A stretch of DNA of 63,756 nt, taken from contig NC_068990.1 in assembly GCF_001194135.2 (NCBI RefSeq), positions 33,131,219 to 33,194,974 of the forward strand, in the 5' to 3' direction. The stretch's first letter is position 1. Every line of letters begins with the position of its first letter. The stretch comes from Octopus bimaculoides. Lineage: Eukaryota. Below the pieces are notes generated by a model that was given only the letters and a program-made list of their open reading frames with translations, was not told the origin of the DNA and did not search any database. Below are positions 1-63,756 of this stretch, piece by piece. Position numbers and translations under genes: made by a program.

Positions 1-130
1 ATCCAGCTGTAGAAACTCTGCCAAATCAGACTGGAGCCTGGTGTTGCCATCCGGTTTCACCAGTCCTCAGTCAAATCGTCCAACCCATGCTAGCATGGAA
101 AGCGGACGTTAAACGATGATGATGATGATG
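1..130 (+). mobile_element. SINE/LINE-tail family B (ends ...CCCATGCTAGCATGGAAAGCGGACGTTAAAC-(GAT)n), 3' end, cut by window edge
   Basis: Near-identical to the reverse complement of copies at 14191, 14564 and 35690; (GAT)n tail. Confidence 0.85.
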
Positions 131-174
131 ATATATATATATATATAATATATATAATATATATATAATAGCTA

Positions 175-229
<55 letters not shown>

Positions 230-260
230 TAAGCATACATATTTACATACTCATGTATAG
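131..260. repeat. (TA)n/(CA)n microsatellite
   Basis: Directly visible. Confidence 0.95.
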
Positions 261-1200
261 ATACATATATACATATATTCATATCATATTGATGAATAAA
301 TGCATAGACAAAGTAGTACATGTTTGAATTTCTTCTAAAAATCCTTCATGGCATTATAGCAATAGTCAACATTTAGTAGTCGATTGTGTATGTTACACCA
401 GTCAGCTGTATCCTATATTATATTACCATATATTATATTTTAGACTCTGCAACTGTATACTATATGATATGGTATTCAATACATATAAGGCTGCAAAGCT
501 GCACTTTATACTATATACTATGTAATATGTACCACATCACACAGCTATACACTATATGTAAGTATGAGACCACTGAATAACATACAGAGAAAAAAATCAT
601 ACATATTAATATTAATGACTTAAAAAAAAAAAAAAAAGAGAGAGAGAGAAAGAATGAGAGTAAGAGAAACTGGCAATTAATGTTAATGACTCACTTAAGG
701 AAGGGAGATAATTTCAGTACATTAAGAAATGGAAAAAAAATTAACCTTTTACTTTGAGAAAAATCTGATCTTTGCTAACAATCTTTGATCTTAATCTTGC
801 CATTATTTTATTTGAGTTATTTTCCTTGGATCAATTTTTTTGCGTTTTATTATACAAATTATTACTGTTGAAACCTATTTGTAAAAGCCAATATTTATTG
901 ATCTATATAGTTTCTCATGTCTATACTTCACTGTTGAAGTACAATAAGACTGAAACATCTCCACAGTAGCTGCCACTCTGTACACGAGTATGTGTGTCTG
1001 GAAATTTATGAAAATGTGATTTTATATATCTGTAGGAGTGCACGTATGCATATCTGCATATAAGATGTATCTGTGTGAGTAAGTTTTGCATGCATGTGTA
1101 TGTATATATTTATGTATGTAAATATATATATACACATACATATATGTATGCATATGTATGTATGTATATATTTAGTTTAAACCAAGCATGCTCAATAGAC

Positions 1201-1355
1201 ACAGGCATGGCTATGTGGTAAGAAGTTTGCTTCCCAATTACATGGTTTTGGGTTCAGTCTCACTGTATGATATCTTGGGCAAGTATCTTCCTCTATAGCC
1301 TTGAGCCAACCAAAGCCTTGTGAGTAGATTTGGCAGATGGAAACTCAAAGAAGAT
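1201..1355 (+). mobile_element. tRNA-derived SINE family A, head only
   Basis: A-box-like TGGCTATGTGG, B-box-like GGTTCAGTCT and core-like CTTGGGCAAG; matches the 9455 copy. Confidence 0.8.
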
Positions 1356-1367
1356 GATCATATATAT

Positions 1368-1680
1368 CATCATCATCATCATTTAACGTCTGTTGTCTAT
1401 GCTGGCATGGGTTGGACGGTTTGACCAGGGCTGGCAAGCTGGAAGGTTGCACCAGACCCCAGTCTGTTTTGGTATGGTTTCTACAGCTGGATGCCCTTCC
1501 TAATGCCAACCACGCTGAGAGTGTAATGAGTGCCTTTATATGCCACTGGCACAGGTGCCATTTGCGTGACCTCAGTATCTACCACGACTGCAGTTTTACT
1601 TGGCTTGATGGGTGCTCTTCTGAAGCACAGCATAATGCCAAGTGGACTTGATCATTGCCTCCATGAGGCCCAACAGTCGA
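1368..1680 (-). mobile_element. SINE family B copy
   Basis: (CAT)n followed by TTTAACGTCTGTTGTCTATGCTGGCATGGGTTGGACG; homologous to 14191 and 26697. Confidence 0.8.
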
Positions 1681-1861
1681 AGCCCGATATAATGTCAAAT
1701 GGTCTATATATTATCCAACGTGTACAGTATTATATATCTATTACGGCTGATCTTACCAATTGGTTTTGCACTAGAGATTCAACAGAGTGTTAGGTAACAA
1801 TCCAATTAAGTAAGCCTATACTCATCAGAGGTAACTGATAGGGAATGAAATCTATGTGCAT

Positions 1862-2090
1862 GTATGTCTTTGCGTCTGTGTTTGTCTCTCACCCTCACCA
1901 CCACTTGATAACTGGTGTTTGTGTTTATGTCCCAGTAACTTAGTGGTTTGCCAGAAAGGACTGATAGAATACGTATCATGTTTAAAATAAAAGTAAGAGC
2001 TGGAGTTGATTCATTCAACTAAAATTCTTCAAGGAGGTACCCAAGCTTGGCCACAGTCTGATGAGTGGAAACACGTAAAAGATAGAAAGA
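1862..2090 (+). mobile_element. SINE family A tail-1 segment (diverged)
   Basis: Colinear with 9645-9848. Confidence 0.7.
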
Positions 2091-2719
2091 TAAAAGAATT
2101 GGTTCCTTGTCAAAGAAAACTTTGGTTAATTACTATATTTTCTGTGATACAAGCTGAATTTTCCAGACCAAAATTTAGAACCAAAAATTGAAGGTCAACT
2201 TATAGACTTCAAAGAACCAAAAATCCCATGTGAAATGCAACAGAATTTTGAAGATAGCAATGATGGTTGAATATTTACACAATATGTTTACAGTATAAAC
2301 TACATTGAATTTAATGCTGATAAATATGATATGTTTTTCTATAGAGGTTAAATATCAATGAAATATGGACAATAGTTGAACACGAAAATAATGAACCTAA
2401 TGGAAAACAATTAAAATATGCAAGTGATGGATGCTTAGTGATGATAATGTTTATGTAGACCAGTGAAGAAGTTATCCTTGATAACTACAAGTCCAAGCGC
2501 CACAGTTGGAGACTGCCAGTTTAAAAGGTCATGAGAGAACTGTAGGGAGGAAGATAAAAGAGAAAGAGGGAGGGTAGTAGTAAAGGAGGTAGTGGAGGTG
2601 GTTGGGTTGAAAGATTTGAAACAGCAGTATAAAAATTGGCAGGTATGTATATAAGCTAACATCTCAGATGCAAATGACAAAAATAATGGCCATACAGATA
2701 TAAAAATAAAAGAGAAACA

Positions 2720-2861
2720 CATATATATATATATATGTATGTATGTATGTATGTATATGTGTGTATATCTATGTATGTATGTATCTATCTATCTATCTAT
2801 ATATGTATGTATGTATGTATATGTGTGTGTATGTATGTAGGTATGTATGTATGTATGTATA

Positions 2862-2892
<31 letters not shown>

Positions 2893-2955
2893 ATATATAT
2901 ATATATATATAGTTAGATAGATAGAAAGAGAGGGGGAGAGAGAGAGAAAGAGAGA
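2720..2955. repeat. Compound (TA)n/(TATG)n/(TATC)n/(GA)n microsatellite
   Basis: Directly visible. Confidence 0.95.
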
Positions 2956-4339
2956 TGGGAAATGATGGGGAGGATATACCTGAGGGAGTGGGGTGGAAAA
3001 ATACAGTGTGAGTGTGGGAGAGGTGGATCAGTGAAGAAGATGAAAGAAAATGTAAAGTGAAATTGAAGATTAAGATAAAAGGAATCAAAGGACAGCAAAA
3101 ACTGAAAACAGAAACCACACACACACACACACACACACACACGCGTAGTGTGTGTGCATGCATGTGTATGTATACATACATACAGACAGACAGAAACAAA
3201 CACATGCACACTTATACATGCTCATACATATATACACAGACATAGATAGAAAGATATATAATGTAGAAAAAATGTTTGAAAAAAAATACAAGAACGTTTA
3301 ATGATAGAAAAAGAAATAGTATTTATATTGAAAAATATTTTATTTCTCTGGTTGTTGTTTTTGTTTAGTTCAGAGGTCATTGAGTACAACTGATGTGACT
3401 TGAGACCTTCATACAGACAACAGCGTTGTTTATACAAACACCATTATTTTAATGAAAGAAAAATTCATAATTATTATTGTAACAATAATTTTAACTTATT
3501 GAAATGTGACCTTCAATGTTATCTGGATGCTGAGAGTAAACAGCAAGCAACTTTATGGTGATCCTCTTACTACTGACTGATAGCAATAATATATATAACA
3601 AGTGGATTCGATCATGTTTTTGCCATATAAAAATCACAATTTGATCGAGTGTGCAAATTCAGTTGTGGTTCAATCAATAGCTGTTGTTCATGTAGCAGTT
3701 TGGTGGCATAACAAGAACTTCCACTGAACACAGCTAACAAATACAACTCAATTGAGAGCCAAGACTTCAGAGTGATTCAGTCCCTGGTGGTGTTCACTCT
3801 CCACACATAGCTGTTTTCACACCTACGTATTCAACATGGAACAACCAAAGAAGACACACCATGGCAATAAGAACATGTATCGACGTGTAAAGATTAGCTC
3901 AAATGTTGAATTTCTAACAAAATCTTTCTGCACTAGTCATATACATTGTTTTATCTGAATATTTCTTTACTTATATTACATGAACACCTATATTAATGCA
4001 TCAATAAATTATGTTCATAAACTTAAAGCAGCCTTCCATCATCACCAGAATTTAAACTATGTCTTCTCTCACTTTTTCTTATCACTATTACTATTACTGC
4101 AGCAGTGGCCCTTGCACTTTGAAGTTGGCTAGTCTCATACCTCCTCCAGTCAGGTTACCCTGACTCATCTTTCATTTACCCACTTGTATACCACCTATGT
4201 ATATTATGCCCACATACCTTACTCACAACATGAGCCTCTCTCTAGAATTCTCCCTCCCTCTTCATGTTTTCCTTGTGGTTGACGACTTGCATCTATAGAA
4301 AAGGAATGTTAATCATAGTATTTAATAATAATCACAATA

Positions 4340-4600
4340 TATTGAAGGGTCACCAGTAAAGCACATTTTTCCAGACCAATTATAAGAAAGGAAAACAAAA
4401 ACACTGCTGTGTACTGTCTGTGATACCAGTGTTGCCCATCATCCAAATTATGATTTAGGAACAACCACATGGGAGGGTGAACTATGGGTGTCCTTCCAAA
4501 ATTATCGTTGAAAACATTATGGATAACAGTGGTGGTATGATTGCCGAAGAACTTAGGAACATAGGAGATGTGATGTGTCTGTCATTGTGATTGATGTAAG
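4340..4600 (+). mobile_element. RTE-like LINE, 3' end of ORF (decayed)
   Basis: Manual translation EQPHGRVNYGCPSKIIVENIMDNSGGMIAEELRN resembles the RTE C-terminal WEPxHGxxxxGRPxxTxxDxxxxDTG...ELRN pattern. Confidence 0.5.
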
Positions 4601-5073
4601 TGTAAATAGTTACTGTCGATAGATGATGATGTTGACGATGACATAGATTGGACAGATTTTCAAAAGTCTTCCAAATACCTTGCTTGAGGTGCCAGACATT
4701 GTCAGATGTTGTTTGTAAATGTTATGTCAAGTGATCTTTGATCTACCTCAAATAGCACATCAGTAATTTGGTATACTTATGTTAAGACAATATTTAATGG
4801 TAAGAGTTACATATATGTAGAGTTAGGAGCAATGGAGGTGAATGTATTTGTGTTTATAATTTAATCAGAAATGGAGGAGGGTGGTGGCCATGAACTGTGA
4901 TTCCAATGCTTGCAACAAAGCAAACTCTGCCAAAAGCAACTAAGGACCATGTGTCAGTTTTCTGTGATCTTTGGTGCATACACTGTATATGACTTATTTG
5001 TCTTATAACTTTTATATACATATATATTTACAATAGGTCTCACATACACAAACATTTTATATAAGTTCAACAT

Positions 5074-5235
5074 ACAGGCATGGTTGTATGGTAAGAAGCT
5101 TGTTTCCCAACCACTTGGTTCCAGGTTTAGTCCCACTGCCAGGCACCTTTGGGAAGTGTCTTCTACTATAACATCAGGCCAACCAAAATCTTGTGAGTGG
5201 AATTGGTACACAGGAACTGAAAGAAGCTCATCGTA
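5074..5235 (+). mobile_element. SINE family A head
   Basis: Homologous to 9455-9615. Confidence 0.8.
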
Positions 5236-5520
5236 TAATTATATATGATGAGCGTTTGTGATTTTGACTTTCACACATTCATGAGTAGAAAACGTAAGAA
5301 ATTAATCTACATCTTAATTGTTAGACTAATATAATCATGAATATAATTTTAAGTGAGTATGATATCTTTTTTCCATCATAACTTGGATGAAAATATTGCT
5401 ATGATAGTATAGCTTTTAAGAGCTCATTGGAAGTGTCATTCTAGTGCATTGTGAAGTCATTGTATCACAGTGTTGCAAATATTAAATTAAGTTTGAAGTA
5501 CAAAAGAAGCTGATCAGAGG

Positions 5521-5975
5521 AAGTTTAAACTTTTTGGCAATCATTTAGCAAGTATTCTGAGAACATTTAATATCCAAGATCATATCAGTGTTTAACATTA
5601 CCAAAGTATCTATACTGATCTTTATCTATTCCTTTGAACAGACCTGAATTAGATCAGCACCACACCAACCATGCAGAAACAGCTAGGTCACATGTGGGAG
5701 CTCACTGAGGTTAATGATGGCAATAAACTTGCTCAGCTCGATGAATCTGGTTTGGAGGCCTATGAAAAATTGTTCAGAAAACTCAACAATTTTAGGAGGA
5801 AAGACAGGCCAAATTAAAGATCCAAAAGACACATTCACCAGGTCTTTGTTGAAACAAACAGTACCATGGTGCAAGAACATTCCACAAAATAGAGCTCCTT
5901 TGGATATATGGATGAAGAACCTTTGAAAGAAATAGATTCTTTAGCGAATTATATTACATCAAAATCTGACGACTA
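5521..5975 (+). pseudogene. Transib/RAG1-core-like DDE transposase, C-terminal fragment (stops, one frameshift)
   Basis: The frame starting at 5521 reads KFKLFGNHLASILRTFNIQDHISV*HYQSIYTDLYLFL*TDLN*ISTTPTMQKQLGHMWELTEVNDGNKLAQLDESGLEAYEKLFRK. After a frameshift it reads STILGGKTGQIKDPKDTFTRSLLKQTVP. This aligns by eye to the Transib pattern PPTVHKILIH...GQLSEEAQEARNKDF...SRKCS...DVFNRLLLSSDP and to RAG1 HKTLAH...SEGNESGNKLFRR. Confidence 0.7.
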
Positions 5976-6849
5976 AATGTGAGTTAGAAACATTTGGATT
6001 AGTTTTTTGCATCATAGTTATAATTACCAGGTAAATTTTTTCCAGATTTTTTGCAAAATGCAGATAATCTGTAACACATTTTGTCTAGTAAATCCTTCTT
6101 ATTTATTTTGCTTCCTTATTTTATTACAACTGACCCTTGTCCTACCAAACCCACATATCACTTTGAAAAGTAAAAAAACTCTCAAAAGGATATTCTTGAT
6201 ATATTTAGCATTAAAAATTCAACCAAAATTTGATGAATTTTGATGGATAAAAATTATAGAAAGGTGTATCAAATATCAATCAGTTCTTTTGTAAAAAATG
6301 CAAAGGGCAACATTTTGGAATCTGATATTTAATTGGCATATATCTTAAATTTTCAAAATCCAATAGCCTTTAGATGTTATCTGGTGCCCTTTTTTTTTTC
6401 CCAAAAATTACAAAATTCATGTAAAACATGATAAAATTTGAGTAAATTTTACTGGATTTTAGGGATAAATTCCGTAACACCAACGATAACTTCACTGTTT
6501 CTGAAGGTGCAAAAAAAAAAAAAAAAAAGAAAAAACACTAGAATTTGAATAAAACCTATTCTTAGCTGCCTTTCTTCCTTTGGATGACAAAAACAAACAA
6601 ACAAACAAAAAAATTATTATTTATTTATTTTTTTAAAATAGAATTTTCAAGCCATTTTGGTGAATTTTGGCAGGTAAAATTTTGACACTGTTCACATATT
6701 GTTTATTTACAAGTATATCCCAAGTTCAAAATGCCATAAAATTTCTTAAAATTGAAATTTTGGTCAACTTTCTTTTTTTTTTTTGTGTTAGCTTAGACAT
6801 TTATAGTAATTTTCAGAAATTACAACAAAGTATACACTTGGAGACCTTC

Positions 6850-7290
6850 GATTTTTTGAGAATGTTCAGCCTTGGGTTTGCATTACTCCTGTGTGTTCAA
6901 GGCATCTGGAGACATCTGTTATTCCTCCCTTCTGAACCAACTTGTCTATGTAACTATTGTTCAGCAGAAAGCTGGTAAGTTTCTTAGACATAATGCTGAA
7001 GAAAATCTTGCTCTCTATGCAGAGTAAGGAGATGATTCAAAATTCTCAGCTCTCTTTTCTCATGATTTGGCAACCTTCCCTCTCCTGTGAATCATCTTCA
7101 TGGCCTTCCAAAGCCAATGGAATGCTTTTGCACAGTCCATTATATGGCACTCTGCTTTGGTTTGGTTATGAGTTAGATCTTTCCCTTCTTACAACATCTT
7201 CAGGTAAAGATCCTTCTAGTTGAATTTTATTGTTGGTCCTGGTGATGCTGTGACTTGTGTGGGGCTCAGTGGTTGGCCTCTCTCACTGTT
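6850..7290 (-). mobile_element. RLE-type non-LTR retrotransposon (R2/Hero/NeSL-like) RT fragment
   Basis: Minus strand reads ISLLCIESKIFFSIMSKKLTSFLLNNSYIDKLVQKGGITDVSRCLEHTGVM, typical of RT domains 1-2 in this group (ISLLxxEGKIF...QKGGxxxxxGCLEH). Confidence 0.7.
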
Positions 7291-7794
7291 ACTGTAAACA
7301 CTCATGACAATGTAAATATTTTATTTCATAACAATATAATTTTTTTTGTCCAATGTAAAATTTCTGTGTAGTCTGCTTCTTTATATATTTTTCACTACAA
7401 TTCACCCTGTGGAAAACTTTTTTATTGAACCTTTTCACTATATGTATATATATTATAATTGTTATATGTCCACTTTCTATATTGGAATGGGTCAGAAATG
7501 TCCACATCGTCCAATTCAATTTTTATTCAGAATTCCTACCCTCCTAAACAGATGGGTTACCATATACTGCTCAATCCTTTTGGCGTCTTTGTTATAGATA
7601 CAGCTTCGAAAATTTTAACATTTGTATAATTTTAATGAAAATATTTTAAAATTAAGTATACTCTTGATTGCTAAAACAGGAGTAGAAAATATTTGTCAGT
7701 CTAGCATACTGAGCCAATTAGAATTATGGCTGGATCTTGTTTTATGCAATATCTGTAGTCATATTTAAACTACTGAGGGTTGTGGATTGGAAGA

Positions 7795-7995
7795 ATCATA
7801 AGAGTCATGTAGAACAGCAATTACTTGTGCACTTTTAAGTTCTGAGTTCAAATCCCACTCAGGTTAACTTTTCCTTTCATCCTTTTGTGGTGGGGGTGGG
7901 AGGGGGTCAATAAAAGAATTCCTGTTGAGTTCTGAGTGGGGGTTAATCTATTCCCCCCCCCCTCCAAATATGCGGTCTTGCGTTCGTATTAGAAA
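7795..7995 (+). mobile_element. SINE family C, old diverged copy
   Basis: TTCTGAGTTCAAATCCCACTCAGGTTAACTTTTCCTTTCATCCTTT matches the family C body. Confidence 0.55.
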
Positions 7996-8251
7996 TCAAT
8001 ATTTAAACTGCTGCCCATCAGCCATTAGTGTAACAACTTTCCACTGCCAGTGAGTCTCATCACCTCTAAAACAAACAGTCGTAAAACAGCAGAAATATAA
8101 AATAATTTTGTGTTCCATAATTACATCCGTTGTAAGTTCTTGTTTAGACAGAACTCATTTGTCAACTTACAAACGAGAACATTATATAACAAGCAATTAC
8201 AAAACTTCTTGTCTGCCTCTGTGTAAGCAGTATTGTGTATTTGAAAGTGTC

Positions 8252-8285
<34 letters not shown>

Positions 8286-8379
8286 CATGCATGTACACGT
8301 CTGTTTGTATGTGTAATACACATGTATGCGTGTGCTTGTTTGTTGGCAAGCATAATGGTCAATAAAAAAGTGGCGTATC

Positions 8380-8613
8380 TATTGCACTTTCTTTGATTTT
8401 TCTTGAGATTGTTATTATTGTTGTTGTCGTTGCTGCTGCTTTTGTTGTTTCTGTTGTTGCTGCTGGTACTGGTGCTGCTGTTATCATTACAGTAACAACT
8501 ACACCTCTTATAAATTTGTGGCTTTGTTCCAATGAAAGAAATTATTATTATCATTATTGTTGCTACAACAACTACTAATACTTGTACTGTTATTTTCATT
8601 ATCATTATCATAA

Positions 8614-8647
<34 letters not shown>

Positions 8648-8850
8648 GATGATGATGATGATGATGGTTATTATCATGATCATTATTATTATTATTATTA
8701 TCAACAAGATATTCCTTATCATTATTACCAATATATATGATATTTAAATATATTTAAGAAGCTATAATAATTATTATCAACAAGAACGGCATTATAATCA
8801 TCATTACTACTATTGCTACTGCCACTGCTGCTACTACTACTTATTCCATT
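8380..8850. repeat. Trinucleotide low-complexity tract (GTT/GCT/ATT/GAT/ACT)
   Basis: Directly visible; source of the poly-I/N/L ORFs. Confidence 0.9.
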
Positions 8851-9280
8851 TATTGACCTCTTATTGCCTGCCTTACCTCCCCCACATGTGGAGCTATCAA
8901 GCCTCTTGATATATTTTTCAGATATCTGACTTTGGTGCCAAATAAAATGGATTTCCTGATTTCTTGGCAGCTAAAAGTTTTGTGGATGAGTCAGCAGCAG
9001 GATGAAGCCAATATAATATTTACTGTAACAATTTAAAATGAAACAGTTTCATCGGAGCCAGACTAGTGAGAAAACATTCTGTTTCTCACCAACACCAACC
9101 AAGGAAGTAGACTGGAATGGACGAAACAAAGTTAGGATCTAGATATTACTTCATTTAAACTAATAATATCTGTATTATCTGAGGAAGGCATGGATATCTT
9201 GGAATAAAATTCTCCACTGTTGTAGATTTCTAAGCCTTTGTCTACATAAATCAATGATTTATACAAATCTTCTGTCTATT

Positions 9281-9450
9281 ATAGGTGTAGGAATGGCTGT
9301 GAGGCAAGAAATTTGCTTCCCAGCTACAGGGTTCTGAGTTCAATTCCAGTGTGTAACAATTTGGGAAAATGTCTTCTTCTATATTCCTAGGCCTACCACA
9401 GCCTTATGGGTGGATCTGATAGACAGAAACTGAAAGAAGCCCTTTATATA
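9281..9450 (+). mobile_element. SINE family A head (older copy)
   Basis: Diverged homologue of 9455-9615. Confidence 0.75.
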
Positions 9451-9454
9451 TATA

Positions 9455-9848
9455 GGCGCAGGAGTGGCTGTGCGGTAAGTAGCTTGCTTACCGACCACAT
9501 GGTTCCGGGTTCAGTCCCACTGCATGGGACCTTGGGCAAGTGTTTTCTACTATAGCCTTGGGCCGACCAAAGCCTTGTGAGTGGATTTGGTAGGCAGAAA
9601 CTGAAAGAAGCCCGTCATGTATATGTATATGTATATATATGTGTGTGTGTTTGTCCCCCCCAACATTGCTTGACAACCGATGCTGGTGTGTTTATGTCCC
9701 CGTAACTTAGCGGTTCGGCAAAAAGAGACCAATAAAATAAGTACTAGGCTTACAAAGAATAAGTCCCGGGGTTGATTCGTTCGACTAAAGGTAGTGCTCC
9801 AGCATGGCTGCAGTCAAATGACGGAAACAAGTAAAAGAGTAAAAGAGT
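9455..9848 (+). mobile_element. Full-length SINE family A (head + TA/TG linker + tail-1), young
   Basis: GGCGCAGGAG-TGGCTGTGCGG (A box), GGTTCAGTCCC (B box), CCTTGGGCAAG core-like motif, 3' (AAAAGAGT) repeats. Confidence 0.9.
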
Positions 9849-9859
9849 ATATATATATG

Positions 9860-10110
9860 GAAGTGTGTGTGTTTGTGTGTGTTATTGCTTGTTTGCCTTG
9901 GTATCAATTGACAGTTGCAAATGGGTGTCACCATCTTCCAAACAATGTCCTTCATTTCCAGTCTTTCATGAAAACATGTCCAACTACGGAGAAATACTAC
10001 CTTACTTGGAAACAGGTGAAAGTTGGTGACAGGAAGGGCCTCTCTAGCTGTAAAAAAATCCACTTCACCAAATTCCATCTGACCCATGCAAGTGGATGTC
10101 AACTAATGAT
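9860..10110 (+). mobile_element. SINE tail-2 segment ending in (GAT)n
   Basis: Homologous to 39020-39240 and 58470-58700 (CCTTACTTGGAAACAGGTGA...GACCCATGCAAG). Confidence 0.7.
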
Positions 10111-10300
10111 GATGACTGTTGCTAGGCATGCATTGCACCCTTTCAGTATTTTGTTACATTCCTTTATGAAATGAATTCAAATACTGCCAAGGTTAACTTA
10201 TCCCTTTCATCTTTTCAAGTTAAAACCAAAGTTTCAGTCAAGCACCAGAAAGAATAAAACAGTCTGCTCTGACCTCTTTCCTTTTATCTTTGTTTTGTTT

Positions 10301-10705
10301 TCTCTTTTACTTGTTTCAGTAATTAGACTGCAGCTATGTTGGGCCACCACTTTGAAGAATTCTTAGCTGAATGAACTGACCCCAGTACTTATTTTTCTTT
10401 AAAAGCCCGATACTTATTCTATCAGTCTGTTTCACTGAACTACTAAGTTACGGGGGACATAAACACACCAACAACAGTTGTCAAGCAGTGGCATTGGTGG
10501 GACAAACAGACACAAAAATGCACACACACACTGACACACACATATATAAATACAACAGGTTTCTTTCAGTTTCTGTCAATCAAATCCACTCACAAGGTTT
10601 TAAGCTATTGTAGAAGAAACTTACCCAGGTTACCTTAGTGGGTCTGAACTCAGAACCATGTGGTTGGGAAGCAAGCTTCTTATCACACAGCCAAGTGTAT
10701 GCCTG
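10301..10705 (-). mobile_element. Full-length SINE family A (tail-1)
   Basis: Reverse complement of 9455-9848. Confidence 0.85.
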
Positions 10706-11479
10706 AAAGTGTCTGCAAATATGTATGTATTTGTATGTACACAAATATGTATTAATCTATGTGTGAGTGGGTGGTGGACTGTAGTGATATGGTTGCAAAC
10801 TGGCAATGAAAGAGCAGCATAACAACAGTAGAAGAGCAGCATAAAGGCAGTAGAAGTGCAGTGCCATGATATAGAAGAACAGTGTAATGGCAGTGGAAGA
10901 GCAGTATAATAGCAGTGTTATGGCAGTGGAAAAGCTGATGTCATTAACTCCACTCTACTCCATTCACTACAGCTTGTGGCTTTGTAACAATGGAGATGGT
11001 AAGAAAAGCTCGTTAAAATAGCATAGCACTGGATAAAATTCACTAAAATGCTTATTGCTGACCCTCCAGCTTCTAAGTCAACAATCACTATTAGGACACT
11101 AAATGAAAAGGTCACTAGCTTACTTGGTCACAAAGTCACTATGTCACAAGGTTACTAGGAAGTGTTTATTATTACTGGGTTTCGTTGTGTTCAGAAACTG
11201 CCAACTTTACATTTAATCTGTCAACATTCTGTCAGCTGAACAGTGAGGTCAATTGAACTATGAAGTTTCTCTTTATCAATCAGACTAACAGACAGACTCA
11301 CACACACACACACAGACACACACACACACACAAGGTGGTAAACTGATATATAAACAGGCATGTAGATAGGAAGATAGATAGACAGGTTGATAGACAAGTA
11401 AATAATCAGATAGATATATCCATCACCCTGTAAGATAGATAGATAGATAACGTATAAAAATGTAGACTGGTGGCTATAC

Positions 11480-11493
11480 AGACAGGTACATAC

Positions 11494-11560
<67 letters not shown>

Positions 11561-11571
11561 TAGATAGATAA

Positions 11572-11607
<36 letters not shown>

Positions 11608-11772
11608 TGAGGCATTTCCCCCTCCATATTTTGAAGAGGTCTTAGGCCAGCAGTGTTGAGGTCTGAAGATATGCCATGAGGTCAAACAGATATAAACAGA
11701 CAGCCAGTCAGACAGAGAGATAGATAAATAGACAGATAGTCAGATAGATAGCTAGCTAGCTAGATAGATAGA
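11480..11772. repeat. (TACA)n/(TA)n/(GATA)n microsatellites
   Basis: Directly visible. Confidence 0.9.
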
Positions 11773-11773
11773 T

Positions 11774-12583
11774 ATGTTTCTTTATTGGCCACACAGAGCT
11801 GAACACAGAGGGGACAAAGTAGAGCTTTTCTTTTTGGGAAGAAGAGAAGAAAAAAGAAAAAAGTGGGTTGAATTCTGATCAAAAGGGATCGTGGAAAAGA
11901 AAAAAAAGAAAAGGAGCCGATCAATAGGGATCGTGTATCACAGAAATGTCAATGTAAAAAGGGAAAACAGATTAGGTTTATCCGTGGAAAGCAAAGCCTA
12001 TGGAAAAGACCACGGTAACCTTGGGCAATAGTGTCATGTACAAAACACATTACAGTAAGTGGCTCTCTTTTTTCCTTTCCTTTTTGTTTTTGGTTCATAG
12101 GATTATGCTCAAGCGGGCTCTGTCATCCATACGTGCCATGCTTGCTACATTCACCCATCTTTTTTTGAAACATTCACTAGACAAAACTTCCCTCTCTACT
12201 CTCACCTTCCTCTTCAAGTGATACTTGAAGAAGTTGATGAGAGATTGACCAGAGAGGAAAGTGTTTGTCTCTAGACCTTTCAGATGCGTTCACCACACAC
12301 ATTCTTTCACCATATCCACAAGTACGATGAAAATGGCTCTTCCTTCCCATTTCAAGGAAGGAGGTACGACAACATTCACGATAGACTCAGTTGATAAGCA
12401 TACTCGTCCCACATGCGATAGCAGGTCGTTCGATATAGGCCCACAGGTTGGAAATGGTTGGACACTGTATGAGTGCATGCAAGACGGTTTCATCGCTCTG
12501 ACCACATCTCGGACAGGTTGACCCCGTGTTTCTCAAGCCATGCCTGTAGAGCTTATCCCGAATGGGTAGCGCTTCTCGATAGC
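11774..12583 (-). mobile_element. 5'-truncated L1/Tx1-type LINE: ORF2 C-terminal zinc knuckle, stop, 3'UTR, AATAAA
   Basis: Minus strand reads CYREALPIRDKLYRHGLRNTGSTCPRCGQSDETVLHALIQCPTISNLWAYIER/LLSHVG...RWVNVASMARMDDRARLSIIL* (stop 12095-12097), a zf-RVT-like CxxC...HxxxxC motif. AATAAA lies at 11781-11786 (minus) before a (TATC)n tract. Confidence 0.85.
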
Positions 12584-12585
12584 AT

Positions 12586-12638
12586 TAGATAGATAGATAG
12601 ATAGAGAGATAGAGAGAGAGAGAGATAGAGAGAGAGAG

Positions 12639-12695
<57 letters not shown>

Positions 12696-12724
12696 CATAT
12701 ATACATACATACATAGAGACAGGC

Positions 12725-12784
<60 letters not shown>

Positions 12785-12785
12785 T
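12586..12785. repeat. (GATA)n/(GA)n microsatellite
   Basis: Directly visible. Confidence 0.95.
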
Positions 12786-13282
12786 AGATGTTTCATTTAA
12801 TTGTAAAAGATATTGCATTACAAAATGATAGTTTACAATAACAGGTCCTCAATAGAGAGGAGGTCATATACAAAAGGAGTTCTGTTCTGAATATAAAGGA
12901 AAACAAAAACCAATACTGATATCAACAGTTTGGTAAACAGTAGAATGGTGAAATTAGTGAGATAACCAAATAAGTAATGCTCTTAGACTAAGCTGTCTTC
13001 TAAAATATTTCAATATTTCTGTTATAAAAGATAGAAATGAAAGGATGAAAGAATAAATATATTAAAATATTGACCTTGGAGACAAAGGTAAGGTAGATGA
13101 GACAAAACAATATAAGTATATGTATACATATGTATATATATGTGTGTGTGTGTATATATATATACATATATATATATATGTGTGTGTGTATTGCTAGACA
13201 GACATAGATACAACAAGCACATATATACATAAATATATTATATATATTTATACATTCATATATACACACAAACACACCTATA

Positions 13283-13440
13283 TACGAGGGATGTGGCTCC
13301 ATTAATCTTCTGTAACAGTCACCTATGATTTGTCTTTATCTACTTATCTTGTAGTTCAGATATTGATACCCAGTTTGCAGGGATGGAGGCGTAGTTCTAT
13401 AAATGAAGAACAATGTGTCTTTATTCAGTTTTTACAATCT
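13283..13440 (+). mobile_element. Possible mariner 5' fragment
   Basis: Starts TACGAGGG; nearby INEEQCVFIQFL resembles the mariner N-terminal EEQRxxIxFL. Confidence 0.3.
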
Positions 13441-14190
13441 TTATCTCTATTATTAAATCATTGAACATTGTAAGTTTGGCAGAATGAAACATAAATGTAT
13501 CCTTTTACATACGAAATATTGCTGTTTAGAATTGCTGGTCAGTAGAGCTTGGGGTGGGTTTGAATGCAATTAGTGGAATTGAGAGAGGGGGGGGGGAGAA
13601 AAGAGAGAGAGAGAAAGAAAAGAGAGAGAGTGAGAAAAGTGAGAGAAAAGAGAGAGAGAGAGCAGTGGTGGTGGTGGTGTTGAAAGAAATTGGCTAGAAT
13701 CATTAGAAATAAACATACTGTATGTTTGGTTCTAAGTGGAAAAGAATCCACTAATATTTCACATAGACCCTTTTTATCAAAAACTTAAGGGATCTGTCTC
13801 TAATGCAGTTTTGCCTTCCATGTAGGGTTTTCTCTCTAGTTGCTATTTAGCCCTTTAGCATTCAGATAACTATGTCAAATGTAATGGTTTACTTATCCTT
13901 ATCCACATTGTCTTGTATTAGTCATGCTTTATCTTGGTTCTCAACCATTTCTTACCTGTGGACCTCTTTGATTCCTGTTTCACTCAGATGGACCCACATA
14001 ACCATTTGATGCTTAACCCTCTTGGGACATCCAGGCCAAATAATCTGCCCAAGTGATACAAGCTGAAAGGATTTTAAGGCCAATCCATCAGCCCAATGAA
14101 ACAAGCATTGTGATTGGCTAGTTTTGAAGTGCAACAGCCAATCAGAGATCATCTTTTTCAGTTCATACTTTTTTTGTTTTTCCACAGAAA

Positions 14191-14482
14191 CATCATCATC
14201 ATCATCATCATCGTTTAACGTCTGCTTTCCATGCTAGCATGGGTTGGACGATTTGACTGAGGACTGGTGAAACCGGATGGCAACACCAGGCTCCAATCTA
14301 ATTTGGCAGAGTTTCTACAGCTGGATGCCCTTCCTAACGCCAACCACTCCAAAAGTGTAGTGGGTGTTTTTACGTGTCACCCGTACGAAGGCCAGTCAGG
14401 CAGTACTGGCAACAACCACGTTCAAAATGGTGTATTTTATGTGCCACCCGCACAAGAGCCAGTCCAGGGGCACTGGCAACGA
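14191..14482 (-). mobile_element. SINE family B, young copy
   Basis: Near-identical to the reverse complement of 1-130 and to 35690. Confidence 0.9.
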
Positions 14483-14563
14483 ACTTGTTCGTTCATTGTA
14501 GGCAAACTAATGGACAGAATAAGAAAATAATTCAGGAGAATAATTGACCTATCTCTGAACTAC

Positions 14564-14696
14564 CATCGCCATCATCGTCGTTTAACGTCCGCTTTCCATG
14601 CTAGCATGGGTTGGACGATTTTACTGAGGACTGGTGAAACCAGATGGCTACACCAGGCTCCAATCTGATTTGGCAGAGTTTCTACAGCTGGATGCC
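14564..14696 (-). mobile_element. SINE family B running into N-gap
   Basis: Same 3' end as 14191. Confidence 0.85.
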
Positions 14697-14980
14697 NNNN
14701 NNNNNNNNNNNNNNNNNNNNNNNNNNNNNNNNNNNNNNNNNNNNNNNNNNNNNNNNNNNNNNNNNNNNNNNNNNNNNNNNNNNNNNNNNNNNNNNNNNNN
14801 NNNNNNNNNNNNNNNNNNNNNNNNNNNNNNNNNNNNNNNNNNNNNNNNNNNNNNNNNNNNNNNNNNNNNNNNNNNNNNNNNNNNNNNNNNNNNNNNNNNN
14901 NNNNNNNNNNNNNNNNNNNNNNNNNNNNNNNNNNNNNNNNNNNNNNNNNNNNNNNNNNNNNNNNNNNNNNNNNNNNNNNA
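14697..14980. other. Assembly gap. Other N-runs: 19984-20275, 27064-27073, 33570-33579, 35846-36246, 37676-37991, 48333-48997, 51866-51910, 52616-52772
   Basis: Runs of N. Confidence 1.
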
Positions 14981-15241
14981 AAGATAACAAGAAGCAAAAG
15001 GACAGAATGAAACGCCAGGACCTTACCTCATCGACCGCGGCAGAGTAAACGATCGCTCCAGATCAAAACACGTCTTCCTCGTAAGCTGTCTGTCTTCTGA
15101 CTGCCGCCACATGCTAGCTGTCGACCGCATGCGGCCGACTTCTAGTCTGACCCTTCCAGTCTGGCCCTTCCGGTCTGGCTTCACTTCCGTTTGCTTCATC
15201 TCTCTCCATCAACAACACATAGCTCATCACAGCCCATAACA
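14981..15241 (-). mobile_element. Possible LTR fragment
   Basis: CpG-rich island in AT-rich DNA; the minus strand starts TGTTATGGG (LTR-like TG start); the other end is lost in the gap. Confidence 0.35.
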
Positions 15242-15304
15242 CCACAACTTGTATGCATTTTTTTCAATCCTAACAGAATGTGATTACTATAATAGTTTTT
15301 GTTG

Positions 15305-15545
15305 GCACTTTGTCGCTTACGACGCCGAGGGTTCCAGCCGATCCGACCAACGGAACAGCCCGCTCGTGAAACTAACGTGCAAAGTGGCTGAGCACTCCAC
15401 AGACACGCGCACCCCTAACACAGTTCTCGAGAATACTCAGTGTGACACAGTGTGTGACAAGGTCGACCCCTTGAATTACAGGCACAACAGAAACAGGAAG
15501 CAAGAGTGAGAGAAAGTTGAGAGAAAGTTGTGGTGAAAGAGCACA
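15305..15545 (-). mobile_element. SINE family D, 3' portion
   Basis: Reverse complement matches 16480-16650 and 16866-16911 (GTGGAGTGCTCAGCCAC...GGAACCCTCG). Confidence 0.7.
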
Positions 15546-15850
15546 TGCTAATTTTATTTATTTACATGTATTGGGTTGTTTTAGGTTTTTCTTATTATGT
15601 TAGATACATTGCACTGTTTATGAGCTTTCATAACATATAGAGTTTTACTTACTAATAAAGTAGTTTTAGACACTTTATCCTATGTTTTCTACATGCACCC
15701 ATTGATTTCAATCTCACCAGAAAAATATTTTGGACATTTTGGCTACACTTACCAAAACATTGTAAGTTGGAAAAGGACTAAAAAATCCTATTATATTTTC
15801 ATAATGAAATATTATTAGGAATTGTTTTAAAAAAATTGTTAAAAGATTTT

Positions 15851-16220
15851 GTGTAGGAGTGGATATGTGGTAAAGAAGCTTGCTTCCCAATCACATGGTT
15901 TTGGGTTCAGTCCCACTGCATGGCACCTAGGGAAAGTGTCTTCTACTATAGCCTCGAGCTAACTGACCAAAGCCTTGTGAGTGGATTTGGTAGACGGAAA
16001 CTGAAAGAAGTCTGCTGTATATGTGTGTGTGTGTGTGTGTGTCTACCATTGCATGACAACCAATGTTGGTGTGATTACGTCCCCATAACTTAGCAGTTTG
16101 GCAAAAGAGACTGATAGAATAAGCACTAGGCTTACAAAGAAGAAGTCCTGGGGTTGAGTTGTTTAACTAAAGACAGTGCTCCAGCATGGCTGCAGTCAAA
16201 TGACTGAAACAAGTAAGAGA
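15851..16220 (+). mobile_element. Full-length SINE family A (tail-1)
   Basis: Colinear with 9455-9848. Confidence 0.85.
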
Positions 16221-16363
16221 AATTGTTGAAGTATAACCAATTAATTGCACATCTCCCTATTTTTTTGTCTCTCCTCACCTGTTCTTTCTGTAGAAGAGTG
16301 TACACTCAAAATGTAAGACTACTATTTTTTCCTGAGTGTAAATCTATTACACTTAATTACAAA

Positions 16364-16911
16364 GGTGCATGGCTTAGTGGTTAGGGTATTCAGCTAACGA
16401 TCGCAAGGTCATGATTTTGATACCAAGGGGCATGTTGTGTCCTTGAGCAAGACACTTTATTTCATGTTACTCCAGTCCACTCGGCTGGTAAAACTCAATT
16501 GTACCTGTAATTTAAAGGACCGACCTTGTCGCATTCTGTGTCATGCTTAATCTCCGTGAGAACTATGTTAAGGATACATGTGTCTGTGGAGTGCTCAGTC
16601 ACTTACACGTTAATTTCAGGAGCCGGCTATTTCATTGATTAGATAAACTGGAAAAGTGGTGAGCTGGCAGAATCGTTAGCATGCCGAGTGAAATGCTTAG
16701 TGGTATTTTGTCTGCCGTTACGTTCTGAGTTCAAATTCCATCAAGGTTGACTTTGCCTTTCATCCTTTCAGGATTTATAAAATTAGTACCAGTTATGCAC
16801 GGGGGTCAATGTAATCGACTTAAGCCCTTCCATAAAATTTGAGGCCTTGTGCTTCCAGTAGAAAGGATCAGATCAACAGGAACCCTCATTGACAAAACTG
16901 ATGGAGTGCCA
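16364..16911 (+). mobile_element. tRNA-derived SINE family D, interrupted by a family C copy
   Basis: A box TGGCTTAGTGG and GTGTCCTTGAGCAAGACACTT core-like motif; the 3' end resumes at 16866. Confidence 0.7.
16654..16865 (+). mobile_element. SINE family C nested in family D
   Basis: GAGCTGGCAGAATCGTTAGC...GTTCTGAGTTCAAATTCC; flanked by an imperfect 17-bp direct repeat. Confidence 0.8.
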
Positions 16912-17519
16912 GTTAGTTAAACCTAATACATTTTGTTTGTTTTTTGGGGTTTCTTTTTAACCTCATCTCAGTGTTATTCATGATTTCATATCATATGATC
17001 ATAAATGCTACTGCTGTGAGCATCATGTTATTTTTTTCAATGATAGTATAATCTAAAATTACATAATCTAATATATTGTTCATTATTTTGAAGATGGTAG
17101 AGTTAGGAATGAGCAACCTTTTTTGAGAAGAAGGCTGCATAAAACATGGCTCACCATCGAGCAGGCTGCACTACTATAAACGTTCAAGGTGATTTTTAAA
17201 ATTTTAGATTTTGTTAGTAGAAATGAGTTGTGTCTCTGACCTTCACTGGCTCCGTAACATCAGTGAGGTGGATGCTACTACCATTCTGCTCAGACTGTTG
17301 CATGCTGATGATTACAGGAAAGACATGGGCAAAGAGAGAATTCCATAGGGATAATGTTCTGGAGTTAGGATGATGTGCAGTGGTTAGTGTAGGGCAGAGT
17401 GTATTGGGCAGAATAAGGGTGATGGAGTGGAGGAGAGGTGTGTGAGTTGAGTGTATTGAATGGTGGTGAGACAAGTTAGCTCCAAGGAACAGAACACTTT
17501 CTAGTATCAGTAGGAAAGC

Positions 17520-17695
17520 AGAGAGGGGGAAAGAGAGAATGAGAGAGAGAGAAAGAGAGGGAGAGAGAGAGAGAGAGAGAGAGAGAAAGAAACAGACAGA
17601 GATGATGATGAGAGAGCAAGCGAGAAAGAATGAGAGTGAGGAGAAAAAAGCGAGAAAATAAGAGAAAAATAGAGAGAATGAGAGATAGAGAGTGT
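17520..17695. repeat. (GA)n-rich purine tract
   Basis: Directly visible. Confidence 0.9.
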
Positions 17696-17956
17696 GATCA
17701 CAATACATTTGTGAGCCATAAGATGGAATGTGTTGGTGATTACATGCCAGTCTGTTGAATGGCCTGTTTTTTGTGGTGGCAGATGCTTGCTAAGATGTGA
17801 GTGTATGAAGCAGCACTGTTCCCGATGCAAGTGTGGGTCTGGGATATCTGTGAGTGCAGCAGCATTGATCAATACTCAACTGTGGGTGGCTGGAGAATGG
17901 TCTTATACATAATGCCAAACTCCTTTTCTCTTTATGTGAAAATAACATTATCCAAT

Positions 17957-18168
17957 AAGTCTGCGAGCTGGCAGAATCATTAGCACACCAGGCAAAATGT
18001 TTAATGGCATTTCATCTGCTTCTACATTCAGAGTTCAAATTCCATAGAAGTTGATATTGCCTTTCATATTTTCAGGGTCAATAAAATAAGTACCAGTTGA
18101 GCACTGGGGTCAATCTAATTGACCTATCCCTCCCCCGAAATTGCTGGCCTTGTGCCAAGACTTGAAAG
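17957..18168 (+). mobile_element. SINE family C
   Basis: Homologous to 58782 and 16654. Confidence 0.8.
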
Positions 18169-19199
18169 CAAAATAATATCACTCATTTTTTGTTTTCTGT
18201 TATCCTGACTCTATCAAGACTTTATTTAGTAAACTAGCTGTTAGGCATATGGTTTAGTACATAACCAAGGAACAATACTGATGGTGGGAAAGTATTTATG
18301 GAAACAGAAAGAAGAATGATATAGGGGTCATTCCTTATTTAATTTTGGAATAAATTGCTATAGAATAGCCTAAGATAGTAAAAATGCTGTGCCAATAGGT
18401 AATTTTTTTTATTTGCAATAATTTCATAGTTCAAGTTCCACTGGTACCACCATTGTATAACATTCCTCCAGGGTTGATAAAATATGAGGCAGCAATCTAG
18501 TGAAGTCAATTCAATCGACAAGGCCTTTGCCAACAAGTATAAGAAGAAATAAACTGCCTACGCAAAGAAAATCAATTAGTAACAGAATGATGCTAAGTTT
18601 GAATCAGTCAGCAGTACATTAATCTAACTTAACAAAATAAGGATTTCTCTGTCAAAGATTAGAATTCAATAGATTCAATAACTCAAAGAGAAACCCATCC
18701 AAATTATTCACAGATAAAGATTTAGAACAAAAGGAAACTAATAAACTTTCAAATTATTCTTTTTTTCTATTTTTTTTTCCTCAGTCTTTTCTCATCACAT
18801 TTTGTAGAAAACTTTTCGACCAAAATCTGGTTCCTTCAAAAAAAGAAACATTATTGATTAATCATAGCAAACAAGTAGAAGCAAGTTTTTATTTTGGTTT
18901 TCATAATGATTGCATTATGTAACCTATCAGAACAGTAAATTGTTATGGATTTCTCCAGTTACATAACAATTTGTTCGACTGTTAATTTAAAATCCATGTT
19001 TTCATGCTAGCATGGGTTAGATATGATGCAGATGGGTTAGACATGATATAGATTAGTTAGACAATACTAAGAAGAAAAATAATTCATTTTAAAGTGACAA
19101 AAATAAATTTAAAGGTAATTTAAGGCAGTTTGCTGGGGTTGGTCTACAAAGTACATGAGCATTAAACCTCTTCCGCTCAACGGTCTCATTATCACCTGA

Positions 19200-19470
19200 G
19201 CCATAGGTCTGCTTGAATAGAGTTGAGTAGGAAGAGGGTCATGATAAGGTTCTTATGGCCCAAGTACTGTACTGAAGATGTATACACTTTACTACTGAAA
19301 TATATTCTCATATGGTTCCCTCCAGAGATTGATTGATCCATAGGTGCAAGAGCGTTAGTGCTGCAACACCCTAAGGTACAACTTAGTGGGGCATTATAGC
19401 GTCTATTGCATTAAGAAGGCAAAGTGAGGTTGCTCAACAACCACACCATCATAAATGTTATTCACTGTAT
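19200..19470 (+). mobile_element. Possible RTE-like LINE fragment
   Basis: EDVYTLLLKYIL...YGSLQRLID...YNLVGH weakly resembles RTE DGxYTRLLRxxL...YGxLP...RLAGH. Confidence 0.3.
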
Positions 19471-19486
19471 CAACTGTCTGCAGAGG

Positions 19487-19862
19487 AAGGCGGTGAGCTG
19501 GCAGAAATGTTAGTGTGCCGGGCGAAATGCTTAGCGGTATTTCATCTGCTGTTACGCTCTGAGTTCAAATTCCTCCGAGGTTGACTTTGCCTTTCTTTCA
19601 TACTTTCGGGGTCGATAAATTAAGTACCAGTTACGCATTGGGGTTGATGTAATTGACGTAATTGACTTAATATCTTTGTTTGCCCTTGTTTGTCCCCTCT
19701 ATGGGCAATAAAGAAAAAAGAAACGTTAGCATGCCGGGCAAAATGCTTAGCAGTATTTCGTCTGTCTTTATGTTCTGAGTTCAAATTCTGCCGAGGTCGA
19801 CTTTGTCTTTCATCTTTTCAGGGTTGATAAATTAAGAATCAGTTGTGTACTGGGGTTGATCA
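19487..19862 (+). mobile_element. Two tandem SINE family C copies (19487-19720 full; 19721-19862 lacking its 5' end)
   Basis: Both match 58782-59015. Confidence 0.85.
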
Positions 19863-19865
19863 GAG

Positions 19866-19960
19866 CAGCTGACTCCTTTCCGTGCCAGTGGCATGTAAAA
19901 AGCACCATTTGAGCATGATCATTACCAGCGTCGCCTTACTGGCACTTGTGCTGGTGGCAT
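19866..19960 (+). mobile_element. SINE family B, upstream part, before gap
   Basis: Reverse complement of the 26970-27030 segment (GCCTTACTGGCACTTGTGC). Confidence 0.65.
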
Positions 19961-20275
19961 ATATATATATATATATATATATANNNNNNNNNNNNNNNNN
20001 NNNNNNNNNNNNNNNNNNNNNNNNNNNNNNNNNNNNNNNNNNNNNNNNNNNNNNNNNNNNNNNNNNNNNNNNNNNNNNNNNNNNNNNNNNNNNNNNNNNN
20101 NNNNNNNNNNNNNNNNNNNNNNNNNNNNNNNNNNNNNNNNNNNNNNNNNNNNNNNNNNNNNNNNNNNNNNNNNNNNNNNNNNNNNNNNNNNNNNNNNNNN
20201 NNNNNNNNNNNNNNNNNNNNNNNNNNNNNNNNNNNNNNNNNNNNNNNNNNNNNNNNNNNNNNNNNNNNNNNNNNN

Positions 20276-20345
<70 letters not shown>

Positions 20346-20531
20346 TAAATATTATTAACCTAATATCTTGAAAAGTTAAAGTAAAACTTAGCATTCAAAC
20401 CTATAGACATCAATGAGGACTGAATACAAAATGTACATCACACATACACATAAACATACAGACATATACATATTTACACCCATATGCCGACATATGCAAA
20501 TACAGACATACACTCATATGCACACACATAC

Positions 20532-20566
<35 letters not shown>

Positions 20567-22879
20567 CACATTAAACACCCACATCAGGTGAAACACAATG
20601 CTAACTAAATTGACATGATGTCACATCAGATTAATGTGATCAGTAAAGCTATAAGCTCCATCATCAGTTTCTACACTGGAAACTTCCCCTTCACTACCTG
20701 CCATAAGGTCAAGCTTTCTCCCCTCTTTACCTTAAATTTCAACTTTTGCATGACCCTGCCGCTTTCTTCAGTTGCTGCAATCCCTTAAGACTTGCTATTA
20801 TGTCAGATATATCAATCATGCTTAATCCCCCATGTCTGTCACGTCTATCTCTTTGCCTCGTTTTACTATTAAACAAAAGAAGATAGAATTCTTCAGTTAC
20901 TTCAGTTTATTTTTGGTAATTTTCTCTTTTGTTTCCAGATGTTTTATTTTCGATCCAATACTAGGAATAAAGTGTTGCAAAACATTTAAATATAGCAAAG
21001 TTTCCCAGCCTGTTTAGAAGTAAATACATTTCATTTAATTTTGTACCCTATCAAGTAAAAACATCAGAGGAATTGCTGTGATATGAAACCATCATAGAAG
21101 TTTGAGTAGTAGTTCATGTAATTCTTTGTTGTCACAGTCCACCTAGCTGCATGACAGGCACATTAGATGTGAAGTGAGATAGACATCTGAGAAGAGACTT
21201 AGGGAAGGTGAACCAATGAGAGAATATATTCATGGTTGCTTTATCTGCTAGAAATAATTGACAAATCTCTCTCAAAATCATATCCTTACTATCTTAGAAA
21301 GAAGAACAGGTTAGCTAATGTGGTTCTGTGTGTACTGTGCATCAAACAAAGACAGGATTGCCATGAATGGAATGCCTTTGGTCATAGATATACTAAGTCA
21401 GGGGTGATTTGGGGTTAAGAAATTACAAAAGCATCAAAGGAAGATTAATCTCCCACTTGCTTAACACTAAACCAGAGTTTGAGTATAGGCCCTTAAAAAT
21501 CCCTTTGTATTTAAAAGATGTCTTTATTTATCTCTGAGATGAAGAAATGTTCAGGATGTTGACCAAAAGATCAAAAGATTGAATTGTTGGATTTCCACCA
21601 AACTCCTGACAAAAATACTTAACTGCATATTGCTCAGTCAGCTGAGCTGTAAACAGATACCATAAAGGACTTTATCTCACTACATCTATCAGAGGGAGAA
21701 GTATATTACTGTACCATTGATAAATATTTGATTACATCATAGTATAGTGCTGACGACAGATGCCACATGGTGGTATGTCTTAATAAATAAGACAGAATGT
21801 ACTATTGTTATATGTGTTTGATTCCAAGGTAGTATAATGGAACTCGACAAACAAGTTGAGGGCTGACAGTTCAAGTGTTGTCATGAAGGGACCAAAAGGC
21901 TGAGACAAAGGAACCAGGTCACTTAGCCGTAACTAGCCATTAATTAGTTAGAAGAACATCATGCTGTAAGCTGTGGAAATGCTGTACAAATGATGAGTGT
22001 TGTATTTGTACATCTAAATCCAATTATGGCTTCATAGATAACTTATAGTCCAGCCCCTGCTAGATTTATATCCAAAAGTTCAGCACCTCCTACATTTATG
22101 ACTCAGAGTCAAACTCCATGCTACATACAACTGACAGGTACTGCTCATTTTTGCCAGGTGGGTGGACTGGAGCAATGTGAAATAAAGTGTCTTGCTCAAG
22201 GATACAATGCACTGCTAGAAATCAAACTCATGGCCTAATGATCATTAGCTGTTTACCCTTAGTCTCTACAAAAATGTAAATAAGTGTCACCAGTCATTTG
22301 TCTTTCAGCTCCAATCTTCTAGAAAAAATATCTAGTATTAGGGAAATATTCTTTTGTTTGAAAACAGCTGTGGGTTGGGAGACAGAAAGGGCACCAGGCC
22401 ATAGGCATTCTACCTCAATAAATTCCAATGGATCCATGAATTATGGAAAAGTGAATATTAAAATTATGATGATGTTAATGAAGGAGGAGGATGGCAAAAA
22501 TGGTATTGAAACTGACTGTGATGAATAGTCCAGAGGATGAGAGAAATACTAATAAATATTACACAAAGAACTAAAAGAAGCAAACATTTTTTTTTAAATA
22601 AGTAAATAAAAGCGCCCACCATGAGAAATTCAAAGATGTGGCTGAAGAAGCAGCACAAAAAGTGAATTGCACAACTCTGTAGAATATTGAGGGTCTTTGA
22701 CTAGAAAACACCCAAATAGATTAAAATCGGTAAAAAAAAACAAAAAAACATCAGCTTGGCAATAAATGAGAGAATGACAAAACGTGGGGTAAAAAGTGGA
22801 ATCAACTTACATTGACTGTTCAACAGACATCCATTTACATATAAACATTTACATTCAAATTGCAGCAACCAAACTTAAT

Positions 22880-23545
22880 GTGTACATTGAGCTGTCTACA
22901 AAGGATAGGACCATAAAAATCCTGAGGGTACTGAAAAATAGAAAAGGCAACAAGACAAAGTAGAATCTCACCTGAAGCCCTGATATTGACACCATCACTG
23001 ATTTGTTATGTCCCCAATTGTAGGAGATAAGCAAGAAAGGCAAAATGCTGAACAGTGGAAGAAAAGCAATTTGGTAATACCTCCCAGAAAAGGGAGAGCT
23101 TATTGAGAACAAAAACTGATTTCTATTTGTACCCAACAGAGTGCTTACATAGATCATTCTTGAGAGAGTGTAAAACAGCAAAACACATGCCAAAGGCATA
23201 GCATGTACCATTTTAAAAAGGATATGTCCTGCACTGACCTTTATTGAACAGTTATAAGAATTGTAGGTTTCCCTCATTCTTGACTTTATTGGCTTTGGAA
23301 AAGCTCTAAAGTGAATTGACAGGAAAATTATTTGCAGTCTACTTTATCATAACAGAATCCCCAGCGCATTCATTAATATCATTCAACAGTTGTGCATATG
23401 CCCATTGGCAAGTGATACTCAATGAGTGATTGTTGAAACTGGAAGGAAGGCAGAACATCTATTATCAACAGTTGTCTTCTTGATGGTCATTGACATGATG
23501 ACTTATCAAACTATGAATATTGTTAAAACAGGTATACAGTGGGCA
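22880..23545 (+). mobile_element. RTE-clade LINE reverse transcriptase fragment (decayed)
   Basis: Across frameshifts it reads IILERV...FKKDMSCTD...FIGFGKAL..IDRKII...FINIIQQL...LLSTVVFLMVIDMM...KTGIQWA, matching RTE RT (FIDFEKAFDSVDR; LFLLVIDWIM...GIQW). Confidence 0.8.
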
Positions 23546-23713
23546 TAAAAGTAGTTACTAGAGAGTGTGGTAAAAATATGTTAGCTGTTCCAGCATGTTC
23601 AAGACTTTTAGAAAAAGACAGACAAAATAACAGAGATAGCACTGAAAACAGATTAGAGAGCATTATGAAAATTCAGGGAAATGACCCTCGTTCTGACTTT
23701 ATCATTTACCATT

Positions 23714-23825
23714 TATCTTTTACTTATTTCAGCATTAGACTGCGGCCATGCTGAGGCACCACTTTGAAGAATTTTTTTTGCAAATGAATAGACCTCAGTA
23801 CTTATTTTTTCCATAAAGCCTAGTA
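23714..23825 (-). mobile_element. SINE family A tail-1, 3' fragment
   Basis: TTTTACTTATTTCAGCATTAGACTGCGGCCATGCTG. Confidence 0.7.
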
Positions 23826-23854
23826 AGGCAATTCCCTTTGAATGGAACCTTTAA

Positions 23855-24085
23855 CCCATATATGCCCATAAAAATAATGAAGTCTTAAAATTTCACTGTA
23901 TTTAGATTAAGTGTTATGGTAAACTTTCATAACCTGGAAGTGAAGAACAATATACAACTGTTAGCTATGGGTGTCGACTACCTATTGATTACCTATGCTC
24001 AGTCAGATGCTTCCCAGCAAGTTCATGTCCAAACAAGTAGGAGCAGGTTTTGCTTTGCGAAAACGCAACCAGGGATATATATGGG
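23855..24085. mobile_element. piggyBac-type MITE with TTAA target duplication
   Basis: TTAA|CCCATATATGCCC ... GGGATATATATGGG|TTAA (TTAA at 23851-23854 and 24086-24089). Confidence 0.7.
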
Positions 24086-24231
24086 TTAAGGGAAAAGGAA
24101 ATCAGGTGAACTGAGAATGACTTGGAGATCAAGAAAAGTGGGGATAGAGGAAGACATGGATGATAAGAAACTAAGTAAAAAGAATAGGAGAGGTCTGCTC
24201 AGTTAAATTTGACCTGGATCTAAACAACATC

Positions 24232-24551
24232 CTTCACACAAACATATATCCCACAAATACACATAGCCACATACCTCACAAACATATACATCACAGACAC
24301 ATATCATATAGGTACATAGTCCATAAACATACATTTCACAAGTGCACATCTCACAAATATATATATTCTTTTACTTGTTTCAGTCATTTGACTGTGGCCA
24401 CCCTGGAGCACCGTCTTTAGTCAAATAAATCGACCCCAGGACTTACTCTTTGTAAGCCTAGTACTTATTCTATCAGTGTCTTTTACTGAACTGCTGAGTT
24501 ACGGGGACGTAAACACAACAATATTGGTTGTCAAGTGATGGTGTGGGAACA

Positions 24552-24593
<42 letters not shown>

Positions 24594-25120
24594 ATGAGTT
24601 TCTTTCAGTTTCCATCTACCAAATCCACTCACAAGGCTTTGGTCGGCCTGAGGGTATAGTAGAAGACACTTGCCCAAGCGACCATGCAGCGAGACTGAAC
24701 CTGAAAGCATGTGGTTGGGAAGCAAACTTCTTACCACACTGCCACTCCTGCACCTATATATATAATGTATATATATGTGTGTGCGTGTGTGTGTGTGTAC
24801 ATATATACACACACACACATATATCATAAATGCAGCGCATACACATACCCCAATACACACACACACATCTCACAAACACATACTTTACAAATACACATCA
24901 CACAAGCACATATCTCATAAATACTTATCCTGTAAACACAAGCACATGCGTACACACACACACATTTGTGCACCACACAAGCATATACCTCACTAACGCA
25001 CATTTCGCAAATGCAACCCACACATCTCATTACAAACACGCATCTTCTAACCACTATCCACAAATACACATTAATAAATATGCATATCACAAACTGACAT
25101 CTTAGAAACACATGTACATA
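24232..25120. repeat. Degenerate ~15-bp minisatellite (CACAAACACACATCT-like), split by a SINE
   Basis: Recurring CACAAA...CATCT units at 24232-24362 and 24860-25120. Confidence 0.6.
24365..24756 (-). mobile_element. Full-length SINE family A (tail-1)
   Basis: Reverse complement of 9455-9848. Confidence 0.9.
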
Positions 25121-25786
25121 TTATCAAATTTAGAAACATTATCAAGCAGTAAATGTAAAAAATATAAATAAAGAAACTTATATTAAATCAATAAATAGAA
25201 ATATTTATCAAATATGTGATCAGACCTATTGACTTTTGCCTATAGAAATCATGCTTTCTTTTTCTCAAGAGCTAAGCGAACTAATGTAATGTGAAATACA
25301 ATATCCTGTTCAGAAATTCAATGCTGTATCATTACTAGATTTGAACCAGCAACCCTTAAATTTGTGGTTCGAATGAAATGGAATGTAATGTCAATTTATG
25401 ACAATAGTCCTTTGACTGAGACAGCTTGAGAGATCAATAACCCCTTGTACAGAACCTCTGTACAACATAGGTTACATTCCTAGAATATCTGATCAAATTT
25501 ACCAAAGACTAGATCATCTCAGACTGGGAGAATTAAGTGTGCTGAATAAAGACACAAAAGAATGCCCTGAGCCCCCATAGCTGCTTTTATAATGTCCTAC
25601 CATTTCAGTCCTTTTACCATTTTGTCATGCATACATCAAGAATACGGTAAATATGTCTTTTATGGGGTAAAATTTCTTCTCCTTAAGTCCTTTAAAAGTC
25701 AACTCACTAAATCAGCATTTGCAGTCTTGTAACAAATGTCACACATTCTCTTGGCCTTTATATTGGAAAACTGCCTTTCAACAATC

Positions 25787-25824
<38 letters not shown>

Positions 25825-26338
25825 TGCAATTACAGGGATTGTCAAACAACTTTGTAATATTGGCATCCACTAGAAGTGCATTCATTCTGTAGAGTATTTA
25901 GAGACAGTAAATGAAGGTAATACGCAAATTGGAAAATCTGGAACAAGGAATATTTGTTGCAAGAATGTTCCAAAAGTATTGTGGAGACTTTCTCACACAC
26001 ACACAAATTCACACTTTTGAAATGTATACACCAATTTACAAGCATACATACATATACAAACACATATAGACACACAATTAAATATGCATTTATAAACACA
26101 TGTACATACATGCATTTACAAACACATATAGACAGATCTACAAACATATACCTATACACACAAATGCACACATGCACACACACACACACACACACACACA
26201 AAGAGATAAAGAAATTGGAATGAAGATATTAAAAGTCCATTTCTAAATTTATGAATGATGTCCAGTAATCTAGGCATTTGTACTTTACATATATGCCTGT
26301 GCGCATGTATAAACAGATAGATAGATAACTGGAGTGTA

Positions 26339-26490
26339 CAGTAATCTCTCGACTATCACAGGAGTTACATTCCAAAACCTCCTGTGATAGGTGAAAATCC
26401 ACGAAGTTGAAACAGTACTGTACTGTATATATTTTTTATCATTTTTATAATTTGCATATGTTTATTTTATCATAAAAGCAAAACAATACC
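26339..26490 (+). mobile_element. pogo/Tigger-like MITE, left part
   Basis: TA|CAGTAATCTCTCGACTATC; colinear with 42795-42894 joined to 43261-43310. Confidence 0.65.
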
Positions 26491-26696
26491 ACACACTCAC
26501 CTCCTGAGTTTTGTTTTCCATACAGTACGTGCAATTCTTTGTTTACTCATCCATGGTACACTACATATTTTCTTTTAATATATTTTAATTAATGTGTTTA
26601 TAATGGAAGGAAAGTTTTTATGATACTTTTGGGGTATCTTCTTCCATAATAATTATTCTGTTGATTCAAGGAGCTGGAAATATGAAGAATATATAT

Positions 26697-27030
26697 CATC
26701 ATCGTTTAACGTCCGCTTTCCATGCTGGCATGGGTTGGACGGTTTGACTGGGTGAGCCAGATGGCTGCACCAGGCTCCAATCTGATCTGACAGAGTTTCT
26801 ACAGCTGGATGCCCTTCCTAATGCCAACCACTCTGAAAGTGTAGTGGGTGCTTTTACATACCACGGGCACAAGGGCCAGTCAGGCGGTACTGGCAACAGC
26901 CATGCTCAAATGGTGGTTTTACGTGTCACCTGCACAGGAGCCAGTCCAGCGACACTGGCCATGCCCTCGCTCGAATGTTGTTTTCCACGTACCACCGGCA
27001 CAAGTGCCAGTAAGGCAACGCTGGTGCCAA
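26697..27030 (-). mobile_element. SINE family B, longest copy in window
   Basis: Homologous to 14191-14482, with additional upstream sequence. Confidence 0.9.
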
Positions 27031-27073
27031 TATATATATATATATATATATGCTCGCATGCATNNNNNNNNNN

Positions 27074-27215
27074 TTTACGTGTCACCTGCACAGGAGCCAG
27101 TCCAGCGACACTGGCCATGCCCTCGCTCGAATGTTGTTTTCCACGTACCACCGGCACAAGTGCCAGTAAGGCAACGCTGGTGCCAATATATATATATATA
27201 TATATATGCTCGCAT
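27074..27215. other. Exact duplicate of 26918-27063 across a 10-N gap (likely unmerged contig overlap)
   Basis: Identical sequence on both sides of the gap. Confidence 0.85.
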
Positions 27216-27296
27216 GCATATATGCGTGTATGAGTGAGTAAGTGTGTGTGTGTATAGGTAGTTAGATAAATAAACACAAATCTGTTCTCAGTAAAT

Positions 27297-27615
27297 AGGC
27301 CTTAATGAAGGTAAAAGTAGAGCTGCACTTGGCCTTAATAACGGTAGAAATGTATTGGGCCTTAGTAGGGGTGACAGTTAAAGGTGTAGTAGGCCTTCAT
27401 GAAGGTGACAGTTACAAGGGCATTGGGTCTTAATGAAGATGACAATCGATGAGAGTGACAAAAGAGATGTACCGGTCATTAATGTGGGTGACAGTTAGAA
27501 GTGTATTGAGCCTTAATGTGAGTGAGAGTAGAAGTGCAATGATATGTAATTAGAGTGACAGTAAAGTTGGAGTGAAGCTCAATTAGAGTATGAATAGAGG
27601 TGCAGTGGACCTTAA
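27297..27615. repeat. Degenerate ~33-bp minisatellite (GGCCTTAATGAAGGTGACAGTAGAAGTGTATTG-like), ~10 units
   Basis: Recurring GGCCTTAAT...GTGACAGT; most units are 27-35 bp. Confidence 0.75.
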
Positions 27616-27919
27616 CAGAATGAGTAACAGAATGGGTTTATTTCAAAGCAAGGATAACGGGGAAGCAGTCCATTGGGAACTCCAAAGGCGGTGGATAAGG
27701 TGGAATGAGGGCCAGTTATCAAAATGATGGCTATAGTGGTAATGCAAGATGGGATGTTGTTCTTGTTGTTGTTTAGCCCTAGGCCAGTGCTTAGTGAGTA
27801 AAACCTATTATCAATAAAGTCATTCAAGTAGTGATTATCCTGTCTTCTTATCAGGAATAGTGTAGCCTTCATGACATTATCCAATGTTTCCTGTTTTAAG
27901 ACGGTATCAGAGTGCATAT

Positions 27920-28078
27920 GGATTATGATGATGATGACGACGACGATGATGATGATGATGACTGTAAATAGAATCATCATGATGACAGTGGTAATGATGA
28001 TGACGATGATATTGATGATGATATGATGATTGGTGGCGGAAATGAAAAATGATAATTGTGGCTGTGATGAAAATGATT

Positions 28079-28113
<35 letters not shown>

Positions 28114-28420
28114 AAAAATGTTGATCATAACAAAAGCAATGAATACTTTGGCATCTACCATTGCAGCTGTTGTTAGTGCTGCACCTTCTGCCGCTATCCT
28201 GTTCCTATCATTATGATTGCTATTCCTATAGTTTCTATTGTCCTTTTTACTGCTGCACTTGTTGTTGTTGCTGCTGCTGCTGTTGTTGTTGTTATTGCTG
28301 TTGTTGTCATTATTACCCCTGCTACATTTGTTATTGTTGTTGCTGTTGTTGTTGTTATTGTTTCTTGTTTCTGCTAGGGTGGGTTTTTTTTTTTGTTTTT
28401 ATTGTTGCTGTTGCTTGTTG
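27920..28420. repeat. (GAT)n and (GTT/GCT)n low-complexity tracts
   Basis: Directly visible. Confidence 0.9.
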
Positions 28421-28699
28421 TGGTGACAATAATGCAACAGTAATGAAAACATTGAAATAGAGAAATACAATTTTAATAAACATGATGGAATAATTATCAC
28501 CAATTAAATTATCCTCTCAATTCAAAAATTTTTTCCTCTATTTTTGCTTTTCACTTCAATTATTTATTTGCTTTTTACAATTTTTTTAAAAATTTACCTA
28601 GTTCTTTTTTTCTTATATTTTTGGGCAAATTGTCATGAATTTTTAAAGTTGTTTCTGAAACACTAATTAAGAATATCACTATATTTATGTATTTAGTCA

Positions 28700-28700
28700 G

Positions 28701-28739
<39 letters not shown>

Positions 28740-28938
28740 TGTGTATATATATATGTGTGTGTGTGTTTATAACCAAATATGTACGTACACACACACACAT
28801 ATATATCATCGTATAATATTTATTATATACACATAATACACACACCTACACACATACGTTGTATCATTATATTTATTCATTATCTGATAGACCCTTTCAC
28901 ACATCTCTTACTCACATACAAAACTATAAACATACATG

Positions 28939-28982
<44 letters not shown>

Positions 28983-29172
28983 CATACACACCTATGTATG
29001 TGTGACGTGTGTGTATAGATGTGCATCTGTGTGTGTATATATATATATATGTATATATATATATGTATGTACGTATGTGTGTGTATATATATGTGTATGC
29101 GTGTGTGTATATATACATACTTATATATATATATATATATATAGATGAACACACGTGATGTGTATGTATGTT

Positions 29173-29209
<37 letters not shown>

Positions 29210-29210
29210 C
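28700..29210. repeat. (TA)n/(CA)n/(TG)n compound microsatellite
   Basis: Directly visible. Confidence 0.9.
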
Positions 29211-29339
29211 AGTATATTTATATTATTAATATTTGATTGTATGTATAGTTTTATATAAAACAAATATTAAACTGAAGGATGAATCACTCAATATTTTCCA
29301 GGAGAGTAACACATTCATTTTTATTTGTACAAAAAATAA

Positions 29340-32300
29340 ATTGATAGTTTCATCAACATGACAGCTATGTGGTCTTTATCGAACTATATAGCCCAAATTT
29401 CCAAGTAACTGTCTGTCTTTGCTTTGTAAAACTAATACATGTACATACATTTACACACACACACACACACACACATGCATGCATGCATGCACACATTTAT
29501 ATCAATTCACCAAAATTCAGTTGGTTTGTCTCACTTGCAGTGTATTCAGATCAATCAACGAACTCTGTAGACTGACCTGTATAATAGCTTTGCAGACACA
29601 GTCAAAGCAGTGATGATGGTTGAACTGGAAGGCGATATATTCCAGCAAGTACATTTATTGGAAGCTCAAGACATGGTAAAGCGCTATCAAGGTGCCATGG
29701 TCATTGTAAGGAAATTTGTAAAGCCTACATTATTTGTCACTTTCATCTGCAAACCAAAATGAGAAGAAATAACAAGAGAGCTAAACACTGATCAAACTGT
29801 TGTGAATTGTCCTGAAATAACTGCGTGAATTTTCGAAACAAACCCGCATCAACTTCTACTGGACATCAAATCTAGAGTTTTGGAAAAGTTAGTGGCCGGT
29901 GTGAACACAACTGAATTTCAAAAAAAAAAAAAAAAAGTGGTCTATTACACTGTCACTTCCTATTTACAATAGAAAACAGTCACAATGCATAGCAAGAAAT
30001 CAACAAAGTTGTTTCTGCTGAACTTGCTAGCTGAGAAAATCCAAACATGGCTGCTCTATATATTTCGGTGAAGGAGCACATGATACACAAACCATGTGGA
30101 GAGCATAATGCAATTTCACCTTGCATCATAAAAGGATTCTGCAGAAGAGTTATCCCTGTGAATTCCATTCACAAATTATCACTAACGATGAATGTTATCC
30201 ACTGTATTGGTGACAAATCCCAGCTGAAGGAAACCATACTGCCTCTGTGAGAACTGGAAATAGGGACATCGATGTAGATAACAGACACATAGTTCCCTGT
30301 TTTGCCTGGCTGCTGCAGAAATGTGAAGCTCACATTAATGTTGAGTGGTGTGTGTCAATCAAAGCTGTATAAATATATATTCAAAGGAGCAGACCATTCT
30401 GTAATTTCTCCAGAAAGAAAGCAAGGATGGATTTGTACTGATCTTGGTGATGCAGCTCAAAACAAGATCATGAAATATGAAAATTACAGGTACCTTGAAT
30501 CGTCTGAATCATGCTTGAGACTTTCTGAGTTTCCAATTCAACAAGGAAGTCTTTCTGTTGAATGCCTTTAAATTCACTTGCCCAATCAACATGTAGTTTT
30601 TGATATAAACAGCCCAGAATATGCTTTGCAGCAAGCTCAAATAACTAAACTCACTGCTTATTTTGATAAGAATCATGAAGATGCAGAAGCAAGAAGTATT
30701 CTTTATTGTGACTTCTCTGATTATTGTACATCGAGTAAGACCTAGAGAAGGAGAGTAAGAAGGAATAACACAGACAATTGGTAGAATGTACACAGTCTAT
30801 TTGTCTTAGGATAACTCTTCCATTTGAGATTGTTGCTTCACCAGAAGATCAGAGCTACAAATTTTGAAGACCTGCTGATAGTTGATAATGCAACATGTGG
30901 ATGTTTTAAACATGGATGTCAGGCTATGAATCTTCTTGAAAATGAGCCTGGAAGAGCACGTGTATATGCATGAGGTAACCACAACTCATTCTGCTAACCA
31001 GCTTAGAAGGTTATTTGAGACAATTCTTCGCCTCTGTTGTCCATCTGAGCCTCTAACATTATACAACATGCTCCATAATAATCTGTCTGAAGACTTTCTG
31101 TGTCACAGAAAAGAAACAATGATGTTTGAGCATGCAACAGAAGTGGCTGTTAAATGACATCTTGTGTGTTCTGGATCATCAATTAATACAATATCATTGT
31201 TCAACAGTTGATTATGATTTATCTGCTGCAAATCACCAAGAACAGACTGCATCTGTCAATCAAGATGAAACAAATCCCTCAGCAAAAATCCTACTACACT
31301 GATCACATTGACATGTTTAACAATTAACAGAGGATTGTCTTTGAAATAATCAAAACAAAAATTGACTCCAATTAAGGTTTTTTTTAATTTATTGAGGCTG
31401 GAGGAGGAACAGGCAAAAGTTTCCTGTTAAACTTGTGTTTACAAAAAAAAAAAAAGAAAAGAGGAATCACCCTCACTACAGTTTCCTTTAGTATTGTGGT
31501 GACACTGATAAGGCTCAGTGACACTGTTTCTTCCTGCTTCATGTTCCCCATTCTAGTAATATCAACTCCAACATGTCATGTGTTGCCTAATGATGCAACT
31601 GGATGCCTTTTATATGAAGCTCAGCTGTTGGTAAGGGATGAAGCCCCTATGTGTCCCAGACATCTTTTTGAAACTTTAAATTGCACACTTCAGGATGACA
31701 TGAACAATGAACAACTCCTTGGAGGAAAATTATTGGTCCTTGGTGGAGATTTGTGATAAATTCTTCCTGTAGTTCACAAAGTCACTCAACCTTCACTAAT
31801 TAATGCATGCATAAGTCATTGCAAAGCATTGCATCTACAGACAAATATGAGAGTTCTAAATTGTCTAAATAACAATGATATACAAATAATTAACTAAATC
31901 ATTATATGAACTGGCTGTTGGAACTGAGCAAAGTAAAGACTCCCAACATCATTGATGGTGATCTTTTATTTAAAGATGCCACTGTATTCCCCACTTTCCT
32001 TGTCTGTAAGTTCCAAAGAAAAATTGATTGAATTTGTAGATGATTTACCAGCGAACTACAGAAATGGGCAATGAATGTCTTCAAGAGTATTTTAACAACA
32101 AAAATACATATAAGTTAATAAGCTGAATAATGACATTATGGGAAAACTTCTGGGAAATGGAATTATATTAAGAAATATGAATTCAGTGGCAGAAGAAAAT
32201 CAATCTTTTTTCTATTCTCCAGAATTTTTGAATTCAGTAAGTATATGTGGGCTTCTTCCTCACACCATCAAGATCAAGACTCCAGTAATGCTATTACAAA

Positions 32301-32868
32301 ATATAGATCGCACTCAAGGCCACTGAAATGGTACTTACTTCACAGTACTCAATTCTATTGATGCTTTACTGACTTTGAGGGAACTCAGTGGTGTGGATAG
32401 TGGAGCTGTGCTGACCATTTCTAAAATTCCCCTTCAGCTCTCTGACACAGACTTACCATTCACCCTAAATAAGAGTCAAAGACAAAGTTTAGAAAGATGT
32501 GAATTATATCTTCCTGATTCAGCGTTCAAACATTGACAATTTTATGTTGCTAACAGCAGAGTAGGAGACCTAAAAAATTAGCACATATACGCAGACCAAA
32601 CAGAATTCAGTAGCACAGCCAAGAAGAAGCAAGATTATAGAAAAAGAACTTTGACATCTAAAGTGGTTCACCATGAACTTATCTTATGAGATATTACTCA
32701 ATGAATATGCTTCAGTATTTCAAATAAATATTATTGTTCAATAGTATTCAAACTGTTATCAATTTCCACTGAAGAAGTCAATCTAAATGTTATTTGCACA
32801 GTTTATGAAAGTACATATACGATTAACAAATATTTTTACCTGTAGTGTAACACTAGGTAACAGCCTAG
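29340..32868 (+). mobile_element. Decayed autonomous Helitron (RepHel), 5'-truncated, 3' terminus retained
   Basis: Rep motifs: PASTFIGSSRH (29642), AMVIVRKFVKPTLFVTF, TEFQK..GLLHCHF (HUH 29948-29956), EAHINVEWCVSIKAV, YIFKGADH. Pif1 motifs: GGGTGKS (31400-31420), DEAPM (31637), LGGDL, FYSPEFLNS...PVMLLQNID, NKSQRQSL (32468). Hairpin then CTAG|T at 32865-32869. Many stops and frameshifts. Confidence 0.92.
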
Positions 32869-33296
32869 TAGTAGTAATAATAATAGTAGTAGTAGTAGTA
32901 GTAGCAGCAGATAATTATGGTTGCTTAAAAGTAACTTTCTCTTCCCCAGTTTCCAAATAAAATGTTTAAGTTATTATGCATTATGTTAGTGAATGAGAAT
33001 GATAAAATAGATGCTGAGAAGTGAGCTGTAAATATAGAGAGCACAATAGATTCAGCACAAACAACAGCTATTGCATAGCAAATGTACCATAACTTCTCTC
33101 TCCTTCCTTCCTGAGAGCTCACATGTTTGTTCTGAGATGAGCTACTTCTGTGAGTGGAATGCATATTGCTTGATTGTAAGTCATATTATACACATAGATG
33201 CATGCATATACATACATATGTACATACAACTTACATATATGAATGCATATTTTCTGCACATGTAATCACAAACACACAGATATGAGTGTGTATGTA

Positions 33297-33579
33297 TACA
33301 AAAGCATACACATATAGACTAATATTAATACACAGGTAGATGTACACAGGTGCATGCACAAGCTCATAGCTGTATAGACACACACATGTATTTGCATATT
33401 TGTGTGTGCATGTGCAATGTATGTGTGTAAACACATTAATCCTTATACAGAAGCATACACATATAGACTAATATTAATATACAGGTACATGTACACAGGT
33501 GCATGCACAGGCTCATAGCTATACACACACACACACACGCACACACATACACACACACACACACACACANNNNNNNNNN

Positions 33580-33620
<41 letters not shown>

Positions 33621-33775
33621 TTTGCATGTTTGTGAGTGCATGTGCAGTGTATGTATGTGTGTGAGTGTAAACACATTAATCCTTATACAGAAGCATACAC
33701 ATATAGACTAATATTAATACACAGGTACATGTACACAGGTACATGTACACAGGTGCATGCACAGGCTCATACCTG
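33297..33775. repeat. Three imperfect copies of a ~75-bp core (TACAGAAGCATACACATATAGACTAATATTAAT...GCTCATA) separated by CA/TG tracts
   Basis: Cores near 33297, 33446 and 33686; a 10-N gap lies between copies 2 and 3. Confidence 0.8.
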
Positions 33776-35689
33776 TACACACACACACACTGTACATGCA
33801 CACACAAACATGCAAACACACGTCATGGTTGATTAACAGCACAGCTTAATGGGTTTACTTTGAAATTTTTGCCAAAGGGATAATCTGATAAAAAGGCTTA
33901 AATAATTTAGAAGATTAGAACAAACAACTTGTTGCTGATATTCAGTTAATTAATGATGTGTGTACAGAAAATAGGCTAAGTGTAAATATACACACACATA
34001 TAAACATTCGTATACATACACATTAGCACTTGCGAATTGATATAAACAGGTGCACCCCATGAGTTGAACGAAAGCATATTGATAAAGGTGATATACCAAT
34101 ATATACACACACGTATATGCATATACATACATACATACACACATATATATATGCACATATTTATACATGTACATACATACCTACATGCGCACATGCAGAC
34201 ACACACACATATATATTTATATAAATATATATACACACACAAAGAGAAAGAGGGAGAGAGAGAGAGAGAGAGAGAAAGGCGATGGTGGGGAGAGGTGGGA
34301 GGTAAAAGATTGGTAAAAGGTGGATTTCACAGATATATGTGTATATTTGTCTTTGTCTTTGTTTATGTAATCATGAAGACTATTTAAACAGTGAGGTTAA
34401 ATGTTTGTTTATTAAATGTGTACATGTAAATTTATCGACGATTTGTCCACAAAGCTGCTGTCGTTGGTCTTTTAGTTTATAAAACCCACAATGACAATGG
34501 ATAGACTTATTTAGAAATGAGCAAAAACTATATCTGTTGTTCAAAGCTTTGTTTTTTTTTTGTTTTTTTGCAAATATCTGCTTGTTACTCACACACATAC
34601 ACACACTCTCTCTCTCTTTCCCTATCTCAATTTCTCCCTATTTTTGTCTGTATAGCAGAAGAAAGAAATATTCAAGATTAGTTGGTAATGACTGAGAAAA
34701 CCAGTCAAGCATGTTATTCAGTCAATTATTAAAGAAATTATCATGAAGGATATCTTTAGGTCTCTGCAAATTTATCCACAAACATTTTAGTAAATCTTAT
34801 AAGTTTTGGTAAATCTTCATATCAATTTCTTAAAATTAAAGAAAAACTTGTTTACATAGGGTTACATTCCCATATTTGGATTTATTAATTCCTTCCATGT
34901 TATTTCCTATATGATACAAACAAGTCCAATAGATGCGTATATAAGAATGCTTCAAGCTCCATAATTCTTATTCTCACTTGAATTGAGAATAAAAAACCTT
35001 AAGAAGCAATTCATAGGTATTCAGCTTTGAATAAATATAAATCCAATCTACCTTACAGTATTGACTCCTTCTTCTGGCTTAATTGCATTTGTGACACTAT
35101 AACACTGAGCACTCTCTGCAGCTTGGTAAACCAGCTGACTCATGAAGCAGTGACTGATTGATTTTATTAAATGCATATACATTCCAAGAGACAAAATATG
35201 TATCAATACAATGAAATGGAAAAAAAAAAATGAGGTGGAAAGCACTCATCTTTGGAAAAGATTACTTGACCAACATTTAGAAACAACTAAGGCTTTCAAT
35301 TATACAAATGTCACCTGACTAATGAATTATTAAATCATTTTAAATTTAATTTCTTCAACTGCATAACTTTTATTAATAACTCCCAACAAACTCTCAATAG
35401 CAATATAACAACATTCAAAACACATTTACATAACATTTGCCTAGAAACAACAAAACAAAAGAAACCTCATTAACACCATCAAAGACTTGATATAAAATTT
35501 AGTTTTTTGCTGCTCTTTCTAGCGGGTTAGATGTCCTATTATAGGCATCTCTATATTTCAAATGAATAATATATATGTAGTCTATTGACTAATTTTTTAT
35601 TCTCGCTGGACCACTGGTGGTAAATTATATTTCTAAAATTTCTTTTGCTGCCCTATGATTAATAATAAATATATATATATATATATATA

Positions 35690-35845
35690 TCGTCGTTTAT
35701 CATCGTCGTTTAATGTCCGCTTTCCATGCTAGCATGGGTTGGACGATTTGACTGAGGACTGGTGAAACCGGATGGCAACACCAGGCTCCAATCCAATTTG
35801 GCAGAGTTTCTACAGCTGGATGCCCTTCCTAACGCCAACCACTCA
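35690..35845 (-). mobile_element. SINE family B, young, into gap
   Basis: Near-identical to 14191-14350. Confidence 0.9.
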
Positions 35846-36424
35846 NNNNNNNNNNNNNNNNNNNNNNNNNNNNNNNNNNNNNNNNNNNNNNNNNNNNNNN
35901 NNNNNNNNNNNNNNNNNNNNNNNNNNNNNNNNNNNNNNNNNNNNNNNNNNNNNNNNNNNNNNNNNNNNNNNNNNNNNNNNNNNNNNNNNNNNNNNNNNNN
36001 NNNNNNNNNNNNNNNNNNNNNNNNNNNNNNNNNNNNNNNNNNNNNNNNNNNNNNNNNNNNNNNNNNNNNNNNNNNNNNNNNNNNNNNNNNNNNNNNNNNN
36101 NNNNNNNNNNNNNNNNNNNNNNNNNNNNNNNNNNNNNNNNNNNNNNNNNNNNNNNNNNNNNNNNNNNNNNNNNNNNNNNNNNNNNNNNNNNNNNNNNNNN
36201 NNNNNNNNNNNNNNNNNNNNNNNNNNNNNNNNNNNNNNNNNNNNNNACAAATTTTGTTGTGTCTGGGGAGAGTCAGACTGCCTTAATATCTAACACACTC
36301 ACCAGTTTAATTCCCACTCATTTACTGCTTATATTTTTCCTATCCTGAAATTTTCTTTGCTTCTGCAACCTTGTCAATGGATGTTGACTCTGTTGAATCT
36401 GAGTTGCATTTATTTTGTTTGGTT

Positions 36425-36450
36425 GTGTGCATGTGTGCTTGTCTATGCAC

Positions 36451-36481
<31 letters not shown>

Positions 36482-36910
36482 TGTTTGTATGTATGTACAT
36501 ATATGTACATATATGTATGCATGTATGTGTGTCTGCATGCATATATGTATGTATGTATGCATGTGTGTATGTATATATGTATGGATTCTGCATATTCATG
36601 TGGTTGCGTGTGTATGTGTGTGTGTGCATGCTTGTGTGTTTGTATATGTATGTGTGTTGTGTATGCATGCTTGTGTGTTTGTGTATGTATGTGTGTATTT
36701 GTGTGTGTATGTTTGAATGTCTCTATGTGTATGAGTTTTTGTGACTTTGTACGTGAATCTATTATGCATGGATATGTGTCCACATATGTGTCTTCATGTG
36801 TATGCATGTGTGTTGAGTATATGTATGTGTGCATATGGTCATGCGTTCCTGTCTCCTTTTGCGTGTAAGTGTGTGTGTGTGTGTGTTTGTGTGTACCTGT
36901 GTATGTATAT
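36425..36910. repeat. Degenerate (TG/TA)n alternating purine-pyrimidine tract
   Basis: Directly visible. Confidence 0.9.
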
Positions 36911-37039
36911 TCTGTGGGTATTGGGGTATCATTACCTTCTATATGTATTTCCTGTTTAGTATGGGGAGATGTTTCATTTATGAAGAAGTACTCCTGTATT
37001 TATCTGAGTGATGGGTCCTTTGGGTGCTTAGATAAATTG

Positions 37040-37651
37040 CTGTTGGAAAAGCTTCCGTCATTGGTCCTTACTTTTTTGAAGACAGTAATTGCAAATGCTA
37101 TTACTGTGAACTCTGAGCATTACATCAAGATGATAAACAACTTCTTTGTACTTGGATTACAATAAAAACATATGCCTATGCGACATGTGTAGTTTCAGCA
37201 GGATAGGGTGATGGCCCACACAGCCACAACGTCAATGGACATTCTTTGCCTTCTCATCGGTGACTGCCGTATTTCCAGGTTTGCTAACATTCCTTGGCTC
37301 CCTTGGATCCTGATTAGTCCATGTGGGATTATTTCTTGTGAGGAAACCTCAAGGCATGTGTGCATGTGCATAAGCCCCATACATTGGACGATTTGAGGGA
37401 AGCTGTTCACATGGAAGTCACCCAAATTAACAGAGCAATGCTGGAGAGAGTGGGGGCTGACTTCCAAGAATGCCTTCAGAAATGCATTAGTGAAAACAGG
37501 GACCACATGATGGATGTTGTTTCCCACACTTAAATTTTGACAAATGTTAATTCAATACAAACACATTGATGTCAATAAAATTTGCCTGCAGTTAAAATTA
37601 ATGATTTTGTGAATTTTTCAAAAACGTCCGTACCCTCTGCCCCACCCTGTA
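37040..37651 (+). mobile_element. Tc1/mariner transposase 3' half with right TIR, DD41D-like
   Basis: AITVNSEHYIKMINNFF...FQQDRVMAHTATTSMDIL...ISRFANIPW.P.(S)PD.SPC(D)YFL*GNLK...LDDLREAV; ends CACCCTG|TA. About 41 residues between the 2nd and 3rd Asp after correcting a frameshift. Confidence 0.8.
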
Positions 37652-38469
37652 TGTATATGTGTATGTATATGCATANNNNNNNNNNNNNNNNNNNNNNNNN
37701 NNNNNNNNNNNNNNNNNNNNNNNNNNNNNNNNNNNNNNNNNNNNNNNNNNNNNNNNNNNNNNNNNNNNNNNNNNNNNNNNNNNNNNNNNNNNNNNNNNNN
37801 NNNNNNNNNNNNNNNNNNNNNNNNNNNNNNNNNNNNNNNNNNNNNNNNNNNNNNNNNNNNNNNNNNNNNNNNNNNNNNNNNNNNNNNNNNNNNNNNNNNN
37901 NNNNNNNNNNNNNNNNNNNNNNNNNNNNNNNNNNNNNNNNNNNNNNNNNNNNNNNNNNNNNNNNNNNNNNNNNNNNNNNNNNNNNNNNNNNTATATATAT
38001 TCATGCTGAATAAATGTATGCAGTAACCAAACATACCAGTGGTATAATTATACATTTGTATATCAATAAATTTGATCTATACAAGTATTTGTATAACTTT
38101 GTGAGCATCAATGTATGTGGGATCTCTGTATTTTATGCTATTTTTGATTTTTTTATACTTTGCATTTTTGAATAATTGGTGTTTTATGCAGCAGAGCATG
38201 TCTGCATACACACACATATACTCATGTGTCCATGCATTCATGTATACATTTCCATACATTAGTGACCATAAAAGGGCATGTGAATATTTATGTTCACATA
38301 AAATGTAGCCATAAATGTACATATATGAATGAGTATGGTAAATGGGCATGTACATGTGTGTGTGTGAGTGTGCATGAGTGGGTGTACATGCATGTGTGAA
38401 AGAGAGAGAGAGAGGGTGAGTAATACATATATATATATTTACATATATACGCACACATACGCATTTATA

Positions 38470-38520
<51 letters not shown>

Positions 38521-38729
38521 TCACACACTCTCAAACACACATATACACAGATATATACTTATATATTATATAAGTACATAAATATTTGTATGTTTAAGTT
38601 TACATATATATTCTAATGACATCATTAAATTCAGCAACATACATGCATATAAACATTAATACATACATACATGCACAAACATACACACACACATATATAT
38701 ACACATACATAAACACATAAATATACACA

Positions 38730-38812
38730 CATCATCATTTAACATCTGTTTTCCATGCTGGCATGGGTTAAATGGTTTGACTGGAGATGTTAAGCCAGTG
38801 ACCTGCACCAAA
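38730..38812 (-). mobile_element. SINE family B 3' fragment
   Basis: CATCATCATTTAACATCTGTTTTCCATGCTGGCATGGG. Confidence 0.7.
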
Positions 38813-38850
38813 TATATATATATATATATATATAGTTACAGATAGTTATA

Positions 38851-39240
38851 TGCAGGAAGACTGTGTGGTAAGAAGCGTGCTTCCCAACTACATGGTTCTG
38901 GGTTCAGCCCCACTGTGTGACACCTTCGGCAAGAAGTGTCTTCTATTATAGCCCTGGGCCAACCGCAGTGTTGTGAGTGAAGTTGGTAGATGGAAACTGA
39001 AAGAAGTCCTTCGCACATGTGTGTACCTTTGGGTTTCCTTGTCTTGATATTGCATAATAGATGTCATTTAAACAATGTTATTTATTTCTAATATCTTGTG
39101 AGGACATGTCTGGCTGTATTACTTCATTTGGAAAAGAAGTGTGGGTTGGCAACAGGATGGGCATTTGGCCATAGAAAACTTTCCTGAATAATCTCTGTCT
39201 GACCCATACAAGTGTGGAAAAATGGGTATTAAAATGATTA
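38851..39240 (+). mobile_element. SINE family A head joined to tail-2
   Basis: Family A head continues into the tail seen at 9860-10110 instead of tail-1. Confidence 0.75.
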
Positions 39241-39269
39241 TTTTATATATCTATTTCTCTCTCTCTCTC

Positions 39270-39310
<41 letters not shown>

Positions 39311-39317
39311 TCTTATA

Positions 39318-39482
39318 TTGTTTTACTTATTTTAGTCATTTGACTGTGGCCATGCTGGAGTACTGCCTTTAGTCAAACAAATCGACCCCAAAACTTATTA
39401 TTTGTAAGCCTAGTACTTGTTTTATTGGTCACTTTTGCTGAACTGCTAAGTTACAGGAATGTAAACACACCAACATCGGTTG
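39318..39482 (-). mobile_element. SINE family A tail-1, truncated at mariner junction
   Basis: Matches the reverse complement of 9670-9835. Confidence 0.8.
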
Positions 39483-40136
39483 CAAAGTTGCAGAAAGTGT
39501 ATGGAGAGGAGAGTATGAGCTGCACACAAGTGTACAAGTGTACAGATATTTCAAAGATGGCTGATAAAATGTCAATATTAACGAACATTCTGGAAGACTC
39601 ACAACCAGCAGAACTGAGAAAAACATTGAAGATGTAAGTGCAGCTGTGAGGGGTGGGCGTTGTCAAATCACCGTCCATAAGTTATCAGAGGATGTGCAGA
39701 TTAGTTACGATTGAGTTCAGTCTGTTATCAATGAGGATTTGAGTATGAGACATGTTTCTGCCAAGTTTGTGCCAAAACTGATTTCAGCTGACCAAAATGA
39801 CACTCTGGTTTCAGTTGCACAAGATCTCCTTGATTGTGTCAAGAACAATGAAAATTTTTTGAAATCTTTGTGCAGGCCTCTGAGTAGATATCACCAAGCT
39901 TTTGACGAAATCTGATGCAGATTCTCTACTCAACTTTGTCTGTCATGGTCAATGTGATGATCACATTCTACACACATTCCTTCCAAGCACTGCTGTAAAC
40001 AGCGGATGAGAGATAGAACTTTAAAACTTAGTGCGCATACACAATTTATGGTCAATCTGTGCCAAGCAGCTTCACTCTGTGCTTTAGCTTCGTTACTGTG
40101 GCAACAGTTCGGATACTTATTGATCAAATCACATAT
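39483..40136 (+). mobile_element. Mariner-derived internally deleted element (HTH region + right TIR)
   Basis: KLQKVYGEESMSCTQVYK...SMRHVSAKFVPKLISADQNDTLVSVAQDLLDCVKNNENFL (mariner HTH and linker region); ends ...GGATACTTATTGATCAAATCACA|TA. Confidence 0.8.
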
Positions 40137-40792
40137 ATACATGCATACATGTACATATGGTATATAAGCAGATATATGTCTATATATGTGTGTGTGTGTG
40201 TGTGTTTTTATATATATATATACATACATATATATATATGTGTGTGTGTGTGTTTATCCATGTGCATGTATTTATTCTTATATATGCATACACACATATA
40301 TACATACATACACATACACACTCACACATGTGCATATGTTGATGGAATATTTTCCGCATGCAAATAATGTACAAGTCATGGCAACATTAGAGATGACAGA
40401 CTTTGAGCAGTTTTGCAGTCATCCCAGTAATTAAAGCCTACCATTCAATTCATTATGCTTCATTTTTATATTTGTGATGGACTCCTGGGACCATACTAGG
40501 TAGCAGCACTCAAGGTGTGAAGAAGAAAATATAGAGAACAGAAAGATGATGGTATCAAGATCTCTATAGTGGAGAGTTCAAAGGATCCATCAGCATATTC
40601 TGCAGGCCAATTGACTTTTTATTATTGATGTGTGTATTAAAGCTGAGGTTGTCCATAATTACACCAAACTTTTTGATATTTTATGATGCTATGATAAACT
40701 CTTCCAAAGGAAGACAGTTTGGCTGTTTAAGTATATTCCGTTCTCCAAATTGGATAAAGTTACATATTTTTCCTTGTTGAGCAGCTGATAGT

Positions 40793-41010
40793 GAGGGGGT
40801 GCTAAAGAGTTCCAGGCTTTAAGGGTATCATGAAAGGCCTAGTTGGAGGCCCAACCTTCCGAGTTTTTGTACAGGGCTTAGAAAAAAACTGAAGGACCAT
40901 TGCAATAAGTGTGTGAATCTGAGAAGGAAATATTTTGAATAAAATCTTAATTGACTGATCCTCCTCTATTTTCTTTCACCCAAAGCCAGGAACTTTTCAG
41001 CACCCCCCTG
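40793..41010. mobile_element. Mariner-type MITE
   Basis: Left GAGGGGGTGCTAAAGAGTTCCAGGCTTT versus right AAAGCCAGGAACTTTTCAGCACCCCCCTG|TA (~28-bp TIR). Confidence 0.8.
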
Positions 41011-41059
41011 TATTTCTTTTTTGTCACCAATAAATTTACACCCCATTGATCAGACTGGA

Positions 41060-42170
41060 GATCTTTCAAGTCACAAATAACATTCTAGAGTTTAGGATTA
41101 TCAGAAAAATGTTTGCTATGTTTTGCTATGTTTAATGACATTTGCAATGTCATTTGTGTACATGATAAACAGCTGTGAGCCCAAAATAATAACCTGAAGG
41201 ACACCACTGATGACTTTTGCTAGTCTTGAATAATTTTGTCAGTCCCAACATGTTGGTTTCTGTTTGTCAGGAAACATTTACTCCACTGCAGTAGCATTCA
41301 ATGGATTCCTGTATTGGATAATTTTTTCAGCAGAATGCTGTAGTCTTCTCTGTTGAAAGGTTTATTGAAGTTGAGGGAAATGACATCTGTATTGAAATCT
41401 TTTCCCAGAGTATTTAGAATGCCACTAAAATGGTATAGAAACTGTGTTAGGCAGTCTCTACAATCATAAAAACCATATTGAGTCGGTTCTTTGAGATGAT
41501 TGTTTTTCCCTAGAAAAGGCTGTTAGTTTGGATCTTACCTCACCTCCACTGAATACTTTAATGGCATGAAAAGCTAATGAAGTCAGATGGCATTTCACTG
41601 CAAGTGACTTATACTTCTCTTTGAAAAAAGTGGTACAGAAATTATTTAGATATAAGACCTGAGGTCATCAATTTTTTCCAGAGGAGATTTAAGGTGATGT
41701 TTGTACTCCTTCAGGACATTTGCAGGGAATCTGTCAATACCCATGAACTGAATTGAGATAAATTTCATTAATTGTTGTAAGGATGTGTGGAGTATTAAAA
41801 GTTATGTCAGGGATGATATGTTGAGGATTCACTTCATCAATACTACCTAAGTCAACTGTATCAAGATCATTGAGGACAGAACAGTATTGCTTCTGTAGAC
41901 TTTCCACCATATCTTTGACATTGCTGTGAAGAATATTGTGTTCATCAATCAGTGGGCTGATGGGTGAAAAAGTGGTAACAATACAGGGCTTTGGAATTGT
42001 GTCTAATTTTTGCAGCAGCTGAGTCATCCGCAGTGACTCTTGAGTTACTGACAAAAGACCTCAAATAGTTCTTGGGATATCTTTCTAATTCTAGCATTGT
42101 TATTGACCTCAAGAGCAGATACTACTGCTGGAAGTGTTTTACCTGAATGATTTTTGTTTTGTCAATTCTC
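41060..42170 (-). mobile_element. CR1/L2-like LINE RT fragment (decayed)
   Basis: Minus strand: MVESLQKQYCSV...DITF...NSVHG..RFPANVLK...LTSLAF...SGVLQVIILGSQLFIMYTNDI (41161-41210), followed by FSDNPK (cf. FADDSK). Confidence 0.8.
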
Positions 42171-42189
42171 TTTATTTTCCAGAAGAGGA

Positions 42190-42203
42190 TTCTCTCTCTC
42201 TCT

Positions 42204-42284
<81 letters not shown>

Positions 42285-42305
42285 CAGAGAGAGACAGAGA
42301 AAGAG
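42190..42305. repeat. (GA)n microsatellite
   Basis: Directly visible. Confidence 0.95.
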
Positions 42306-42794
42306 CAAGCGAGCTTCTAATTGTTCTTGATTTTACCTATGCGACTAAATGTGTCATCAAATAACTCACACGACTTTTTGATATTTGAAGAAGTATGCAG
42401 ACACACACTGCATAGAATATGAAAAGCCCAACCCAAGCCATATAGGAGCATTGGAGATGTATATGTTTACACTTAGAGACCCTGAAATGCAGAGATATAT
42501 ATATACAATTGCATGTCAAAGCTCCAGTTTACCAATTTATTGATGGCAACACAAAATCCTCTGATGAATGGTTATGAACCTGAAAGCACTTACATTTTAT
42601 GGTTAAACAACAAATCTTAAACCAGAATCAAGACTTCACATCAACAATTATTTGTAAAGATAATGTTTTTGATGTTTTGTTTTCTTGTTATTTTGCATTA
42701 TTTACACACAACTGCATAGTATAAACATGCTGTTTGAGGTACACCTGCACATTGTAGATGTATATATATGTGTATATGTATATACATGTAGGTA

Positions 42795-43408
42795 CAGTAA
42801 TCCCTCGACTATTGTGGGTGCTACGTTCCAAAAGGCCCTGTGATAGGTGACAATCTGCGAAACAGAAACAATGCTGTACCATATATTTTTTTTTGTTACC
42901 TCTGCCTTAGCAAAGGCAGAGGTATTGTTTTCAGTTATGTTTGTTTGTTTGTCCATGGACAAGATGTCTCAAGAATCACTGGAGGGATTCGGATGAAACT
43001 TTCAGAGATGTTTGACCTCATGACTGGCACAAACTGATTAGATTTTGGGATCGATCTGGTACCGGACAAGGATTCTGGATTAATTTTCTAGTTCTTTTAC
43101 TTAATTTTTTGAGAGTGGTTGGGTTTATTTTCAATATTCTCATTTGAGAGAAGTCGAGTTTATTTCAAATATTCTCATTTAAAAAATAATCCCTGGCTAA
43201 TTGTTGAGAGGACGTTGGTGTTGCCTTAGCAGAGGTTTGCGTTCTCTGAATGGTCTTGTTATTTTTATAATTTGTATATGTTTATTTTATTATAAATGCA
43301 AAACAACATCATGGAGGAATCAATGTAAACTTAAATAATAAATCACGATAGGTGAACCGTGATAGATGAATCATGATAGATGAACCACGATATGGTGAGG
43401 GATTGCTG
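42795..43408. mobile_element. pogo/Tigger-like MITE with TA TSD, interrupted by a nested element
   Basis: TA|CAGTAATCCCTC ... GAGGGATTGCTG|TA. Confidence 0.8.
42895..43260 (+). mobile_element. Non-autonomous Helentron-type element (HINE/DINE-like architecture)
   Basis: Perfect 12-bp stem TACCTCTGCCTT-agca-AAGGCAGAGGTA near the 5' end, (GTTT)n, 3' GCAGAGGT complementary to the 5' ACCTCTGC, ends in TT; inserted in a T-rich site. Confidence 0.65.
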
Positions 43409-44239
43409 TATATGCATAATATGAGTTTATATACAAGGACACACCTGTATATCTATCTTTCTGTCTGTCTAACCATCCAATTATTCCTCACATCTCCTGA
43501 TATTACATTTGTTTCTTACTATCCAGAAACATTTCACTTATTAGCCACTCTTCACAAAATTCTGGACACACACTTTCCCTCATCAACACTCTGCCTCAGT
43601 CTCTTCGTTTCTCTTTCTCTTTCGCTCTCTCTCTCTTTCTTTCTTTCTCCCTCTCTTATGTTTCATAATATCTTCTCTTTCATTCTCTATTCTTCACCTG
43701 TCTTTCCTTTCCCCTTTTTTCTTCTCTCTCTTCTTGTCAGTCATTAAGTGAGTGAGATAGATAGATAAACAGATAGATAGACAGACAGAGATAAATAAAA
43801 TGACAGGGAGAGCAAGAGGAATAGGGGAAAGCTATATATGGAATTAGTATGATTGAATAATAAACAAGTGAAGAAATAAATAAATAAATAGATAAATATA
43901 GATAGAGAGATAGATAGATAGATAGAGAGATAGATAGATAAACAGACAGACAGACAAATGGATAGGGAAAGAGATAAGAAGAGAAAGGAAACAGAAAGAC
44001 ATGAGGAAGGTTCATGAAACAGAAATTCCAAACTGTATTTATATAAAAGAAATTTGCTGGAAATATGTAGAAATATATAAAAACAACAAAACTAGTAGAT
44101 TTTCCCTCTTTTATTTCTTGGTTTTTCATTTAGAAGTTTGTTGATGCTTTTTTTTTAGTAAAAACCAAACAAAATAAGTAAATTAGAAATTGAATAAGAA
44201 AAACCCCCAAGATTCTTAAAGTCATGAACATCAGTGTGT

Positions 44240-44269
44240 GAAGGTATGCATGTGTGTGTATATATATAT

Positions 44270-44301
<32 letters not shown>

Positions 44302-44310
44302 GTATATTTA

Positions 44311-44379
<69 letters not shown>

Positions 44380-44960
44380 GAGTTGGTATGTGAAAGCATG
44401 TGGTTATATATATATATATATATATATACATACACATGTACATGCACACTCATATACACACACATACATATGCAAAAAGAAATATTTTTATATGTAAATA
44501 CATACTCATGATTTACTACCTGTTTACTCATTATTTTTCTACATACATATATACACATATATATATATTAGCATTTGTATATATGCATGTGTGTGTCATC
44601 AATAGTCATATACCTGAATATGCATATGAATTTATATATATATATATGTGTGTGAGTGTGTGTGTGTGTGTGTGTGTGTATTTTACATGTGTGCACATTC
44701 ACTTGTACATCAATGTATATATTGAATGATTTATAAGAGTATCTAGAAATGTGAAAACAAACATAAACAAGGTGAAATATATGTGTATATACACGTACAT
44801 ATTTGTATATACATATATATATATATATACACACACACACATACACATATGTACAGACATACCCACACATATGCACATATACAGACATATATATATGAAT
44901 ACAAATAAATACACACACATGTATGTATGTATGTATGTATGTATGCATGCATTTGTATAT
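44240..44960. repeat. (TA)n/(CA)n/(TG)n/(TATG)n compound tracts
   Basis: Directly visible. Confidence 0.9.
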
Positions 44961-45368
44961 ATCAATATACACTGGAGGATAATCAGAAACACAAGAAGTT
45001 ATATAAAATCTTGAACATGTTCATAAGTAAATAATATCATTTAAGCATAGAGGGTCTTGTGTATAGAGACATGTACAAAATACACACACACACATAAGGT
45101 GTATGCAGACAGATGTTTAAGACACATATTTACACCCGAAGAACAAAAAAGTATAATATTCAAGAAATACAAGTAGGTTCCAAGAAAAATATAGACATGT
45201 TAACACAAAGGCCCAAAAAGTTTGCAAAAGCCCACAAAAAAAATATACGGCTGTGGTTTTAAGAATTTTTCTTAAGAGTTTGGTCTCATCTCTACTAAAG
45301 CCTTAGGTTGACCAATTCCTGATGAGTGTAGAGTTTGGTAGACAGAATCTAGTAAGAAGAAGCCTGTG

Positions 45369-45400
<32 letters not shown>

Positions 45401-45404
<4 letters not shown>

Positions 45405-46006
45405 GGGAAGTTAGAAATTATCTGCATTGTTGTCATAACATATCTTTATTATTATTACACTATCTTCTGCACATGTGTGTTTATAGTTGGTACTATTGTG
45501 GTCACACGATTGAAGTTTGAGCCTGATTGTGCCATTTTTCTTTCTGGCTTTACAGTGTTAGCATGGCCACTCCACTAGCAATGTCCACCAAAGAGCTAAG
45601 AGTAATGATCTCTCGAGCTTGCTGAATCTTCTCATCGGTGGTGGAGGTTGATGGGCATCCTGATTGTCCGGCCACTTTTAAATTTCTCAATCCACTCATA
45701 CACACTTCTATGTAGTAGTGCACTGTCCCCATATTGTGCTAAGAGCCTCTGATGAACTTCAGCACCTGACACACTTTCCAACCAGAGAAATCAGATCACT
45801 GCTCTTCGTTCCTTTTTGGTGCATATTGCTAGGGAAGCGACCATGCTTACACTGTAATGCCTGAAAGAAAAATGGTGTGAACAGGCTTAAACTTCGATCA
45901 TATGACCACAATAGTACCAACTATAATCATACATGCACAGAAGGCAGTGTGATAATAATAAAGATATGTTGTGGTGAAAGTGTGGATAGTTTTTGACTTC
46001 CCCTCA
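45401..46006 (-). mobile_element. Non-autonomous mariner with ~125-bp inverted ends and N-terminal HTH remnant
   Basis: TA|TGAGGGGAAG...CTTCCCCTCA|TA; arms 45401-45525 and 45882-46006. Minus strand reads MVASLAICTK.EQRAVI*FLWLESVSGAEVHQRLLAQYGDSALLHRSVYEWIEKFK. Confidence 0.85.
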
Positions 46007-46814
46007 TATATGAATTTAACTGCCTTCTTATCAAAATTTTTATTTTCTTCAGATATTGTACTTGTTATTTAACCTTTGCAGACTTTTCACTGGTGTTATC
46101 ATTTTACACTCCATTATCATTAGTATTTATAGTAATTTATAATTTTCCCAACAGTGTTTTTTCTTAAATACCAAATACTTCTTATCTTTCTTCTCCTCTC
46201 ATGCATGCCCACCACCTCTTCGTCTGCTCCATGCCTTCTCACACACAATGAAATTACACCTAGACCCCTCTACCCCATTCCACACTCCTACTACAACTCC
46301 ACACATGCAGATCTCCAGACACCTCTTAAAAAGCCACATGCACCTTAGACCACCACACACACTCCCCCATCTCTGTATGTGATTACTATTTTCTACATGC
46401 ATCACGTGCCTACTCCTCTCTCTTCTACTATAGAACTACATTCTCATATGGCCCCTAACTCCTTTTTTTAATACTTTCCAGCCATTATTTTTTGTACATT
46501 TTATTTTGCAACCATTTTTTTCTCATTCTTTTATTTTCTCTTTTCTAGTTTGCTTTTGGTTAAGAACTAGCATCCAAAATGTCAAGATTATTTCTCTTCT
46601 TTTTTAAGTGTTAAATGAACATAACATTTTTAAAAAAAACTAGTCCCTCCCATGATGTCTTCTTCTTGTATTCATTGTCTTCTTAATGTGTGTGATTTGT
46701 GTGTGTCTGTGTGAGTCATGCTTTTAGAAACCAAATGAACACACTAAAAACTATACACACACACACACATATATATATATATGTATACACATATACATAT
46801 ATACGATTATGATG

Positions 46815-47178
46815 GGGATGATGGCTGTGTCATAAGATGTTTGCTTGCTAACTACATGGTTCTAGGTTCAGTCTCACTACATGACACCTTGGGCAAGTAT
46901 CTCCCAATATAGCATCAAACCAACCAAAGCCTTGTGCATAGGTTTGGTAGACGAAAACTGAAAGAAGCCCATTGTGTATGTGTGTGTGTGTGTATGCATG
47001 TGTCTGTATTTGTCCCCTGCCATCAGCTTGATGACCAGGGCTGGTGTGTTTATGTCACTGTAACTTAGCAGTTCAGTAAAAGAACTGATAGAATAAATAC
47101 TACGCCAACAAAGAATAAGTCCTGGGGCTGATTTCTTCCACTAAAACCCTTCAAGGCAGTACTCCAGCATGGTCACAG
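46815..47178 (+). mobile_element. SINE family A (tail-1), 3' end cut at LINE junction
   Basis: Colinear with 9455-9812. Confidence 0.8.
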
Positions 47179-47595
47179 ATGGATTTCCTGGTGCAGGCTG
47201 GAACATTACAATAGTCTTGTCCATGCTAACGCTGTGTTCAAATGCCTTGCAAGAAGCAGAAATACGATTCATAAGTATTTGCATGTCATCCACTGTATGA
47301 GTGACTAAGTCACAGTAATCTGCATAAAGGAGGTCACGAATAAGAAACTGGAAAACTTTTGAATTGGCAGCAAATCAGTGCAGATTAAAGAGGTGACCAG
47401 AAGATCGATATCTAATATATATTCCCAGAGAGCTAACCTTAGCAAGAGCATGAGTACAAGCAGCAACAAAATACAAAGAAAATAGAGTTAGGGCAAGGAT
47501 ATCACCCTGCTTGACATCATTCTCTACAGGAATGGGTTCTGCCTTATCACCACCAACACTGACCCAAGCCAATACTGATTCTCTAGCAGTGGTGA
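47176..47595 (-). mobile_element. RTE (BovB-like) LINE RT fragment
   Basis: PIPVENDVKQGDILALTLFSLYF...GIYIRYRSSGHLFNL...IRDLLYADYCDLVTHTVDDMQILMNRISASCKAF...KTIVMFQPAPG. Confidence 0.85.
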
Positions 47596-47718
47596 GAGAC
47601 AACACAAACAAACACAATATATAAACACATATATATATATACATTCATACATACATACATGTATATAAAATTAATATAGACACCATTGTGCAATGTTTTA
47701 CCAAAAAGAAAAACTATA

Positions 47719-47783
47719 TCATTGTCGTTTAACGTCTACTTTCCATGCTAGCATGGGTTGGACGATTTGACTGAGGGCTGGTG
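47719..47783 (-). mobile_element. SINE family B 3' fragment
   Basis: GTCGTTTAACGTCTACTTTCCATGCTAGCATGGGTTGGACG. Confidence 0.8.
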
Positions 47784-47810
47784 GGCTAATTGTCACTAAA
47801 TATGACTAGG

Positions 47811-48033
47811 GTGTTAGAAACACTTACTATACTAGAAAGAAGAGCTAAAATGCTTTAATGCTGTAGTCAAAGCACATAATTGTATACTTATGTGCTGATA
47901 GGGACTATAATCACCTGAAAACACCAAGGGCAATTATAATCCTTGTCAGTACATATGTATACAATTAGGTGCTTTGACTACAACATTAGAATCTTTCAGC
48001 TCTTATTTCTAGCAATGTAGGTGTTTCTCACAC
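47811..48033. repeat. Long imperfect inverted repeat (~100-bp arms, ~21-nt loop)
   Basis: 47811-47911 pairs with 47933-48033 (e.g. TGTAGTCAAAGCAC / GTGCTTTGACTACA). Confidence 0.85.
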
Positions 48034-48054
48034 ACAAGTCATATATATATATAT

Positions 48055-48294
48055 TGCTCACCTATTCTTCTACTTCCTCCCTTTGTTTCTCCCTCTACCA
48101 CTCTCTCTACCGGCATGGTCACATGCTTCCGGTCAATAATCCTTTCCTTCCTTGGCTTTCGCCAAGCAACGCACGCACCACGTTGTCCCTCTCAAGTTCG
48201 TGCCTCATCGCGTTCATACACACATAATTTTTCTCGTCTGGTCGTAAAGCCTTTTCTGTTTGTTTTCCTGTCTTGTTTTTTGTCCGCCACTACA
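48055..48294. mobile_element. Possible LTR-like fragment
   Basis: CpG-containing unique island ending ...GTCCGCCACTACA (TGTAGTGG on minus); no partner end or TSD found. Confidence 0.3.
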
Positions 48295-49654
48295 TTCCTC
48301 CATGGCTAGATTTAATTTGCGTATACAAATTTNNNNNNNNNNNNNNNNNNNNNNNNNNNNNNNNNNNNNNNNNNNNNNNNNNNNNNNNNNNNNNNNNNNN
48401 NNNNNNNNNNNNNNNNNNNNNNNNNNNNNNNNNNNNNNNNNNNNNNNNNNNNNNNNNNNNNNNNNNNNNNNNNNNNNNNNNNNNNNNNNNNNNNNNNNNN
48501 NNNNNNNNNNNNNNNNNNNNNNNNNNNNNNNNNNNNNNNNNNNNNNNNNNNNNNNNNNNNNNNNNNNNNNNNNNNNNNNNNNNNNNNNNNNNNNNNNNNN
48601 NNNNNNNNNNNNNNNNNNNNNNNNNNNNNNNNNNNNNNNNNNNNNNNNNNNNNNNNNNNNNNNNNNNNNNNNNNNNNNNNNNNNNNNNNNNNNNNNNNNN
48701 NNNNNNNNNNNNNNNNNNNNNNNNNNNNNNNNNNNNNNNNNNNNNNNNNNNNNNNNNNNNNNNNNNNNNNNNNNNNNNNNNNNNNNNNNNNNNNNNNNNN
48801 NNNNNNNNNNNNNNNNNNNNNNNNNNNNNNNNNNNNNNNNNNNNNNNNNNNNNNNNNNNNNNNNNNNNNNNNNNNNNNNNNNNNNNNNNNNNNNNNNNNN
48901 NNNNNNNNNNNNNNNNNNNNNNNNNNNNNNNNNNNNNNNNNNNNNNNNNNNNNNNNNNNNNNNNNNNNNNNNNNNNNNNNNNNNNNNNNNNNNNNNNTAT
49001 ATATATACACACACATACATACATACATGTGTGTGTGTATGTCTATTATATCTTATCGGGTAGTATCATATTTAATGAGATAACTGATTAGATTCAGAGT
49101 TAATTTATTAGAGACAGAGGTAATTGCAATTTTTTGTTATATTCTGGCAGAGAAACAAAATAAAAAAACACTGTTATACTAAAAGAATTAATTATCAATA
49201 AACAATAAAGACGAATTAAAATATTTTATCATTTATTCAACACTTGGTGTAAGCAATGTTATAGATATTATTTGGTAGAGAGTTGCTATTAATATTGAAC
49301 AAGACCAAAGGTAGTGAACTGACAGAATCGATAGAATAATGAATTAATGCCTTGTGGTATTTAATAACATTACTTTGTTCTGAGATCAAATCCCACTAGG
49401 GTGAACTTCGCCTTTCATCATTTCAAAATATTAGTCAAATACTTGAATTGAAGCAATCAACTATGGCCTGCCCAACATATTTGAGACATCGTGTCTGTAT
49501 TACAAATCAATTTTGAATATTATCAATAGACAATAGAGTAATAAATAGAGAGTAATTAAGATAAGTGAAATAATTTTTATTTATAACCAAAAGATCAAGA
49601 AACAGAACAGAATTTTATACGAGACAGAAAAAGAGAATTCTACCTCTTTAAATA

Positions 49655-50208
49655 CGAGGTTGAGTCAAAAAGTAATGCCAATTTGTTTAAGACAGGTATA
49701 ATTACCAACACAGGAATATGTATCATACATCAAAATGAAGCTGGTCCTCTGTAGATCACATCCCTACTTCTCAACATAGTCACCATTTCTCTCAATAGCA
49801 ACGTTCCACCTTCGAATGAGTGCATGTATCCCTACCCTGTAAAATTCTGTTGACTGTTCTTTGAGCCAATTCTTCACTACCTCCACACTCACCAGATTTA
49901 GCGCCTTCAGACTATTATCTGTTCGGCGCCACGAAGTGGAGTTTGAAAGGCAAACATTATTCCAGTGACGAAGAAGTGAAAACTGTAGTGAAGAAGTGGC
50001 TCCAAGAACAGCCGACAATTTTACGGGGAAGGAATACTGCTCTCATTCGAAGGTGGAACATTGCTATTGAGAAAAACGGTGACTATGTTGAGAAGCAGGG
50101 ATGTGATCCACAGAGGACCAGCTTCATTTTGATGTATGACACATGTTCCTGTGTTGGTAATTATACCTTTTCCTACACAAAATGGTATTACTTTTTGACT
50201 CACCCTCG
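49655..50208. mobile_element. Fold-back mariner derivative: two inverted copies of the transposase 3' end
   Basis: TA|CGAGGTTGAGTCAAAAAGTA ... TACTTTTTGACTCACCCTCG|TA; arms 49655-49880 and 49985-50208. Encodes HSPDLAPSDYYLF and LKGKHYSSDEEVKTVVKKWL...ALIRRWNIAIEKNGDYVEK. Confidence 0.9.
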
Positions 50209-50464
50209 TACAATGAGTCAAAGCTAAAATTCACAAAATACTCCACTAAGACTCTATCCACATCCCTGTTAACTCAATCTGAAATCTATTTCGTTGTTAC
50301 AGTAAAATATCCTCCTCTCCTTCTCTTCACTGTTATAAGGCAGAAAAAAAATTGATCATCGTAAACTACAACTTTAGTTTTTGTTTACAAATGAACTTAG
50401 GTAAAATAGTTCGAAAATTTCAGGTTGTGTCATTCTGAAGGATGAAATAATTTTTTGTACTATA

Positions 50465-50664
50465 GTCACAAGACCTGGACTTTGAGGCAGTAAGGACAGT
50501 CGATCACATCAACTCCAGTATTCCACTGGTACTTAATATATCAACCCTGAAAAGATGAAAGGCGAAGTCGACCTCAGCAGAATTTGAACTCAGAATGTTG
50601 CAGCAGATGAAACACCGCAAAGCATTTCAACTGGTGTGCTAAAAATTCTGTCAGATCACTGCCT
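50465..50664 (-). mobile_element. SINE family C
   Basis: Reverse complement of the family C body (GAAAAGATGAAAGGCGAAGTCGACCTC...GAATTTGAACTCAGAA). Confidence 0.8.
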
Positions 50665-51679
50665 TAATAATAAAAGAATTAGTTGCTATAAGATATATGC
50701 TCTTCACATTCTATTCATTCTTTGAAAAATAAAAAAAATAAAAATCTCCACAGAAGACACAAGATAGATATGCTCAGAAACGGTTATCTCCCACTGAGCA
50801 GCAAATCTGTCTTTGCCACACTATATACAGCTTCCTGTAAGACTGCTGCAAATAAAATATCCATTTAGTCTAAATTTACTCCAAAACCGCCTGACCATTT
50901 CAACAAGTTTTGTTGCTTTATCTCATAAAAATAACAAAACTATTGATATACATTAAAGTCTATCTCCAGACTACATTTATATAATTCATTGGTTGTTAGC
51001 ATCAGTAGGTCAAACTTCAATAAATTACAAATACTGCATGCCATCTTTTATTCAATGCACACAACTTGGTGAGAATGTTAAGGATTGCCATGTAAAAACT
51101 CTACTGGCTCGATATTGATCAGAAATGCCATTCGAAAATCTATTTGTGATTTATATAAATGTCATCCATAGCATTACTCAATAGGGTTTCCACCCTACGA
51201 CATTGTTGTGTTCTGCTGATAATGATAATGGTTATCTATTATTGGCTCAGTTTATTTAGCTATAAATAGATAAGACTTTATCCGACTCATGCCAGCATCG
51301 GCATGGAGAAGAGGATGATGAATGAGGTATTATGGATAAAAGCATGTCCAATGCTGTTAGGGTTTAAAACACTGTTTTTTTCCAACCTTCAGTTGTGAGT
51401 TCAAATCCATCACTAGCAAACAATGAGCTTCTAGTTTCTGTCTTCCAAACTTCTCTCACAAGGTATTGACTAACTCAAGGCCACAGAAGATGGAATCAGC
51501 TGGCATTGTCCATGCAGAGGGAATACATTCTGAATCATATAGTTCCCATGTAAACTTGACCACACACAAATTCATACACTACACATACATATAACATACA
51601 TACATACATACATACACACACACGCATACATACACACACACATACACACGTATTCATCATCATCATTGTTATCATTGTC

Positions 51680-51840
51680 ATTATTCAATGTCGTTATTCC
51701 ATGCTGGCATGAGTTGGACAGTTAAACAGGAGGTGGCAAGCCAAAGAACCGCACTTGGCTCTGCTGTTTGCTTTGGCATGGTTTCTGCAGTTGATGCCCT
51801 ACCCAACACTAATTACCTCATAGAGTGTACAGGGTGTCTT
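51680..51840 (-). mobile_element. SINE family B, old copy
   Basis: TTCCATGCTGGCATGAGTTGGAC...GATGCCCTACCCAAC. Confidence 0.6.
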
Positions 51841-51920
51841 TATATATATATATATATATATATATNNNNNNNNNNNNNNNNNNNNNNNNNNNNNNNNNNN
51901 NNNNNNNNNNTATATATATA

Positions 51921-52297
51921 CTCTTTTGCTCTTTACTCTTTTACTTGTTTCAGTCATTTGACTGCAACCATGCTGGAGCACTGCCTTTAGTCGACCAAAT
52001 CGACCCCAAGACTTATCCTTTGTAAGCCTAGTACTTATTCTATCGGTCCCTTTTGCCGAACCGCTAAGTTATGAGGATGTAAACCCACCAACATCAGTTG
52101 TCAAGCAATGGTGGGGGGACAAACACAGACACAGACACACACATACACATATGACAGGCTTCTTTAAGTTTCCATCTACCGAATCCACTCACAAGGCTTT
52201 GGTTAGCCTGAGGCTAGAGTAGAAGACACTTGCCCAACGTGCCATGCAGTGAGACTGAACCTGGAACCATTTAGTTGGGAAGGAAGCTTCTTACAAC
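51921..52297 (-). mobile_element. Near full-length SINE family A (tail-1)
   Basis: Reverse complement of 9455-9848. Confidence 0.9.
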
Positions 52298-52772
52298 ATG
52301 GACTCTTTCCCTATTCTTGCTCTATTGGAGCATTTGAGTAAAGTTGTATTAATGTGTCCAACTGATTAAAAGATTCTATTTATTTATTTATGCAGCTGAG
52401 GATAGCCCTGTATTTAAACTGATGTAATGATTGCATTGTTCAATTAAATGGAGTTGCTTGAAACAGTCATACTGCATCACCTCTTGATATCCTGTTGCTT
52501 ATTTTGATTTTATTCACCTTACTTTGAGTTGTATGGATAATACCATACTGATCTGGTACTTCAACCTAAGTACCTAATTCAGCTGAATCTCAATTTTATA
52601 TATATATATATATATNNNNNNNNNNNNNNNNNNNNNNNNNNNNNNNNNNNNNNNNNNNNNNNNNNNNNNNNNNNNNNNNNNNNNNNNNNNNNNNNNNNNN
52701 NNNNNNNNNNNNNNNNNNNNNNNNNNNNNNNNNNNNNNNNNNNNNNNNNNNNNNNNNNNNNNNNNNNNNNNN

Positions 52773-52841
<69 letters not shown>

Positions 52842-53473
52842 AGTGTAACTGAACAAATGTAAAACCTCCAGAATGCCAGGAAGATCTTTGTGCCATCACT
52901 ATAAGGTAAAAATGTATTTTTGGTAATGTTTGACTTCCGAAAATATTGCTTCTTCTAAAGTCACATATATTACTATAGAGTTAAGCTTTATTAGACTGAA
53001 AGCATGGGAAGTCATTACAACGCTTTTAAAGAAAAAAAAAATACAAACAAAAGCAAACAAACAAACAAACAAAAAAATGCTATAACTTGTCTTCTTTTGA
53101 TAGTGTTGTTTCCACCCACCGACTTCATTTCTTTCTCTGGTAAAGCAGAAGGAATGATTTTTAGTTAAGAGAAACTCAGAGCAAAGTGTGTCAAGTTTAT
53201 CGAGCAACCATTGCGATTATTTAATATTGCCTTTTAGACTTCCATTGAAAAACATACAGTCAGAGAGTTTCCATTAATTCTCTACAACAACAACAACAAC
53301 TGTGAAACATTCAGGAAGAAAATAAAAAAACAAGCATAAATAAAAGAACACTTGTTTTGCATTGGATTTAAGTAATAAAAAGAACAAACCACACCCACAC
53401 ACATATATACTGTAAGAGAGAGAGAGATGCAAATATAAGTTTATATATATATATGTATTTACCTATCTCTCAC

Positions 53474-53477
<4 letters not shown>

Positions 53478-53521
<44 letters not shown>

Positions 53522-53650
53522 CACATATACAGATATATATGTATGCATATATATATATATATACACATATACAGATATATATGTATGCATATATATATAT
53601 ACATACACATATACAGATATATATGTATGCATATATATACACTCATGTAT
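53478..53650. repeat. (TA)n plus three copies of ACATATACAGATATATATGTATGCATATAT
   Basis: Directly visible. Confidence 0.85.
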
Positions 53651-54939
53651 ACGCAGATTATAAAAAGTTGTCATAAGTAAGTAATAAATGGTTTCATAGA
53701 CTAGGTTCAAGAAAATATCTGCAACTTCCACAAATAATCACTGTTTTTCATCTTCTTCTTTTCCACACCTCTTTATTCTCTTTTGCACCAACAGTACTTC
53801 TTGATGCTATTATTTTACATATACATATACACACACGTTTCCCTTTCTCCCTATCTGACACATGCACAAAGGCTTTCTCTCCACCACACAGACATACACA
53901 CACATTCTCTCTGTCAACGCACACACACACACATATCGATGCACACACTGAGGTTTTCCCTATCATACACACACACACACACACACACATTAACTACTCT
54001 CAAACAAAAGTCAGTTCTGGAACCCATGGAAACTAGTGGTGTTTATCTAAGACAAAATTTTTATCAGTTAACACATTTCTCCTCCTCCTCCACCATTTCT
54101 ACCACTACCAGCACTGCTAACCGTCATGTCATCCAACTATCGTTCTTATATCCAGGTTTACAAGGACAGGTTCAAAACCTGCTTTCTCCCCAAAACCTGC
54201 TTTCTCCTCTGATACCCCAAAATATCCCATAAACCTATAAAAATTAGGAACCGTCAATTAAGTATTATCCTAGCCATAATAAACTACCAATAAAGACGAT
54301 CACACACCATTAATATTGGTAATATTGCAAACAACAAAACCACCACAAACAAAGAACCCTTTAACAAGTTCAACCTTACCAGAATGAAGGATAATTCAAA
54401 ACAACTAGACCATACAATATGAAAGATTTACTGACAGCAAGCATATCAAATATTTATATATGTGTATAGAATCCAATGGGTGACTTATGTACATGTATTG
54501 ATTCCGCGGGGTGACACATTCAAAAGAAGCTATGTCTAGCTACTGAGAATAAAGAATTACAAGGTAAGTCTGAGAGTGAATAAAATATTAATTCCATGAA
54601 ATATATTTTGTTGGAATAGCAAGTATGGATTAAATATTTGATTATATATGTGTGTGTGTATGTAAATGAGTTAAGAAAAATAAGCCTAGATGGCCAGTAG
54701 TATGAAGATGGACTCCAAAGATGAAGAAAGAAATACTAAATTCCAAATAGATTCTGGATTTCTCTTGAAATTATCTTCATTTTGAGAAAAGAGTAAACAA
54801 ATATCTAGAGGCAATTGTGATTGACTGTGAACAAGACAGGATGACATTCTCAAGAAGTCGACAATTATCTGAAATTAATGTGCCAAAAACCATTTTTTTG
54901 TGTGTGTGACAAAACAACAGTTATAGAGCCATGGTTTTG

Positions 54940-55600
54940 CTCCAAAACATGTCATCATCTCAGTAGTAGGCCCACCTCAATTTCTGCAGACAAAATGCTT
55001 AAACATATATTTGCATAAAAGAGTGGTTTTTGCAAATCCCCTGCAATCACAGCCCACATTTCACTGCCATACAGCATTACAATTCATACACAATCTGCCT
55101 TTCTGTCTGACAGAGAGGCCTTTGGTTACTTCTGCTGATAACAAAAGTACTAAATAGTTCTCTAAACTTACTCCATCCTGTTCTTATGCCAGCAATTCAG
55201 CTTTCAGACCATCCATCTCTACTGTTAATTAGGTTACCTATGAAACAGAATATACTTGATATCATTAGTGGACCTCCAAGACATTTGAGAAAATCTATTT
55301 CCCACATGTTCTTAGAGTTTATTGCTCTTGCGCATCTGTCATAGACAAAGTTCTCACTCTATTAATCTTCCTATGATTCCATGGTACCAATTATGTGTCC
55401 TTGGTTTGCATTCGGTACACTGTACAGAATTTCTACATAAGTCTTTTCCACATATTAAGCAGGACCATTTTCAAGGTGGGAGTAGTGCCTTGTCTGCTTT
55501 TCAGCTGACTAAAAACTCCAGCTTTTGCTAAGTTAACTTTAAGGCACTTTGATTACAGGTTTGGTTTCTACACCTGAAATTCCATGGAGACAGGTGGTGA
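54940..55600 (-). mobile_element. RTE-like LINE, C-terminal half of RT (decayed)
   Basis: Minus strand: FRELF...TKGLSVRQKGRLC...MLYGSEMWAVIAGDLQK. Confidence 0.55.
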
Positions 55601-56629
55601 TTTACATCATCAAGATCTGTAATATTTGGACAAAGTAACTGAAAGAGTACAGTGGAATTGTCATACAGAGTGGAATATCCAATGGTTCAGACAGAGTCCT
55701 ACTACTAGGTAAAGTTGAGAGTAGGAAAAGAAAAGAAATACAGTAGAGTTTCATATCCTACATGTTTGAAAAACTAGCTGCAACTGATGAGGAACACATT
55801 ACAACATGAGTTTTATATGAAGAGAAGAGGTTGTAGGTGAGAGAATTGGATGAGTGAGGGAGAAGGAAAAAGAAATGAAAAGGGAAAGAAAAACAGGTAA
55901 GGATGAGGTGAAATGCTTGAATGAATAAGGTATTGGATTGCTAATATGTAAGTTACAAGTTCAAATTTTCTACAATCAATGCTTAGGTATTCACACACTA
56001 ACAAACATACTATATTTGCATACATCTACATGAACACGTCCGTGAAAGCAGTCACATTGTGAAACATATATAAATGAGAAGGCTTATGAAATAAGATATA
56101 GTAATCAAGTATAAATACACACACACACAAACACACGCACATACACATACACACACATACACAAACATACACATACATGTTTCTGTTTTCTTTATTCACA
56201 ATCAATGTAGTTCTATAATTTATGGAAGAAAAAGCAAAACACAGTACATCTCACATACAGCTCATTCATTATTCACACAAGTACATATTCGCTCACACAT
56301 ATGCACACATACATATGCATATATTTACACACACACACACACACACACACTTGTATGTACATATTCACACACATACTTACTTGTAAACAGACACATGCAA
56401 ACATGCATGTATACATACATACTTACATATTCACTAACACTTGTACACACACACACACACATGTACACATGTGCACATACAACTCATTCCTTATTCAAAT
56501 TGAAGCTGGAAACCTCTAAGTGCTCCCTAATATAATTACTTCAGAGTAATGGGAAAAATCCTCCTACCCTTTTTTTAAACTATAGAAGTGCTGCTCACCC
56601 TTTATTTCCCATTAAACACAAACCAACAG

Positions 56630-56712
<83 letters not shown>

Positions 56713-56720
56713 CACAAATA
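56630..56720. repeat. Long (CA)n microsatellite
   Basis: Directly visible. Confidence 0.95.
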
Positions 56721-56983
56721 CTCTTGCACGTACATGTCCAGATACATATTAGAATCCACGTCTATTCTCATGTGAAATTTAATTTCCAACGTTTTTTACC
56801 AAGCAAAGCCTTTTCCATTGGTTGTCCATTCTTTGTTGAGTCTTTTTTCATTCTTTTCCTTCAGGTTTTCCATTTTCTTTTTCTCCACATCATCAATTTC
56901 CACCCCAACCTTTTGTACCAACTTGCACAACACCACTCCACAATGCAACACCATGTATGCATTATTGGAACCTAGAAAATATT

Positions 56984-57380
56984 TCTTCTTCTTCTTCTTC
57001 TCATCATCATCATCATTATCATTCTTATTTGTCGATTTCATCATCATCTTCTCCTTCTTGATCATCATCATCATCATCAGCTTTTCTTCTTTTTCTTCTT
57101 CTTCTGATCATCATCATCAGCAGCAGCTTTTCTTCTTTTTCTTCTTCTTCTGATCATCATCATCATCATCATCAGCTTTTCTTCTTTTTCTTCTTCTTCT
57201 TCTTTGTCGTCTTCTTCTTCTTCTTTGTTGTCTTCTTCTTCTTTGTCGTCTTCTTCTTCTTCTTCTTCTTTGTCGTCTTCTTCTTTGTCGTCTTCTTCTT
57301 ATTTTCCTTCTTCTTCTTCTTCTTCTTCTTCTTCTTCTTCTTCTTCTTCTTCTTCGTCTTCCTCTTCTTCTTCTTCTTCA
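56984..57380. repeat. (TTC)n/(CAT)n/(GTC)n compound trinucleotide tract
   Basis: Directly visible; source of the poly-K/poly-S ORFs. Confidence 0.95.
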
Positions 57381-57519
57381 CTTATAAATTCCTCCATTGA
57401 TGGTCTCCTTGGTAAAAAGAGTGAGCTAGAAGAATGTGCACACATCAGTAACACTCCATAGGTAATGGTCCCTTGACACTCTGACAGTATAAGCTGATTT
57501 CTTGAGTGTTGAAAGGAGC

Positions 57520-57830
57520 TTCTTCATCATTATCATCATCATCATCATCTTTATTGTCATCACCAATCGTACTACTATACTCAGCATCATCAATATTAAC
57601 ATTATACTCCATCATCATCATCACCGCCACAATTATCACCATCACTGCCATCACCACCATCATTACCACTATCGTTATCACAACCACCCCTACCACACCT
57701 ACTACTACAACCATCATCAGCACAGCCACCATCGTGACCACCACCATCACCACCACCAATACCTCTGCTATCAAGAGCATCATCATCACCATGACTACCA
57801 CCATCACCATCAGTGTCATCATCAAAAGCA
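57520..57830. repeat. (CAT)n/(CAC)n low-complexity tract
   Basis: Directly visible; source of the poly-H/T/M ORFs. Confidence 0.9.
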
Positions 57831-57901
57831 CACTTCAGTAACAATACAAAGCATGTATAAATTTTCTTTCTTGTTACTCAGCTAATAGTCTGTGTGTGTG
57901 T

Positions 57902-57939
<38 letters not shown>

Positions 57940-58169
57940 CAAAAACCCTATTTTGTCCTTTCTAGGCCCATGAGAGGATTTGTAATAAATATTCTAAAGG
58001 AGCAAAACACTAATCAATTACATAGTGCTCCTGCTGCAAGTGTTATTTCCTACTGTAACAAAAAAACAAAAAAAAAAAAACAAATGGCAAACAAACTGAG
58101 AGAGTGAGTACTATACCTGTGTCCCACACTAGCACGAAACACTCCCTTGATGACAATCAACAAATATTA

Positions 58170-58315
58170 ATTTCAAACGTTGGCACATGGCCAGCAATTT
58201 TGGGGGCAGGGGTAAGTCAATTACATTGAACCTACTTCTCAACTGGTGCTATTTTATTGATCCTGAAAGACGAAAGGTAAAGTCAACCTCGGTAGCATTT
58301 GAACTCAGAATGTAA
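58170..58315 (-). mobile_element. SINE family C, 3' part
   Basis: CCTGAAAGACGAAAGGTAAAGTCAACCTCGG...GAACTCAGAA. Confidence 0.7.
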
Positions 58316-58364
58316 ATCTAGATGGCTGTAGTCAAATGACTGAAATGAGTAAAAGAGTAAATGT

Positions 58365-58700
58365 CTTTTACTATAGCCTTGGGCTGACCAAAGCCTTGTG
58401 AGTAGATTTGGTAGAAAGAGACTTAATGAAACCTGTCATATACATATATATGCATGTATGTGTGTGTGTGTGTGTGTGCATGTGCTAGTTGCAAATGAGT
58501 ATCGGTCATACAGTGGTGTCCTTTGTTTTTAAGCTTCTGTGAAAATATGAAAATATGTCTGGCCATGAGAAAATATTACCTTACTTGGAAACAGGTGAGT
58601 TTCAACAACAAGAAGGTCATCAGATCATAAAAATCTGCCTCAATAGATTCTATCCAACTCTCGGGAGTATGGAAAAGTGAACATTATAATGATGATGATG
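58365..58700 (+). mobile_element. SINE family A partial head + tail-2 with (GAT)n
   Basis: Same head and tail order as 38851-39240. Confidence 0.7.
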
Positions 58701-58781
58701 TAGGGAAGAAGAGGAAAAATTGCCAAATGAAGATAAGAAGAAAAACAGATAAGGGGCCTTTTGGCCAAAGAGATACAAATA

Positions 58782-59015
58782 AAGGCGGCGAGCTGGTAGA
58801 AACGTTAGCACGCCGGGTGAAATGCTTAGCAGTATTTCGTCTGCCGCCAAGTTCTGAGTTCAAATTCCGCCGAGGTCGACTTTGCTTTTCATCCTTTCGG
58901 GGTCGATTAAATAAGTACCAGTTACGCACTGGGGTCGATGTAATCGACTTTATCCCTTTTTCTGTCCTTGTTTGTCCCCTCTATGTTTAGCCCCTTGTGG
59001 GCGATAAAGAAATAA
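58782..59015 (+). mobile_element. Full-length young tRNA-derived SINE family C
   Basis: A-box-like TGGTAGAAACG, B-box-like GTTCAAATTCC, 3' ...GGGCGATAAAGAAATAA; near-identical to 62144. Confidence 0.9.
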
Positions 59016-59984
59016 GATACAAATGAAAAAATGAATGAAATGAACACAGGGATGAAAAAAACATGACTGACCAGCACAATTTCAAGAAAAGACGGTTTGC
59101 AGGAAAAACAGGAAGTAAGAAGAGGTAATTAAGAGTTGAGCTAAGAGAAAGTGAGAGCGAAAGAGATAGATAGGTAGGTAGAGAGAGAGAGAGAATGAGA
59201 GAGATAGTTAGAGACAGAAAGAGACAGAAAAGTATACTGTTAACTAGAAGGACAGACAGATAAATACAGAGATGGAAAAATAGACGATGTAAGCCAAAAA
59301 ACAATGCCTGGAAGATGTGCAATGTGACAGCACACCTTTGCTGCAAGTCTGATGAAGTGCCACTCTGATGTCTTAAAACCACAAATATGTAAATTTTCAC
59401 TTTGAATTTTTGTGTAAACTGGTCTTACCAGCACAGATAGTACAGAAATGATTGTAATGAATCATTTAAGATATGTTAAAAAATTTCTTTGTCTTCTTAT
59501 TTGGATTAAAATTTACTCTTTGCCAAACTCACACAATGGTGTTACAGTCCTGAAACCATGAATTTCTACACTTGAAGAATTCTGGCATTGGTCTGGAACC
59601 TGACAGTGTTGATAGCTCAGTATTTGGGTTGAGTGCTTCTCTGGAAATACCATACATTTACACTCTACCAGGACCTAAGACACACACACACACACACATA
59701 GAGAGAGATGATGATTGTTGCATCTTGCCAGATGATAGCCATCTCATGTTCAAAAGAAATGATAGTGAACCATCTGTTCTTCAATTGGTTTAAGTGACGA
59801 AAGCATGTCCAACACTTTTGCCATTCTCTTGGTCACCATAGTAGGTTCCAGTGACAAGCATTGCAAAAGTGACTGATTCTGTTTCGACAGTGAGTTTTAT
59901 GTCAGAGTGTCTTTCTTCTTAAAGAGTCGCTTTCTCCTACAGTTTTGGCAAAAATAACAAGAGATTCCTCTGCCACTGGGAAAT

Positions 59985-60145
59985 CTTGTTAACCCATCAA
60001 TGGGATTTTGACAGGTTCTGCCATTCTGGGTCAAAATGGACCTGAAAGGAATGATAACCAGGGGGTGACTCCATGCTCCCCACTACTTCAGAACTCCCAA
60101 ACTGGAGCCTCACCACCGGATGTAGTTTAGAGTCATACCCAGACA
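59985..60145 (+). mobile_element. Probable further SINE-like repeat fragment
   Basis: CCATTCTGGGTCAAAATGGACCTG...GGAGCCTCACCACCGGATGTAGTTTAG; recognised from memory as an octopus interspersed repeat, single copy here. Confidence 0.4.
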
Positions 60146-61434
60146 TGTGTGTGTGTGTGTGTGTGTATAATACATATATATAATACATACACACATACAT
60201 AAATGCATACATACATACTTACATACATATATGCATGCATACATACAGATACAATAGTTAATGAAACAAACTGAGAACATTGAATTCATAAGTCATTTGT
60301 TAAGCTAATAGATAATTAATAAAAAGCAGTAAATGTAAATAAGGTGGAGGTGATGGTGGTGGTGGTGGTGGCGCGTGTATGTGTGTGGAGGGGGGTTGTG
60401 TATTTTGTTCCAGTGTATAGAAGTCTGTTCTGTATTGTTGTGTATTATTTATGGCCTTGAGGGAGTGAGATAAAGAGATAGAGTGAAATAGAACTATTAT
60501 ACCTAATCAGTGATAAGCTAATTAATTTAACTAGAACCCATCTTCCTCTCCTTGCACCAGACTTTGGATATGTCTAAACAGAAAGGAAAGAGCAGCGGAG
60601 AAAGAGAAGAGAAGAAAGATGTAGAGAACAAGATAGGCCAGCAGACAGGCCGGCTACAAAACTGCTGATTTGTGTAAAATATTTTATTGTTGTTATGTTT
60701 TATAGAAGAAAGATTGATTGTGTTCACATTCTGGAATCTCCATTGGCAAAGCGGAGGAACCATTTTAGCACTGGCATGTTGTCTTTAGGGAACTGGCTAG
60801 GAAACCTAATAATTTTACTGAGATCTTCTTGTGTGTGTGAGAGAGAGAGCGTAGGGGAAAGAGAGAGAGAGAAAGAGTAAGAGAAGAGAGAGAAGTAAAA
60901 GAGAGGGAGATGAAATGCTGAAGGAGAAGAAGTGCAGAGAGAAGTGAATTATGTTCATTGTTGTTGCTTCATTTAACATCTGGCTTTTGTTTCGCCTCCC
61001 ACTAACTACATGGATGAGGTATGTTTGGCCAATTACTCAGCCATTTCCATAGCAACAGTACAAAAGTTGTGGTAACATTACATGTGTACAAAAGTGCAGG
61101 GGGGTCACTGGAAGTAAGGAGAAGAAGAGTATTTGATACATGCAAAACTGACATCCAGTATTTGAATGTCTCCGGAGTAAGACTTATCTCTGGTGTTTGT
61201 GTGAAGTGAGTGTGAAGAACTTAATCTCTTCCCATTCCAGGTAAAAGTTTCAAACATTCTGAAATCTATTCGAGGGAGCTGAGGTGTGAAAAATTAAGTG
61301 AATTGCTTAAATATACAATAAAATGCTTCCAGCAGACTTGAACTTGAGATCTTAGAAATCAGTAGACAGCAACAATAAGAGGCTTAGCAAGCCTATTATT
61401 GTTGAAGTTTTTCAAAGGAGATACAAAAAGAAAG

Positions 61435-61830
61435 AATAGTGTGTGTGTATGCATATGCATGAATATGTGTGTATGTGTGTGTGTGTATATGTGTGTGCGT
61501 GTGTGTGTATGTGTGTGTGTATGTGCGTGCATCTGCATGTGTGTGCATGCGTGCCTGTGTGTATGTATGCATGTGTATGTATGTGTGCACGTGTGCATGT
61601 GTGAGTGAATATGTGTGTGTATGTGTCTGTCTATATTGAACGAGTGTTTATAGGTGTGTCTGTATGTGTGCACATGTGTGTTTGCATATCTATGTGTCTG
61701 CATGCATGTGCATTTGGGTGTGCAGATGTGTATGTATATTATGTGCAAAACAGGCATCAGTATGTGTCTGCATGATTGCATCCGTTTCCATGCACATGTA
61801 TGTTTGCATGTATGTACATGTGAGTATTTA
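61435..61830. repeat. Degenerate (TG)n tract
   Basis: Directly visible. Confidence 0.9.
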
Positions 61831-62143
61831 TTGATATATAACTGTGTTAAAAGCAATGAAGTGGTATAATCACTAAAGTACCAGATGAAATAACAATATT
61901 TGATGTGTTTCACTACTTTCTGAGTTCAAATCCTTCCAGAACTGACTACGTTTCATCAGGACCAGATTAAGATCCATTGAGGCTCTAAGTACTTAGATGA
62001 TTTTGGTGCCACCATAAATATGTAATTCAAAATATAAACAATAATGCACCATAAAATAAATTTCCAATTTTCAAAATGAAACAAAACTAACAAGATGGAA
62101 AATAATGTTATTTTTATATACTTCCACTTCATTAATATTTGGA

Positions 62144-62368
62144 AAGGCGGTGAGCTGGCAGAATCGTTAGCACGCCTGGGTGAAAAGCTTAGCGGTATTT
62201 CGTCTGCTGCTACGTCCTGAGTTCAAATTTCGCTGAGGTCAACTTTGCCTTTCATCCTTTCGGGGTCGATGAATTAAGTACCAGTTACGCACTGGGGTCA
62301 ATGTAATCGACTTAATCCCTTTGTCTGTCCCCTCTATGTTTAGCCCCTTGTGGGCAATAAAGAAATAA
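62144..62368 (+). mobile_element. Full-length young SINE family C
   Basis: Near-identical to 58782-59015. Confidence 0.9.
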
Positions 62369-62530
62369 TTAAAATTTGGAAAGTTTTCTCTTATGGTTTT
62401 TAATTGCAAAGCCTTTGATCAGATCCTCAAAATTAATCTTACATAACATATTTGCTTCTATATTTAGTAGAGATTAGGCATCCAACCTGCCTTGTTGCAT
62501 AGTTGTTCTGATGAGATTTCTAATATAGTT

Positions 62531-62578
62531 CAGCTGAGGAAATAAAAGCTCAGCTGAGGAAATAAAAGCTCAGCTGAG
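62531..62578. repeat. Perfect 20-bp tandem repeat CAGCTGAGGAAATAAAAGCT x2.4
   Basis: Directly visible. Confidence 0.95.
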
Positions 62579-63349
62579 CAGATTTTTTTTACCATTAATG
62601 TTAAAAATACAGGAAAGCCAATGTCTACATTTTGAAAAACACTCAGTAATGTTAATTTTAGCAAGTTTAGAGTTATTTCTTTTGTGCCATAAACCATTTA
62701 CCATTTCTGTGGTGCCTCCCCTTCATTTGATGCCCTAAACACATGCTTATTTTGCTTAATGTTTAATGCAGTGCTGCATTTCAACACTGAAGGGTCTACA
62801 AAATAAACTAGCATTAATAAAATCAACTGTACTCTTTCTTTGCAAATGTGTGGTCTCATACCACATTCAGAACTCAGAACTCAGTAATGTGTGAAGATTT
62901 ATAGCATCTGATAGTCTGATCATGCTGTGTGTTCAAATTACACCAACCTCTTCTTCCATTTTCACTTCTCCAAGGTCAGAGATAGTACTGAGACTGTTAG
63001 TTCAAGTGACAACACACCTGCTCTTTAATGTCTCTGCTGTTGACACTACTGCTCATTACTATGGCATTATCACCTCAGTAAACTAAATTAATTAACCAGA
63101 GATATTTGCTAGTCAGAAGTTATGGTTTAATTATGTTGCTGATTATAATATAAACGTTGACTTTAATTCTCTGTTAAAAAACACACATTTTATATGTTGC
63201 TCTGGTTACATACTAGGTCCTGCTTGTGTTTATTTTTAAAGACTATATTTCTAGATATTGCTATTCATATATAACTTAAGTAGTCCCCCCACTTATATCT
63301 CCAGATCACCTCCACTGAATATACATTATATATATATGTGTGTGTGTGA

Positions 63350-63570
63350 ATTAGTTTCACATTTTGGCACAGAGCTAGCAATTTTGAAGGGGAGGGTACG
63401 TCGATTACATTGACCACAGTACTCAACTGGTTCTTATTTATTTCATTGACCCCAAAGGGATGTAAAGCAATGTTGACTTCAGTGAAATTTGATCTCAGAA
63501 CAAGAAGAAGGATGAAATGCCATTAAACATTTTGTTTGGAGTGCTAACAACTCTGCCAGCTTGCTACCCT
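63350..63570 (-). mobile_element. SINE family C, diverged
   Basis: GTCGATTACATTGACC...GATCTCAGAAC...AACTCTGCCAGCT. Confidence 0.7.
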
Positions 63571-63597
63571 ATGTGTACATGTGTGTGTGTATGTGTA

Positions 63598-63756
63598 TAT
63601 TCTTTTACTTGTTTCAGTTATTTTCCTGCGGCCATACTGGAGCACTGCCTTTAGTCGAATAAATCAATCCCAGGACTTATTCTTTGTAAGCCTAGTACTT
63701 TTGCTGAACCACTAAGTTACAGGGACGTAAACACACCAACATTAGTTATCAAGCAA
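63598..63756 (-). mobile_element. SINE family A tail-1, cut by window edge
   Basis: Matches 24365-24530. Confidence 0.85.

What the first reader, a model, noticed from the sequence alone, without database searches (positions are those of the whole stretch)
5521..5975. Fossil Transib/RAG1-core-like transposase in a cephalopod-type genome
Seen: a frame missed by the ORF track (it is split by stops) reads ...ISTTPTMQKQLGHMWELTEVNDGNKLAQLDESGLEAYEKLFRK, then after a frameshift STILGGKTGQIKDPKDTFTRSLL. Established: RAG1 has HKTLAH (Zn-binding histidines) followed by SEGNESGNKLFRR (catalytic Glu), and Transib has PPTVHKILIH...QLSEEAQEARNK...RK.S...DVFNRLL..SDP. Inference: QKQLGH is the His pair with the first His changed by a single base, and the GAG at 5755-5757 is the catalytic Glu. 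The three-residue WEL..VNDG spacing could mark a lineage distinct from insect Transib. I cannot say whether it is already catalogued in octopus.
Basis: partly seen in the sequence, partly recalled or inferred. Interest (0 to 1): 0.75.

Follow-up and report, generated by a model that had tools for sequence, protein, structure and literature searches.

The report
Dead Transib transposase tail fragment

Summary
The peptide strings are in the sequence exactly as quoted. They are far beyond chance. A stitched 90-aa peptide finds 29 proteins at E<=1e-3 among 1.84 billion (best 1.3e-8). A profile of those relatives hits the window once, at 5491-5805 (70 bits, E 3.7e-23), rising to 87 bits when the three frame pieces are joined.

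The relatives are intact ~700-aa proteins from marine metagenomes. Their profile matches only Helicoverpa Transib transposase (1e-51), amphioxus RAG1L (1e-36) and RAG1 (1e-26) in the PDB. An AlphaFold model has the RAG1/Transib fold. Their elements end in CACAGTG heptamers with asymmetric spacers and carry one ORF, with no RAG2-like gene.

The fossil keeps the second Zn-binding His, the catalytic Glu codon (GAG 5755-5757), a decayed Cx2Cx3GHx4C knuckle and the natural stop (5974-5976). The first His is now Gln (CAG, one base from His).

It lacks the first ~75% of the protein, including both catalytic Asp. It also has 4 internal stops, 2 frameshifts and 2 deletions, and no recognisable terminal repeats.

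The host ("cephalopod") could not be tested. Verdict: a real new member of a known kind, of low to moderate interest.

The parts
5491..5793 (+). Fossil piece 1 (codon phase n=1 mod 3). It covers the C-terminal-domain helices, the ZnH2 His pair and the catalytic-Glu motif, corresponding to family-profile positions ~529-631 of 702. It contains three internal stops: TAA 5593-5595, TGA 5635-5637 and TAG 5650-5652.
   Evidence: Family HMM hit 5491-5805, 70.1 bits, E 3.7e-23. tblastn of 29 relatives, E down to 7e-19. Stop coordinates.
5674..5691 (+). ZnH2 motif codons: CAG(Q)-AAA-CAG-CTA-GGT-CAC(H). The ancestral motif is H-K-x-L-x-H. The first His is mutated to Gln by one base (CAG versus CAY).
   Evidence: Relatives carry HKxLxH at the aligned position. 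It aligns with HzTransib VHKLLIH and RAG1 HKTLAH. Sequence read.
5755..5757 (+). GAG codon of the third catalytic residue (Glu of the DDE triad), within LDESGLEAYEK.
   Evidence: It aligns with the Glu of the relatives' LDESGLE(A/G)CNK, of HzTransib SEEASEARNK, of BbRAG1L SEGNEAGNK and of RAG1 SEGNESGNK.
5795..5875 (+). Fossil piece 2 after a +1 frameshift near 5793/5795: GGKTGQIKDPKDTFTRSLLKQTVPWCK. It corresponds to the relatives' sRKtSQxxNLtDxxxRlW...pfCk, with a deletion of about 10 codons (the 'asDPvvnaer' segment).
   Evidence: HMM alignment of the stitched peptide to positions 632-670. phmmer alignments cross the junction. P0008 alignment.
5870..5895 (+). Decayed CTT*/CTT1 zinc knuckle (ancestral C-x2-C-x3-G-H-x4-C). 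It now reads C-K, then a ~5-codon deletion with a -1 frameshift, then E-H-S-T-K-stop-S. AAA/TAG/AGC are each one base from the R/Y/C codons of 'RYC'.
   Evidence: Compared with P0008..LPWCKTCEIRGHSTRYCEFKYVEEGPLKEVDAL... The knuckle is present in nearly all C-terminally complete relatives, starting a fixed 76 residues after the start of the HKxLxH motif (its first His). The motif is defined in PMC7204232. Codons read.
5875..5976 (+). Fossil piece 3 (back in phase n=1 mod 3): EHSTK*SSFGYMDEEPLKEIDSLANYITSKSDD, then the natural stop TAA 5974-5976. It is the acidic C-terminal tail of the transposase and has an internal stop, TAG 5890-5892.
   Evidence: It aligns with the P0008 tail GHSTRYCEFKYVEEGPLKEVDALVSYMKSEQEN. 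Translation and stop coordinates.

Best explanation
Window 5491-5976 is a dead, 5'-truncated remnant of the transposase gene of a Transib-superfamily DNA transposon.

The ancestral element was a cut-and-paste transposon with one ~700-aa ORF. That ORF encoded an RNase-H-fold DDE enzyme, the ancestor type of the RAG1 core. Such enzymes bind terminal inverted repeats that begin with a CACAGTG heptamer, nick them, form hairpins on the flanking DNA and reinsert with a 5-bp target duplication.

Only the last ~160 codons survive here: the C-terminal domain with the ZnH2 histidines, the catalytic Glu, a CTT*-type zinc knuckle and the acidic tail. They are broken by 4 stops, 2 frameshifts and 2 deletions. 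The ~530 codons that carried both catalytic Asp, the ZnC2 cysteines and the DNA-binding domains are gone, and no terminal repeat can be recognised. It therefore does nothing now and is neutral debris.

The lineage it came from carries the Cx2Cx3GHx4C tail and a long zinc-binding region shared with RAG1L. It therefore most likely belongs to the 'Subgroup I' Transibs of Tao et al. 2022 rather than to the insect-type (Subgroup II) Transibs.

Shown: homology, extent, lesions and family fold. Inferred: the transposition mechanism (taken from HzTransib and RAG biochemistry) and the Subgroup I assignment.
For: (1) Unbiased search. There are 29 hits at E<=1e-3 in 1.84 billion proteins, all but one (P0027, a repeat protein) carrying or aligning to the same ITP(S/T)xHKxLxHSWEL...LDESGLE..NK region.

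(2) The family HMM hits the window once, at 70.1 bits and E 3.7e-23. The stitched peptide scores 87.2 bits over profile positions 531-680 of 702.

(3) Family identity. Pfam RAG1 PF12940 is matched at up to 1.4e-15, and the precomputed domain is PF26100 RAG1_RNase_H. The profile against the PDB gives HzTransib 1.1e-51, BbRAG1L 1.3e-36 and RAG1 ~1e-26, and nothing else. An AlphaFold2 model of P0047 (pLDDT 88) matches RAG1, HzTransib and BbRAG1L at Foldseek E ~1e-22 to 1e-17, with TM (target-normalised) up to 0.83. The next fold, Hermes, is at 2e-3.

(4) The relatives are real transposons. L006 has ends CACAGTG+21 nt+GTCTTAGGGA and CACAGTG+11 nt+GTCTTAGGGA, and the 5' boundary is confirmed by divergence between two contigs exactly at CACAGTG. 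L001 has ends CACAGTG+8/18 nt+GCAGACATTC, flanked by TCATC/TCATC. Each has a single large ORF.

(5) Lesions were read directly.

(6) No other part of the 702-position profile matches anywhere in the 63.7-kb window.

(7) Subgroup I traits. The Cx2Cx3GHx4C knuckle is present in relatives, with a remnant in the fossil. There are ~40 residues after the ZnC2 CxxC that are absent from HzTransib but colinear with BbRAG1L. The TIRs are asymmetric. The criteria come from PMC9435367.
Against: - The fossil peptide alone gives no hit to Pfam RAG1 or to any PDB chain at E<=10. The assignment is transitive through unnamed metagenomic proteins.
- In direct pairwise tests the fossil resembles the BbRAG1L (z 7.3) and RAG1 (z 6.3) C-termini more than HzTransib (z 2.5). 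A RAG1L origin is therefore not excluded by the fragment itself.
- No TIR or TSD could be found for the fossil.
- No second copy exists in the window, and the host genome could not be searched.
- The one TSD example in a relative lies in a CAT microsatellite, so there is roughly a 1 in 3 chance of a match.
- No formal phylogeny was made with the reference Subgroup I and II sequences.
- The only named relative (Mnemiopsis, P0067) lacks the knuckle.
Confidence: 0.9

Rival explanations
1. It is a fossil of a RAG1-like gene from a two-gene RAGL (ProtoRAG-type) transposon, the kind already known from bivalve molluscs, not of a single-gene Transib.
For: The fossil keeps a remnant of the Cx2Cx3GHx4C CTT* knuckle that defines invertebrate RAG1L. 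Its pairwise scores are higher against the BbRAG1L and RAG1 C-termini (z 7.3 and 6.3) than against HzTransib (z 2.5). RAGL transposons exist in molluscs (PMC7204232).
Against: The closest relatives (up to 53% identity) form a family whose profile scores HzTransib at 179 bits, above BbRAG1L at 129 and RAG1 at 97. Their TIR-bounded elements are 3.5-4.3 kb with one ORF and no room for a RAG2L gene. CTT1 is also a trait of Subgroup I Transibs (PMC9435367). [quoted passage not shown] There is no non-repetitive ORF of 90 aa or more on the opposite strand downstream of the fossil.
Confidence: 0.07
2. The copy is not simply 5'-truncated. It is an internally deleted, non-autonomous element whose 5' terminal repeat (CACAGTG at 5466-5472) was joined directly to the last quarter of the ORF.
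For: CACAGTG, in the orientation of a 5' end, lies 19 nt upstream of the first homologous codon. The heptamer or its complement occurs only 4 times in 63.7 kb. Internal deletion is the usual fate of DNA transposons (general knowledge).
Against: The sequence after the heptamer does not resemble any relative's TIR. No inverted partner or CACTGTG was found within 2.5 kb (TIR-sequence search) to 2.6 kb (inverted-repeat search) downstream. The heptamer may lie in still weakly coding sequence (H-S-V in CIVKSLYHSVANIK), although adding that stretch gains 3.7 bits or less. This was a post hoc observation.
Confidence: 0.12
3. The resemblance is a chance match of short motifs, or the fragment belongs to another DDE superfamily (hAT, P, Harbinger, Chapaev) or to a host gene.
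For: Direct Pfam and PDB searches with the fossil peptide alone are empty, as is the word-indexed protein search.
Against: The best hit is E 1.3e-8 against 1.84 billion proteins, and the family profile gives 70-87 bits. That family matches only RAG1/Transib by sequence. By fold, the nearest other family is Hermes at E 2e-3. Stops and frameshifts exclude a functional host exon.
Confidence: 0.01

Closest known systems
Subgroup I Transib transposons (Tao et al. 2022, Natl Sci Rev, PMC9435367): Mnemiopsis, Pleurobrachia, Hydra Transib-9 and bacterial Transibs
   Same: The relatives of the fossil have the three traits given for this subgroup. They carry a CTT1/CTT* tail with Cx2Cx3GHx4C. They have a zinc-binding region as long as in RAG1L, about 40 residues more than HzTransib after the CxxC. 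Their TIRs are asymmetric, with spacers differing by 10 bp. They have a single ORF and no RAG2L. The fossil keeps the knuckle remnant.
   Different: No tree was built with the published Subgroup I sequences. The only named relative (a Mnemiopsis hypothetical protein, 33% identity) lacks the knuckle. The fossil itself lacks the regions that carry two of the three traits.
Helicoverpa zea Transib transposase (HzTransib; PDB 6PQN and others), the insect-type or Subgroup II Transib
   Same: It is the best PDB sequence match of the family (1.1e-51) and has the highest target-normalised TM-score (0.83). The second-His-to-Glu spacing of 22 residues is the same, as are the HKxLxH and S/D-E-x-x-x-E-A-x-x-K motifs. 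Transib TIRs start with a CAC heptamer and make 5-bp TSDs (PMC1131882).
   Different: HzTransib has no Cx2Cx3GHx4C tail; its alignment ends before the knuckle. It lacks ~40 residues after ZnC2, and it is shorter (497-aa construct versus ~700-730 aa). Identity to the family is only ~20%.
RAG1-like proteins of RAGL/ProtoRAG transposons (amphioxus BbRAG1L, PDB 6B40; molluscan RAGL_B of oysters and mussels, PMC7204232)
   Same: They share the fold and the DDE, ZnC2 and ZnH2 architecture. They share the CTT* knuckle motif. The alignment is colinear through the zinc-binding region.
   Different: RAGL elements carry a convergent RAG2L gene, and their RAG1L has N-terminal zinc-finger/RING regions. The relatives here have neither. 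The profile score is lower than to Transib (129 versus 179 bits), and the second-His-to-Glu spacing is 23 rather than 22.
Vertebrate RAG1 core (V(D)J recombinase)
   Same: It is homologous in the C-terminal domain. HKTLAH corresponds to the fossil's QKQLGH, and GNESGNKLFRR to LEAYEKLFRK. The fossil against the zebrafish RAG1 C-terminus gives z 6.3, with 0 of 1000 shuffles as high. The relatives' TIR heptamer CACAGTG equals the consensus RSS heptamer (RSS consensus from established knowledge).
   Different: RAG1 is a domesticated host gene that works with RAG2, has an acidic CTT without the knuckle, and has a second-His-to-Glu spacing of 20. The window element is a decayed transposon fragment.

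Membership tests
Transib superfamily (DNA transposon) | The transposase is significantly similar to Transib TPase and the RAG1 core. | tested here: met
   The fossil matches its family at E 1.3e-8 among 1.84 billion proteins and at 87 bits to the profile. The family matches HzTransib at 1.1e-51, Pfam RAG1 at up to 1.4e-15, and the RAG1/Transib fold. The link is transitive; the fossil alone does not reach Pfam or the PDB.
Transib superfamily (DNA transposon) | A catalytic DDE triad sits in conserved motifs, with a long D-to-E distance. | tested here: inconclusive
   In the fossil only the Glu motif survives (GAG 5755-5757). The part that would hold both Asp is missing from the window. In relatives, D255 and D354 (P0047 numbering) are invariant and the Glu motif is conserved at about residue 626.
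Transib superfamily (DNA transposon) | Terminal inverted repeats begin with a CAC..GTG (RSS-heptamer-like) sequence. | tested here: inconclusive
   In the fossil no 3' TIR was found within 2.5 kb downstream. A lone CACAGTG at 5466 is ambiguous. The relatives L001 and L006 have CACAGTG at both ends.
Transib superfamily (DNA transposon) | Insertion produces a 5-bp target site duplication. | not testable with these tools
   The fossil's ends are unknown. In relative L001 the flanks read TCATC|element|TCATC, but inside a CAT microsatellite. The L006/L007 flanks show no TSD.
Subgroup I Transib (Tao et al. 2022) | A CTT1 (CTT*) C-terminal tail carries the Cx2Cx3GHx4C motif. | tested here: met
   The motif is present in nearly all C-terminally complete relatives at a fixed distance. 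The fossil has an in-register remnant, C-K-[deletion]-E-H-S-T-K-stop-S. The motif is defined in PMC7204232 and the subgroup criterion in PMC9435367.
Subgroup I Transib (Tao et al. 2022) | The zinc-binding domain contains a region equivalent to alpha11-alpha12. | tested here: inconclusive
   In relatives, profile positions 385-441 align to only 17 residues of HzTransib but are colinear with BbRAG1L, and the model has helices at 382-405. No residue-level structural superposition was made. The fossil lacks this region.
Subgroup I Transib (Tao et al. 2022) | The terminal inverted repeats are asymmetric. | tested here: met
   This was tested in relatives only. The heptamer-to-second-element spacers are 21 versus 11 nt in L006 and 8 versus 18 nt in L001.
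RAGL (ProtoRAG-type) transposon | A convergent RAG2-like kelch gene lies next to RAG1L between the TIRs. | tested here: not met
   The relatives' elements (3.5 and 4.3 kb) hold one large ORF only. In the window there is no non-repetitive ORF of 90 aa or more on the minus strand within 4.5 kb downstream. A profile search for RAG2L in the window could not be run, because the tool refuses translations with stops.
Pfam PF12940 (RAG1 recombinase domain) | The score reaches the gathering threshold of 25 bits. | tested here: not met
   The fossil peptide gives no hit at E<=10. Relatives score 28.9 bits (P0001), 27.4 (P0002), 28.3 (P0047) and 57 (P0067). Membership by descent is therefore inferred through the family, not shown for the fragment alone.

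The most novel reading that the evidence does not exclude
The fossil would record past activity, in this (putatively cephalopod) genome, of a CTT1-bearing, RAG1L-proximal Transib lineage ('Subgroup I'-like). In the paper read here, that group is named only from ctenophores, Hydra and bacteria. Its living relatives appear as intact, multi-sample copies in Tara Oceans and other marine metagenomes. They have a perfect RSS heptamer (CACAGTG) and 12/23-like spacer asymmetry (a 10-bp difference) but no RAG2L. That would widen the host range of the lineage thought to be intermediate between Transib and RAGL transposons. It would also offer apparently active elements for testing how asymmetric ends were recognised before RAG2 was acquired.
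Probability: 0.5. Interest if true: 0.45.

Novelty: new member of a known kind. Interest (0 to 1): 0.3.

Why it matters
On its own, a truncated dead transposase fragment in a repeat-rich genome changes nothing.

Its modest value is as a record. Transib elements are rare in molluscs. An HMM survey of mollusc genomes that included Octopus sinensis found one Transib ORF in total (PMC10294476). None of the nine papers in the searched library that mention both Transib and cephalopods has either word in its title or abstract, so none appears to be about a cephalopod Transib.

The lineage is the one that shares the CTT* zinc knuckle and the long zinc-binding domain with RAG1L. It is therefore relevant to how the RAG recombinase arose. 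The more useful by-product is the set of intact marine-metagenome relatives with CACAGTG ends and asymmetric spacers, which could be expressed and assayed.

Tried and rejected
- Direct Pfam hmmscan (E<=10) and PDB phmmer (E<=10) with the fossil peptide found nothing relevant.
- The word-indexed protein search with a 168-aa stitched peptide found nothing.
- A search for more of the transposase elsewhere in the window, by tblastn of 29 relatives and by the family HMM on six frames with filters off, found nothing beyond 5491-5976.
- Extending the fossil upstream in another frame (5400-5490) gained 3.7 bits or less and was rejected.
- A search for a 3' TIR downstream found nothing above shuffled controls. 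It used CCCACTGTG with up to 1 mismatch, Smith-Waterman with five relatives' TIRs, and an inverted-repeat search.
- DNA-level comparison of the fossil and its flanks with relatives' loci found only faint coding similarity (68.6% over 118 nt to L004) and no UTR or TIR similarity.
- TIRs of L009-L012 (the P0049 family) were not resolved, because there is no CACAGTG in those contigs.
- A TSD for L006/L007 was not found.
- Host identification failed. The PIF1-like ORF returned nothing at E<=1e-10 in the protein search. Rfam gathering and tRNA scans of the window were empty. Cluster look-ups gave no names.
- Two structural papers (PMC6494689, PMC6872938) are not held.
- No second copy of the region exists in the window.

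Full report
**Observation**

The window is a 63.7-kb eukaryotic draft scaffold. It is 35% G+C, has 2179 N in gaps, and is rich in microsatellites and short interspersed repeats.

At the coordinates given, the frame with codons starting at n=1 (mod 3) reads ...ISTTPTMQKQLGHMWELTEVNDGNKLAQLDESGLEAYEKLFRKLNNF.... GAG 5755-5757 is the Glu of GLEA.

**Is it more than chance?**

Direct comparison of the peptide with Pfam and with all PDB chains gave nothing at E<=10. The word-indexed protein search gave nothing either.

An exhaustive phmmer of the stitched 90-aa peptide against 1.84 billion representative proteins gave 29 hits at E<=1e-3. The best was 1.3e-8 at 53% identity. Most alignments run through the frameshift junction to query position 63-66, which supports the stitched reading.

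A profile built from 38 long relatives hits the six-frame translation of the whole window once, at 5491-5805 (profile positions 529-635 of 702), with 70.1 bits and E 3.7e-23. When the three frame pieces are joined, the score rises to 87.2 bits over profile positions 531-680.

**Anatomy of the fossil**

- Piece 1 is 5491-5793 (phase 1).
- Piece 2 is 5795-5875, after a +1 shift.
- Piece 3 is 5875-5976, back in phase 1, ending at the natural stop TAA 5974-5976.
- Internal stops are TAA 5593, TGA 5635, TAG 5650 and TAG 5890.
- Against the closest tail relative (P0008...GRKTSQIENLTDTFTRFWLNSDEEVNQQRKMTLPWCKTCEIRGHSTRYCEFKYVEEGPLKEVDALVSYMKSEQEN), the fossil reads GGKTGQIKDPKDTFTRSLL-(about 10 codons deleted)-KQTVPWCK-(about 5 codons deleted with a frameshift)-EHSTK*SSFGYMDEEPLKEIDSLANYITSKSDD*.

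The reading frame can therefore be followed to the true C-terminus.

Nothing corresponding to the first ~530 profile positions is present anywhere in the window. That missing part holds the DNA-binding domains, both catalytic Asp and the ZnC2 cysteines.

A short interspersed repeat copy (5064-5276) and 214 bp of unassignable AT-rich DNA lie upstream. No second copy of the region is in the window.

**What family?**

The relatives are unnamed proteins from ENA and Logan assemblies. Many come from Tara Oceans or other marine metagenomes. Full-length ones are 700-760 aa.

- Sequence. They hit Pfam RAG1 (PF12940) at positions 554-620, and P0067 at 209-615, above the gathering score. They carry the precomputed domain PF26100 RAG1_RNase_H. 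A profile of 29 of them against all PDB sequences finds only HzTransib (1.1e-51, 179 bits), amphioxus RAG1L (1.3e-36, 129 bits) and vertebrate RAG1 (about 1e-26, 97 bits).
- Fold. An AlphaFold2 model of P0047 (pLDDT 88.1, pTM 0.73) matches RAG1, HzTransib (target-normalised TM 0.83) and BbRAG1L at Foldseek E between about 1e-22 and 1e-17. The next fold, Hermes, is at 2e-3.
- Conserved residues. Invariant columns include KxGxDGSGxH (first Asp), DxK (second Asp) and CxLC (ZnC2).

**Are the relatives transposons?**

Yes.

- Two contigs from different samples that carry the identical 733-aa protein are 100% identical from a point that begins exactly with CACAGTG. They are unrelated upstream of it.
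- That element (L006 618-4141) ends with CACTGTG. Its two ends read CACAGTG + 21 nt + GTCTTAGGGA and CACAGTG + 11 nt + GTCTTAGGGA.
- A second element on a 5.4-Mb contig (L001 6896-11187) has CACAGTG + 8 nt + GCAGACATTC and CACAGTG + 18 nt + GCAGACATTC. It is flanked by TCATC on both sides, although inside a CAT microsatellite.
- Each element has one large ORF and no room for a RAG2-like gene.

These are the hallmarks of Transib as described by Kapitonov and Jurka (PMC1131882).

**Which kind of Transib?**

Nearly every C-terminally complete relative has Cx2Cx3GHx4C at a fixed distance, starting 76 residues after the first His of the HKxLxH pair. This is the motif that defines CTT* of invertebrate RAG1L (PMC7204232).

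Tao et al. [quoted passage not shown] They regard these as intermediates between Transib and RAG1L (PMC9435367).

The relatives show all three traits:
- the knuckle;
- about 40 residues after ZnC2 that HzTransib lacks and that align colinearly with BbRAG1L;
- spacers differing by 10 bp.

The fossil keeps the knuckle remnant. I therefore place it, with moderate confidence, in a Subgroup I-like lineage. No tree with the published reference sequences could be made, and the only named relative (a Mnemiopsis hypothetical protein) lacks the knuckle.

1. QKQLGH as the His pair is supported. Relatives read HKxLxH, which aligns with VHKLLIH of HzTransib and HKTLAH of RAG1. CAG (5674-5676) is one base from a His codon.
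2. GAG 5755-5757 as the catalytic Glu is supported by alignment with the Glu of HzTransib ...ASEARNK, BbRAG1L ...GNEAGNK and RAG1 ...GNESGNK. Kapitonov and Jurka list that residue as the third member of the triad.
3. The spacing as a lineage marker is not supported. The distance from the second His to the Glu is 22 residues in the fossil, its relatives and HzTransib. It is 20 in RAG1 and 23 in BbRAG1L.
4. 'Cephalopod-type genome' was not testable. My one attempt to find named same-genome relatives through a PIF1-like ORF returned nothing, and the Rfam and tRNA scans were empty.

One further point concerns the direct resemblance to RAG1. By Smith-Waterman with 1000 shuffles, the fossil resembles the BbRAG1L and RAG1 C-termini (z 7.3 and 6.3) more than HzTransib (z 2.5).

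**How it works**

It does not work now. It lacks three quarters of the enzyme, including two of the three catalytic residues. It has 4 internal stops, 2 frameshifts and 2 deletions in the remaining ~160 codons, and it has no recognisable ends.

By homology with HzTransib and RAG (inference from established biochemistry), the ancestral element moved as follows:
- two ends with unlike spacers were paired;
- the DNA was nicked at the heptamer;
- hairpins formed on the flanking DNA;
- the element integrated with a 5-bp duplication.

**Rivals**

- A RAG1L fossil from a RAGL transposon remains possible at a low level, about 0.07. The knuckle and the pairwise scores favour it. The relatives' profile scores, single-ORF elements and missing N-terminal RING region oppose it.
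- An internally deleted copy whose 5' end is the CACAGTG at 5466-5472 is a variant I cannot exclude, at about 0.12. The heptamer is rare in the window (4 sites), but it has no partner and no TIR-like sequence after it.
- Chance, or another superfamily, is excluded by the statistics.

**Novelty and interest**

Transib, its link to RAG1, the CTT1-bearing subgroup and fossil copies are all known. This is a new member of a known kind.

It is a minor record of a superfamily that is rare in molluscs: one ORF was found in a mollusc-wide survey that included Octopus sinensis (PMC10294476). The papers in the library that mention both Transib and octopus or cephalopods do so only in passing and never in a title or abstract, and the RAGL survey I checked (PMC7204232) has no octopus or cephalopod hit at all.

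The intact marine relatives with RSS-identical heptamers and 10-bp spacer asymmetry are the more interesting by-product.

Noticed in passing
window 5466-5472: A perfect CACAGTG heptamer, in 5'-TIR orientation, lies 19 nt upstream of the first homologous codon of the fossil. Only 4 such heptamers (either strand) occur in the window. It has no inverted partner and no TIR-like continuation. It could mark an internally deleted copy, or it could be coincidence.
   Followed up: partly
L006 618-4141; L001 6896-11187 (relatives from ENA marine and other assemblies): These are intact single-ORF Transib elements whose two ends share CACAGTG and a 10-nt second element. The elements are separated by spacers differing by exactly 10 bp (21/11 and 8/18). 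The long-spacer end is 5' of the gene in L006 but 3' of it in L001. Identical 733- and 736-aa proteins recur in 3-4 independent metagenome samples, which suggests young and possibly active elements in a widespread marine organism.
   Followed up: partly
window 5064-5276 (also 1191-1403, 9277-9660, 15844-16056, 38841-39050, 46805-47017, and inverted copies near 24555-24765 and 52119-52298): A ~200-bp short interspersed repeat family is present at 66-84% identity between copies. One copy sits directly upstream of the fossil. ARAGORN and Rfam do not call it as a tRNA.
   Followed up: no
window 31433-31756 (+): A 107-aa ORF matches the Pfam PIF1-like helicase domain (PF05970, 3.2e-15, positions 46-148 of 223). 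It is probably a Helitron- or PIF1-type fragment. It had no hit at E<=1e-10 in the word-indexed protein search.
   Followed up: partly
window 49943-50227 (+): A 94-aa ORF (…SSDEEVKTVVKKWLQEQPTILRGRNTALIRRWNIAIEKNGDYVEKQ…) looks, from memory, like the C-terminal end of a mariner-type transposase. Pfam gave no hit.
   Followed up: partly
window 14204-14349, 14571-14716, 35699-35844, 47718-47783, 26688-26833: Another repeat family begins ATCATCGTCGTTTAACGTC.GCTTTCCATGCTAGCATGGGTTGGACG. Its copies are up to 95-97% identical, so it is young. Several copies abut N gaps.
   Followed up: no
window 26844-27277: The same ~46-aa ORF segment, and its DNA, appears twice on either side of a short N gap. This is probably a scaffolding or gap-closing duplication rather than biology.
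   Followed up: no
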